IMG/VR virus record: IMGVR_UViG_3300050151_000036
Span: 1-42,649 of that record
Length of the DNA: 42,649 bases
Origin: a virus
Taxonomy: Duplodnaviria > Caudoviricetes
Reading direction: 5' to 3' (one strand)
A program made the position numbers and the translations under genes. Of this stretch, positions 1-42,649 are shown piece by piece (positions within the stretch are counted from its first letter, which is position 1; each line of letters opens with the position of its first letter). The notes beneath the pieces are model-generated. The model did not search any database. It saw nothing but the letters and a program-made list of their open reading frames with translations, and was not told the origin of the DNA.

Positions 1-6
1 GGTTGT

Positions 7-1506
7 TCAGTATCCGCACCAGTTGGAGCGTCCATTTGCATTGTATCCGCTGGATTGGAGTTCATCTGCATATTCTTCCTCTTCAATTTCTTGTTGTGTA
101 GGTGCTTCAATTAATGAATCTAGCATCATACCAATATATGCAAATGCATCTACTTGGTCATCATTACGTCCACGAGGAAATTTACATAATTCATCCTCAA
201 AAATAGGATACCAATCACTATTTTTATCAAACTTTACAGCATGTGCTCGCATTCTACCTTGAATAGATCGTGCTCGTGCTATTTTATCTTTACCACCATG
301 TTTAAGTGCTGCTAAATTGACATAAACACCAGTACGAATCATTTCTTCTCGAAGAAAAGGACCGATTGCTTTGGATACTTGCATTTCTTCAATACCAAAT
401 AACTCTGGTTCGTAGATACGATGTAGTTGAATAATTGTGTCAACAATCTCTCTACCATCTAACCGTTCCCTGATGACATTACGAACATGAAGCATTTTAT
501 GTTCATCTACTGCTGCAACCACAAATACTGAATAATCTGCTGTCTCTCGTTCAGAAATAGCTAAATCAGCAGCAATGTAATAGTGAACAGCTCTATCTTT
601 TTCTGAATTAGTTAAACTAATAAAGTCAGACTTTTTAAAGTAAGCAACTGTTTCATCAATTGGTTCATTAAGGTATTCTTGTGAATACACATCAGATAAA
701 CCACGATCAATAAAGTCTTGTCTTTGGTCAATAAACCATTCTTTAGTGTAATTCTCAGGCCAAAGAATATGCTTAAAATCTTCTGTATGTGCTCTATATT
801 TAACAGCAGCCCAAGCAGAATGTTTATTTTTACTTGCAATCTTTAATGGTTCAATAATTGTATTACGATCCCATTCAGATGGCATTAAGTTGTTAAGTAA
901 ACTATCTTCATGAAGAATAGTACCCACAATACGAATAACACCATTAGAAGATAAACAAGGAATTAATGCACCATAAAACCAACGTTTAAACTTTTGTCTA
1001 CGTTCAGAGTTAAGAACAATTTCATCATTCTCTAGGTCATCACCAAGAATTAAATCAGGTCGTTTATTTGACCATTTCAATCCTCGCATCTTTTGTTCAG
1101 AACCTTTAGCAGTGATTCTAAACTTATGACCATCACGCATTTTAACAATGCAATCATCTTCTGTATCTTTTTCAAAGCAATCTATTTGAAACAAATCTCG
1201 GATACGTTCATTATCCATTAATTCTTTTTTAACATCACCAAGGAATTGTGTTGCTTGTGTAATGGTATCAGAGACAATAAGTACGTAACTTTTATCTCTA
1301 AAAAGAACTGAGGCTAAAAGATATGCAAGAGTAATTGCAGTGGATTTAGCATGTTTACGGGGTGCAGCAATTGCTACTTTAGGTCTTTTAGAAGTACATA
1401 AAGTCCACCATTCATAATGGCAATTAGGACTAATTACAGGATTATCGTAATTCTTTTGTAGTAAACTTGCACTAAAACCACTGATAATTTCAGCGGTAAG
1501 TTCCAT
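7..1506 (-). CDS. terL: Terminase large subunit
   Basis: Walker A-like APRKHAKST, RG..RPDLILGDDLEND Walker B region, C-terminal RNase H-like nuclease motifs AADLAISE..ADYS and FPRGRNDDQVDA. Confidence 0.93.
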   Translation of the reverse strand: MELTAEIISGFSASLLQKNYDNPVISPNCHYEWWTLCTSKRPKVAIAAPRKHAKSTAITLAYLLASVLFRDKSYVLIVSDTITQATQFLGDVKKELMDNERIRDLFQIDCFEKDTEDDCIVKMRDGHKFRITAKGSEQKMRGLKWSNKRPDLILGDDLENDEIVLNSERRQKFKRWFYGALIPCLSSNGVIRIVGTILHEDSLLNNLMPSEWDRNTIIEPLKIASKNKHSAWAAVKYRAHTEDFKHILWPENYTKEWFIDQRQDFIDRGLSDVYSQEYLNEPIDETVAYFKKSDFISLTNSEKDRAVHYYIAADLAISERETADYSVFVVAAVDEHKMLHVRNVIRERLDGREIVDTIIQLHRIYEPELFGIEEMQVSKAIGPFLREEMIRTGVYVNLAALKHGGKDKIARARSIQGRMRAHAVKFDKNSDWYPIFEDELCKFPRGRNDDQVDAFAYIGMMLDSLIEAPTQQEIEEEEYADELQSSGYNANGRSNWCGY

Positions 1507-1508
1507 AA

Positions 1509-1898
1509 TTATTTAGCAACACCATTTAGTTTTTCAACTGTTCTTAATCCACCTAATCCTAAAAGACCCAGTAACAACGGCATCATAGTACCTAGATCAA
1601 GAGTAGGAAAAGCAACAGGATGGCCAAGCAGAGTTGATAACCATTGAGCAATGGGACCAACCACAAACTGAATGCCAAAAGCGCCACTACACACCCAGCC
1701 AACACTAGGCCGCCAACCAGAAACAAACAAACTGCTCGAACTTGCTTCTTGAGTATTAGCATTTAATTGACCTTGTAGTGCAGTTAAAACTAATGCTGCT
1801 TGCGCTCGTTCTTCCTCTGTTTTATCTGGCCATACTTTGTCAAGACCAGTTTTAATTAAGTCAGCAACAGAACCAAGTCCAGTAAGATCAATAGCCAT
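1509..1898 (-). CDS. Holin of 3TMs family (DUF3154-like)
   Basis: Family motif WRPSVGWVC, hydrophobic segments, C-terminal LLGLGGLRTVEK; adjacent to endolysin. Confidence 0.8.
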   Translation of the reverse strand: MAIDLTGLGSVADLIKTGLDKVWPDKTEEERAQAALVLTALQGQLNANTQEASSSSLFVSGWRPSVGWVCSGAFGIQFVVGPIAQWLSTLLGHPVAFPTLDLGTMMPLLLGLLGLGGLRTVEKLNGVAK

Positions 1899-2233
1899 TA
1901 TTTAATTCCATTAAATTCTAAACTGTAGTGATTCGCATCGTTAAATCTACCACCCCAAGAACCACCAATACTTTCCCAAAACTCACCCAGCATCTTATGG
2001 TCTTCCGTGGTCTGTAAGTAAGTACCATTCTTAAATAAATTTAAATCAATAGCAAGTCTTGATTTATGTCCAGAGCTAGGTAAACCATATCCTTTACTTT
2101 CACCAACTACACCAAAAACTCTTGGATCACGGTATGCATCACCTAATGTTACATCGTAACCAAGTGAAAATGCTTTACTTAAAAGTTGTGGAAGCATTTT
2201 GGTAAATTGTACTTGACGTTCAAATAAAGTCAT
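1898..2233 (-). CDS. Endolysin, peptidase M15 family (L-Ala-D-Glu type)
   Basis: SxH...AIDLN zinc motif and WGGRFNDANH C-terminal motif. Confidence 0.88.
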   Translation of the reverse strand: MTLFERQVQFTKMLPQLLSKAFSLGYDVTLGDAYRDPRVFGVVGESKGYGLPSSGHKSRLAIDLNLFKNGTYLQTTEDHKMLGEFWESIGGSWGGRFNDANHYSLEFNGIK

Positions 2234-2517
2234 TTCTTACCGTCATTACGTTTAAGAGAACCATTTGGATTACGAGAAAAACTTCTGTTTTGATGTTCTG
2301 AAACTACACGAAGATTAGACCTGGCATTACTACCACCTTTTGACAAAGGAGTTTTATGGTCAACATCCCGGTGGTCACCTTTGTGAACTTTACCCGCTTT
2401 TTCCATAATACGTCTAGCGGCATTTTGCTCTGCTCTTTTCTTTTTGACTTCTGGACGAGATGTGTAAAGTTTGACTTCTTTTTTATAATCACGTTTTCCG
2501 TTGGTCATCCAGGGCAT
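2230..2517 (-). CDS. Small HNH endonuclease-domain protein (packaging associated)
   Basis: DVDHKTPLSKGGSN..NLRVVS..QNR HNH signature; lies between terS candidate and lysis genes. Confidence 0.8.
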   Translation of the reverse strand: MPWMTNGKRDYKKEVKLYTSRPEVKKKRAEQNAARRIMEKAGKVHKGDHRDVDHKTPLSKGGSNARSNLRVVSEHQNRSFSRNPNGSLKRNDGKK

Positions 2518-3016
2518 CAGTTACCTCTTTGTAGTTAACGTCAACTGATTCAGCAGCAGACTTTTTGTTAGTCATCTTTTTAAATTCTTTAGCTAAGAGA
2601 GTCAACGTCTCTTGCACTGTGTTCTTATCCTGATTCATGCGATCAGAAATTTCTTCCATCTGTAACTGTCTTGTCAATAGATTGTTTGTTACTTGAGCTG
2701 CATCACGAAGTGTAACTGGTTTACGTTCAATAGCACCTGTTTTATTATTTAAAATAAAGTCACCGTTTTCTAAACGATCTTGAATAACTTCTAATGAAGT
2801 GTCAATAATGGTGCTTAACTTTGTACCAGTCTTAGCTTTTTTAGCTTGCCTGATTTCTTCCACAAGCTGTGGCCACCAATCTTCTTTACGCCAAGAATAA
2901 AGAAGATCATAGGGGATTGTAGTAACTTCAGACACTAAACGCATATTCCCATTGAGCATAAACAACGTAACAGCGTTAGTTTTATCAGACCAAGAATATG
3001 GTTTTGTTATAGACAT
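2489..3016 (-). CDS. Probable terminase small subunit
   Basis: First gene of packaging operon; N-terminal HTH-like segment followed by helical region. Second ATG (3016) preferred over 3022 for spacing from AAAGGA. Function inferred from position. Confidence 0.55.
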   Translation of the reverse strand: MSITKPYSWSDKTNAVTLFMLNGNMRLVSEVTTIPYDLLYSWRKEDWWPQLVEEIRQAKKAKTGTKLSTIIDTSLEVIQDRLENGDFILNNKTGAIERKPVTLRDAAQVTNNLLTRQLQMEEISDRMNQDKNTVQETLTLLAKEFKKMTNKKSAAESVDVNYKEVTDALDDQRKT

Positions 3017-3054
3017 AGACATCCTTTGATGAAGAGAAATTTAGGCATACTAAC

Positions 3055-3083
3055 ATTATACCACAATTAAAGACCAATGTCAA
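3055..3083 (-). promoter_or_regulatory. Sigma70 promoter driving packaging/lysis operon
   Basis: Minus strand TTGACA-17 nt-TATAAT, perfect consensus with extended TGn -10. Confidence 0.88.
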
Positions 3084-3162
3084 GTCTTTTATAGGAAACA
3101 TGTAAAATATTTCTTTCATAGGTATGATACAAACTTTATTTTATAAAAACATTAAAAACCTA

Positions 3163-3190
3163 TTGACAAAAAAGAAAAAAGATGTATAAT
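3163..3190 (+). promoter_or_regulatory. Sigma70 promoter (rightward)
   Basis: TTGACA (3163-3168), 16 nt, TATAAT (3185-3190); A/T tract upstream resembles an UP element. Confidence 0.75.
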
Positions 3191-3606
3191 AAATACATAT
3201 AGTATTTATATATAAAAGAATATATAAGTTATAGAATTATAAGTTATATGTTCTTTTATATTATTGTATTTAATGTTTTTTATGTATTTATGTTTTATTG
3301 TATTGTTTATAAAAGAAAGAATAAAAAGAAAGAAAGCAATGAGGTCTATGACCTAGGGAGCCATCAGGCGACCAAAGACCCCAAACAACAATACCCCAAG
3401 AAGGTACCTAGAAGGCTCTATACGGCGTTTAAATAGCATAGTGGCTACCCTAGTATACCCCACCCTAAATAAACGCCTTAAATCGCCTGTAATTCGATAT
3501 AGCCTTTGTTTACGGGAGATACGAAAATTGTATAAGGTGACTTCCACAAACTTCTACACAGGCAGGTTTTCCCCCTCCCCCTCCCTTCACAACAATAAAT
3601 TTATTC

Positions 3607-3728
3607 ATCCCCTCCCTATGATTAAATCCAGCAATGCTATCGATAGCATGAGGTGTCTGGGGGCTAAATGAGAATAGGTCTTATTTGACTACCATTAGTA
3701 TCATTTATATCACTTATCCCCTCCCTAT
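3607..3728. repeat. 13-bp direct repeat ATCCCCTCCCTAT
   Basis: Exact copies at 3607-3619 and 3716-3728; related CCCCTCCC tracts at 3571-3585 and ~3883-3890. Confidence 0.7.
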
Positions 3729-3738
3729 ATCATCCCTA

Positions 3739-3768
3739 TTGACAGCATGGTCTCTTTTGTGGTACTAA
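3739..3768 (+). promoter_or_regulatory. Possible sigma70 promoter
   Basis: TTGACA (3739-3744), 18 nt, TG-G-TACTAA; same CCTATTGACA context as the promoters at 3163 and 19148. Confidence 0.5.
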
Positions 3769-3857
3769 CATGGCCCATAGTCTAGAGTCAACACCCTAAA
3801 AATACCGACACAAAGAGCGTTTTCTTCTATATAGTCGGTGTTGTCGATGGTTGACTC

Positions 3858-3870
3858 CGCTCTTTAACAA
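3858..3870 (+). promoter_or_regulatory. boxA antitermination element 1
   Basis: CGCTCTTTAACAA matches the rrn/lambda nut boxA consensus; directly follows a long hairpin (3785-3857). Confidence 0.75.
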
Positions 3871-3924
3871 CCCAGGTAGTAACCCCTCCCCGCAGATGCG
3901 GCATAGGACACAAAGCCCCTAGGC

Positions 3925-3953
3925 TTGACAAGGTTATTACCCGGTGTTAAAGT
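3925..3953 (+). promoter_or_regulatory. Sigma70 early promoter
   Basis: TTGACA (3925-3930), 17 nt, TAAAGT with extended TGn. Confidence 0.75.
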
Positions 3954-4020
3954 AGTGACAGGTTTGAAGGTTTACAGGTTTGACAGTGTTAGTGCACTGG
4001 ACTACCGCCGACCTTCCACC

Positions 4021-4033
4021 CGTTCTTTAACAA
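4021..4033 (+). promoter_or_regulatory. boxA antitermination element 2
   Basis: CGTTCTTTAACAA, one mismatch from element 1, about 70 nt downstream of the 3925 promoter. Confidence 0.7.
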
Positions 4034-4039
4034 TTTACA

Positions 4040-4680
4040 CTTGCATCCTGACCCGCGAAGGGCGTCTTTCGCAGCGGGTTGCCCCTAAGGGGACTAACAA
4101 GGCACTGCAAACCTTAGCCCTCGCTACATGCGAGACGGTGACAAATCGGGCATGGGCCGATTGTAAATAACCGGGGCTGTAAATCTAGAATGCAAGCATC
4201 GTCGGGAGACGTGGCCCATAGTCTAGGCTAATGCTCACGATATTTATGACGATTAATCCCATACGTGGTCATCTATACTTATGCTAAGGCCACTACTATG
4301 TGCATGGTGCATACTCGCCAAGTACCTAAACACATAGCATCAATCCCCCCGCTGTGAAGCGTCGGGATAAGGCAACCTAACGGGTTGCGTTTGAATTATC
4401 TGATTTAATAAACATCCATTTCGCTGTAATTTTAAGTATGTCAGCACTGGATTGTGTCACCTATAGTCCTAGGTTTAGCCCGTAGCATGGGTCGGACTCC
4501 GCCAGTAAGTGTGTATATTCCCCGGGTTTCTTAGTTGAATATGCACAACCCCTAAAGCGCGTGAAACACAATCCACCTAGCGACTGAGCATTAAAACACA
4601 CGAGGTGTTTGATTCCGTACATATATCGGCCGGTGTATGCGGATTATTTCGGGTAATTCAAAGGCAATCCCGCCTAATTT
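4040..4680 (+). ncRNA. Candidate large structured non-coding RNA (family unassigned)
   Basis: No credible ORF. Many helices, including long-range 4229-4237/4585-4593, 4390-4403/4649-4662, 4448-4457/4566-4575; GNRA-capped hairpins; G-U pairs favour the + strand. Confidence 0.6.
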
Positions 4681-4697
4681 GATTAAAGGAATTAATC

Positions 4698-5345
4698 ATG
4701 TCCCATGCATTGGCTACCCTGGCAGTGGGTGCCTCAAACGTGCTGAATGCAAAGCACGAAAACCTCACGTTCGGCAAGCGCATCGCTACGCTGGACGACA
4801 AAATGTTGGGCAGCATGCTTGCCAATGAAGTGATGGCAACGGTGCAAACCCAAGGGCAGGTGTGGCGTGGTTTCGCCATGCGGATTATCAACACGAACCA
4901 TGAGGCCCGCGCTGCGTTCGTTCAGGCCATCGACTCCACGCTCAAGGAAATGCGTGGTGCGAATACCATCGACGATACCGTGGCGGCCAAGGATGCGAAG
5001 AAGCGCGTCAACACAGCCACTGTGGAAGTGTCCAAGCTGCGCATCGTGGCAAAGGCATGGAACAGTGGTGCCACCATCCCCGGCTTGGTGGAATATGTGC
5101 GCCTTGCACTGAAGCAACCCACGGCCGAGCTGGAACACATCGGCTATACCATGCTGGTGGAATACGCTCGCACCTTCAGCCAGTCGAAGGCCGGTCGTCC
5201 GGCAAAGGCATGGGCAGAGAAGCTGGGTGACTGGTTGGACAAGAATGCCCCGGATGAAGACGATGCCAAGGGCAACGCACTGCGGGAGAAGTTCATTGCG
5301 ATGTTGAATGGTGAGCAGCCCCCGAAGTTGATGGCCTTGATGTAA
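4698..5345 (+). CDS. First early gene, unknown function (215 aa)
   Basis: Strong RBS TAAAGGA, GC-rich codon usage, helical composition. Confidence 0.8.
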   Translation: MSHALATLAVGASNVLNAKHENLTFGKRIATLDDKMLGSMLANEVMATVQTQGQVWRGFAMRIINTNHEARAAFVQAIDSTLKEMRGANTIDDTVAAKDAKKRVNTATVEVSKLRIVAKAWNSGATIPGLVEYVRLALKQPTAELEHIGYTMLVEYARTFSQSKAGRPAKAWAEKLGDWLDKNAPDEDDAKGNALREKFIAMLNGEQPPKLMALM

Positions 5346-5402
5346 CATCATCGGTTAAGGGTATTAACAAGATTAATTGTTAGTATCCTTACCAATGCTG
5401 TT
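5344..5402 (+). other. Long intergenic hairpin, candidate RNase III processing site
   Basis: TAAGGGTATTAACAA pairs with TTGTTAGTATCCTTA (with G-U pairs) and extends imperfectly outward; no U-tract. Confidence 0.5.
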
Positions 5403-5431
5403 CATGGTGAACTAGCAGATAGGAGAATGTT

Positions 5432-5623
5432 ATGCAAAAGCTCGGCGTCTACACCAAGGAACAAGGTTTCATCAGTGGCATCACCGCAACTGCACCGAAG
5501 ATCAAGCGTGAGGGTCTGACGGTGGTGTCTGCGGCTTCCTATCGTGCTGGCAAGGTCAAGGCCATCGCTCAGGGCAAGCGCCTGCGCCGGCAATTGTTGG
5601 AATCCGGTGGCCTGGTCGGCTAA
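5432..5623 (+). CDS. Small basic early protein
   Basis: AGGAGA RBS, 63 aa, codon usage like neighbours. Confidence 0.7.
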   Translation: MQKLGVYTKEQGFISGITATAPKIKREGLTVVSAASYRAGKVKAIAQGKRLRRQLLESGGLVG

Positions 5624-5638
5624 TTAAAAGGAATAATC

Positions 5639-5806
5639 ATGGCAAAGATCAAATGCAAGTGTGAGCACACTCATCAAGACAAGCTCTATGGCCACGGTGT
5701 TCGTGTTGCTACAGTGACACAAAAGGGTGACCAACAAAACCGTGATGTTCGGTGCACGGTGTGTGGGGCAGTGCAACGTATCCCCAATGCGTTGCTGAAC
5801 AAGTAG
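5639..5806 (+). CDS. Small putative zinc-binding protein (55 aa; absent from ORF track)
   Basis: AAGGA RBS; MAKIKCKCEH...RCTVCG with CxCxH and CxxC. Confidence 0.72.
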   Translation: MAKIKCKCEHTHQDKLYGHGVRVATVTQKGDQQNRDVRCTVCGAVQRIPNALLNK

Positions 5807-5959
5807 GTCGATCATGGTCTGCCCTGTGCTGCCTGTCGGCCCTGTCCGCGTCGTGTCTGTTAGCGCATGGTGTGGTCATAGGAGAAACTACGCTACGATA
5901 GTGGTGACGCGCATTCGTCGTGCGCTCCCTAATGTGCCGTGGTAATTAATTGATTTAAT

Positions 5960-6043
5960 GCGGGTGTGGTGGAATGGAATACACATCAGACTTAAAATCT
6001 GACGCCGCAAGGATTGAGGGTTCGAGTCCCTCCACCCGTACCA
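5960..6043 (+). tRNA. tRNA-Leu(TAA)
   Basis: Acceptor GCGGGTG/CACCCGT, anticodon arm TCAGA-CTTAAAA-TCTGA, long variable arm, GGTTCGAGTCC, encoded CCA. Confidence 0.95.
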
Positions 6044-6111
6044 TGTCGTATAAACTGATGAGTTGCCGACATTAAATGCAACGAAACCATTATGAAAATT
6101 AATGGTATTTA
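6043..6111 (+). ncRNA. Type I hammerhead ribozyme with loop II pseudoknot
   Basis: CTGATGA (6055-6061), stem II GTTGC/GCAAC, GAAA (6083-6086), stem III CCATTA/TAATGG, GTA cleavage triplet (6105-6107), stem I TAAA/TTTA; loop II CGACAT complementary to ATGTCG (6043-6048). Confidence 0.88.
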
Positions 6112-6321
6112 ATTAGCTATGGCTGACTAATCATATGCCAGCTGGTCTTTAGGGGATGCATACCCAACAGATCAGGAACGATTCAACTGAGTGTGACTCC
6201 CTTCATATCTGCTACAAGATATGCTTGAATGGTGACAGCATCTAGCCAAAGCCAAACCGTAGCGTGGTCCCCTTGCCAACCAAACAAGGAATCTATTAAC
6301 CCTATTAATTGGAGCAGCGCC

Positions 6322-6930
6322 ATGCAGTCTCTTTCTTCTTTTCGCACCCCGGATGTTGACAAAACGCTGGGTATTGAATTGGAATGTGTTCTTGAAGAGC
6401 CGTTCCAGGCCCAACGCTACATTGGTTTTTTCTATGTCACCACCGATGGTAGCATCATGGGTCGTGATGGTTACGGTCGTGAATTTGTGAGCCAGCCGCT
6501 GCCCTCAAAGTGGCTGAAAAAAGAATTGGATCGTTTGCAAAAGAAAATCCCGCAGTATTCTGTGAACGATTCTTGTGGCATTCATGTGCATGCTTCCCGC
6601 AAGTGGGTGACTCCGAAGCGCCTTGCAGCTTTGACTCAGTTTTTCAAAGACAATATTGATGGTGATGATGCACAACTCCTGTTCGGGCGGCGGCCAAACC
6701 AGTACTGTCGTTCGCTGTACCAACAACACTATGATAAGCGGTACTACTGCATTAATTCCACTAATCCAAAAACGGTGGAGTTTCGTATGTTCGCAAGCGG
6801 GTCGATCATGTGGGCTAAGTACTGCGTGGACATGGTTGAATACCTCATCACCAACGCATACCATCTGAACCCCACCGCATTGTATGCGGCCAGTGACCTA
6901 CTCAAAAAGCAGTACAACATCCCTCATTAA
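6322..6930 (+). CDS. Putative amidoligase (Amidoligase_2-like COOH-NH2 ligase)
   Basis: GIELE, DGSI, EFVS, SCGIHVH, TVEFRMF motifs; start moved to the ATG after GGAG. Confidence 0.8.
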   Translation: MQSLSSFRTPDVDKTLGIELECVLEEPFQAQRYIGFFYVTTDGSIMGRDGYGREFVSQPLPSKWLKKELDRLQKKIPQYSVNDSCGIHVHASRKWVTPKRLAALTQFFKDNIDGDDAQLLFGRRPNQYCRSLYQQHYDKRYYCINSTNPKTVEFRMFASGSIMWAKYCVDMVEYLITNAYHLNPTALYAASDLLKKQYNIPH

Positions 6931-6942
6931 TCGGAGCTAATC

Positions 6943-7161
6943 ATGTATGTCAAGCTGATACCTAAGAATGGCAAAGCCAGTAACCTTATTGGCATGGCCG
7001 GATGGCCGGATCATTGGGTAGTCACTGACAAAAAAGACATGGTTGGCTTCTCGGATAGGTCTGGTCCGTGGCTCCACGTCACACCAGACAACAACCACTC
7101 AGACAGCAAACGCTGGGTACATCAACATAACGATAAAGATTTTGTAGTCAAAGAGGTTTAA
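6943..7161 (+). CDS. Hypothetical protein
   Basis: GGAG RBS, 72 aa. Confidence 0.7.
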   Translation: MYVKLIPKNGKASNLIGMAGWPDHWVVTDKKDMVGFSDRSGPWLHVTPDNNHSDSKRWVHQHNDKDFVVKEV

Positions 7162-7166
7162 CAATC

Positions 7167-7242
7167 GGGCCGTTAGCTCAGTGGTTAGAGCAGGGTACTC
7201 ATAATGCCTTGGTCGTTGGTTCAATTCCAACACGGCCTACCA
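7167..7242 (+). tRNA. tRNA with CAT anticodon, probably Ile2 (lysidine-modified, reads AUA)
   Basis: 76-nt cloverleaf with CCA; resembles bacterial ileX-type tRNAs as I recall them; lacks initiator features (no C1 mismatch, no three G-C pairs closing the anticodon stem). Confidence 0.88.
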
Positions 7243-7257
7243 TTAAAGGAATTAATC

Positions 7258-7452
7258 ATACAAGTACGTTATGGTGTTTGGGCATCCGGCAGTAACCAGG
7301 GGCTATGTTATCAAGGTGGTGATGTAGCTTTGTTCAAAGATCGTGCTGAAGCCGAAGACATGCGAGTGCGGATTACTACGTTTGCCGAAACCGCCCCAGT
7401 GTCATCCCAACCCATGAAATATCACATCGCAGAGATATTTATTGAAGATTAA
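7258..7452 (+). CDS. Hypothetical protein with probable ATA start (64 aa)
   Basis: Track start at 7204 lies inside the tRNA; leader TTAAAGGAATTAATC, identical to that of gene 4698, precedes an in-frame ATA. Confidence 0.6.
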   Translation: MQVRYGVWASGSNQGLCYQGGDVALFKDRAEAEDMRVRITTFAETAPVSSQPMKYHIAEIFIED

Positions 7453-7534
7453 TTGGTTCTTCGTTGTGTTCACAAGTGGGTGGTGTAGTGCTATCATCTT
7501 GTGGTATTACGGCTAGTAAAGACGATCATCAATT

Positions 7535-7611
7535 GCGACCATAGCTCAGAAGGATAGAGCAACTTTCTTCTAAAAAGTAGGTCACTGGTTCAAATCCAGT
7601 TGGTCGCACCA
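7535..7611 (+). tRNA. tRNA-Arg(TCT)
   Basis: Acceptor GCGACCA/TGGTCGC, anticodon arm ACTTT-CTTCTAA-AAAGT, GGTTCAAATCC, encoded CCA. Confidence 0.95.
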
Positions 7612-7633
7612 TCATTAAAGGAGTTAATAATTA

Positions 7634-7783
7634 ATGGAATATAATGTGTATAAAGGAGAGTATCCTTTTGATGAGCACATCGGAGTTGTGGTGGCAGAAA
7701 ATGCCGAAGAAGCCCTTGCAATTGCATTGCACAAGTATGGAAACCACCCTGTTGTCTCACCACGGCCTCAACTTAACAGTTGA
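7634..7783 (+). CDS. Small hypothetical protein (49 aa; absent from track)
   Basis: AAAGGAG RBS; MEYNVYKGEY...VVAENAEEALAIA. Confidence 0.6.
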   Translation: MEYNVYKGEYPFDEHIGVVVAENAEEALAIALHKYGNHPVVSPRPQLNS

Positions 7784-8020
7784 TGAAAGTAAAGAAGTAA
7801 AGGCTAGTGAGATACTAGAGCTATACTTGCAACGTCCACGTAAGCTAATTGCGTGGTGTCTTGGCTTATGGTTTTGTGAAGGAACTAATACTGACGATTC
7901 TCAATTAGCTGTTCGTGAATCAAAGCCGGCCTTAGCACATATAGCTACTGCGGGATACCATTACAAGCCATTGCTATTAGGCAGGCTTACTGCCTTTAAT
8001 GAATTTAATTCGGATTAATC

Positions 8021-8257
8021 ATGTATACTATTCGTCGAGTGGATCACAACACGTATGATGTTTTCTTAGGTAACCAATGGTCTGACCATACCCGTATTCG
8101 GGCGGGTCGATCATCCACCTTCGTTGTCAGCGGCCAGCGGCTGCCTCATCCTTTTCTCAAGTACATGCACACCGTGTTGCACCCATCCATGCCCATCAAC
8201 TATGGGCAACCTCATGAATTAACGCTGGATAATTGCTTTAATCACTTGACACATTAA
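8021..8257 (+). CDS. Hypothetical protein
   Basis: GGA RBS, 78 aa, in operon orientation. Confidence 0.65.
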   Translation: MYTIRRVDHNTYDVFLGNQWSDHTRIRAGRSSTFVVSGQRLPHPFLKYMHTVLHPSMPINYGQPHELTLDNCFNHLTH

Positions 8258-8321
8258 CCGTGTCTTGGTTACTATGGTTTATTGTTGTTTTTCTTATTCC
8301 TCTTTTCTGGATTAAATAAAT

Positions 8322-8792
8322 ATGTTTAAGCGTGTTAAAACTTTTCTTCTCAACCACTTCGGGTTTTATCATCATAGTGAAGTGCTGAAAGAAAAAGTAG
8401 AGAGTTATGCTGCTGGTATGCTTGATGCCCAGCAGCACATGTCGTCTGATAGCATTCCCACAAAACCACAAGATTTCAAGCCATTCTTTATTCACTTTAA
8501 TAGGGGGCGTCGTAAGACTGATTCCGGTGCTGACAAGCAACGTCCGGTTGGATTTACGGCCTATGTGCAACCTGGGGACGATCACCGCACGGTCTTCGTC
8601 AGCATCACACACTGCTCCTATAAAGACGAATTCTGTAAGAAAGAAGGCCGTAAGCAAGCCCTTCAATGTCTTACCTGGAATAAAGTCAACATCCGCGATG
8701 TTCCTGATGTGTTGACTGAGGCCAGGAATAAATGCACTGGATGGAAGACTGATCGTGTCTGCTATTACTATGCTTACCGTTACATGCTGTAA
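8322..8792 (+). CDS. Hypothetical protein
   Basis: 156 aa; CS.KD.FCKK.GR motif common in small phage proteins; coupled to next gene. Confidence 0.7.
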   Translation: MFKRVKTFLLNHFGFYHHSEVLKEKVESYAAGMLDAQQHMSSDSIPTKPQDFKPFFIHFNRGRRKTDSGADKQRPVGFTAYVQPGDDHRTVFVSITHCSYKDEFCKKEGRKQALQCLTWNKVNIRDVPDVLTEARNKCTGWKTDRVCYYYAYRYML

Positions 8793-9289
8793 TGATTACG
8801 CACAAGATTAATAAATATAAACCCCCAGTACAGCATTATCACGGGGGGTATAATCATATGCAGCAAGAAGCTCTTTTAACTCAGGAAGAGTTGAATAGAT
8901 TAATTGCTAATAATATGATTAGTGTTGGTGATATGCTCTGTTACCAACACGGTGCTAATCCAATGTCATTAGATACTTGTAGTGTCGTGTGTTATGTCGA
9001 ACATGACCTGGATAAAGTACATATGGGACACATCTATGATAAGAACAAGCCATACCCATACATGATTATGGGGTTAGCTGGAACCAGTCACTATTCAAGA
9101 GAAAGATTCAAAACACAAAATATCCGTCAAGCTCCACATGTTCGTTGGGATGATGGTGTTGGCCTTCATATCGTTAGCCCTGCATTAGTGGAAAGCCTCA
9201 CAGATGATTACGTATCGGATTACCTCAAAGAGTTTTGCCCCATCGCCGAAACGTTCCTCGCCCACCACCAAAGACAATCCCGAACTTAA
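8792..9289 (+). CDS. Hypothetical protein
   Basis: 165 aa, TAATG coupling. Confidence 0.65.
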   Translation: MITHKINKYKPPVQHYHGGYNHMQQEALLTQEELNRLIANNMISVGDMLCYQHGANPMSLDTCSVVCYVEHDLDKVHMGHIYDKNKPYPYMIMGLAGTSHYSRERFKTQNIRQAPHVRWDDGVGLHIVSPALVESLTDDYVSDYLKEFCPIAETFLAHHQRQSRT

Positions 9290-9518
9290 CAAAGAACGGA
9301 TTTACCGTAAGTCTTTGAGACGTGCATCACGTACCTTTATTCCCGGCCATATTGCACGGTTTGATGGCCGTGAGGTTCGGATCATTGAAGTAGTGCATGA
9401 CATGGATAAAATTGTATGGAAGGGATTGAAACCATACTTTATTCATATTAAATTCCTTGATACTGAGCTTGAAAATCTTACACACCCCTCCTCTTTAATT
9501 AGGATTAAACAACCATGA
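9204..9518 (+). CDS. Hypothetical protein
   Basis: 104 aa, overlaps upstream gene, ATGA coupling to next. Confidence 0.55.
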   Translation: MITYRITSKSFAPSPKRSSPTTKDNPELNKERIYRKSLRRASRTFIPGHIARFDGREVRIIEVVHDMDKIVWKGLKPYFIHIKFLDTELENLTHPSSLIRIKQP

Positions 9519-9826
9519 AGCAATTTGCTGTCATTGCCTACAAGCAAGACAATACCTACGATTTTAGTTTCCGTGGTATTAGTGGTGGTGCATACCGTGC
9601 CTACACATCACCACAAAAAGAAGCAACCCGTCCTGATGCTTTAGCAGATGAGGCGGCTGTGTACTTTACTGATGATGAAACCAGTGCAATTAATCTGGCT
9701 AATCTTCTTTCCAGTAAGCACTCTGGTGTCATGTATATGGTCGCTGCTACTAGCCACACCTTTACTTCCAGCCCCTCTAAACCTACCCGTGGCATCATGA
9801 GTGCCAAGGGCCACATGCCTGCTTAA
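9515..9826 (+). CDS. Hypothetical protein
   Basis: 103 aa, AGGA RBS. Confidence 0.7.
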   Translation: MKQFAVIAYKQDNTYDFSFRGISGGAYRAYTSPQKEATRPDALADEAAVYFTDDETSAINLANLLSSKHSGVMYMVAATSHTFTSSPSKPTRGIMSAKGHMPA

Positions 9827-9830
9827 TTAT

Positions 9831-10481
9831 ATGCGTCTAGTCTCTGCTATTTATGCGGACTTTCATCCGTTTGACCACCTTGTTTTCTTTGAGTCCCATG
9901 ATGTTGTCACCACACCAGACGACCTTAAAGCCGGCGATGTATTGATTGTGCATGGTGGTGCTGATATTCCTGTGGAATTCTATAACAAAAGACGATCATC
10001 AGCTAACCACTCACGCGGCATTAGTAACCGGGATCAAGCTGAATTTGACCTGATGAAGCGCGCTAAAGAACTTAACATTCCAATCATTGGTATCTGCCGT
10101 GGTGCGCAGATGCTCTGTGCTTTGGAAGGTGGTTTTCTCTACCAGCATGTGAATGGTCATGGTGGTAGACATAAGCTGGAAGCCGTTTGTTTTAACGGCG
10201 AAAAGGAATTAATTGAAGTTAATTCAATTCACCACCAAATGATGGTGCCTCGTGGTAACTACGAAATCAAAGCGGCTTTACCATGTGTGAGTAATGTTTA
10301 CTACGACTACGAAGATCGTGAAGTAATTAAAACTCAACATGAGTTGGGTGTTGACCCTGAGTTTATTTACTATCCCGATATTAAAGGGTTTGCTATTCAG
10401 TGGCACCCTGAAATGATGAAAGCTGATTGTTCCGCTAATAAATATGTTCTTAATTTTATTAATGAGGCTTTGAATGGCTAA
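9831..10481 (+). CDS. Class I glutamine amidotransferase / peptidase C26 (gamma-glutamyl hydrolase-like)
   Basis: GGADI, PIIGICRGAQ (catalytic Cys), VNSIHHQ, QWHPE. Confidence 0.9.
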   Translation: MRLVSAIYADFHPFDHLVFFESHDVVTTPDDLKAGDVLIVHGGADIPVEFYNKRRSSANHSRGISNRDQAEFDLMKRAKELNIPIIGICRGAQMLCALEGGFLYQHVNGHGGRHKLEAVCFNGEKELIEVNSIHHQMMVPRGNYEIKAALPCVSNVYYDYEDREVIKTQHELGVDPEFIYYPDIKGFAIQWHPEMMKADCSANKYVLNFINEALNG

Positions 10482-11337
10482 AGATAAGATTACTTTTCGA
10501 TACTTACAAAGATATAATACTAAAGAATTTTCTGCTGATGCTGAGAGAACTTATTATAAGAGGGCTAATAGCATTCCTTATGATGTTTTCAAAGGGCAAC
10601 CCCATGAACTCAGGGCTAACATTTGTGGGTACTCTGGTGCTATCACTTCTATTTCAGAATGCTGTGGTGCCCGTTGGGGGGATTTGAATGATACCCAGCA
10701 ATACACAGGTAGTCTTGAAAATACCACCTCAAAAACACATTATTACCGAGTAATTAACAAAGGAATTTTAGCATATCATACTCCGGTTAAAGAGGTAGTA
10801 GATATGCTTGAGGGAGAGATTACTAAAGAAGTAGATATTGACGGTAGCCCTTTATACCTTCGACTGCTTTTGCAAGGTGCTCAGTTCCCACAATACCATG
10901 AAAACATGGTGCGAACTACTGGCTGTTCTAAAGAAGTAATTGAGTCACGTCTTGACGGTCCTATTGTCTACAGTGTTCACTTTGAGCTCGTTAAAAGCAC
11001 TAATCAAGCATTTGAAGATAGTGCCATTTGGAATTATGGGTCACTTAACAACTACAGTAAAGCATGCGGCTATGATGTAACACAGGATAGAAATAGGTTT
11101 GCTGTCCTGTTTAGTTCCTTTAAGGGCCAACGAGGACACCTGTTCTTTATTATTGCGTCTAAACAAATGCCGGAATGGCGAGAGCATGTAAGTAAATACA
11201 ATCTGGACAAGTACACGGTGTTTGCACAGGAAAACATTATCAATCTTAATTATGGTAAAGACGTCAACCCGAGATTGAATATGTTTATTTTGAAGATGGA
11301 TGATACTTTTATTAACGACATGAAGGGGTTTCTGTAA
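10474..11337 (+). CDS. Hypothetical protein within the ligase cluster
   Basis: 287 aa, GAGG RBS, coupled on both sides. Confidence 0.7.
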   Translation: MAKDKITFRYLQRYNTKEFSADAERTYYKRANSIPYDVFKGQPHELRANICGYSGAITSISECCGARWGDLNDTQQYTGSLENTTSKTHYYRVINKGILAYHTPVKEVVDMLEGEITKEVDIDGSPLYLRLLLQGAQFPQYHENMVRTTGCSKEVIESRLDGPIVYSVHFELVKSTNQAFEDSAIWNYGSLNNYSKACGYDVTQDRNRFAVLFSSFKGQRGHLFFIIASKQMPEWREHVSKYNLDKYTVFAQENIINLNYGKDVNPRLNMFILKMDDTFINDMKGFL

Positions 11338-12122
11338 TGGGTTTTCATATTGGATGCGATCCTGAGATTTTTCTGAAGAACGCACAAGAAGGCTTGGTAG
11401 CCTCCTGTAATTTGATTGGTGGTACTAAATACCATCCTCGTCCTCTTGATGGCTTGCCTCACGGCTATGCTGTGCAGGAAGACAACGTTGCTATTGAGTT
11501 TAACATCCCTCCTGCGGATAGCCGTGAGACGTTCATTAGCAACATTAATACCGCTATGACGTATCTTATGGATGAAATAGCACAGATGGGTCTTCACTTC
11601 GCTACTGAATCGGCAGCTATCTATCCATTAGACCAATTGCTTGACCCGAAGGCATTAGAGTTTGGGTGTGAGCCCGACTTCGATGCATGGGCTCATGGCA
11701 AGGTGAATCCTAAGCCCGCGGCGCAGAATAAGAATCTGCGTAGTGCGGGTGGTCACGTCCACATCGGGACGATCATAAACAGCGAAAAGGAATGCCATGA
11801 ATTAATCAAGCTAATGGACCTGTACCTTGCAGTTCCTGCGGCATTGATGGATCAAGGTATTATGCGTAAAGAATTGTATGGTAAGGCCGGAGCTTTCCGA
11901 TATAAGCCGTATGGTACTGAGTACCGTGTGCTTAGTAATTTCTGGGTCTTTGATTCAGTGTTGGTTGATTGGGTGTACCGTTCTACAGAATTGGCTATGG
12001 CTGCATGGCAAAACAATATGAACATTGATTCTGATAAAGAACTTATCCTCTCTGCAATCAACAACAATGACCAAGGTGTTGCAAAGCATTTGATTAACAA
12101 GTATAATCTTCTGGTGGTATAA
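11337..12122 (+). CDS. phiEco32-like COOH.NH2 ligase type 2
   Basis: IGCDPEIF, QEDNVAIEFN, FGCEPD, RSAGGHVHIG, RKELYGKAG..R.KPYG.EYR.LSNFW. Confidence 0.92.
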   Translation: MGFHIGCDPEIFLKNAQEGLVASCNLIGGTKYHPRPLDGLPHGYAVQEDNVAIEFNIPPADSRETFISNINTAMTYLMDEIAQMGLHFATESAAIYPLDQLLDPKALEFGCEPDFDAWAHGKVNPKPAAQNKNLRSAGGHVHIGTIINSEKECHELIKLMDLYLAVPAALMDQGIMRKELYGKAGAFRYKPYGTEYRVLSNFWVFDSVLVDWVYRSTELAMAAWQNNMNIDSDKELILSAINNNDQGVAKHLINKYNLLVV

Positions 12123-12722
12123 ATGATTGATTCACCCACATCAGCAAACCTAGGTGATTTTAAGCAACGCTACGCCGGTGTTATTGGTCGGCTTATTGAC
12201 CATCCTGATAAGCCACTTGTTAAGGTTGGCGCTGTAGGATCAACCAAGGTGACTTTTGTTGACATGGAAGGGACCACCTACTATGCAAATGTTGACAAAG
12301 GCATACAGTTTGAATTCCTCCCTGCCTTACGTGGTTGGTACAACACTCCGGAAGGCCCCGTGCTACTAAACCGTGTGCCAGCACGGCAGTGGAAACGTGG
12401 TATGTGTCCTGATAACCATAGTGTTGCTCGAAGCTATGGTGGTATGGTCCTAACGACTATGCCTGAAGATTGGTATACTGTGGTTTTCCGTGTGTTTTCT
12501 ACTAACCAAGATTACATTAATTCTAGTCAAGTATGGGACGGTAAAACTGACATTGCTTTGTCAAGGCATTTCTGCATTTCTGCCGACAAGGTATTTTTCT
12601 ATAACCTTACTATTGGGTTTTGGAGTGCAGCTACAAAGTCAATTGTTCTTACCCAAGACTACATTCGACAAGAACTAAAAGACATGATTAAAAAGCATAA
12701 TCTACAGATTGAGGTCGTATGA
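12123..12722 (+). CDS. Hypothetical protein within the ligase cluster
   Basis: 199 aa; R.P.RQWKRG motif; tightly packed between two ligases. Confidence 0.72.
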   Translation: MIDSPTSANLGDFKQRYAGVIGRLIDHPDKPLVKVGAVGSTKVTFVDMEGTTYYANVDKGIQFEFLPALRGWYNTPEGPVLLNRVPARQWKRGMCPDNHSVARSYGGMVLTTMPEDWYTVVFRVFSTNQDYINSSQVWDGKTDIALSRHFCISADKVFFYNLTIGFWSAATKSIVLTQDYIRQELKDMIKKHNLQIEVV

Positions 12723-13849
12723 CTACACTCCTTGAATTGTTGAAACTTAAAGAAGTTGTACCATTCCGCAGTAACAAAGCTGTTGAGCAAGTCGTTGCTG
12801 ATCCTGGCCTTATTTATGGTGTGGAATTAGAGACGGAAGAAATCACTAAAGAAATTGGTGACTGTTTGATTCCCGGAATGTATGGGGAACCTGATGGTTC
12901 TTTGCGGAATAGTTCTACTGGTGTGGCTTATGAGTTTATCTCAAAGCCCATGTCATTATCTATTTTAACTCATGTGCTGACTCAGTTCTTTACACGTAAC
13001 CCGTTTACGGAGAAGAACTACAGTGATCGCTGCTCTGTTCATGTGCATGTAAATTGTCAAGACTTGACAGTGGACCAAATACAATCTGTGTGTTTGCTGT
13101 ACCAAGCATTTGAAGAATTATTCTTTGCTTATGCTAACAGCAAAGGTGGCCAGCGTGATAAGAGCATCTTCTGTGTGCCCTGGTCACAGACAGTTATCAC
13201 ACATAATCTGATTGGTCTGTTGTCTACTGAAGGTGCCATGCGACTGAAGCATTGGCAGAAATACACTGCGCTTAATCTTACCCCACTCACTACGCAAGGT
13301 ACTATTGAATTTCGGCATCTTCCTGGTACGGCAGATTATAAGTACATTCTTGTTTGGTGTAATCTTATTGGTTGTCTATTCAGCTATGCGAGGAACAACT
13401 CACTAGAAGACATTACTTCCAAATTAGCAACGCTTAATACGTCATCAGCTTATTCCAATATGGCTGATGCAGTGTTTAAGAACTGGGTCGATCACATCAA
13501 ATTCCCGGGCTGGGAAGTAATGCTAGAAAATGGTGTACTGGATATGAAGTATACGCTAATCTCTGGTAAGGGTTACATGAAGAAAAGTCCTAATAAAAAG
13601 CCAGTAGATTGGAATTTCCAAGGTGGTGCTATAATTGATGAGGCCGAACATATTCCGGCTGAAGTACCCGTAGCTCCGCCCCCAGCACTTCCGGGGGTAG
13701 CACTCAGGGATTATATTCAGCAGTACAACGATCAATTTGGGACAGGTGCTAATATTTACGGCCAAGGAATACACAATAATCTTGGACAGATGCAAGCGAA
13801 TGCAGCAGCCATTCCTGCCATTCGGCGTCGAGCGCCTGTTGTCGAATAA
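12719..13849 (+). CDS. Putative amidoligase (Amidoligase_2-like)
   Basis: YGVELE, DGSLR, EFIS, CSVHVH, KYTALN, GTIEFRH motifs; low-complexity C-tail. Confidence 0.87.
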   Translation: MTTLLELLKLKEVVPFRSNKAVEQVVADPGLIYGVELETEEITKEIGDCLIPGMYGEPDGSLRNSSTGVAYEFISKPMSLSILTHVLTQFFTRNPFTEKNYSDRCSVHVHVNCQDLTVDQIQSVCLLYQAFEELFFAYANSKGGQRDKSIFCVPWSQTVITHNLIGLLSTEGAMRLKHWQKYTALNLTPLTTQGTIEFRHLPGTADYKYILVWCNLIGCLFSYARNNSLEDITSKLATLNTSSAYSNMADAVFKNWVDHIKFPGWEVMLENGVLDMKYTLISGKGYMKKSPNKKPVDWNFQGGAIIDEAEHIPAEVPVAPPPALPGVALRDYIQQYNDQFGTGANIYGQGIHNNLGQMQANAAAIPAIRRRAPVVE

Positions 13850-13863
13850 TTAAAGGAATTAAT

Positions 13864-14010
13864 ATTCAAGCCGAAGCAATACGTATGTTATATGATACTA
13901 AACAATACACACAGAAAGAGTTAGGAACTATGTTTAAAATTCACGTTAATACTGTTAATAGTCTAGTTAATTTCAAACACTGGAAGCGCTTTGGCGCTGA
14001 GGAGAACTAA
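13864..14010 (+). CDS. Mini helix-turn-helix ORF (48 aa, ATT start) or remnant of an HNH endonuclease C-terminus
   Basis: TAAAGGA RBS; IRMLY..TQKELGTMFKIHVNTVNSLVN..HWK HTH pattern. Confidence 0.5.
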   Translation: MQAEAIRMLYDTKQYTQKELGTMFKIHVNTVNSLVNFKHWKRFGAEEN

Positions 14011-14011
14011 A

Positions 14012-15277
14012 ATTTGTGGCATTGTTGGAATGATTAGTGGTTACACCAACGGGTTTGCAGCTAAAGAAATGAGTGTCTTTAGCGACCTATTGTTTCTTGA
14101 TACAACTCGGGGTTTTGATAGCACTGGTGTCTTTGGTGTGGACAATAATGGCAACGTAGATATTGCTAAGGATGCTTTACATGGTCTAGACTTTCTTCGC
14201 ACTAAGGAATATCAGGCGTTTAAGGGGCATGCAATTGCTAATGGTAAGTTTGTTGTTGGCCATAATCGTGCTGCTACTCGTGGTACTATTAATGCTACTA
14301 ATGCCCATCCTTTTTGGGTAGAAGACAAGATTGTTCTAGTGCAGAATGGTACGTATAAAGGTAGTCACACTCACCTTAAAGACACCGCTGTCGATACCGA
14401 CGCGATTGCACACGTCATTGCTGAAGAAGAAACTGTTACAGCGGCATTGAAAAAGATTGATGCTAGCTATGCATTAGTGTGGTATAATGCAGATACTAAA
14501 GAATTGAACCTGATTCGTAACTCTGAGCGGCCCCTGTGGTTGGCTCAATATATGAACTCTGGTTATGTGTTTGCATCCGAGCCAGAAATGATTCTTTACG
14601 CTGCTTCCAGGGCGGAGCTTAAATTGACGGTAGCACCAGCTATTATCCCTGAGCACACTCATCTAGTCTTTACTCTTGACGGAAAGGGGGAGATCAAGTA
14701 CACACAAACTAAGTTGGATTGTGCTTATGTGCATAAGAATCGGGTATGGCCCAAAAGTCATCAAGAGCCTAACCAGTATCCTCTCAATCCTATGGCATTA
14801 GCATATAATAATATGTCGAGTCAGCCTAAAGCCACATATGGTGGCCCAGGGGATATTAAGGCTGGCTTTTATGAGCAGATCATTGAGAACTTTCCAATCT
14901 ATATGTTTGACAGCCAAGATGCCTGTATTAAGGCTGTTGAAGATGTGTCACATAATGTGAAGGATGGTTACCACTATGTAGAAATGCTGGACTACATTGC
15001 TGCTAATGACCATAAGCATTGCACTGTGTGGCATGTGTATGGTGCTGTTGTTGACCCTAATTATGATTCAGAAGGGCCAGCTATGCTGATTCACTGGATT
15101 GTATATAACAAGCCAGAAGAAGATATTCTAGAGCTAGTTACTGGCAAATTCTTTAAGGTTAAGTTATCCTCAAGGATTCAACGTATGACTACTATTAACG
15201 GTCAAAAGCGCTGGCTGGCCACTGCCTTTGCAACCTCGCAACAAGCATTAACTATGGATAATATGGCTACACAATGA
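14012..15277 (+). CDS. Class II (Ntn) glutamine amidotransferase, ATT start
   Basis: (M)CGIVG, RGFDSTG, GHNRAAT.G, NAHPF, QNGT, DTD; GAGGAG lies 7 nt before ATT-TGT. Confidence 0.9.
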   Translation: MCGIVGMISGYTNGFAAKEMSVFSDLLFLDTTRGFDSTGVFGVDNNGNVDIAKDALHGLDFLRTKEYQAFKGHAIANGKFVVGHNRAATRGTINATNAHPFWVEDKIVLVQNGTYKGSHTHLKDTAVDTDAIAHVIAEEETVTAALKKIDASYALVWYNADTKELNLIRNSERPLWLAQYMNSGYVFASEPEMILYAASRAELKLTVAPAIIPEHTHLVFTLDGKGEIKYTQTKLDCAYVHKNRVWPKSHQEPNQYPLNPMALAYNNMSSQPKATYGGPGDIKAGFYEQIIENFPIYMFDSQDACIKAVEDVSHNVKDGYHYVEMLDYIAANDHKHCTVWHVYGAVVDPNYDSEGPAMLIHWIVYNKPEEDILELVTGKFFKVKLSSRIQRMTTINGQKRWLATAFATSQQALTMDNMATQ

Positions 15278-16005
15278 AGAGACTGTATATTTCAGTAGAG
15301 CCAGTAGGTTCTAAGTTTGCTAAGGCACTGCAAAGTGCTGTTAAAGAGAAAGTAATTAATAAAGTTTATCGGGTCGATCATATTAGATCCGAACGTAAAC
15401 GCAGGCTTAATCAAGTAGTCTTTGCTGTAACTCCACAAACTCTTAATAAGATTGAGCAATTTAATGCATTCCAACAAGCTGGAGTCTCTGCTCCTAAGTT
15501 TGCTTTATCAGAACGAGAAGCACGCAACCTTGATTGTAAAACTCTCTTTGCACGAACCCTTATCAACTCCACTGGTGGACGAGGTATTGTTGAGTTTGAG
15601 CGAACAGCGGAACAGTATCCGCGAGCACCTCTCTACACTGAATACATCCCAAAGAAAGCCGAATACCGTGTCCACGTATTTAATGGAGTGGTGATTGACA
15701 TTCAACAGAAGCTGAAGAAACGAGAATTTAATGTTGAAGACCGTGACACTCGTGTACGTAACCTTGCGAATGGTTATATCTACTCTCGTGGAGGTTTGGT
15801 GCCTCCTGCCGGTATCAATGATCTGGCAATTAGTGCGGTTAATGCTGTTGGGTATCAGTATGGTGCGGTTGACATTATTTATAATGAAAAGCGTAATCAA
15901 TGTTATACTCTTGAGGTCAACAGCCGCCCTGGGCTTCTGGGTACTACTCTTGAAAAGTACAGCAATGCTTTGATTAATATGTTTAATCTCAAGGTGAAGG
16001 TATGA
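15274..16005 (+). CDS. ATP-grasp enzyme (RimK/YheCD-like)
   Basis: GGRGI, YI..KAEYRVHVF, GAVDII, LEVNSRPGL. Confidence 0.87.
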   Translation: MKRLYISVEPVGSKFAKALQSAVKEKVINKVYRVDHIRSERKRRLNQVVFAVTPQTLNKIEQFNAFQQAGVSAPKFALSEREARNLDCKTLFARTLINSTGGRGIVEFERTAEQYPRAPLYTEYIPKKAEYRVHVFNGVVIDIQQKLKKREFNVEDRDTRVRNLANGYIYSRGGLVPPAGINDLAISAVNAVGYQYGAVDIIYNEKRNQCYTLEVNSRPGLLGTTLEKYSNALINMFNLKVKV

Positions 16006-16271
16006 TGCATAAATCTGGTCGTAATGACACTGTTAGTCCTGGTTTCTCCACTAGTAATTCTTTTGATCGCTACCCTTACATGAAGCACTCCACAGCAGAC
16101 CAAACACTTGGTGATTACATTAATCGTATGGTAAAGAACCAAGCCATTGATGATGTTGCTAAAGAAGAAAAGCAACTGTTTATTGAATGGTTCTATGAGA
16201 ATTACCCACATGCACCTCACCTAAAAGATCACTTGGAATGTGCTTGGAAAGCCGGACAGGAAAATAAGTAA
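16002..16271 (+). CDS. Hypothetical protein
   Basis: 89 aa, coupled; F.EWF...AWKAG pattern. Confidence 0.65.
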   Translation: MMHKSGRNDTVSPGFSTSNSFDRYPYMKHSTADQTLGDYINRMVKNQAIDDVAKEEKQLFIEWFYENYPHAPHLKDHLECAWKAGQENK

Positions 16272-16495
16272 TGCGTTGTTACTCCTGCAATCGTAATCTG
16301 TCGGATGCTGAATCTGTGATGAAGTCTGCTAAGACTGGGGAATATCTAGATATGTGTAGAAAATGTGTAAAAGATGTGGATATTGAAGTATTAGAGAACA
16401 ATAATGAACTCAATACTATCCCACCGGAAGATGAATATTATTATGAAATGGATGATGTTGAGTTCCATTCTTTTGAAGTGAATGAAGATGACTGA
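16271..16495 (+). CDS. Small zinc-finger protein with acidic tail
   Basis: MRCYSCN...DMCRKC, two CxxC motifs. Confidence 0.75.
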   Translation: MRCYSCNRNLSDAESVMKSAKTGEYLDMCRKCVKDVDIEVLENNNELNTIPPEDEYYYEMDDVEFHSFEVNEDD

Positions 16496-16769
16496 TATTT
16501 TTGCATTACATCGAAAAGGTTATGGTTTTGATACTGTTATTGAACAGTTAAAACCTTCTCGTGCTGACACTACTATTTGTAGTTGCTGTGGCAGTAGGTA
16601 TAAGCCTACTCCTAAAAGTAATAAAGTTACTATCACTGGTGGTATTACAGTGTATTCTGGTATTGTCGGTAAAGAAGTTAGTAACGAGTATCAAGAAATT
16701 AAACATATTAAAACACGTAATGGTGATTTAACGATTGGTGTCAAAACTAAGTGGGGTAAAAGTGAGTAA
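16482..16769 (+). CDS. Hypothetical protein
   Basis: 95 aa in operon orientation. Confidence 0.55.
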   Translation: MKMTDIFALHRKGYGFDTVIEQLKPSRADTTICSCCGSRYKPTPKSNKVTITGGITVYSGIVGKEVSNEYQEIKHIKTRNGDLTIGVKTKWGKSE

Positions 16770-17046
16770 AGTTGTGACCTTAACTACATATTTGTTTCTT
16801 CATACCGAGTATATTCGAGAAGAAAATGTGTATAAGGGCATTAAGCTCACTCCCAAATTAAAGCTCTTAAATAAAAAAGATACTTATATTATGGTCTTTC
16901 ATCTACCTATTCAACAAGCACAGTATGATTGTGTGTTAAAGATTCCCGGTATTAAAATTATTTATACATCACCGTTAGCAGTTAATACTCAACCCGGTCA
17001 CGGGCAACATCCCCGAAATAAAGTGGTTGTTTTTGAGTTGGAATAA
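16762..17046 (+). CDS. Hypothetical protein
   Basis: GTG start after GGGG preferred over the track start; coupled to primase. Confidence 0.6.
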   Translation: MSKVVTLTTYLFLHTEYIREENVYKGIKLTPKLKLLNKKDTYIMVFHLPIQQAQYDCVLKIPGIKIIYTSPLAVNTQPGHGQHPRNKVVVFELE

Positions 17047-17891
17047 TGGCTAGGGTACTGGGTCATGAACCTTGCCCTAAATGTAGAGCATTAGGTAAAG
17101 ATAATCATGGTGATAATCTGGTAGTGTATGATAATAATCATGAACACTGCTTTGCTTGTCACTACCATTCCTTTCCTAAATACCACGTACCACACCAAAT
17201 AAAACTAGAACCACATGTCAACAAAGCCTTGTTACCTCTTGACTTCTCGGGAGAAATTCCTGGACATGCTTGGAAATGGCTCTTGCAATATGGACTATCA
17301 TACAAATACTGGCAAGAATGTGTCGGCTATTCTGAAAAAGAGCAACGACTTATCTTTCGAGTCGGAGATACAGAAATTCGAGGAGGAGTGTTGCAGAAAT
17401 CCCACACTTCCTTGGCATTCTCCCTTGGACGACTGTGCAAAAGACCAGATGAACACCAAGACAACACGGACAATTATCGAAAACAATCTAATGAGAATGA
17501 CTCATTACAACAAAGATGGGGAGATTCTGTTCACAGAATTAAGAGAGATAAAAAGTGGTACGTCTATGGTGACAGCAGCAAACACGTCGAATGTCTCAAC
17601 CCCAACCAAGGACCAAGTATTATCTTGGTTGAAGACTTAATTAGTGCACATAAAGTAGCACAAATTACTACAGCAATCCCATTATTTGGGACACAGATTC
17701 ATGCACCAATTATATATTACTTACTTAATGATCCTCGTCCAGTTAAAATATGGTTGGATAAAGATCAAGAGGGCAACGTTAAACGCACTGCTGTACGAGT
17801 ATCCTCCTTGGTTAATAAACCTATTGATATTATTGTTACTAATGATGATCCTAAATTACAATCTTTTGATACTATTACTAAACTAATATGA
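17046..17891 (+). CDS. DNA primase (zinc-binding + TOPRIM), separate from helicase
   Basis: HEPCPKC...HCFACH zinc ribbon; LVED and WLDKD TOPRIM motifs; DPK. Confidence 0.85.
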   Translation: MARVLGHEPCPKCRALGKDNHGDNLVVYDNNHEHCFACHYHSFPKYHVPHQIKLEPHVNKALLPLDFSGEIPGHAWKWLLQYGLSYKYWQECVGYSEKEQRLIFRVGDTEIRGGVLQKSHTSLAFSLGRLCKRPDEHQDNTDNYRKQSNENDSLQQRWGDSVHRIKRDKKWYVYGDSSKHVECLNPNQGPSIILVEDLISAHKVAQITTAIPLFGTQIHAPIIYYLLNDPRPVKIWLDKDQEGNVKRTAVRVSSLVNKPIDIIVTNDDPKLQSFDTITKLI

Positions 17892-18061
17892 GTGATATTA
17901 CTATGTGTGCTGGTAATACTGAGACATACTCTTGTCCAAAGAAAGAAGAATGTTATCGGTGTCAAGCACCGCCTAATAATCACTGGCAAGCATACTTTGT
18001 AATGCTTCCAGTGAATCAAGAAACAAATGAGTGTGAGTATTTTATGGAGAAAGATAAGTGA
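17888..18061 (+). CDS. Small Cys-rich protein (57 aa; absent from track)
   Basis: MSDITMC...CP....CYR...QAYF...CEYF; ATGA coupling to primase. Confidence 0.7.
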   Translation: MSDITMCAGNTETYSCPKKEECYRCQAPPNNHWQAYFVMLPVNQETNECEYFMEKDK

Positions 18062-18253
18062 CAATAGTAGTATGAAAACTGAGTTTAATTTAGTTTTACA
18101 TGATAATGATGTAAATAAAAACAAACTACGTATGCTATCTAAATTAGAAGTAATGTTTGATGATCCATTAAATATTATACCGGATAATTGGTTTTATTTT
18201 ACAGATGAACTTCCTTTTGGTGTTAAAATTAAAGTTACGTTGGAGGTCATTGA

Positions 18254-18904
18254 ATGAAAATTGTACCAATTAGCGTAAGTTATGTGGATCACATGGGTGA
18301 TGATCTAAGTGTAGTGAACGCAGCCCGAGTTAGTTTCCATAAAGAAAGTAATGAGTTTACTTCTAACGATAATAAACTTATTAATTACCTTGCTATCCAT
18401 AATCACTGGACTCCATTTGGTCATACATCCATTTCCTTGCGACTTAAAGCCCCTATCTTTGTTGCTCGGCAAGCCGGCAAGCACCAAGTTGGTTTCGTAT
18501 GGAACGAGGTATCTCGTCGATATGTAGATGAAGAACCAGAGTTTTATTCCCCTAAAGAATGGAGAGGTAGAGCAGACAATGTGAAGCAGGGCAGTGCTGG
18601 TGTGGTAGTACCTAAATTCGATGACGATGAAATTACTTTCAATGATGCTATGGATGGATGTTTATTTGCTTACACTAACCTATTAGAAAAAGGTATTGCA
18701 CCAGAACAAGCACGAATGATCCTCCCACAGAATATGATGACGGAGTGGATTTGGACGGGCTCATTAGCGGCCTTTAGCCGCGTTTGTAAGCTCCGCCTAG
18801 ACCCCCATAGCCAAATGGAAATTCAAGAGCTTGCAGGCATGATTAAAGCCGTTGTAGAGCCCTTGTTTCCAGGGAGCTGGGCAGCACTTGAGGGTGTTAA
18901 GTAA
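18254..18904 (+). CDS. thyX: Flavin-dependent thymidylate synthase
   Basis: VVNAARVS, HWTPF, PIFVARQ..KH, WNEVSRRY, PEQARMILP, Q.EI. Confidence 0.95.
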   Translation: MKIVPISVSYVDHMGDDLSVVNAARVSFHKESNEFTSNDNKLINYLAIHNHWTPFGHTSISLRLKAPIFVARQAGKHQVGFVWNEVSRRYVDEEPEFYSPKEWRGRADNVKQGSAGVVVPKFDDDEITFNDAMDGCLFAYTNLLEKGIAPEQARMILPQNMMTEWIWTGSLAAFSRVCKLRLDPHSQMEIQELAGMIKAVVEPLFPGSWAALEGVK

Positions 18905-18906
18905 AA

Positions 18907-19164
18907 ATGACTAAGATCAAGAACTATTTAGTAAGTTTAATCTTTGCTGTAGCAATGCTTGTTGGTGTAGTCACTGGTGTGTCTAAAGTCTACGACTATG
19001 GGCAACAGCATGGTATTGAGTTGTACCATGAAATGTGTTATCATAATAACGGTGGTTTTATTGTTGATGAAAAGACACAGACGGTTGTGGCTTGTCAAGG
19101 CATGGGTACAATGCCAGAACTTATGCAAAAAAAGAAGCAACAGCCTATTGACAACAGCATCTAA
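18907..19164 (+). CDS. Small membrane-anchored protein
   Basis: N-terminal hydrophobic helix. Confidence 0.65.
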   Translation: MTKIKNYLVSLIFAVAMLVGVVTGVSKVYDYGQQHGIELYHEMCYHNNGGFIVDEKTQTVVACQGMGTMPELMQKKKQQPIDNSI

Positions 19165-19176
19165 TTCTGATACAAT
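19148..19176 (+). promoter_or_regulatory. Sigma70 promoter upstream of helicase
   Basis: TTGACA-17 nt-TACAAT with extended TGn. Confidence 0.8.
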
Positions 19177-19248
19177 AGATGTATAAAGAATAAAAGCATT
19201 ATAAATTATATATATAATTATATATATAATATTTAATAAGGTAAAGTA

Positions 19249-20493
19249 TTGAATAAAGAACTATTACTACTATTAATACTATTAAATAAAGTATCATATA
19301 ATCAATATATAAATGATATTGATACTACTTATCTTAAAGAGCATCATAGAGAAATATCTTATCTCTATAAAGTCCTACAAGACTTACATAAACAATATGA
19401 CCATGATTTAACATTAGCTGATTTACAAGCTGCTTTCTTTGTAGCATATCCTGATGCTGATAATCTTATCTACAACGCACTGTTTAAAACGCTCTATGAG
19501 AGCAATATTACTGCTGATGTAGGTCAGGGTATCATTAGACAAATTAAAGCCAAGAAAGCGGCTTTAAAGCTCTCTGAGAAGGCTTTTAAAGTAGCACAAG
19601 GTCTTGAAGATGTAGACTCACTAACATCATTCTACAATGATGAATTTGTTAAGGTCGATCATCAGGAAGAACAAGAGTTTGAGTTAGATAATGTTTCTCA
19701 GGATTTAACAGAAATAATTGATGATGTTTATAAAGAATCAGGACTACGTTGGCGGTTGGATTGCCTTAACAAATCATTAGGTAGTCTACGTAAAGGAGAC
19801 TTTGGTTTTATCATGGCACGCCCGGAAACGGGTAAGACTACTTTCCTTACCAGTGAAGTAACACATATGCTAATGAATAGCACTGGTCCAGTTATTCACT
19901 TGAATAATGAAGAGCAAGGAAATAAAGTAATGCTACGATACTATCAGGCATTCTTCGGTGTGACTATGCAACAATTGATGGCAAGTCCTAAGAAGTATCG
20001 TGATGCCTTTCAAGAAGCAACTCAAGGTCGATTCTATCTCTTTGATTCTGCAATCATTACTAAATGGCAAGTTGAAAAGATTGTTAAGCGATTAAATCCT
20101 ATTTTAGTTATCTATGACCAACTCACAAAGATTCGAGGATTTAAAGCAGACCGTCCAGACCTTATCCTTGGAGAAACTTTCCAATGGGCTAGAGAACTTG
20201 CTAAAGGCAGTCATGCAGCCATCGGAGTATCACAAGCTGACGGATCAGCAGAAAATGTACGTTACCTCACTATGGAGCACGTTGCCAACGCTAAAACTGC
20301 TGTGCAAGCTGAAGCAGACTGGATTCTAGGTATCGGTAAGAGTCATGATATGGAAAAAGCTAGGTTTCTATCCATTAGTAAGAATAAACTTCTAGGCGAC
20401 GCCGATAGTATTCCTGATCTGAGGCACGGAAAATTTGAAGTGTTAATAGAAGCTCCCATCGCGAGGTATTTGGATGTCATTAAATTCGCTTGA
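19249..20493 (+). CDS. Replicative DnaB-like (SF4) helicase
   Basis: Walker A ARPETGKTT, NNEE, VIYDQL, VSQA, EAD.ILGIG, KNK; TTG start. Confidence 0.9.
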   Translation: MNKELLLLLILLNKVSYNQYINDIDTTYLKEHHREISYLYKVLQDLHKQYDHDLTLADLQAAFFVAYPDADNLIYNALFKTLYESNITADVGQGIIRQIKAKKAALKLSEKAFKVAQGLEDVDSLTSFYNDEFVKVDHQEEQEFELDNVSQDLTEIIDDVYKESGLRWRLDCLNKSLGSLRKGDFGFIMARPETGKTTFLTSEVTHMLMNSTGPVIHLNNEEQGNKVMLRYYQAFFGVTMQQLMASPKKYRDAFQEATQGRFYLFDSAIITKWQVEKIVKRLNPILVIYDQLTKIRGFKADRPDLILGETFQWARELAKGSHAAIGVSQADGSAENVRYLTMEHVANAKTAVQAEADWILGIGKSHDMEKARFLSISKNKLLGDADSIPDLRHGKFEVLIEAPIARYLDVIKFA

Positions 20494-20647
20494 TGATAAT
20501 GAATTTGCACGTTATTTAACACAGCATTTATACGATAATGATTATTGGGTTTCTGGTGGTCCAATTTCAGGTATATATCCAGAAATATACATAGACCAAG
20601 ATGTTTTATATTTAGTTATTAAAGATTTTATGGATAAATTACCTTGA
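20474..20647 (+). CDS. Small hypothetical protein (57 aa; absent from track)
   Basis: GAGG RBS; fills the gap between helicase and polymerase and overlaps both. Confidence 0.5.
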   Translation: MSLNSLDDNEFARYLTQHLYDNDYWVSGGPISGIYPEIYIDQDVLYLVIKDFMDKLP

Positions 20648-21822
20648 ACATATGCATTGACGTTGAAACTACAATTAAGAATAAAGGCCACGCATTTGAT
20701 CCAGATAACAAATTAGTTAGTTATGCTATATCTAGTCCTAGTAGTTCTAGTAATTTCTTGTACTGCACAGACCCAGGCTTTAGACGTAACGTCTTCTGGG
20801 GATTGGATGCGAGACATACAGTTGTGGGCTTTAATTTTAAGTTTGATTTGCATTGGCTATTTCGTGAAGGACATACTTTAAATCCTGATACTAAGATATG
20901 GGATGTTCAATTAGCAGAATTTATTATTAGTGGGCAGACTGCTTCTTTCATGTCACTTAATGAGACATTAGCAAGCTACCAATTACCTTTGAAGCATGAT
21001 GCAGTGAAAGAATACTGGGATCAGGGTATTGATACTAATGATATTCCTGTCATATTATTGGAAGAGTATAATGTCTATGACACTGAAGGCACGTTGGCTG
21101 CGATGCAGCAACAGCAAGAACTTATGTCACCCAAACAAATTAAACTTGTATATCTGCTGGGTGAAGACTTGAAGACGTTGCAGGATGCAGAATTTAATGG
21201 AATTAAATGGGATGCTAAAAAAGCTAAGACTAAACTTGAGAAGTATAAGGCCGATGTGGCCAGTATCGAACGAAGATTGGCTAGTTATCTACCTAATATC
21301 CAGCATGGTAGCTTCAATTTCGACAGTGGCGATCATCTTAGCTGCTTGTTGTACGGTGGTGAGATAAACTTTGAGTATACGGTACCTGAGAGCGCGCTTT
21401 ACAAGAGTGGCCCTAATAAGGGTGAGGAGTATGTTAGGAATCGACACTACAAGGAAAATGTGTACTTTGGCCCCAGATTTACACCTCTTGCGAACACAGA
21501 AGTTAAAAAGACTAAAGGAATCCCAAACGTTACGACGAGGTACTACCAAGTTGACGCACCGACTCTCTCACAACTGAAGCCACGATTAAAGCCAAATAAA
21601 GAGTTACTAGTCTTACTCCAAGAACGTTCTGATAAGCAAAAGATTATAGAAATGATTGAAAGTATTGAAAAAACTAGAACTACTCTAAACTGGCAAGATG
21701 ATTTGTTACACCCACAATTTAATCAAAACATTGTGATTACAGGTAGACTATCTTCTAGCAAACCAAACATGCAAAATACTCCATTAGAAGTTGATGAACT
21801 ATTAATTAGTAGATATGATTAA
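20644..21822 (+). CDS. Family A DNA polymerase, part 1 (3'-5' exonuclease and thumb)
   Basis: ExoI IDVETT, ExoII GFNFKFDL, ExoIII YNVYD; ends just after TGRLSSSKPNMQN. Confidence 0.9.
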   Translation: MNICIDVETTIKNKGHAFDPDNKLVSYAISSPSSSSNFLYCTDPGFRRNVFWGLDARHTVVGFNFKFDLHWLFREGHTLNPDTKIWDVQLAEFIISGQTASFMSLNETLASYQLPLKHDAVKEYWDQGIDTNDIPVILLEEYNVYDTEGTLAAMQQQQELMSPKQIKLVYLLGEDLKTLQDAEFNGIKWDAKKAKTKLEKYKADVASIERRLASYLPNIQHGSFNFDSGDHLSCLLYGGEINFEYTVPESALYKSGPNKGEEYVRNRHYKENVYFGPRFTPLANTEVKKTKGIPNVTTRYYQVDAPTLSQLKPRLKPNKELLVLLQERSDKQKIIEMIESIEKTRTTLNWQDDLLHPQFNQNIVITGRLSSSKPNMQNTPLEVDELLISRYD

Positions 21823-22550
21823 TGCTAGTCAATGTAGATATTAAGGGGCTTGAAGTTGTTGTAGCTGCTGAATTAAGTGGGGATAAAGTATTAAAACAGG
21901 AGATTATAGATAAAGTAGACATTCACGACACTAACCGTGTACGTTTTGGCCTCGGGGAAGGCAAGCCCGGTAGGTTAGTTGCTAAGATTCTGAAGTTTCG
22001 GATCATTTATGGAGGTGGTGCGTACTCATTTGCACATGATTCTGATTTTACTTCTGTTAGCACCAGTGAGAAGTTTTGGCAAGGTATTATTGATGAGTAC
22101 TACACAAAGTATTCCGGTGTAAAGAAATGGCATGACTCTATTGTTGAGCAAGCCAAACTTACTGGATATTTAGAAATACCTTCAGGTAGGTACTTTGAAT
22201 TCAAACCATTTAAGAATGCTTGGGGTTATCGTTGGCCTGAAACTACTATTAAAAACTATCCTGTCCAGGGGTTCGGGGCAGACCTTGTAATGCTTGCAAG
22301 GATTGACTTCTGGAAGAAGTTCAAAGCATCCGGTTTAGAAGGATTATTCATTCAAACAGTGCATGACTCTCTAGTAGTTGATACACCAAGTAAAAATGTT
22401 GAGATAGTTGCAAAAATGTTGCAAGAAAGTATTGCAAAAGTCCCGGAATTATGCTATACTAATTGGGATTACAAATTCTCACTACCAATGACTAGTGAGA
22501 TTCTTGTTGGACCAAACAAAAAGGATTTAAAAGAGTATGTCATTATTTAG
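21822..22550 (+). CDS. Family A DNA polymerase, part 2 (palm and fingers)
   Basis: Motif A VDIKGLE, motif B R..AK..F..IYG, NYPVQG, motif C VHDS. Confidence 0.9.
   Translation: MLVNVDIKGLEVVVAAELSGDKVLKQEIIDKVDIHDTNRVRFGLGEGKPGRLVAKILKFRIIYGGGAYSFAHDSDFTSVSTSEKFWQGIIDEYYTKYSGVKKWHDSIVEQAKLTGYLEIPSGRYFEFKPFKNAWGYRWPETTIKNYPVQGFGADLVMLARIDFWKKFKASGLEGLFIQTVHDSLVVDTPSKNVEIVAKMLQESIAKVPELCYTNWDYKFSLPMTSEILVGPNKKDLKEYVII
22432..22460 (+). promoter_or_regulatory. Internal sigma70 promoter upstream of SSB
   Basis: TTGCAA-17 nt-TATACT with extended TGn, inside the polymerase 3' end. Confidence 0.6.
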
Positions 22551-22704
22551 TTCTAGGACAGTATTAGTAACCATTCAAGATGAAGATGGCCGCACTCAAA
22601 CAGAAAAAGTCTTCGAGAGTTGGCTGCCCCTAGTGCGTTGGATTTGCAAGAACTGTAACGCCACTATGTTTGTTAAAGAGATAAAGGAAACAAATGCTAT
22701 TTAA
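22537..22704 (+). CDS. Small hypothetical protein (55 aa; absent from track)
   Basis: Fills the polymerase-SSB gap; one CxxC. Confidence 0.45.
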   Translation: MSLFSSRTVLVTIQDEDGRTQTEKVFESWLPLVRWICKNCNATMFVKEIKETNAI

Positions 22705-23221
22705 ATTTCAAGAAGCAGTGATTGAGACTATTACCAAGGGTCGTAGTAAGTATCAAGTAGCTAACGTGACATACACCTACAATGGTGATAATCGTACACA
22801 GAAGCTAATGTCCTTTGCTAATCCCGAGTCATTCAAGGTTGTCCAAGACCTTAAGAGTGGTGATATGATTGAAGTTACTGTCACTAAGAATGATGCTGGT
22901 TATAATCAATGGGCCGCTGTTAAAAAGGTCGATTCTGAGGGGTCTGTAGCGCCCGTAGTGGCGTCTAATTCACCAGTGACTGGTAAGGTACTGGGTAACC
23001 AATATGAGACGCGAGATGAGCGTAATACTCGTCAGTTACATATTGTAAAGCAGAGTAGCATTTCTAATGCGATTAATCTACTATCACCTGGTGCTAAGGG
23101 TGCTCTAAACGTAGAGGATGTGCTAAGCACTGCACAGCAACTAGTTGACTTTGTATATGACAATTCTTTAGCAGAATTAATTGCAAAGCCTAACGAAGGT
23201 TTGGAGGATGTTCCTTATTGA
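22694..23221 (+). CDS. Probable single-stranded DNA-binding protein
   Basis: Beta-rich OB-like N-terminus, acidic-aromatic tail EDVPY, strong RBS, replication context. Confidence 0.65.
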   Translation: MLFKFQEAVIETITKGRSKYQVANVTYTYNGDNRTQKLMSFANPESFKVVQDLKSGDMIEVTVTKNDAGYNQWAAVKKVDSEGSVAPVVASNSPVTGKVLGNQYETRDERNTRQLHIVKQSSISNAINLLSPGAKGALNVEDVLSTAQQLVDFVYDNSLAELIAKPNEGLEDVPY

Positions 23222-23498
23222 ACAACGTAAAAATGACTGGATACGTCCTGCGGCCGCAGCTAAACAATTTCCAGCAAACAAGTATCAATTCAGTAAGCAT
23301 CTAGTTAAAGTAGGTGATTGGGTTGAGACAAATCCACTAACTCAGAAAGAATATTACAATATCCAAGATGCTGTGCATGCATGGGCTTGGGTAAAGAAAT
23401 ATAGAGTTAAGACAGAATCTTGGCCTGATGGTACTGGTAAAAAGTTTGTTAAGATTACATTAATATCACACAAACGAAATAGAGATTATGAAGTATAA
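23208..23498 (+). CDS. Hypothetical protein
   Basis: Open frame coupled to the deaminase; start uncertain. Confidence 0.6.
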   Translation: MFLIEQRKNDWIRPAAAAKQFPANKYQFSKHLVKVGDWVETNPLTQKEYYNIQDAVHAWAWVKKYRVKTESWPDGTGKKFVKITLISHKRNRDYEV

Positions 23499-23857
23499 TG
23501 TCTTTCCGAATCGCTGAGAAACAAGCATTAAAAAGCACCCATGCAAAACATCGTATGGGTGCTGTTATTGTTAAAGGTGGTAGAGTTCTTGCTACAGGAT
23601 ATAATGAGTTGCGTCCATCTAGTATAATTGGTAGACCAACATTACATGCTGAAGCATCAGCTATTCTTAAACTTCTTAAAGAAAATAGATTGGAAGATTT
23701 AATTGGATCAACTCTATATGTTACTAGGTTTACTCGCGGTGGGACCATTTCTTGTAGCCGCCCTTGTGAGCATTGCACTAATCTCATACGGTCTGTTGGT
23801 ATTAGGTCGGTACTATTTATTAGTGAAGAAGGATCAACAGAAACGATGAAGCTATGA
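23498..23857 (+). CDS. CMP/dCMP-type zinc deaminase
   Basis: GAVIV..GYN, HAE, SRPCEHC. Confidence 0.87.
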   Translation: MSFRIAEKQALKSTHAKHRMGAVIVKGGRVLATGYNELRPSSIIGRPTLHAEASAILKLLKENRLEDLIGSTLYVTRFTRGGTISCSRPCEHCTNLIRSVGIRSVLFISEEGSTETMKL

Positions 23858-24516
23858 TTGCTTTAATCGACGCCGACGAGGTGGCATTTAGGTGTGCTGC
23901 TTCTGCTGAAAATGAAGATGTTTGGGTTGCTTGCCATAGAGCCGCTAATCTAGTAGAAGAGATATTAATTGCTACTAATTCAGATGAATACCAGCTATGG
24001 CTAAGTGGTCCTAATAATTTCAGGTATACTATCTTTCCAGAATATAAAGCTAAACGTTATAATTCTTATCGTCCCAAATGGGAGAAAGAAGTTAAAGCAT
24101 ATCTACAGCTTGACTGGAATGCACAGTATGCAGATGGTTGTGAAGCAGATGATATGCTTGGTAGCAATCAAACAGATAACTCTGTGATCTGCACACAAGA
24201 TAAAGACCTTAATATGATTAAAGGTCTACGATATAATCCAGTAAAAAAGGAATTACGTGTTATCACACCTGAAGAAGCAGATCGTTTCTTTTATTATCAG
24301 ATGCTTATTGGTGATCCCACTGATGGCATCAAAGGAGTACCTGGAATCGGTCCAGTCAAAGCCAACAATCTTTTGGAAGGAATAAATAATGTGGATGAAA
24401 TGTATGACATGGTTGCGGAACAATATTCCTCTTCTGAGGAAATGGAATTGAATGGTGGTTGTTTATGGATGTGGCGCAAACCAAACGACATTTGGAAGCT
24501 GCGAGAAAACCGATGA
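23854..24516 (+). CDS. 5'-3' exonuclease (T7 gp6/RNase H-like)
   Basis: LIDAD, NFR...YKA.R, EADD, DKDL, GDPTDGIKGVPGIG. Confidence 0.9.
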   Translation: MIALIDADEVAFRCAASAENEDVWVACHRAANLVEEILIATNSDEYQLWLSGPNNFRYTIFPEYKAKRYNSYRPKWEKEVKAYLQLDWNAQYADGCEADDMLGSNQTDNSVICTQDKDLNMIKGLRYNPVKKELRVITPEEADRFFYYQMLIGDPTDGIKGVPGIGPVKANNLLEGINNVDEMYDMVAEQYSSSEEMELNGGCLWMWRKPNDIWKLRENR

Positions 24517-24860
24517 CTCCTAGAGGTAGTAAAGCAAAAGGCAGGAATTTTCAACAGTATGTACGAGATAAGTTACTAGAGTTATTTCCACAGCTAGAAC
24601 CAGATGATGTAAGATCAACTGCTATGGGGGCTCCGGGTGAAGACATTCAGCTTAGTCCAGCAGCACGTAAGTTGATCCCATATAACATTGAATGTAAATC
24701 TAAAGCAACTTCACAAATACATACATATTACGATCAAGCTAAAACTCATGGTAGTCATGAACCATTAGTAATTGTTAAAAAGGATAGAGATATTCCTTTA
24801 GCAATTGTGTCATTAGAACATTTCATGACATTAATTAATGGAAAGACACCAGCTAAGTGA
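24513..24860 (+). CDS. PD-(D/E)XK nuclease, putative Holliday junction resolvase
   Basis: KAKGR..Q, GEDI, IECK motifs. Confidence 0.75.
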   Translation: MTPRGSKAKGRNFQQYVRDKLLELFPQLEPDDVRSTAMGAPGEDIQLSPAARKLIPYNIECKSKATSQIHTYYDQAKTHGSHEPLVIVKKDRDIPLAIVSLEHFMTLINGKTPAK

Positions 24861-25048
24861 AAATTATCGAAGTTCCTATTTTTAATGATGATGGGAGTGT
24901 TCAAGTAACACATGTTCTAAATCCTGAAGAAGCACAAGGTATGCTACAGTTTGCTATTAACTTTCTAACAGCAGCAGGTATGTCTACAGTTAGTGCCGTT
25001 AACAAAGCTAAAGCGAGTCAACAACAAGAACTACCATTTAATGACTAA
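24857..25048 (+). CDS. Hypothetical protein
   Basis: 63 aa, coupled on both sides. Confidence 0.6.
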   Translation: MKIIEVPIFNDDGSVQVTHVLNPEEAQGMLQFAINFLTAAGMSTVSAVNKAKASQQQELPFND

Positions 25049-25805
25049 GATTGTAGTAATTCCTGATTGTCAAATTAGACCGGGAGATAATACAGACTTC
25101 CTAGAACGTATTGGTACTTACATTGTTGATAAGAAGCCTGACACAGTGGTTTGTATTGGAGATTTTGCTGATCTACCAAGCCTCTCCTCTTATGACATAG
25201 GTAAGAAATCATTTGAAGGTAGACGATATAAAGCAGACATTGAAGCAACACATGCTGCGATGACCAGACTGTTAGCTCCAATTAATAACTATAATAAAAA
25301 AGCAAAAGAAGGTCATAGAGAACGTTACTATCCACAGTTAGTTCTAACACTTGGTAATCATTGCGAACGTATTAACCGAGTTGTAGAATCTGATCCAAAG
25401 TTAGATGGTACTATTTCAATAGAAGACCTTAAATATAAGGAATTCGGTTGGAATGTCATACCTTTTTTGGAGCCTGTTATTATTGATGGTGTTGCCTTTT
25501 GTCACTATTTCACCACTGGTGTTATGGGACGACCTGCTACGAGTGCTCAAGCACAGCTTACAAAAAAGCATATGTCTTGTGTTGCTGGCCATCAACAAGG
25601 TTTCCAAGTAGCCACTGGGCATAGAGCCGATGGCACTAGATTAACTTCAGTAATTGCTGGTTCTTGCTACGAACATAATGAAGATTATTTAGGCCCACAA
25701 GGAAATAAACACTGGAGGGGCATTCTAGTATTACACGGCGTTAATAATGGTGAGTACGATCTTATGCCAGTCTCACTAGATTATTTAAAGAAGAAATATG
25801 CTTAA
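25041..25805 (+). CDS. Calcineurin-like metallophosphoesterase
   Basis: IPDCQ, IGDFAD, LGNH, FCH, AGH motifs. Confidence 0.85.
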   Translation: MTKIVVIPDCQIRPGDNTDFLERIGTYIVDKKPDTVVCIGDFADLPSLSSYDIGKKSFEGRRYKADIEATHAAMTRLLAPINNYNKKAKEGHRERYYPQLVLTLGNHCERINRVVESDPKLDGTISIEDLKYKEFGWNVIPFLEPVIIDGVAFCHYFTTGVMGRPATSAQAQLTKKHMSCVAGHQQGFQVATGHRADGTRLTSVIAGSCYEHNEDYLGPQGNKHWRGILVLHGVNNGEYDLMPVSLDYLKKKYA

Positions 25806-26106
25806 TTTGACAACAGACCCACAAGAACGAAAGTCAACTCCAATTGCTACAGGAGTTTTAGATTACTTTCCATTAGCGCTATCTGAGATTGCTAGAGTAT
25901 CTAAAGCTGGTAATGACCAACATAATCCAGGTCAACCGCTACACTGGGCTAAAGACAAAAGTACAGATCATGCGGATTCATTAATTCGGCATTTCTTAGA
26001 ACGAGGTACTTTTGATATTGATAACCAACGGCATTCAGCAAAAGTAGCATGGCGAGCATTAGCATTATTACAAACGGAGTTAGAGAATGAAGCAAACATT
26101 AAGTGA
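25798..26106 (+). CDS. dATP/dGTP diphosphohydrolase-like domain protein (DUF5664-like)
   Basis: P.AL.EIA.VS..G...H, DSL.RH, H.A..AWRALALL pattern. Confidence 0.65.
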   Translation: MLNLTTDPQERKSTPIATGVLDYFPLALSEIARVSKAGNDQHNPGQPLHWAKDKSTDHADSLIRHFLERGTFDIDNQRHSAKVAWRALALLQTELENEANIK

Positions 26107-26494
26107 CCAGATTCGTATTTGCCGTGATGGTGTAGTTAAGAACCCGTATCAAGGTAACGATAAGAAAGTTCTATTTGTCTGTAGTATGGGCATTCTGCGT
26201 AGTGCTACCGCTGCTAGATTATATGCACATAAATACAATACTAGGTGTGCTGGGTCTTGGGGTGATGCTTTAATCCCCCTTACGCCTATTCTACTTGCAT
26301 GGGCTGAAGAGATTGTTTTTGTGAATAAATCAAATTATGATGGTGCAGTAGCGGAGTATGGTGAAGATGTATTCAAGGAAACACCAACTAAAGTGTTGAA
26401 TATTCCTGATATGTATGAGCATATGCATCCAAAGCTAATTGAATCATTTGATGAGCAATATGAAAAGCTAGATTATCTAGTTGTACGTGAGTAA
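26087..26494 (+). CDS. Low-molecular-weight protein tyrosine phosphatase-like protein
   Basis: LFVCSMGILRSATA (CX5RS P-loop), WAE.I, L.IPD.Y. Confidence 0.82.
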   Translation: MKQTLSDQIRICRDGVVKNPYQGNDKKVLFVCSMGILRSATAARLYAHKYNTRCAGSWGDALIPLTPILLAWAEEIVFVNKSNYDGAVAEYGEDVFKETPTKVLNIPDMYEHMHPKLIESFDEQYEKLDYLVVRE

Positions 26495-26502
26495 GGACGA
26501 TC

Positions 26503-26661
26503 ATGAATAAGTTGGAGTTACTTGAAAAACTCCGCAGTGTAGATGAAGTTTCTCTAATGGAATTACTTGAAATTAATTCCACAGACATTGTGGATGCATT
26601 CTTAGACAAGATCGAGGATAAACTAACATATATCTATGACCAGCTACGAGAAGCCAAGTAA
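26503..26661 (+). CDS. Small acidic helical protein (52 aa; absent from track)
   Basis: AAGGA RBS; DEV.L.ELLEI.S.DIVDAF.DKI. Confidence 0.7.
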   Translation: MNKLELLEKLRSVDEVSLMELLEINSTDIVDAFLDKIEDKLTYIYDQLREAK

Positions 26662-26806
26662 GAAGAAGCAAGAAGATGATTCGGTTTTCTCAAAGAATCA
26701 TACGAAAAATGTTAGGTACAGAATTCGTAAGCAAGAAGAAGAAGAAGCAGAACAGGAAATCAAAAGATATGTCGAAGACAACACTGGAACTCCTAGAGCT
26801 GATTGA
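26636..26806 (+). CDS. Small charged protein (56 aa; absent from track)
   Basis: GAGG upstream; MTSYEKP...RKQEEEEAEQEIK. Confidence 0.5.
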   Translation: MTSYEKPSKKKQEDDSVFSKNHTKNVRYRIRKQEEEEAEQEIKRYVEDNTGTPRAD

Positions 26807-27014
26807 TACCATACAACATACTTTAGATTCTACTTATCGTGAAGTAGATGTAAAAACTAGAGAAGTGTTAAAGAATAGTAAATTAACTAAAATGCAACGG
26901 ATTAACTTTGAGTGGGGTCTAACCCATTTACATATTTCTTTAGTAGAGTATGAACGTGATCTAGAGCGACATAAAAAGATTTTAAAAGAGGAGTTAAATG
27001 CAGCAAGTCAGTGA
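26769..27014 (+). CDS. Hypothetical coiled-coil protein
   Basis: Internal ATG preferred over the track start. Confidence 0.55.
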   Translation: MSKTTLELLELIDTIQHTLDSTYREVDVKTREVLKNSKLTKMQRINFEWGLTHLHISLVEYERDLERHKKILKEELNAASQ

Positions 27015-28878
27015 TTTTTCAACATATATCCATAAAAGTCGTTATGCACGATGGATTGATTCTTTAGGGCGTCGGGAAACATGGGATGAGACTGTTACAC
27101 GCTACTGTGATTTTTGGCAAAGTAAGTATCCGGATATCTTCCCATATCAGTTAGTGTGGGATAGTATCCATAAAATGGATGTGATGCCAAGTATGCGTGC
27201 TTTAATGACTGCTGGGCCTGCATTAGATAGGGATAATATTGCAGGTTTTAATTGTGCTTATTTAGCAATTGATGACCCACGGTCTTTTGATGAAGTTATG
27301 TTTATTCTCATGAATGGAACTGGAGTTGGATATAGTGTTGAGCGACAATCAATTGCAAAGTTACCAGAAGTCTCCGAATCTTTCCACAAAACAAACACTG
27401 TCATCAGTGTGGCTGACTCTAAAGCTGGTTGGGCAGGAGCCTTTAGGCAACTCATTAGTCTCTTGTATCAGGGTCAAATCCCTAAATGGGATACCTCTAA
27501 GATTCGACCTGCTGGAGCAAGACTTAAAATCTTTGGGGGCAGAGCCTCTGGTCCAGCTCCACTCGAAGACCTGTTTCAATTCACTATTTCCTTATTTACA
27601 AAAGCCGCTGGAAGACGCCTCACATCGGTTGAATGCAGCGATCTTGTCTGTAAAACCGCTGAAGTGGTGGTTGTCGGAGGTGTACGACGTTCAGCCCTTA
27701 TCTGCCTTAGCAACTTGTCAGATGAGCGTATGCGTAACTACAAAAATGGACAATGGTGGATTGATGACAAACAACGTTCACTAGCCAATATCTCAGCAGC
27801 ATATTCAGAAAAACCAGATGTAGAAACATTCTTAAAAGAATGGCTGGCATTAGTTGAAAGTAAATCTGGTGAACGTGGTATCTTTGGGCGAGTCGCAGCA
27901 GAAAAACAATCAATTAAAACTAATCGCCGAAAGTTGGGATATGAATGGGGTACTAATCCTTGTGGTGAAATTATCCTACGCCCACAAGAGTTTTGTAATT
28001 TAACAGAAGTTGTTATTCGCCAGGAAGATTCTTTATCTGACATGGTGACAAAAGTACAAGTGGCTTCTATCCTTGGCACATTCCAATCAACACTTACAGA
28101 TTTTAAGTATATTCGTAAGCGGTGGAAAGAGAACTGTGAAGAAGAACGCTTACTAGGTGTATCCATGACAGGTATTATGGATAACCCTTTACTACGCAAA
28201 GTTGATGATGAGACTAAAAGCATTCTAGCTACTCTTAAAGAAGAGTCTATTAACACGAACTTTGAGTGGGCAGCTAAGCTACAGGTTAATCCTTCCGCTG
28301 CAATTACTACGGTAAAGCCTAGCGGTACAGTAAGCCAATTAGTTAACTCCGCTAGTGGTATTCATCCAAGACATAATGCTTATTATATTCGCACAGTAAG
28401 AGCCGATGTTAAAGACCCCCTTGCATTATTTCTACAAGACCAAGGTGTTCCTAACGAATTAGATCAATTTAATAATAGTAATGTTGTCTTTAGCTTTCCC
28501 ATTAAATCTCCTGATGCATGTGTCACCAGGAACGATATCAATGCTATTGAACAGCTCGAACACTATTTAATGTTCCAACAGTTATGGTGTGAGCATAATC
28601 CTTCAATTACCGTTTATGTTAAAAATGAAGAATGGATTGAAGTTGGAGCATGGGTTTACAAGCATCTAGACCAGTTAGGTGGTGTCAGTTTTCTACCACA
28701 TACTGACCATATTTATCCACAAGCACCCTATCAGGATATTACTAAAGATCTATATGACGAAGCATTAAAAGTGTTTCCAAAGATTGATTGGGAAGCGTTT
28801 AATAAATACGAAAAAGACGATACGACAATCTCTATGCGTGAATTAGCTTGTGTATCCGGTAGTTGTGAATACATTTAA
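26998..28878 (+). CDS. nrdJ: Class II (B12-dependent) ribonucleotide reductase
   Basis: PSMR..AG, FNCAY, GGVRRSA, TNPCGEI, TTVKPSGT, C-terminal ACVSGSCE; no beta subunit gene in the window. Confidence 0.93.
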   Translation: MQQVSDFSTYIHKSRYARWIDSLGRRETWDETVTRYCDFWQSKYPDIFPYQLVWDSIHKMDVMPSMRALMTAGPALDRDNIAGFNCAYLAIDDPRSFDEVMFILMNGTGVGYSVERQSIAKLPEVSESFHKTNTVISVADSKAGWAGAFRQLISLLYQGQIPKWDTSKIRPAGARLKIFGGRASGPAPLEDLFQFTISLFTKAAGRRLTSVECSDLVCKTAEVVVVGGVRRSALICLSNLSDERMRNYKNGQWWIDDKQRSLANISAAYSEKPDVETFLKEWLALVESKSGERGIFGRVAAEKQSIKTNRRKLGYEWGTNPCGEIILRPQEFCNLTEVVIRQEDSLSDMVTKVQVASILGTFQSTLTDFKYIRKRWKENCEEERLLGVSMTGIMDNPLLRKVDDETKSILATLKEESINTNFEWAAKLQVNPSAAITTVKPSGTVSQLVNSASGIHPRHNAYYIRTVRADVKDPLALFLQDQGVPNELDQFNNSNVVFSFPIKSPDACVTRNDINAIEQLEHYLMFQQLWCEHNPSITVYVKNEEWIEVGAWVYKHLDQLGGVSFLPHTDHIYPQAPYQDITKDLYDEALKVFPKIDWEAFNKYEKDDTTISMRELACVSGSCEYI

Positions 28879-28888
28879 GGACTAAACT

Positions 28889-29335
28889 ATAACAACAATA
28901 GCTGTTGATAGATCGTCAATTGCTTGTGACCTTATGTTATCCCATTACAGTGGTATTAAAATGAAGGGAGGTACTAAGATTATTAAGTTACCTTCTAACG
29001 TAAGTCTAGAGTTATTTAATACTGAAAATGCTTTTGTAGGGTTTGCCGGTAGTGCCAATGATTGGGGAAATACTATTCAATGGTTTTATAATCCAGAGAA
29101 TAAACTACCTAAACTTAAAGATATTGAATTATTAGCATTAACTAAAAAAGGTATTTACCATTCTGTTAATATTTCTAATTGGACACAGATTAAAGATAAA
29201 CACTTTGCTATTGGTAGTGGTATGAAGTATGCTATAGCATCTATGGAGTCTGGTTGTAGTCCTAAACAAGCAATTAAAGTCGCCAGTAAATATGACGAAG
29301 GTACTGGTATGGGTATTAAAGAATATAAACTGTAA
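28889..29335 (+). CDS. HslV/proteasome-beta-like Ntn hydrolase, ATA start
   Basis: (M)TTIAVD....ACD, KI, GFAG, FAIGSG..YA..M, A..YD..TG; in-frame TAA at 28883 excludes an upstream ATG. Confidence 0.8.
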   Translation: MTTIAVDRSSIACDLMLSHYSGIKMKGGTKIIKLPSNVSLELFNTENAFVGFAGSANDWGNTIQWFYNPENKLPKLKDIELLALTKKGIYHSVNISNWTQIKDKHFAIGSGMKYAIASMESGCSPKQAIKVASKYDEGTGMGIKEYKL

Positions 29336-29337
29336 GT

Positions 29338-29369
29338 AAAAAGGGCTCCAATTGGAGCCCTTTTCTTTT
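29338..29369. terminator. Bidirectional intrinsic terminator between convergent blocks
   Basis: AAAAGGGCTCC-AATT-GGAGCCCTTTT perfect inverted repeat with U-tracts on both strands. Confidence 0.92.
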
Positions 29370-32300
29370 ATCTATCCATTTCTAATCTTCTGGATACACT
29401 CTGCGCATCACGTAATGTATTAATATGTGCTTGCCTCCATTCATTAGGTGTCATACTACCTTTACCAACACGATCATTAATATAACTATTTAAAGTAGAT
29501 AGTGATGGATCAAGTTTTCTATAAGTACTAATATACTTAGCAGTGTCTTTAACATCGTCACGATTAATAGAATCCCATAAATCGCTCTGTAGTGTGGTAA
29601 TAGCCTGCTTATCTCTGCGATCACGGGCATTAGACATAAAGTCTTTATTACGTCTATCAGCTTCAGATACAGCCATCATTCCTAATTTACGGATATTAGT
29701 TTCTTCTGGTGTTCTAGCTACAAACATATCAGTGTTTTCTAAGTTATGTGGGTTTCTATACGCTGTAACACCGCCCTCTCTTTCAGGAGATAAAGCCTTA
29801 AAAGAAGGATGCATAGTTTCTAACAATCCTTTACCTAGTGGTGGTGCAAAAGCATACATAGCTTCCGCAGCAGTCGTTTGAGTTGGGTGTAATAGTGCTT
29901 TAGAAGCCCCAATCCATTCACCTAGTTCTTGTCCTAATGGTGTTACACCGGCTAAAGGATGTTCTACATCTAAAAATGATTGATTAAATCTAGTAGCAAA
30001 GTTAATACCAGTTACTGCGGATGGTGTCCCATAGTTCATTACTTGATTGAATGTAGTGCCTTGGTCACCTAATCTCATTATAGTTTCACGAATACTAATG
30101 TCACGTACCCGTGCATACTCAGTTGGTGATACATGACTCATCCAGTCTTTGTAAACATTAAGTAACCCATCAAGTTCCGATACAATAGGAAAATTCATAA
30201 CACCTGACATAGCCGTATGTGCTAACAAGAGAGCTGTTAATCCTAAGAAGTTTTTATTATGGATAAACATAGATATGGTGTTATAAAAAGCCATTGTTGG
30301 GGCTTTAAATAAGTAACCAACATCACCCAAAGCCCCTAGCTTATCTACAATAAGTGGTCGTTCAGTTCTTCGCATATTAGTCATAATATGATCGGTAATC
30401 TCAGAAGCACGTTGCCATGCTAATTCTTTAGACTCAAACCGACCACCCTCTTCTAGTGCTTTACCAAAAGACATAAACAATGGTGCTCTTGTTAACTGAT
30501 CTGGTCTAGAAATAGTATAATTAAATACTTGCTTACCAGCACGTAACGCTCTGTTTGTAGATAAATCTGATAATTCATCCACAATGCTCTTTTGCATTAC
30601 ACCGTTTTCAGTGCCCCAATTAAACATTTCTTTATAAGCTGGGTTTAATCCTTTATCAGTAAAGAACAAACCTGAATAACTACCAACTCCCATACCTTCT
30701 AAGAACTTAGCGGATGCTTCAGGAGAAATGTATTTATCTCTAGTTAGTTTCTGTAACCAACCAGTAGTCCCAGCTACAGCCTGCATAGGAGTAGCTAGAA
30801 TATATCCAGGACTCCATGCAAGCAACCCAGCATAAGTGGCGCCCTTTAACATATTTGTAAAAGATGCAAAACTGTTTGTAGGCAAGCCAGTTAAATCCGC
30901 AAAGTATCGCATAGGTTCTTTAAACACATTCTTACTTACACCCATATGGTTTAGTAAGTATGCTTTAGCTAGTGCAATGTTATTTGGCTGTGCATCAATA
31001 ATTGCTTTGTCCGACATTACTTTCTTAATTTCCGCCATAGCAGTCTGCATAGCAGCCCATTTATGTGCATTTTCTAAGTATTTAATCTGACTCTTAGCCC
31101 AAGCATCAGCATTCTTATTAGCAGATAACCACGGCTTATCACCCTCTGCACCTCTAACGTTTGTCTTTATATTTACTTGGTGTAGGTCTTGTCTAGAAAC
31201 TCTAGTACCAGATACTTCTAAATAATGCTCTAGTGATTTAACAACAGCTTGCGCTGCTGGATCATCACCAATAAACTTTAGCATGTCATGGTAAGCACCA
31301 ACAATATCTCTTGGTACATTCCCAAACTGACGGTTAGGTTCAAACTCTGTTTTAATCGAATTAATATCAATGTCAGGATGATCTTTAAGATTTTCCTTTA
31401 ACCATTTAACCGCAGAGTTAGCGTGGTAGCGTGTGGGATTCTGTGCATACCATAACACAGTACCTTCTTTGTTACGTACAACCACATGAAATTCACCATT
31501 AAACCGTGAAGCCATGTAACCATCACGCTTAGTTACAGGTTCTAAACCAACTAAAGCACGAGCATCATTCTGGGCGTTAAGTGCTCGTTCTTGTTCCATG
31601 CGTAGTTGTTTATGTGCTTCAAATAACTTATCATTACCATAAATTTTACGTAAAGTATCATCCGGAAATTCATGTTGACCAAACTGTTCTTCATGAAATA
31701 CATTCATGAGTGCTTGTTGGCCTTCATTCTTAATAGAAATAAATGCTTTTTCCAGAGGCTGGGCAAAGTCTCTAATAGCTTTCTGAGCATAGTTTTGCAC
31801 ATAACGTAAGTGCCTAGCAATATCTGATAGCATAGGATTACTAGTCTTCTCACCAGCATGGCCTAAACCAGATTGAAAGTCCTGCGCTAAGGTACTATCT
31901 TTATTCCCTGCTTCCATTACTCGCTGAATCATCTCCTCACCAGATGGTCCTTTAGTGAGTATATCCATCCCAGTCTTACCCATACCAGGAAGATTCTTTA
32001 CAAAATCTTCTCTAGTTGGTTCAACAGACACTTTTGCCTCTTCCCCACGTTTTACAAATGTTTCGTGTAGTCTTTGTGCTAGTGGACGTAGACCTAATGT
32101 TAATAAATTAGGATCAATAGTTCCGCGTTGTGATCGACCCATATTACCAAGACTGCCAAAAGGATCGTACTTAGGTGAGCTAACACCCATTACATTGGAT
32201 GGGCCTTGAGTCCCATTCTTACGTCCTACACCTACAGCACCTTCACCAGTAGATAAACCAACAGGATTTGGTAATGATTCTCCCATAACATTGGAGCTAT

Positions 32301-33543
32301 TCATCGCCCTGTTAGGGTCTTTTACGCTAGAGCTCTGTTCTCCTAAATACAAGCCAGGATCAATAGTAGGTTTGGTTTCTGGTAGACCCATTAAACCACT
32401 ATCATTAACCATCGGTCTGGTAATGTCTTTACCATTGCCAATAGCTGCCTCACCTGTGGATAATCCAATAGGTGCTCTTTCGGGTCGTAGGGGATTACCA
32501 TTAATACCACTATCGGTCATTTGCCTACGTGGATCAGTATTGGAACGTGAATTTTCACCCTCTGACAGAAACTTACGTTGTGCTTCTTCAAACGCTTGGC
32601 GTTGCATTTCAGGAATACGATCCATTGCCATTTGTGTAGCAATATCGTGCGGTACAATACCTTGACCCTCTGCTGTCACATTAATAGGGTTAATAGGTTC
32701 ATTAACCGGCTTGTTAGGCATACGACCAACTTCCTGTGATACAGGCATGCCATTTTCATCCATAGCCCATTTAGCATTTTCTGGATTATACGGGTTTAGT
32801 GGTCTGTCAATACCGGGTGCTTTTTCCAGTGCACCAGTCTTATCATTAAGTGGCATATGTGCGTCGTCAAAGAAAGCATGTGATACATCTAATGGGTCTT
32901 GGAAACTTGTAGGTGGTTTAACTGCTTCTTTAGCAGCCGCTAGTCTACCAGCAACAGTATTTAAATCATTAGCTTCAGGGATAGGTCTAAATTTTAATGG
33001 TACAGGTTTTGCACCAGGAATAGCCGAAAGACGTAAGTTCTCCACTTGCATAGCTTGACGTTGTAGTTTACTTAACCCAGTAACTTGCCCGCCAGGACCA
33101 AAAGGCATTAGATATCTATTTACAAGCTCACCAGCAGCTTCCGAGTATTGCTTACCAACGTTAGTACGTGGTTCATAGATAAACTTGTTTGCTAGATCAG
33201 AAGCTGCTTGAGTAGAATTTTCATTCTTATCATAAATACCTAGAGCTTTACCAGCAGCATGTAAACCCAGCCCACCAACCCCAACAGCTTGTGCTGGAAT
33301 CTGACTTAAGAAGTTTAGACCCGCTTCACCAACCCCAGCTAAACCATAGTTTAATTTGCCACCAGCCGCATCAATTTGTCTTTGCTGCTGAGCTAAGTAT
33401 TCTTGATACCTAGCTTTCTTTTGATCTGGTTCTTGTTCTTGACCAGGAATAGCAGCATAAGGAGTAGAAATATCTTCTTCAAGAGGTTTAAAAGATAATG
33501 TCTTTTTAGGTACATCACCTTCTTCAATAGGTGTAAATTTCAT
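29368..33543 (-). CDS. Large internal virion (DNA ejection) protein
   Basis: 1391 aa, last gene of a podovirus tail operon, low-complexity N-terminal third; function from synteny. Confidence 0.7.
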   Translation of the reverse strand: MKFTPIEEGDVPKKTLSFKPLEEDISTPYAAIPGQEQEPDQKKARYQEYLAQQQRQIDAAGGKLNYGLAGVGEAGLNFLSQIPAQAVGVGGLGLHAAGKALGIYDKNENSTQAASDLANKFIYEPRTNVGKQYSEAAGELVNRYLMPFGPGGQVTGLSKLQRQAMQVENLRLSAIPGAKPVPLKFRPIPEANDLNTVAGRLAAAKEAVKPPTSFQDPLDVSHAFFDDAHMPLNDKTGALEKAPGIDRPLNPYNPENAKWAMDENGMPVSQEVGRMPNKPVNEPINPINVTAEGQGIVPHDIATQMAMDRIPEMQRQAFEEAQRKFLSEGENSRSNTDPRRQMTDSGINGNPLRPERAPIGLSTGEAAIGNGKDITRPMVNDSGLMGLPETKPTIDPGLYLGEQSSSVKDPNRAMNSSNVMGESLPNPVGLSTGEGAVGVGRKNGTQGPSNVMGVSSPKYDPFGSLGNMGRSQRGTIDPNLLTLGLRPLAQRLHETFVKRGEEAKVSVEPTREDFVKNLPGMGKTGMDILTKGPSGEEMIQRVMEAGNKDSTLAQDFQSGLGHAGEKTSNPMLSDIARHLRYVQNYAQKAIRDFAQPLEKAFISIKNEGQQALMNVFHEEQFGQHEFPDDTLRKIYGNDKLFEAHKQLRMEQERALNAQNDARALVGLEPVTKRDGYMASRFNGEFHVVVRNKEGTVLWYAQNPTRYHANSAVKWLKENLKDHPDIDINSIKTEFEPNRQFGNVPRDIVGAYHDMLKFIGDDPAAQAVVKSLEHYLEVSGTRVSRQDLHQVNIKTNVRGAEGDKPWLSANKNADAWAKSQIKYLENAHKWAAMQTAMAEIKKVMSDKAIIDAQPNNIALAKAYLLNHMGVSKNVFKEPMRYFADLTGLPTNSFASFTNMLKGATYAGLLAWSPGYILATPMQAVAGTTGWLQKLTRDKYISPEASAKFLEGMGVGSYSGLFFTDKGLNPAYKEMFNWGTENGVMQKSIVDELSDLSTNRALRAGKQVFNYTISRPDQLTRAPLFMSFGKALEEGGRFESKELAWQRASEITDHIMTNMRRTERPLIVDKLGALGDVGYLFKAPTMAFYNTISMFIHNKNFLGLTALLLAHTAMSGVMNFPIVSELDGLLNVYKDWMSHVSPTEYARVRDISIRETIMRLGDQGTTFNQVMNYGTPSAVTGINFATRFNQSFLDVEHPLAGVTPLGQELGEWIGASKALLHPTQTTAAEAMYAFAPPLGKGLLETMHPSFKALSPEREGGVTAYRNPHNLENTDMFVARTPEETNIRKLGMMAVSEADRRNKDFMSNARDRRDKQAITTLQSDLWDSINRDDVKDTAKYISTYRKLDPSLSTLNSYINDRVGKGSMTPNEWRQAHINTLRDAQSVSRRLEMDR

Positions 33544-34649
33544 TATTCCGCTCTATATTTCTTACCACCAATAGTGACAATATCACCAGCTTTAATTCTA
33601 CCAGCAGCTACTGCTGCATGAGCATCATCTGGTGTATTAAAAGATGGCATTGTTTTTGGTGTGGGAGTTGGAGATTGACCAGGCATGGTAACTCGTGGAG
33701 CTTGTGGAGCAGCTACACTAGTTAGTTTACCAGTTTTACCGAGTTCACTAATATCAGTAGATTTACCAGCATTAACACCAGCCGCAGCAGTAGCTGCTAA
33801 TGCATGTTGGTCACGCGCATTCTGCTCCGCTTCTGCAAATTGTTGCGCAGCTTGTTGTGCTTGAACATACTCTGTAGAACCAGGTTGAGACTGTTGCATA
33901 ACTTGGATAGCAGCATTCTTTTTGCCCTCGTATACTGCAATTTGGCCCGGTAGTGTTTTCATACTAGCTAATTCCATAGCACTAATAGAGTGGTTAGCAA
34001 ATCTACCAGCATTAATTTGCTTATCCATGCTTTCAAGAGCCGCACTCTTATTTATCCGAGCGGCTTCAATTGTAGCACCTGCTGAGATACGATGACCAGA
34101 ATCTGACTTTTGACGATCTGGGTTAGTAGCATTATACGCATTAACCATTTGACCAAGATTAGTTAAACCCTGTGGATTAGTTAAATATTTTACTAAATCT
34201 GGGTGTTCTTGTTGTGCTCGTTGTAAAACTTCTAACGGTAATTTACCACCATTAACAATACCATGTGCAGCATAGCCAGCCGCGGCTCTCATTTCGTTAT
34301 CTAATTGGACTTGTTGGTCGTTAGATTTCTGAGCTCTTAAACCAGAGACTGCTGCAACAATACGCTCTGGCATAGGAATACCACTAAGAACTTTTAATGC
34401 ATCCTCATGGGTAGCAGCATTAGCATTGGATAGTCTTGCTTGACCCGCATAACTATTTCCTAGTTGACGCTCACGCTCTAACTCAATAGGTAACTTCTGC
34501 TGAGCAATATCCATGTTTTGGTTTGTTTCAGCTAGATTAGCGTTAGCTTGGTTTTGGGCAGTATCTTGCTGGCCCATTACAGTATTTAATAGTGAATAAT
34601 TACCACTATTAAATAATGATTGTAAGTCAGGATATTGTGCTTGATTCAT
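33543..34649 (-). CDS. Internal virion (ejection) protein
   Basis: Ala/Gln-rich helical protein, synteny. Confidence 0.65.
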   Translation of the reverse strand: MNQAQYPDLQSLFNSGNYSLLNTVMGQQDTAQNQANANLAETNQNMDIAQQKLPIELERERQLGNSYAGQARLSNANAATHEDALKVLSGIPMPERIVAAVSGLRAQKSNDQQVQLDNEMRAAAGYAAHGIVNGGKLPLEVLQRAQQEHPDLVKYLTNPQGLTNLGQMVNAYNATNPDRQKSDSGHRISAGATIEAARINKSAALESMDKQINAGRFANHSISAMELASMKTLPGQIAVYEGKKNAAIQVMQQSQPGSTEYVQAQQAAQQFAEAEQNARDQHALAATAAAGVNAGKSTDISELGKTGKLTSVAAPQAPRVTMPGQSPTPTPKTMPSFNTPDDAHAAVAAGRIKAGDIVTIGGKKYRAE

Positions 34650-34651
34650 AT

Positions 34652-36076
34652 TTAATTACCCGCTAGATTAGCTGGTGGACCATTAAAGGAATTATCTTGT
34701 GGTGAAAATAATGAACGCAAACCATTAATACCGCCCATATTACGGAAAGTATTCATTGCATTCATCATTTGGTTATTTTGTAGTGTATTCATACCACCTT
34801 GCATTTGATACATAGATGGCATTAACGCAGCATTATGACTAGCTAGGTCGGCCATGAGTGCTTGTTCTCTACCACCAGTATCTGATCTAGTACCTTTCGC
34901 AGCAGCTTGTCGTTCAAGGTTAGAACGCATTTGGTTTGCATATGCACCATTCTGATTATATAATCCAGACAAACCACCCATCATTTGCTGCATACGTTGT
35001 TGTTGCTTATTGTTATTATAAAACCCATAAGCAGCCATAGCTAAATCACCCAGACCACCAGTAGTCTTACCACCAGTTTGACCACCACCACTAAACAACG
35101 ATGCTAGTGGTGACTGCATACCTTGTGCTTGTTGTTGTGGAGCCATGCTAGAACCAGTAGTATTATTACCAGTAAACAATGGTGAACTAGGCGCAGCCCA
35201 TGATTGTTGTGGCATTTCAGTACCTAGAATATTATTCCTAAGTTCTTGACCAGGTGGAACATAATTACTAGGATAAGAAGCATTCTGCTCTGGATTACCC
35301 ATCATAGCTTGTAATGGCTGTTGTTGAGATTGTCCAAAGATATTGTCCATAAAAGATGGTAGAATAGATTGTCCCATACTATTTAGTCCTGAAGTGCCTG
35401 CATTTGTTAATCCTTGTGTTACTGAACTTAATAGTGGATTACCACGTAGTAGACTTTGTGTAGTACCAGAAATACCACTATTTACAGCCGATGCCATTGG
35501 TCCTTTATCCATACCAAGCATACCGGCAGGGTTCTGCCCTGAAATAGCCCCACCAAGGCCTCCTAAAGCCCCACCAGTCAACGCAGACGTAAATGGGTTA
35601 CCACCCTGCCCACCACCGATTATACCACCGCTTAAAGCCCCTCCTAGGGCGCCTGAAGCTGTGCTTCCTAAACCTAGTGCAGCACCTGGTCCAAACGCAC
35701 CACCACTTAAACCAGCGACACCAGCATCAATTAAACCCCCAAATAAACCATTGGAGTATTGAAAACTATTTTGTGCAACTGGTTTGTTTTGAGCATTAGT
35801 TAAAGTTGCTTGGCTACCATTGTCTAAAGCAGAACCATTTAGTTTATAACCATTATTCTGCAACCAAGAAATTAATCCTTGGTTTAATGACGTTGAACCT
35901 GAATTTGGGTCTTGGTCAAGAATTTGACCTTTGTAACCCATGTCATTAAAATTAGAACCGAGCATACTAGCTAAGTTTGGAGCTGAACCCCAATCACTGC
36001 CACCACTAGGAGTAAACTCTGAATAAGCAGAATTACCTGGGTTTGGATCATTATAAATATCTGATAAACCGGCCAT
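34652..36076 (-). CDS. Gly-rich internal virion/pilot protein
   Basis: Glycine-zipper-like GALGG repeats, Gln/Met-rich C-terminus, synteny. Confidence 0.65.
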   Translation of the reverse strand: MAGLSDIYNDPNPGNSAYSEFTPSGGSDWGSAPNLASMLGSNFNDMGYKGQILDQDPNSGSTSLNQGLISWLQNNGYKLNGSALDNGSQATLTNAQNKPVAQNSFQYSNGLFGGLIDAGVAGLSGGAFGPGAALGLGSTASGALGGALSGGIIGGGQGGNPFTSALTGGALGGLGGAISGQNPAGMLGMDKGPMASAVNSGISGTTQSLLRGNPLLSSVTQGLTNAGTSGLNSMGQSILPSFMDNIFGQSQQQPLQAMMGNPEQNASYPSNYVPPGQELRNNILGTEMPQQSWAAPSSPLFTGNNTTGSSMAPQQQAQGMQSPLASLFSGGGQTGGKTTGGLGDLAMAAYGFYNNNKQQQRMQQMMGGLSGLYNQNGAYANQMRSNLERQAAAKGTRSDTGGREQALMADLASHNAALMPSMYQMQGGMNTLQNNQMMNAMNTFRNMGGINGLRSLFSPQDNSFNGPPANLAGN

Positions 36077-36085
36077 TATAATTCC

Positions 36086-36310
36086 TTATGGTTTAGTTGT
36101 TCCAAGATTGGTAATAGTTAATACACCCAAAGTATTAATACCAATACGCCAGTAATTGTTTGCTACATCTTTTAATACTAAACCTTTGGCATTAGTATCT
36201 GAGATTAAATCGTCAGTAGCATCCATACCTTTAGTGATTCTATTAGAAGTATTTAAACCTGCTACGCCATTTGTAACATTCATATCATCAATTGTTAAAT
36301 GTCTTGACAT
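36086..36310 (-). CDS. Small tail-associated protein (paralog of upstream gene)
   Basis: Shares GL...R.TKG.D.TDDLI.D...KGLVLKD...YWR..I...G.L..T.LGTTKP with 36312-36698. Confidence 0.7.
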   Translation of the reverse strand: MSRHLTIDDMNVTNGVAGLNTSNRITKGMDATDDLISDTNAKGLVLKDVANNYWRIGINTLGVLTITNLGTTKP

Positions 36311-36311
36311 A

Positions 36312-36698
36312 TTATGGCTTTGTAGTACCTAAGTCAGTCGAAACAAGAGCACCAACGTTATTAATAGTAACTCTCCAATAGTGTGGTGTACCTTGTGTAT
36401 CTTTCAATACTAATCCCTTAGTAGCAAGATCAATAATAAGATCATCAGTACTATCAATACCTTTAGTAGATCGCGTTGCAGCATTTAAACCAGAATATCC
36501 ATTAGCAATGTTTTTATTTGACAAACGTTCTGCATCAGTGATACCATATCCAGATAATGTAGTTGGTAAACCAGTGATGCTACTAAAAGGAAAACCACTG
36601 GCAAAACTATTAATCATAGTTCGTAGTTTTTCATACCAGTCATTCCAGTAACCAGAACCAGGCGCAACACCTACAGGTAAAGGCGGTAGTTTTAACAT
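36312..36698 (-). CDS. Small tail fibre-like protein
   Basis: Fibre repeat PTTLSGYGITDA plus the shared C-terminal module. Confidence 0.7.
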   Translation of the reverse strand: MLKLPPLPVGVAPGSGYWNDWYEKLRTMINSFASGFPFSSITGLPTTLSGYGITDAERLSNKNIANGYSGLNAATRSTKGIDSTDDLIIDLATKGLVLKDTQGTPHYWRVTINNVGALVSTDLGTTKP

Positions 36699-38269
36699 TA
36701 AGCGACTCTATAACTTCCCTGGAATCGTATTGTAGCGGAAGCATCCACTGCAACTGAACTTACAGTACCATTATTAATTTGTGAAAAATCGGCATAGGTT
36801 TGCCCACCAGCTACAAATAATAGTGCTTGACCAGTATACACTAAATTAATACCTTCAATAAAGATAGGAGTTTGTGGCTCAACAGCCGAGCTTGTAAAAG
36901 GTAAACCAGTTAATCTAAAGTTACCAGTACCGGTGTGGGTATTATAATCAATTAAACAATCAATAAACACACGGTCATTTACTTTAGTAAAACTACCTGC
37001 ACGGGATACATAGGTGCAAGTACCAGCGGTGGTTGTACCAATTAACGAAGGAGTAAACGTACCGGAGTAAATATCACCAACACCATTGTTAATATTACTG
37101 CCCATATTATAGTTAGATACATTTGAATCAAATGAAACACCACCAGAGCCATTGCCTACAGTCGTATTACCAGTAGCATTAACATAAGATACCATGTTTG
37201 GTGCTATGTTAGATTGGCCTAAAATACCATAGCCCGTGTTATTATTAGCAGTGTTACCTACACAAGTAATATACTTTAAAAAGCCAACGTTAGTGTAAGT
37301 ACCAAACAGAATGCCGTGACCAGTGTTACCATTACAAATATTATCAGATACTACAATACTATCTAAACCTTGACCAGCAATAGAACCGTAGTTGGGTTGT
37401 TCTACAAACGCAACACCACTACCACCATTAGAGTAAATAGTATTATTAGTTACGGAGTAACGACTACCATTTTTACCTGCTGAAGAACAAAACACACCAT
37501 GATACTTATTGCTATAAATAAAGCAATTATTTATTTTAATGTTTGAACATTCTTTAGTAATAACTAGACCAGCACCAACTGAAAGTGCTTGACCCGAATC
37601 ACCCATGTTATAAAACCAGCAACCATCAATAATAATGTTGTTGGCTTTATTACCATATACATTTAAACCATACTGGATAAAGTTTTTACAGATAACATTG
37701 TGCACAGAAACGTTAGCATCTAATGTTGCACCGGAACCAGTATCACATACAATAGAAATAGCAGAAGAGAAGGTATCATCGGCGATTGCAGTTACGGACG
37801 CTTTACCACCGTCAAGAACAAAGTCTTTTAGAACTAAACCACTTTTGTGCAAGATACCGATACCGTTGGCTTTTGTACCACCAGTTAATTGAATTAATGA
37901 AGAATAACCACTACCTAGGATGGAACAGTTATTTGCAGTAATGTGGATTTGATTGCCAAAAGGAATCTGTGTGCCACTATAAACCCAACCACTGAGGTTT
38001 AAGGTAACATTTTCACCTAAAACTAACACAGTGTTATTAACAGTGACTAAAAGCCTATCAGTGATTTTATATGTTCCCGTAGGAATATAAATAGTACCAC
38101 CAACTGCCAGTGCATTATTAAATGCTAAAGTATCATCAGTGGTGCCATTACCAGCCGCACCAAAAACACTTTGTTTAATATTAATATACTCTTTGTATGT
38201 TTTAGTATTAACATCATTAAGCCAGCTAGAGGCAACAACTGTTCCTGCTGTAAACGTAGTAGAAGCCAT
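36698..38269 (-). CDS. Tailspike with right-handed beta-helix (putative depolymerase)
   Basis: FGAAGNGTTDDTLAF..A, IYIPTGTY, repeated N.I..N...G turns. Confidence 0.87.
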   Translation of the reverse strand: MASTTFTAGTVVASSWLNDVNTKTYKEYINIKQSVFGAAGNGTTDDTLAFNNALAVGGTIYIPTGTYKITDRLLVTVNNTVLVLGENVTLNLSGWVYSGTQIPFGNQIHITANNCSILGSGYSSLIQLTGGTKANGIGILHKSGLVLKDFVLDGGKASVTAIADDTFSSAISIVCDTGSGATLDANVSVHNVICKNFIQYGLNVYGNKANNIIIDGCWFYNMGDSGQALSVGAGLVITKECSNIKINNCFIYSNKYHGVFCSSAGKNGSRYSVTNNTIYSNGGSGVAFVEQPNYGSIAGQGLDSIVVSDNICNGNTGHGILFGTYTNVGFLKYITCVGNTANNNTGYGILGQSNIAPNMVSYVNATGNTTVGNGSGGVSFDSNVSNYNMGSNINNGVGDIYSGTFTPSLIGTTTAGTCTYVSRAGSFTKVNDRVFIDCLIDYNTHTGTGNFRLTGLPFTSSAVEPQTPIFIEGINLVYTGQALLFVAGGQTYADFSQINNGTVSSVAVDASATIRFQGSYRVA

Positions 38270-39747
38270 CAGCTATTCCCTTTATTAATATCTACTTCTA
38301 CTTCTTGAATTCTAAATAATTCATTAGCAGTAAAGGTAAGTTTAAATATTCGTTGTCTAAATGAACCCATGCGGTATACACAAGCATTGTCTTGATTCAT
38401 GTTAGTTGTTAAACCCGTGTTGTATGTTCTGTAATCATCATCAGACCACTGTACTAAAATCGTAGCATCATTAGCTGGTCTATCCCCGATAAACGATAAT
38501 CGTTTCATAGTCTTTCTATTAATAGTACCAAAATCATTGTTTTCCGTTACTATTACACATGGGAAATTAACACCGTTGTCTTGGTACAAGTCTTTATTAA
38601 ACTTATAAATACCAGAATCAGTACCAGCAAAACAAAAATAAGAATAGGTGTTTGTACTAGTAGTAATAGCCATTGAGTATTGAATATCAAATGTAGCACT
38701 ATTTTGATATGCCCATCTAAACCATAAACCGGAATCAACATCCGTTACAAATGTCTTTTGACTACCTGCTGTGATTACATAGTAAGTATGCCCATCAGAT
38801 GAAATAATATTTCCAGTCCAATGAGCAAAACCATCGGTAGTTTTATTTAAATAGCGAGAAATGGATGGTGTGCCTATCTCTTCGATCTTAAAGTCTTTTA
38901 ATCGGTAAACAGAGGGCTGACCACCCGCGTCTGCTCCAATATAGTAGATAGCATTACCATACACTGAAAACCCAGTTAAATAAGAATTGATTTTAATTGG
39001 TGTATCATTACGCTGTAATGGTGATCCTGGGGCGGCGGCAGCTGCATCCCAATAGTATTCAATAGTATCACGACCAAACACAACAAGATAGTTGTTTAAC
39101 TTGGCAATTCGTAATACTAAATCTGCTTCCATTTCAGCAGTAGTGATTCCAGTTGTAGTCCAAGATAATGGATTATTTAAATCACTATTATAAATATCGG
39201 CAGAGTTGGCTTTAGCTAAGAAAAGATAGCCATCTAAGAATACGGGATAAGGTAGGTGAGTTGGTAAATCTACATCAGTACAAGTTACTACAGTGTTAGC
39301 ATTATCAATCGTAACTAAACCGTTAATGGCTGTGCCATCAGTAGCACATACGACTACTGTACCATTAGTATATAAATAATCACAGAACCCAACAACACCA
39401 GTGCTAGTGGCAAACACATTTGTTAAGGTAGTCGATACACCTGTGTTGACGTTATACACATAAATATTTCTACCAACACAATAAAATAGTTTGTATTGAT
39501 CTGACCAAAAATACATACCTCTAACTTGTGAAGCACCAACGGATGCAACAACATTAGAAGTACCAGCACGTTTCATAATAAACTTACGGTCATCACCAGC
39601 TTTAGTTTGGCGAACAGGTTCAATAAAAACATTTAAATAGTCTTCATCTTTACCCGCTGTAGAACCATCCCGAATAGCCATTTCTCTAAATAACTGCACT
39701 CTCTCAGAGCGATAAGTATCTTGTGTGGGTGCATTAGAGTATGCCAT
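38269..39747 (-). CDS. Tail nozzle / P22 gp10-like DNA stabilisation protein
   Basis: Beta-propeller-like composition, FLDGY, LVVFG..TIE, WSDD, MGSFRQRIF. Confidence 0.75.
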   Translation of the reverse strand: MAYSNAPTQDTYRSERVQLFREMAIRDGSTAGKDEDYLNVFIEPVRQTKAGDDRKFIMKRAGTSNVVASVGASQVRGMYFWSDQYKLFYCVGRNIYVYNVNTGVSTTLTNVFATSTGVVGFCDYLYTNGTVVVCATDGTAINGLVTIDNANTVVTCTDVDLPTHLPYPVFLDGYLFLAKANSADIYNSDLNNPLSWTTTGITTAEMEADLVLRIAKLNNYLVVFGRDTIEYYWDAAAAAPGSPLQRNDTPIKINSYLTGFSVYGNAIYYIGADAGGQPSVYRLKDFKIEEIGTPSISRYLNKTTDGFAHWTGNIISSDGHTYYVITAGSQKTFVTDVDSGLWFRWAYQNSATFDIQYSMAITTSTNTYSYFCFAGTDSGIYKFNKDLYQDNGVNFPCVIVTENNDFGTINRKTMKRLSFIGDRPANDATILVQWSDDDYRTYNTGLTTNMNQDNACVYRMGSFRQRIFKLTFTANELFRIQEVEVDINKGNS

Positions 39748-39749
39748 TA

Positions 39750-40460
39750 TTAACCTCTATTTCGTCGTGGAGAAAAAGTAAATGATCCATCCTCTTGTTC
39801 TGACATCATTGCATTAGCAAGATATTCATCTGCTTCTTTTTTAAGTAGCTGCCTATCTGGTAGTGGGATACCCCATTCAGGTGCTAGTAATACAGCTAAA
39901 CGATAAATTACACCATTGTACCATTCTTCTGGTAAATCCATTGTATCTGTAGAACCATTAAAATATTCAAATGGTCTTTGGTAGATAATAGTAATACTAG
40001 ATGTAATAGCACTACTATCAGGTGTTGGCCATATCTTTAATGTGCCAACGTTAATACCAGGTTGGTACATTAATTGTAAAGGAGGACCACCTAGTGTTAA
40101 TGGTAACATATTAAAATCTACACTACCTTTAATTTCAATAGGAATTTTAGTAGTACCACCAGAGTCAATTCTAAATGCTTCTAAAATCCGAATAGGATAT
40201 GGTGTATTTAAAGTATAACCGTTACCAATAGTATATGAGTTTGTACTTAAAGTTGGGTTAAAAGAAAACGTAGTACGTGCCCATAAAGGCATACCAATAC
40301 CACGTAATTCAGCTAATAGTGTATTTAATGATAAAGAACCATTAGTAATATCTTCAGTAGCTGGTGATTGACCAGAAGCAATAACACCAAGTTTACGTAA
40401 AGCAGCAGTAATAATAGTGTCTCTAGAAATCTGATATGTATTAATACCTGATGTACTCAT
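39750..40460 (-). CDS. Head-tail adaptor protein
   Basis: II.AALRKLGV..G, IWPTPD, P.EW...Y.LA..LAP..G; upstream of nozzle. Confidence 0.75.
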   Translation of the reverse strand: MSTSGINTYQISRDTIITAALRKLGVIASGQSPATEDITNGSLSLNTLLAELRGIGMPLWARTTFSFNPTLSTNSYTIGNGYTLNTPYPIRILEAFRIDSGGTTKIPIEIKGSVDFNMLPLTLGGPPLQLMYQPGINVGTLKIWPTPDSSAITSSITIIYQRPFEYFNGSTDTMDLPEEWYNGVIYRLAVLLAPEWGIPLPDRQLLKKEADEYLANAMMSEQEDGSFTFSPRRNRG

Positions 40461-40804
40461 TAAATACTCCCATGCCCTAGTTTATTAATATCATATAAAA
40501 AAGAATAAGCAGGGCTTGCTTTATCTGCTTGCATACAATCTGCTGTACCCATATCAGCAAAAGCGGATACACCATCCACACCACAAACTAAAGTATAAAT
40601 ATCTGGATAAACATCTTTACTTACAAAATCTGGTACTGATGTTTCTGGTGATATTTTAATTAATGTTTGTGGGTGTCTTGGTTCAAAGTCATGCTTACAA
40701 ACATACAACCCATCCCAGCGTTTCTTAATTTCACTAGATGGAAACCAAGAACCACATAACATGCAAGTAACCTTCCAGTTACCAGGCCAGGTTGTCTTTT
40801 TCAT
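40460..40804 (-). CDS. Phage protein with Cys motif
   Basis: CMLCG...WDGLYVC..DFEPRHPQ. Confidence 0.7.
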   Translation of the reverse strand: MKKTTWPGNWKVTCMLCGSWFPSSEIKKRWDGLYVCKHDFEPRHPQTLIKISPETSVPDFVSKDVYPDIYTLVCGVDGVSAFADMGTADCMQADKASPAYSFLYDINKLGHGSI

Positions 40805-41098
40805 TTAAGCTCCAAAATAGACGATGTAGTTTCCACCAGTACCTATAAGTTGAGCATAAATACCTAGTTCAGCATAAATAGGAAAAGTAAAAATAATATG
40901 GTTTTGTTGATCTGTTGCTCTACATACTACTTTAGCTAAAACTTTACCAGTAGGTGTACCAGTATTAGTATCCCACAAAGTTACTGTAGATGCATTCGTA
41001 CCATCACCAAGCATTGATACACTATTAATTCTATTAACACCGGCAGATATTTGAGCAGAGGCAGAACGTAAATCAGAAGTTCGTGATGAAGTGCTCAT
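40805..41098 (-). CDS. Small beta-rich virion-region protein
   Basis: 97 aa, coupled on both sides. Confidence 0.65.
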   Translation of the reverse strand: MSTSSRTSDLRSASAQISAGVNRINSVSMLGDGTNASTVTLWDTNTGTPTGKVLAKVVCRATDQQNHIIFTFPIYAELGIYAQLIGTGGNYIVYFGA

Positions 41099-41328
41099 TT
41101 GTCTGCTTTAGTTTTAAGTGTATCTTTAATTTCAGTTAATGCTTCCATAATAGGTTTAAAAGCATCCTGTAACCGATCATAGCGAACATAGTCACGGTTA
41201 ATAGAAATCTCTAGTGCTGTTAAATCTTGTTTTAGAATCTTAACTGCATTCCAAAGTTCTCTTGCAAACCACCCAAGAATAGTAAATCCTATTCCAAGCA
41301 CTGTTTGAATTATTGTATTAAAATCCAT
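41095..41328 (-). CDS. Small membrane protein (one TM helix + coiled coil), possibly lysis related
   Basis: Start moved to MDFNTIIQ after AAAGGA; hydrophobic N-terminus. Confidence 0.65.
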   Translation of the reverse strand: MDFNTIIQTVLGIGFTILGWFARELWNAVKILKQDLTALEISINRDYVRYDRLQDAFKPIMEALTEIKDTLKTKADK

Positions 41329-41418
41329 ATTAGAACAATCCTTTTGTGTTTGTGCTATGCAAGATAATGTTTCAACTACTGGTAAAATTAACATATGTAA
41401 ATACTATAAAATATTTCG

Positions 41419-41436
41419 AGCATCACCGGTGATGCT
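41419..41436. repeat. 18-bp perfect palindrome at the GC/AT boundary
   Basis: AGCATCACCGGTGATGCT. Confidence 0.6.
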
Positions 41437-41441
41437 TGGAA

Positions 41442-41590
41442 TCAGAACAATGCAGCCCAAGCACCAGCATTGGTGCGGCCCTTAAGGCCCACAGATGCCG
41501 AACCGGCCCACGCTGCGTTCGTGTTCCAAAACTGGTCGCCGGGCCGACCAGAGTGGCCTGGATGTCAAGAAAGCTGTAGGTGGTGCTCAT
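41442..41590 (-). pseudogene. Fused gene fragments: start of a DUF3277-like structural gene joined to an orphan tailspike C-terminus
   Basis: AAGGAG-ATG MSTTYSFLDIQATLVGP, then in another frame GDQFWNTNAAWAGSASVGLKGRTNAGAWAALF-stop. Confidence 0.55.
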
Positions 41591-41602
41591 TGGTTTGCTC
41601 CT

Positions 41603-41746
41603 TCAAGCATTGTGAGGTTCTAGATATACCGGTGCCGTTTTCAAGCAGCACCGGCAAGGGCTGGGATTCGGGCATCGGGGTGCTGCCTTGTGCTGGGCCG
41701 CCTGCTGCTCAATGCCCAGCCAGCGTCGGAGTACGGCGCGGATCAT
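41603..41746 (-). CDS. Small Cys-rich hypothetical protein (47 aa)
   Basis: ATGA-coupled to the tailspike stop; MIRAVLRRWLG...CRCC. Confidence 0.45.
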   Translation of the reverse strand: MIRAVLRRWLGIEQQAAQHKAAPRCPNPSPCRCCLKTAPVYLEPHNA

Positions 41747-42648
41747 GCGGCGATCTGCCCCACGCCCTTCCCAGGGCCCGGTGTGCCTGCGGCGGTGCAA
41801 ATCCACCGTTCGTAGCCGCCGGCAGCCGGGGCAGAATTGGTGACAGTGGCTCCCATCTCCCAGGTGCCGGCAGTCGGCGCAGCGCTGGCGTAGTACGCCT
41901 CCTCCAAGTACCACTCGGACACGTTGATGTAATCCGAGCCCATACCGCTACTGTTGTTCAGCTGGATGCTGAAACTGAGGTTTGCACACTGGTCTGGTGT
42001 AAAGCAGGCCGCGTACCACGCGTATGCCGTGGTAACGATTGGCGTGGCGACGGACACATCCAGCGAACTGCCCCGAGCACGCATTTCATACGCCTTGGCT
42101 ACGGTTGACTTGGCGCGAATCCACCATGTCAGCCCGTTCTTGCATCGGCTTTTGTGCGTAGCGGGGACACGCATCACCTGGGCGAAGTCACCGCTATTGC
42201 CCTTCACCGCAGCGCCGGTGTACTCGGCCGCGTCCGCAACCAGGGTGTTGCCCACCTGGCGGTCGCTGAAGAAACGGAGGTATTGGCGCCCGAATTTTCC
42301 GTTTTGGGTCGCCACATCGTGTGTCAGCGTCACCGATGCGCCCGGCGTCTGCTGCTGCGATGCCTGCGCGATGGTCTTTAGAGTGGCGCGGGTGGTGGCG
42401 CCCAGCAAATTGGCCAGGCCGGGAACAATCCCGGTGACCTCGCCTGTCAGAACATCAACATCCGTGAAGTCGCCGAAAGCGGTCGGGTTAACCGTGCAGT
42501 AGGCCACGCCGTCAATGTGCAGTATCTCCGACGCCAGCACGACAAACGCTTTGGTGTAGTGCGTGAAACGGCATCCCCGGAACTGATTGCGAGAGCCGTG
42601 GACAATATAGGCGATGGGATTCGCGCTAGGCTGCGTTTCAAATTTGCA
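41743..42648 (-). CDS. C-terminal part of a second tailspike/fibre (5' end outside window)
   Basis: Frame stays open to the window edge (..NQFRGCRF.. beta-helix-like); C-terminal APTAGTW..G..V.NSAP.AGG...WIC..AGTPG motif typical of spikes. Confidence 0.72.
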   Translation of the reverse strand, partial: CKFETQPSANPIAYIVHGSRNQFRGCRFTHYTKAFVVLASEILHIDGVAYCTVNPTAFGDFTDVDVLTGEVTGIVPGLANLLGATTRATLKTIAQASQQQTPGASVTLTHDVATQNGKFGRQYLRFFSDRQVGNTLVADAAEYTGAAVKGNSGDFAQVMRVPATHKSRCKNGLTWWIRAKSTVAKAYEMRARGSSLDVSVATPIVTTAYAWYAACFTPDQCANLSFSIQLNNSSGMGSDYINVSEWYLEEAYYASAAPTAGTWEMGATVTNSAPAAGGYERWICTAAGTPGPGKGVGQIAA

Positions 42649-42649
42649 G

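Follow-up and report, generated by a model that had tools for sequence, protein, structure and literature searches.

The window analyzed here spans a complete virus record (42,649 nt). Its head and lysis genes point leftward, starting from 3022; the early genes, those for amidoligase/glutamine amidotransferase and those of replication point rightward, starting from 4698, and the record also has three tRNAs. This two-arm plan is like that of the LUZ24-like phages, described in the available part of PMC3517423 as users of host sigma70 promoters. The closest cultured terminase belongs to an Alcaligenes phage (52.7% over 77% of the protein). Relatives were gathered via the first early gene, the terminase and the amidotransferase, and 21 related loci and their leaders were compared; a terminase-alignment scan of the genome collection returned mainly distant prophages, and blastn of the structured region and of both copies of the cargo motif described below gave no real match among annotated phages. 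The product of the first early gene, gene 4698, has no Pfam, no PHROG and no usable Atlas match and is a candidate host-takeover protein.

Directly after the CCA end of the tRNA-Leu, positions 6044-6111 (+) hold a predicted type I hammerhead ribozyme fold that scores below the Rfam threshold, with an intact core (6055-6061), a 5-bp stem II, a 6-bp stem III and a predicted cut after 6107; the stem II loop has its complement at 6044-6048. L143/L061, L149, L091 and L171 carry similar folds, and phage hammerheads and such pseudoknots are already known (PMC3088659, in part).

Architecture of the early leader

The structured ~500 nt ahead of gene 4698 make up the final two-thirds of a leader of ~740 nt, which lies behind a predicted sigma70-type promoter and a boxA (Table 1). 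This leader has two features of an rrn-type leader, namely a boxA shortly downstream of a predicted sigma70 promoter and a 24-bp stem around 235 nt. Positions 4021-4035 are identical at 15 of 15 bases to the boxA of the 16S-23S spacer in G001 (L268), and 16 of the 21 loci have a boxA-like word in the 1,300 nt that precede their gene-4698 homolog, against 1 of 21 in the downstream control; three of the five loci without such a word have less than 550 bases of upstream sequence. The -35 element and the start of the promoter spacer are shared by L007. The promoter and boxA that delimit the unit were absent from the original prediction, as was the processing-type character of the stem.

Table 1. 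Features of the early leader and its surroundings, in window coordinates
Feature	Position	Strand	Remarks
First boxA-like element	3858..3870	+	One mismatch against the 4021-4033 element
Predicted sigma70-type promoter with TG extension	3925..3953	+	10/12 in a consensus scan; predicted start near 3960
rrn-type boxA	4021..4033	+	Word match to rRNA-spacer boxA
Variable module	4114..4293	+	Replaced in close relatives; fold z -0.45
GGGA tetraloop hairpin	4200-4211	+	Within variable module
5' strand of proposed pseudoknot	4229-37	+	Within variable module
Hairpin	4265-4293	+	Within variable module
Hairpin with invariant CAUGG/CCUAAA internal loop	4296..4337	+	Covaries in five phages
GUGA-tetraloop-capped hairpin	4343..4368	+	Fold z -3.79 for 4338-4392
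Short hairpin directly 5' of long stem	4372..4388	+	3' strand motif recurs
5' arm of long processing-type stem	4390..4409	+	Pairs with 4642-4662
Cargo RNA motif, irregular rod with three conserved internal loops	4421..4603	+	One homolog, L010; not in Rfam
Hairpin between cargo and 3' arm	4614..4643	+	Predicted fold only; no homolog seen
3' arm of long stem and conserved 8-base tail	4642..4670	+	Tail follows stem in relatives
First early gene, 215 aa, phage-clade-specific family	4698..5345	+	36 proteins, itself among them, at E<=0.001
Second long A+U-rich intergenic hairpin, same processing type	5353..5392	+	z -5.95; 0/200 shuffles as stable

Four parts make up the leader as a mosaic: the upstream module, the hairpin 4296-4337, the long stem and the cargo. 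Across the relatives these parts are separate and differently ordered, and they occur as a full set in no related locus. In contigs of close relatives, 4294-4685 is kept with 2 differences, and the letters before 4294 and after 4113 are unlike those of the window. Across contigs, differences within 4095-4664 number 0-4 per 151-224 nt, and across the gene 11-13 per 151-267 nt. The sequencing runs listed as holders include no RNA run, an outcome without bearing on expression.

Other leaders carry modules of their own. A T-loop-containing module that the window lacks is present in 6 of the 21 related leaders (L004, L006, L010, L140, L149 and L157), and Rfam gave no match in the leaders of L004, L006 or L010. 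Downstream of boxA, L148 and L150 have in common a structured module of a separate kind, in which long stems are nested, and just 3' of the L150 leader lies an ORF that encodes a long Cys-Thr-Xaa repeat tract. A promoter-proximal segment is common to L010 (527-690) and L067 (4979-4817, minus strand; E 4.5e-8) and was not found in the window. The window has an 18-nt direct repeat (3768-3785 and 4209-4226, 17 identical letters), possibly a DNA site, with no other copy in the window or the loci.

Folding of the leader and its separable modules

The original prediction put 4197-4697 forward as a candidate for a single ornate, multi-pseudoknotted RNA without a credible ORF, and the underlying observation is confirmed in part. 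Plus-strand ORFs inside the region reach 25-30 codons, plus a 63-codon frame that enters gene 4698, and no Rfam match was found in 4197-4697 at E<=10. The region also folds better than shuffled sequence, a check the prediction had named, at -153.8 kcal/mol (z -3.62, 0 of 100 shuffles equally stable; reverse strand, z -2.36). The signal is located in 4294-4670 (z -4.82), and the variable module folds no better than its shuffles. Every long-range complementarity that had been listed is present: 4229-37/4585-93 (9/9 pairs), 4390-4403/4649-62 (14/14, 2 G-U), 4421-26/4578-83 (6/6), 4448-57/4566-75 (10/10) and 4511-20/4537-46 (10/10, one G-U), as is a possible pairing of the hairpin loop 4275-81 with 4433-39 through 7 Watson-Crick pairs. 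Among 300 shuffles, three perfect long-range helices of at least 9 bp arise in 1% and one in 29%, so the first pseudoknot is unremarkable by itself. Pair probabilities in the three nested helices lie mostly at 0.8-1.0 (lowest 0.56), and these helices are confirmed; the multi-pseudoknot reading is not, since the two crossing helices, together with 4421-26/4578-83, compete for strands used by the nested fold. A pairing with the ribosome-binding region of gene 4698 does exist (4251-57/4691-97), at 7 bp rather than the 10 foreseen; it is made of A+U and lies inside the module that relatives replace.

The region consists of folded pieces that are conserved separately, and is not a single giant knotted RNA. 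The small GNRA hairpin of the variable module recurs in L007, L064, L089, L139 and L152. Hairpin 4296-4337 is found in the window and in 4 of the 21 related leaders (L004, L006, L007 and L143) with two-sided changes in 7 of 10 pairs and 89.8% of cells paired, a value as high in none of 500 shuffles; this alignment, A6, excludes the receptor-like hairpins of L141, L089, L009 and L140, which lack the exact motif. Its internal loop resembles the 11-nt GNRA-tetraloop receptor, with A-C here where the receptor consensus has G-U. With the GAAA-tetraloop 11-nt receptor (PMC2275092, available part) it shares an invariant asymmetric internal loop, tandem G-C pairs and a covarying hairpin, whereas the nearby tetraloops are GUGA and GGGA rather than GAAA and docking is putative. 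The GUGA-capped hairpin is also found in L143 and L152.

A stem of 14 pairs or more is present in each of the 16 leaders folded. In the window the long stem has 24 bp counting the outer pairs and encloses 235 nt, with pair probabilities of 0.87-1.0 over 4390-4403. The positions that vary between strains, 4405, 4647 and 4648 (low-depth contigs), are all within its 2x2 internal loop, which the variants at 4647 and 4648 would close. The motif of the 3' strand of hairpin 4372-4388 precedes the long stem in L004, L005, L006 and L089, and the 8-base tail follows it in L004, L005 and L006, with an altered version in L089; the order of short hairpin, long stem and tail is common to the window and these four leaders, with arm sequences that are unrelated. 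That the conserved 3' motif is a repeated DNA site was rejected, since the window has a single exact copy, with near-matches at chance level.

What lies between the arms is variable. Comparable stems in relatives enclose a short loop or an ORF (41 bp around 104 codons in L007, 27 bp around 64 codons in L008, 28 bp around 81 codons in L142), and in the window the stem encloses RNA. One relative appears to carry a short insert in place of 4409-4640, as suggested by the overlapping loose ends of two low-depth contigs from two runs.

The cargo motif

The cargo of the window has one homolog, at 720-873 of the distant phage L010, first detected by nhmmer, which folds alike when folded independently. 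The local alignment of the two scores 103.8, above all 300 shuffles, and a covariance model built from the window only recovers the full-length L010 copy with 43.9 bits (E 7e-9) as its only match in 74 sources (999,137 bases); a fuzzy motif scan of 143 sources again returned the window and L010 alone. In an alignment fitted to the structure, 34 pairs are comparable, 18 of them identical, 13 with two-sided changes, 1 with a one-sided change and 2 broken, and of the 22 pairs common to both independent folds 9 have two-sided changes. Since there are two known members, this covariation amounts to one pairwise comparison. Conserved letters concentrate in the three internal loops and adjoining short helices, and 4424-4602 folded alone is no more stable than shuffles (z -1.31). 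The L010 copy is also closed by a stem and sits elsewhere in its leader relative to boxA and the gene.

Neither copy has a match over the motif in Rfam 15, and the wider searches gave no third member: the two-sequence model found none in 100 sources and none in 151 genomes of one betaproteobacterial order (a search run with no positive control), and three pattern scans of viral contigs returned no homolog among 39 loci (36 of them one unrelated repeated sequence), among 9 loci (with a gap range of 92-122 that misses the window's own spacing of ~126) or among 26 loci. No paper listed in the literature searches describes the cargo motif, or leaders headed by a boxA for this phage group; passages of the viral candidate-RNA survey PMC10690425 and of bioRxiv 10.64898/2026.09.22.753630 have nothing on the motif, and the supplements of the former might hold pieces. 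What is distinctive here is the exchangeable cargo slot together with the motif within it, which is absent from Rfam 15.

Some other identities for the cargo or the leader were tried and rejected. A 16S rRNA mimic scored no better than shuffles (26 to 199 of 200 as high in all 8 comparisons), antisense to tRNAs gave 12/13 matches for 3 of 726 leader 13-mers against 6 of 726 in the coding control (91 tRNAs), and a group I or permuted intron was rejected by inspection.

Proposed function and competing explanations

The reading we prefer, to which we give an even chance of being right, is that boxA assists transcription of the leader and that the host's RNase III would then cut the stem and free a ~240-nt RNA with a role in trans, probably through binding of a protein by its internal loops. 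Host sigma70 polymerase would start near 3960, and the boxA would load the Nus complex for passage through ~740 untranslated bases; the promoter and boxA motifs themselves are present, and their use is what they suggest. The leader then folds as independent nested modules, as covariation shows. The 21-24-bp stem 4390-4409/4642-4662 would have the role that leader-trailer helices have in rRNA and processing signals in T7 early RNA, and by analogy with these, RNase III-type cutting would release the ~240-nt RNA and leave a new 5' end ~40 bases ahead of gene 4698. The cargo would be an optional accessory gene, since in relatives a short loop or a small ORF takes its place within comparable stems, and its gene-like role is further suggested by its differing position in the two phages. 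If the cargo behaves as such a gene, then a trans-acting decoy or scaffold would be likelier than a cis switch, and it would probably bind a host or phage protein through the conserved internal loops; the choice of a trans role is the weakest step of this scheme.

Two known systems resemble the proposed leader. Bacterial rRNA operon leaders and spacers, in the accessible part of PMC10250234, share with it a host-type promoter, a spacer-identical boxA and a long helix bracketing structured RNA, and there RNase III cuts the leader-trailer helices and boxA recruits the complex. As a caution, Nus factors serve at rRNA loci mainly as a folding aid and are dispensable there against Rho, and they can repress (PMC5725501, in part). 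The present leader differs in belonging to a phage early operon, in having as cargo an uncatalogued 180-nt motif that is replaced in relatives by an ORF or nothing, and in that boxB and boxC were not identified in it; Nus binding and RNase III cutting are read here from motif and geometry. RNase III determinants are degenerate, and the stem is a putative substrate by its geometry. T7 RNase III signals take the form of simple hairpins, whereas the stem here encloses a folded RNA of about 230 nt. The likeness to the T7 early signals lies in the long imperfect intergenic stems (4390-4409/4642-4662 and 5353-5392); T7 early RNA has five RNase III processing signals, and the ideal substrate of the enzyme is two helical turns, with cellular ones often below 20 bp (PMC3867540, available part).

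We would extend this scheme, tentatively, to the leader as an rRNA-style cassette with exchangeable cargo, either a mini-mRNA or a small RNA, in which the 180-base cargo founds a new class of trans-acting phage RNA that is made in the first minutes of infection and disarms or redirects a host protein. If so, lytic phages without a polymerase of their own would take over two host rRNA signals, boxA and bracket-helix processing, for the production of accessory non-coding RNAs, RNA genes and ORFs would be swapped in one slot, hidden phage RNA genes could be found by the rule of looking inside bracket stems, and a short, cheap construct would suffice for testing one phage RNA gene.

The most serious alternative, which we consider somewhat unlikely, is that the modules act in cis only, stabilizing the early transcript, adding antitermination or switching folds. 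All of them do sit in a leader, and in the switch version 4229-37 and the 4275-81 loop would capture both strands of the cargo closing helix. The crossing helices take exactly both strands of one nested helix, a coincidence found for both partners in 0.12% of 5000 shuffles of 4114-4385 and for the 9-bp partner in 0.7% (with targets picked post hoc), but L010 keeps this arrangement poorly, with 5 of 9 pairs left in the first helix and, in the second, no more than three Watson-Crick pairs in a row. Loop penalties aside, the crossing duplexes gain more (-10.3 and -3.8 kcal/mol) than the 8.2 kcal/mol that it costs to free the strands, whereas the compensatory changes at 4433-4593 and 4434-4592, which fall in the would-be pseudoknot strands, favor the nested helix. 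Close relatives moreover swap the upstream partner region and leave the cargo nearly unchanged, and in the window and L010 the cargo is placed differently with respect to boxA and the gene. One relative's replacement does hold a 7-mer able to pair with 4433-39 using one G-U, within the 30 of 113-203 loose letters visible. Covariation, another check proposed at the outset, thus upholds the nested pairs, in L010 and in hairpin 4296-4337, and neither pseudoknot; the two pseudoknots are possibly a lineage-specific alternative fold, and not a conserved core.

That the region is instead one ~500-base ornate RNA with several pseudoknots, of the GOLLD/ROOL kind, we hold to be improbable. The stability of the whole region, a receptor-like loop and GNRA hairpins that imply tertiary packing, and a phage location with tRNAs 1.3 kb downstream are all as such an RNA would have them, and with GOLLD and ROOL (RF02032, RF03087; PMC12286853, in part) it shares phage encoding, heavy folding and nearby tRNA genes. 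It differs from them in matching no model, in lacking a conserved core of several pseudoknots and in having parts that relatives exchange. In this record neither the ROOL (RF03087) covariance model, which also matched nothing in the control genomes, nor the conserved 3' region of GOLLD (RF02032) gave a match at E<=10; covarying pseudoknots of the GOLLD/ROOL type were not found, L010 siding with the nested pairs. The suggestion of a diverged member of these classes is weakened by the missing model matches and by parts that occur apart and reordered. That of a functional RNA survives insofar as the region looks functional, is structured, non-coding and absent from Rfam, and is not supported by the relatives where it posits a single ornate multi-pseudoknotted molecule. 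What is real is a structured, uncatalogued RNA module, of smaller size and with fewer knots than first proposed, which sits within an early leader of rRNA style.

It is very improbable that the cargo is a ribozyme core or relic, such as a group I-like one or a new self-cleaving class, given that its invariant internal loops on a covarying rod, and the type I hammerhead folds of its clade (the window and four other phages), are set against a region with no Rfam ribozyme or intron match, group I-like words that by inspection are misordered and not common to L010, and no evident conserved end like a cleavage site.

Two further features of the window may be recorded. A near-identical ribosome-binding word stands at window positions 4683, 5624, 7243, 7615 and 13850, and the DNA polymerase is encoded by two adjacent ORFs, 20644-21822 and 21822-22550, an arrangement also found in MW202796 (site listed as 20493-20644, 21822).

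What the first reader, a model, noticed from the sequence alone, without database searches (positions are those of the whole stretch)
6043..6111. Pseudoknotted hammerhead ribozyme fused to the CCA end of a phage tRNA-Leu
Seen: a complete core (CUGAUGA 6055-6061, GAAA 6083-6086, GUA triplet 6105-6107), 5-bp stem II, 6-bp stem III and a weak 4-bp A-U stem I. Loop II CGACAU is perfectly complementary to AUGUCG at 6043-6048, whose first base is the terminal A of the tRNA CCA. Known: natural hammerheads rely on stem I/loop II tertiary contacts, and tRNA-linked self-cleavers in phages are described mainly for HDV-like theta ribozymes. Inference: cleavage after 6107 releases the tRNA precursor from the early polycistron and gives the downstream amidoligase mRNA a 5'-OH end, which may stabilise it.
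Basis: partly seen in the sequence, partly recalled or inferred. Interest (0 to 1): 0.88.

Follow-up and report, generated by a model that had tools for sequence, protein, structure and literature searches.

The report
Hammerhead ribozyme heading phage amidoligase leader
A small RNA with every hallmark of a self-cutting hammerhead ribozyme sits right behind a phage tRNA gene, but in relatives it stays with the downstream amidoligase gene rather than the tRNA, so it likely cuts the phage's early message to start a structured, probably stabilised amidoligase RNA.

Summary
A complete type I hammerhead lies at 6043-6111, the only one in the window (0 of 500 shuffles match it), and its loop II pseudoknot covaries across 33 distinct relatives. 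Rfam misses this subfamily. The 'fusion' to A76 looks incidental: that pair fails in 18 of 33 sequences, only 5-8 of 33 follow a tRNA, and the cut falls 64 nt past CCA, unlike theta ribozymes. The steadier partner lies downstream: 13 of 33 loci carry the same amidoligase gene, and only 3 of those 13 have a tRNA in front. Just past the cut, the leader holds an uncatalogued module, a second covarying pseudoknot plus a hairpin with a self-complementary apex (13 of 13), a possible kissing-loop dimer site. Separately, type I hammerhead cores cluster 6-19 nt behind phage tRNA CCA ends (21, against 2 at 21-50 nt). Cleavage and function are untested. Pseudoknotted phage hammerheads have been known since 2011, including in the related phages PaP3 and LUZ24, and this scan earlier noted hammerheads behind tRNAs and ahead of amidoligase genes on other DNA. 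Verdict: new variant of a known kind, interest 0.5.

The parts
5960..6043 (+). tRNA-Leu(UAA) with encoded CCA; optional upstream neighbour of the ribozyme
   Evidence: ARAGORN; Rfam RF00005 60.1 bits
6043..6048 (+). 5' strand of pseudoknot 1; first base is tRNA A76; pairs with loop II 6067-6072
   Evidence: covariation; the A76 pair itself is poorly kept
6049..6049 (+). Conserved U just after the pseudoknot strand; possible tertiary contact (inference)
   Evidence: U in 32 of 33, not part of the search pattern
6051..6054 (+). Stem I, 5' strand (4 A-U pairs with 6108-6111)
6055..6061 (+). Catalytic core C3-A9
   Evidence: consensus as in PMC3088659 methods passage
6062..6082 (+). Stem II (5 bp) with an 11-nt loop II carrying the pseudoknot 3' strand at 6067-6072
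   Evidence: stem II 92% paired, 4 of 5 pairs with compensatory changes
6083..6107 (+). GAAA core, stem III hairpin and GUA triplet; predicted cut between 6107 and 6108
   Evidence: stem III pairing probability 0.99
6108..6111 (+). Stem I, 3' strand; first bases of the predicted 5'-OH product
6115..6143 (+). Leader hairpin A; loop bases 6129-6132 predicted to pair with 6180-6183 (pseudoknot 2)
   Evidence: only 4 bp (-1.8 kcal/mol) in this genome, the weakest of 9
6144..6173 (+). Leader hairpin B with the self-complementary hexamer AUGCAU (6156-6161) in an 8-nt loop; candidate kissing-loop site
6180..6195 (+). 3' strand of pseudoknot 2 followed by a shared CUGRG-type motif at 6187
6322..6930 (+). 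Amidoligase_2 gene (202 aa from the ATG at 6322), the conserved downstream partner
   Evidence: Pfam PF12224 29.5 bits, cutoff 22; PHROG 2443; homologs in 12 other loci

Best explanation
This is a type I hammerhead of a pseudoknot-stabilised phage subfamily that likely cuts the phage's early polycistronic RNA after 6107 and would thereby give the amidoligase message a new 5'-OH end, 7 nt ahead of a conserved, predicted pseudoknotted leader that probably shields it from decay. Shown: the core, stems and coordinates; covariation of pseudoknot 1 and stem II; the amidoligase gene downstream in 13 of 33 relatives; the covarying leader module. Inferred: transcription by host RNA polymerase from sigma70-like promoters at 3163 and 3925 straight through to this site; cleavage; and stabilisation, because RNase E prefers 5'-monophosphate ends and is hindered by 5' structure (the end preference is recalled; inhibition by structure is in PMC4033574). 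The tRNA is a movable passenger. It would be left with a 64-nt trailer ending in a 2',3'-cyclic phosphate and would still need host nucleases to mature.
For: Unique, non-chance hammerhead. Pseudoknot 87.9% paired with 23 double changes against 7.2 shuffled, 0 of 500; slid registers 14-50% paired. Amidoligase homologs (33-53% identity) follow in 13 of 33 loci, 12 of them 208-306 nt past the GAAA. A tRNA lies upstream in only 3 of those 13, and the same tRNA types lie downstream of the gene in L275, L278, L283 and the window. Leader pseudoknot: cognate score 102, 4 of 362,880 permutations and 1 of 5,000 shuffles as high. All 22 complete hammerheads found 6-20 nt behind tRNAs are type I, which leave the ribozyme body on the tRNA, and no type III was found among 82 distinct hits at 21-50 nt, although 20 of 109 generic viral hammerhead motifs are type III. 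Precedent for prophage hammerheads processing polycistronic transcripts: PMC3088659 section 6.
Against: No cleavage or expression data. Stem I is only 4 A-U pairs, and an inactive fold wins in nested prediction. Sampling was motif-first, so the share of these amidoligase genes that carry a hammerhead is unknown: the gene-first viral search found only one close relative, L023, which has it, and 77 distant homologs (32% identity or less) have none. Twenty of 33 family members have no amidoligase downstream (2 of them have under 200 nt to look at), so the ribozyme is not gene-specific. In all 3 amidoligase loci that do have a tRNA, its CCA abuts the pseudoknot within 0-1 nt, with three different tRNA sequences. 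The promoter scan found no more sites than shuffles (8 against 11.3). The loop and anchor of the leader test were chosen by eye; an unanchored search did not pick out pseudoknot 2.
Confidence: 0.55

Rival explanations
1. The ribozyme is there mainly for the tRNA. It releases the pre-tRNA from the long transcript and hands host nucleases a short trailer, a cruder version of what theta ribozymes are proposed to do.
For: Complete hammerheads sit 6-19 nt behind CCA in 21 distinct viral loci with 10 tRNA types, against 2 at 21-50 nt (p 3e-8 by locus and 3e-4 counting about 11 groups by eye). They lie after tRNAs more often than before (6 against 1 in a matched subset, p 0.06). This family follows tRNAs more often than generic hammerheads do (5 of 33 against 3 of 109, Fisher p 0.017).
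Against: The cut is 64 nt from CCA, and the theta criterion is within 5 nt. No type III geometry, which would cut near CCA, was found. Ten of 13 amidoligase loci lack the tRNA. Tight packing of RNA genes in phage tRNA clusters alone would give a peak at short spacing (inference).
Confidence: 0.17
2. The cut defines the 5' end of a small structured phage RNA (pseudoknot plus self-complementary hairpin) that dimerises by a kissing loop and has its own job. The amidoligase frame only follows it.
For: A palindromic tetramer sits at the hairpin B apex in 13 of 13 loci and a full hexamer in 11 of 13; four different tetramers occur among leaders only 41-59% identical. By eye, hairpins whose loops pair downstream also follow the ribozyme in several loci without the amidoligase (not tested).
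Against: No terminator-like site lies between the leader and the gene. A loose palindrome test has a high background: 12 of 13 against 5.7 expected, and 9 of 19 against 9.3 in the other loci. The outer pair of a hexamer can be an ordinary stem pair. The window's hairpins fold no better than shuffles (z -0.7 to -1.0). No Rfam match.
Confidence: 0.13
3. The cut lowers or times amidoligase expression, as glmS cleavage does, possibly switched by the competing fold.
For: glmS cleavage leads to decay (PMC6765202 section 13; PMC4033574). An inactive fold competes here.
Against: The hairpin that sequesters the core needs bases that many relatives lack (alignment). A hairpin and pseudoknot right at the new 5' end fit protection better than decay. 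No ligand-binding motif was found.
Confidence: 0.07
4. This copy is slow or dead, a relic with a decayed stem I.
For: Stem I has only 4 A-U pairs; the active fold without the pseudoknot is 7 kcal/mol above the alternative.
Against: The core is perfect. Relatives have similar 3-8 bp, often A-U-rich stems I. This copy scores 67.8 bits on the family model, which was built with it.
Confidence: 0.08

Closest known systems
Pseudoknot-stabilised type I hammerhead ribozymes of phages and prophages (Perreault et al. 2011, PMC3088659; Rfam clan CL00010)
   Same: Full consensus core, three stems, type I topology, a base-paired contact between the stem I side and loop II (about 40% of hammerheads in that paper), intergenic phage location; proposed to process polycistronic RNA.
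   Different: A fixed subfamily geometry (5-bp stem II, 11-nt loop, conserved U) below every Rfam gathering score. A conserved link to an amidoligase leader with a second pseudoknot and a palindromic hairpin was not found in the papers searched. The paper's alignment supplement was cut in the held copy, so whether environmental members are already listed there could not be checked.
Early-region type I hammerheads of Pseudomonas phages PaP3 and LUZ24 (Dataset S1 and Fig. S6 legend of PMC3088659)
   Same: Related podovirus layout with the amidoligase, COOH-NH2 ligase, GATase and ATP-grasp cluster; a type I hammerhead on the early strand near the genome end (PaP3 44111-44036).
   Different: PaP3's ribozyme is a core variant between two small ORFs, on the strand opposite to and far from its tRNAs, and scores only 9.3 bits on this family's model.
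Theta ribozymes (Kienbeck et al. 2024, PMC10879173)
   Same: A small self-cleaving RNA directly behind a phage tRNA gene.
   Different: Theta ribozymes are HDV-like and cut within 5 nt of the tRNA 3' end, and only 4.5% of their tRNAs encode CCA. Here the fold is a hammerhead, CCA is encoded, and the cut is 64 nt away.
Retroviral dimer-initiation (kissing-loop) hairpins, recalled from memory
   Same: A six-base self-complementary loop flanked by purines on a hairpin in an RNA leader.
   Different: Resemblance only. No homology is claimed and dimer formation is untested.

Membership tests
Hammerhead ribozyme, type I | Core C3 U4 G5 A6 N7 G8 A9 / G12 A13 A14 A15 / U16 H17 | tested here: met
   consensus as given in PMC3088659
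Hammerhead ribozyme, type I | Three helices paired next to the core, stem I open-ended | tested here: met
   Stems of 4, 5 and 6 bp; 26 of 33 relatives pass a full descriptor; stem II covaries
Hammerhead ribozyme, type I | Tertiary contact between the stem I side and loop II | tested here: met
   Pseudoknot covariation, 0 of 500 shuffles
Hammerhead ribozyme, type I | Site-specific self-cleavage | not testable with these tools
   Needs an in vitro assay or infection RNA data
Rfam hammerhead families (clan CL00010) | Score at or above a family's gathering threshold | tested here: not met
   Best 19.6 bits against 48.5; best relative 30.3; none. This shows the subfamily is not covered by the models, not that it fails the class.
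Theta ribozyme | Minimal HDV-like nested double pseudoknot | tested here: not met
   The fold is a hammerhead; no HDV-like Rfam match
Theta ribozyme | Cleavage site within 5 nt of the tRNA 3' end | tested here: not met
   64 nt (6043 to 6107); criterion
Hammerhead-bearing double-pseudoknot phage RNA (earlier notes of this scan) | Hammerhead inserted between two interlocking halves of a core of about 100 nt | tested here: inconclusive
   There is no room for a 5' half, as the tRNA abuts the ribozyme. The notes give no sequence, so the downstream module could not be compared.
Kissing-loop dimer hairpin | Self-complementary loop kept while its sequence changes | tested here: met
   Tetramer in 13 of 13 and hexamer in 11 of 13, four different tetramers; position picked after inspection
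Kissing-loop dimer hairpin | Intermolecular dimer formation | not testable with these tools
   Needs a native gel or mass photometry

The most novel reading that the evidence does not exclude
The hammerhead is the on-switch of an uncatalogued phage RNA device. Cutting after 6107 frees a pseudoknotted leader whose self-complementary hairpin pairs two copies into a kissing-loop dimer that controls or stores the amidoligase message. More widely, phages park type I hammerheads directly behind tRNA CCA ends as a second, hammerhead-based system of tRNA-operon processing beside theta ribozymes.
Probability: 0.25. Interest if true: 0.8.

Novelty: new variant of a known kind. Interest (0 to 1): 0.5.

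Why it matters
What bacterial and phage hammerheads are for is still largely open (PMC6765202 section 13). This locus gives a conserved gene partner, a conserved structure at the new 5' end and a movable tRNA, so one small construct can separate 'mRNA end-maker' from 'tRNA releaser'. The subfamily and its leader are missed by Rfam. The 6-19 nt clustering behind tRNAs and the palindromic leader hairpin were not found in the paper searches made, though the library lacks most subscription journals.

Tried and rejected
Rfam at gathering level found only tRNAs, and nothing named the leader or the relatives' flanks. blastn of the region and of the ribozyme against cultured phages gave only tRNA or chance hits. 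Gene-first searches: the single protein found 0 relatives; the alignment found 2 viral loci and 76 distant genome loci; none of the 77 distant loci holds a hammerhead by descriptor (positive control 26 of 33). The family pattern had 0 hits in GTDB contigs. The family model found nothing in MEP401, MEP402 or the stretches fetched from QDWS535 and ctOsX528, and no second copy in the window. My descriptor missed the PaP3 ribozyme, so it under-calls variants. No RNA holder was listed for the stretch. RNAalifold on a plain alignment of leaders gave no useful consensus; the unanchored pseudoknot search picked other pairings; the loose palindrome test has a high background. tblastn used the wrong frame and was redone. 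A 13-nt loop motif shared by the window and L023 is not repeated as an element elsewhere in the window and proved to be loop A. Likenesses of the leader to ZTP, SAM-II and pistol RNAs, recalled from memory, were dropped because the order of elements differs and Rfam shows no match. Dataset S1 of PMC3088659 is cut in the held copy and its alignments were not seen.

Full report
Setting. The window is a 42.6-kb virus record, estimated 88% complete, with the gene set of PaP3/LUZ24- and phiEco32-like podoviruses: two Amidoligase_2 genes, a COOH-NH2 ligase, two glutamine amidotransferases and an ATP-grasp protein on the early strand, and structural genes on the other. The nearest cultured phages match the COOH-NH2 ligase at 44% identity or less. 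Sigma70-like promoters lie at 3163 (12 of 12) and 3925 (10 of 12), and no terminator-like site is called on the + strand between 4388 and 6614 (the scan's totals are not above shuffles). The finding therefore most likely lies inside one early transcript.

Observation. All coordinates check. The hammerhead at 6043-6111 is the only descriptor hit on either strand; 500 shuffles gave 0 of equal quality and 0.006 per window at loose settings. Rfam reports only the three tRNAs at gathering level and a partial Hammerhead_3 match at 19.6 bits. Nested folding favours an inactive form in which the pseudoknot strands close a hairpin over the core (-15.1 against -7.7 kcal/mol), so the active fold needs the pseudoknot (duplex -5.6, or -4.5 without A76).

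Relatives. Patterns that did not mention tRNA gave 71 viral and 32 metagenome loci and 0 in GTDB contigs. Filtering all loci held for the family loop left 37 distinct sequences including the window. I dropped 4 (three without hammerhead stems, and one fragment nearly identical to L284), leaving 33, of which 26 pass a full type I descriptor. On their alignment the pseudoknot is 87.9% paired, with 23 double changes against 7.2 in shuffles (0 of 500) and 14-50% pairing in slid registers. Stem II is 92% paired. The pattern fixed part of loop II but none of its 5' partner. The tool warns that relatedness can inflate the shuffle result, but the changes include G-C to C-G swaps and five pair types at one column. 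The pair that involves A76 is the weakest: 18 of 33 are unpaired, and 5 of the 8 that keep A-U have no tRNA directly upstream.

Which neighbour is kept. A plain tRNA lies 11-27 nt upstream in 5 of 33 loci, and tRNA-like 3' ends in 3 more. A homolog of the 202-aa amidoligase (ATG at 6322) lies downstream in 13 of 33, at 208-306 nt from the GAAA in 12 and 549 nt in one; two of the 20 without it have under 200 nt to inspect. Only 3 of the 13 (window, L023, L270) have a tRNA in front. In L275, L278 and L283, tRNA-Leu and/or tRNA-Arg lie downstream of the gene instead, as tRNA-Met and tRNA-Arg do in the window. Against this reading: in those 3 loci three different tRNA sequences abut the pseudoknot within 0-1 nt. 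The gene-first test is thin, with one close relative, which has the ribozyme, and 77 distant homologs, which have none.

The leader. The cut would leave a 187-282-nt leader (214 here). Prompted partly by earlier notes of this scan on knotted RNAs around phage hammerheads, I looked for more structure. In 9 loci whose first 100 nt are 41-59% identical, a hairpin just past the cut has a loop complementary to 4-6 nt about 50 nt further on, with a different sequence nearly every time. Cognate pairing beat all but 4 of 362,880 assignments and 1 of 5,000 shuffles. Loop and anchor were chosen by eye, an unanchored search did not single the pairing out, and the window's own version is the weakest (4 bp). 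The other 4 loci have a different first hairpin and were not included in this test. The next hairpin has a palindromic tetramer at its apex in 13 of 13 loci and a hexamer in 11 of 13, with four different tetramers. This is the pattern expected of a kissing loop (a resemblance recalled from memory). A looser test gave 12 of 13 against 5.7 expected, and no excess in the 19 other loci tested (9 against 9.3). Rfam names none of this.

Hammerheads and tRNAs in general. A tRNA-first scan gave 59 loci, 49 distinct. Of these, 22 are complete type I hammerheads (null mean 0.66, maximum 3) and 21 have an ARAGORN tRNA, with cores 6-19 nt after CCA. At 21-50 nt, 82 distinct hits (60 of 64 parts scanned) hold 3, which is within the null, and 2 of them have a tRNA. 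By eye the 21 fall into about 11-12 related groups. Among 109 distinct generic viral hammerhead motifs (7 of 64 parts scanned), 3 lie within 60 nt behind a tRNA and 20 are type III. A scan for hammerheads ahead of tRNAs found 1 among 44 distinct hits, against 6 behind in the matched subset (p 0.06). The adjacency is real and recurrent, but tight packing of RNA genes could produce the peak, and the type I geometry is the wrong one for trimming a tRNA end.

Mechanism. Most likely (0.55) the ribozyme cuts co-transcriptionally after 6107, and the product that matters is the downstream RNA, which starts with a 5'-OH and a structured leader. The tRNA is released with a 64-nt trailer and needs host nucleases. 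Rivals: tRNA release as the main purpose (0.17), a separate dimerising RNA (0.13), a dead copy (0.08), glmS-like down-regulation (0.07). That the RNA is an active hammerhead I put at about 0.9.

Literature seen. PMC3088659: abstract, passages, section 6 in full and supplement searches (Dataset S1 cut, alignments not seen, and they may already list members of this subfamily). PMC10879173: passages; the word hammerhead does not occur in it. PMC6765202: passages and section 13. PMC10085705, PMC10580990 and PMC4033574: passages. Searches for hammerheads beside phage tRNAs, ribozymes with amidoligases and palindromic kissing loops in phage RNAs listed no paper that describes these arrangements; on LUZ24 transcript processing and on ribozymes and mRNA stability were seen as listings only, apart from PMC4033574.

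Verdict. A true member of the type I hammerhead class by sequence and covariation; not a theta ribozyme; an uncatalogued subfamily with a conserved gene partner and an unusual leader.

Noticed in passing
L508:312-376, minus strand: A complete type I hammerhead whose stem I is formed by the 5' acceptor strand of tRNA-His. The predicted cut falls exactly before the G-1 base (316; ARAGORN start 315), so it could make the tRNA-His 5' end without RNase P, though with a 5'-OH. Single case.
   Followed up: partly
window 5806, 6800, 8105, 15372, 19653: The 10-mer GGTCGATCAT occurs 5 times, all on the + strand (0.035 expected), and it or a one-base variant lies near the ribozyme in 9 related loci. A possible phage-specific promoter or antitermination site.
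   Followed up: partly
window 3858 and 4021: Two boxA-like elements (name recalled) in the long non-coding early region, each downstream of a sigma70-like promoter.
   Followed up: no
L277, L287, L065, L072, L102, L111, L259, L280, L289, 100-300 nt downstream of the ribozyme: Loci without the amidoligase share two short motifs (AAGTTGT, then GCAGCC) and, by eye, a hairpin whose loop pairs downstream; no Rfam match. Possibly a larger uncatalogued RNA.
   Followed up: no
L287, L279, L260, directly upstream of the ribozyme: tRNA-like 3' ends with long insertions that ARAGORN calls only with its intron option, and with unstable isotypes.
   Followed up: no
window coding regions: UUA and AGA codons, read by the phage's tRNA-Leu and tRNA-Arg, are absent from the two early genes counted (0 of 38 Leu, 0 of 23 Arg), and UUA makes up about half of the Leu codons in late structural genes.
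   Followed up: partly
window 24993-25805: A metallophosphoesterase gene. A phage relative of this family is cited as a 2',3'-cyclic nucleotide phosphodiesterase (reference title), so it might heal the ribozyme's cyclic-phosphate end. Speculation.
   Followed up: no
window 20644-22550: The DNA polymerase is split over two adjacent ORFs.
   Followed up: no
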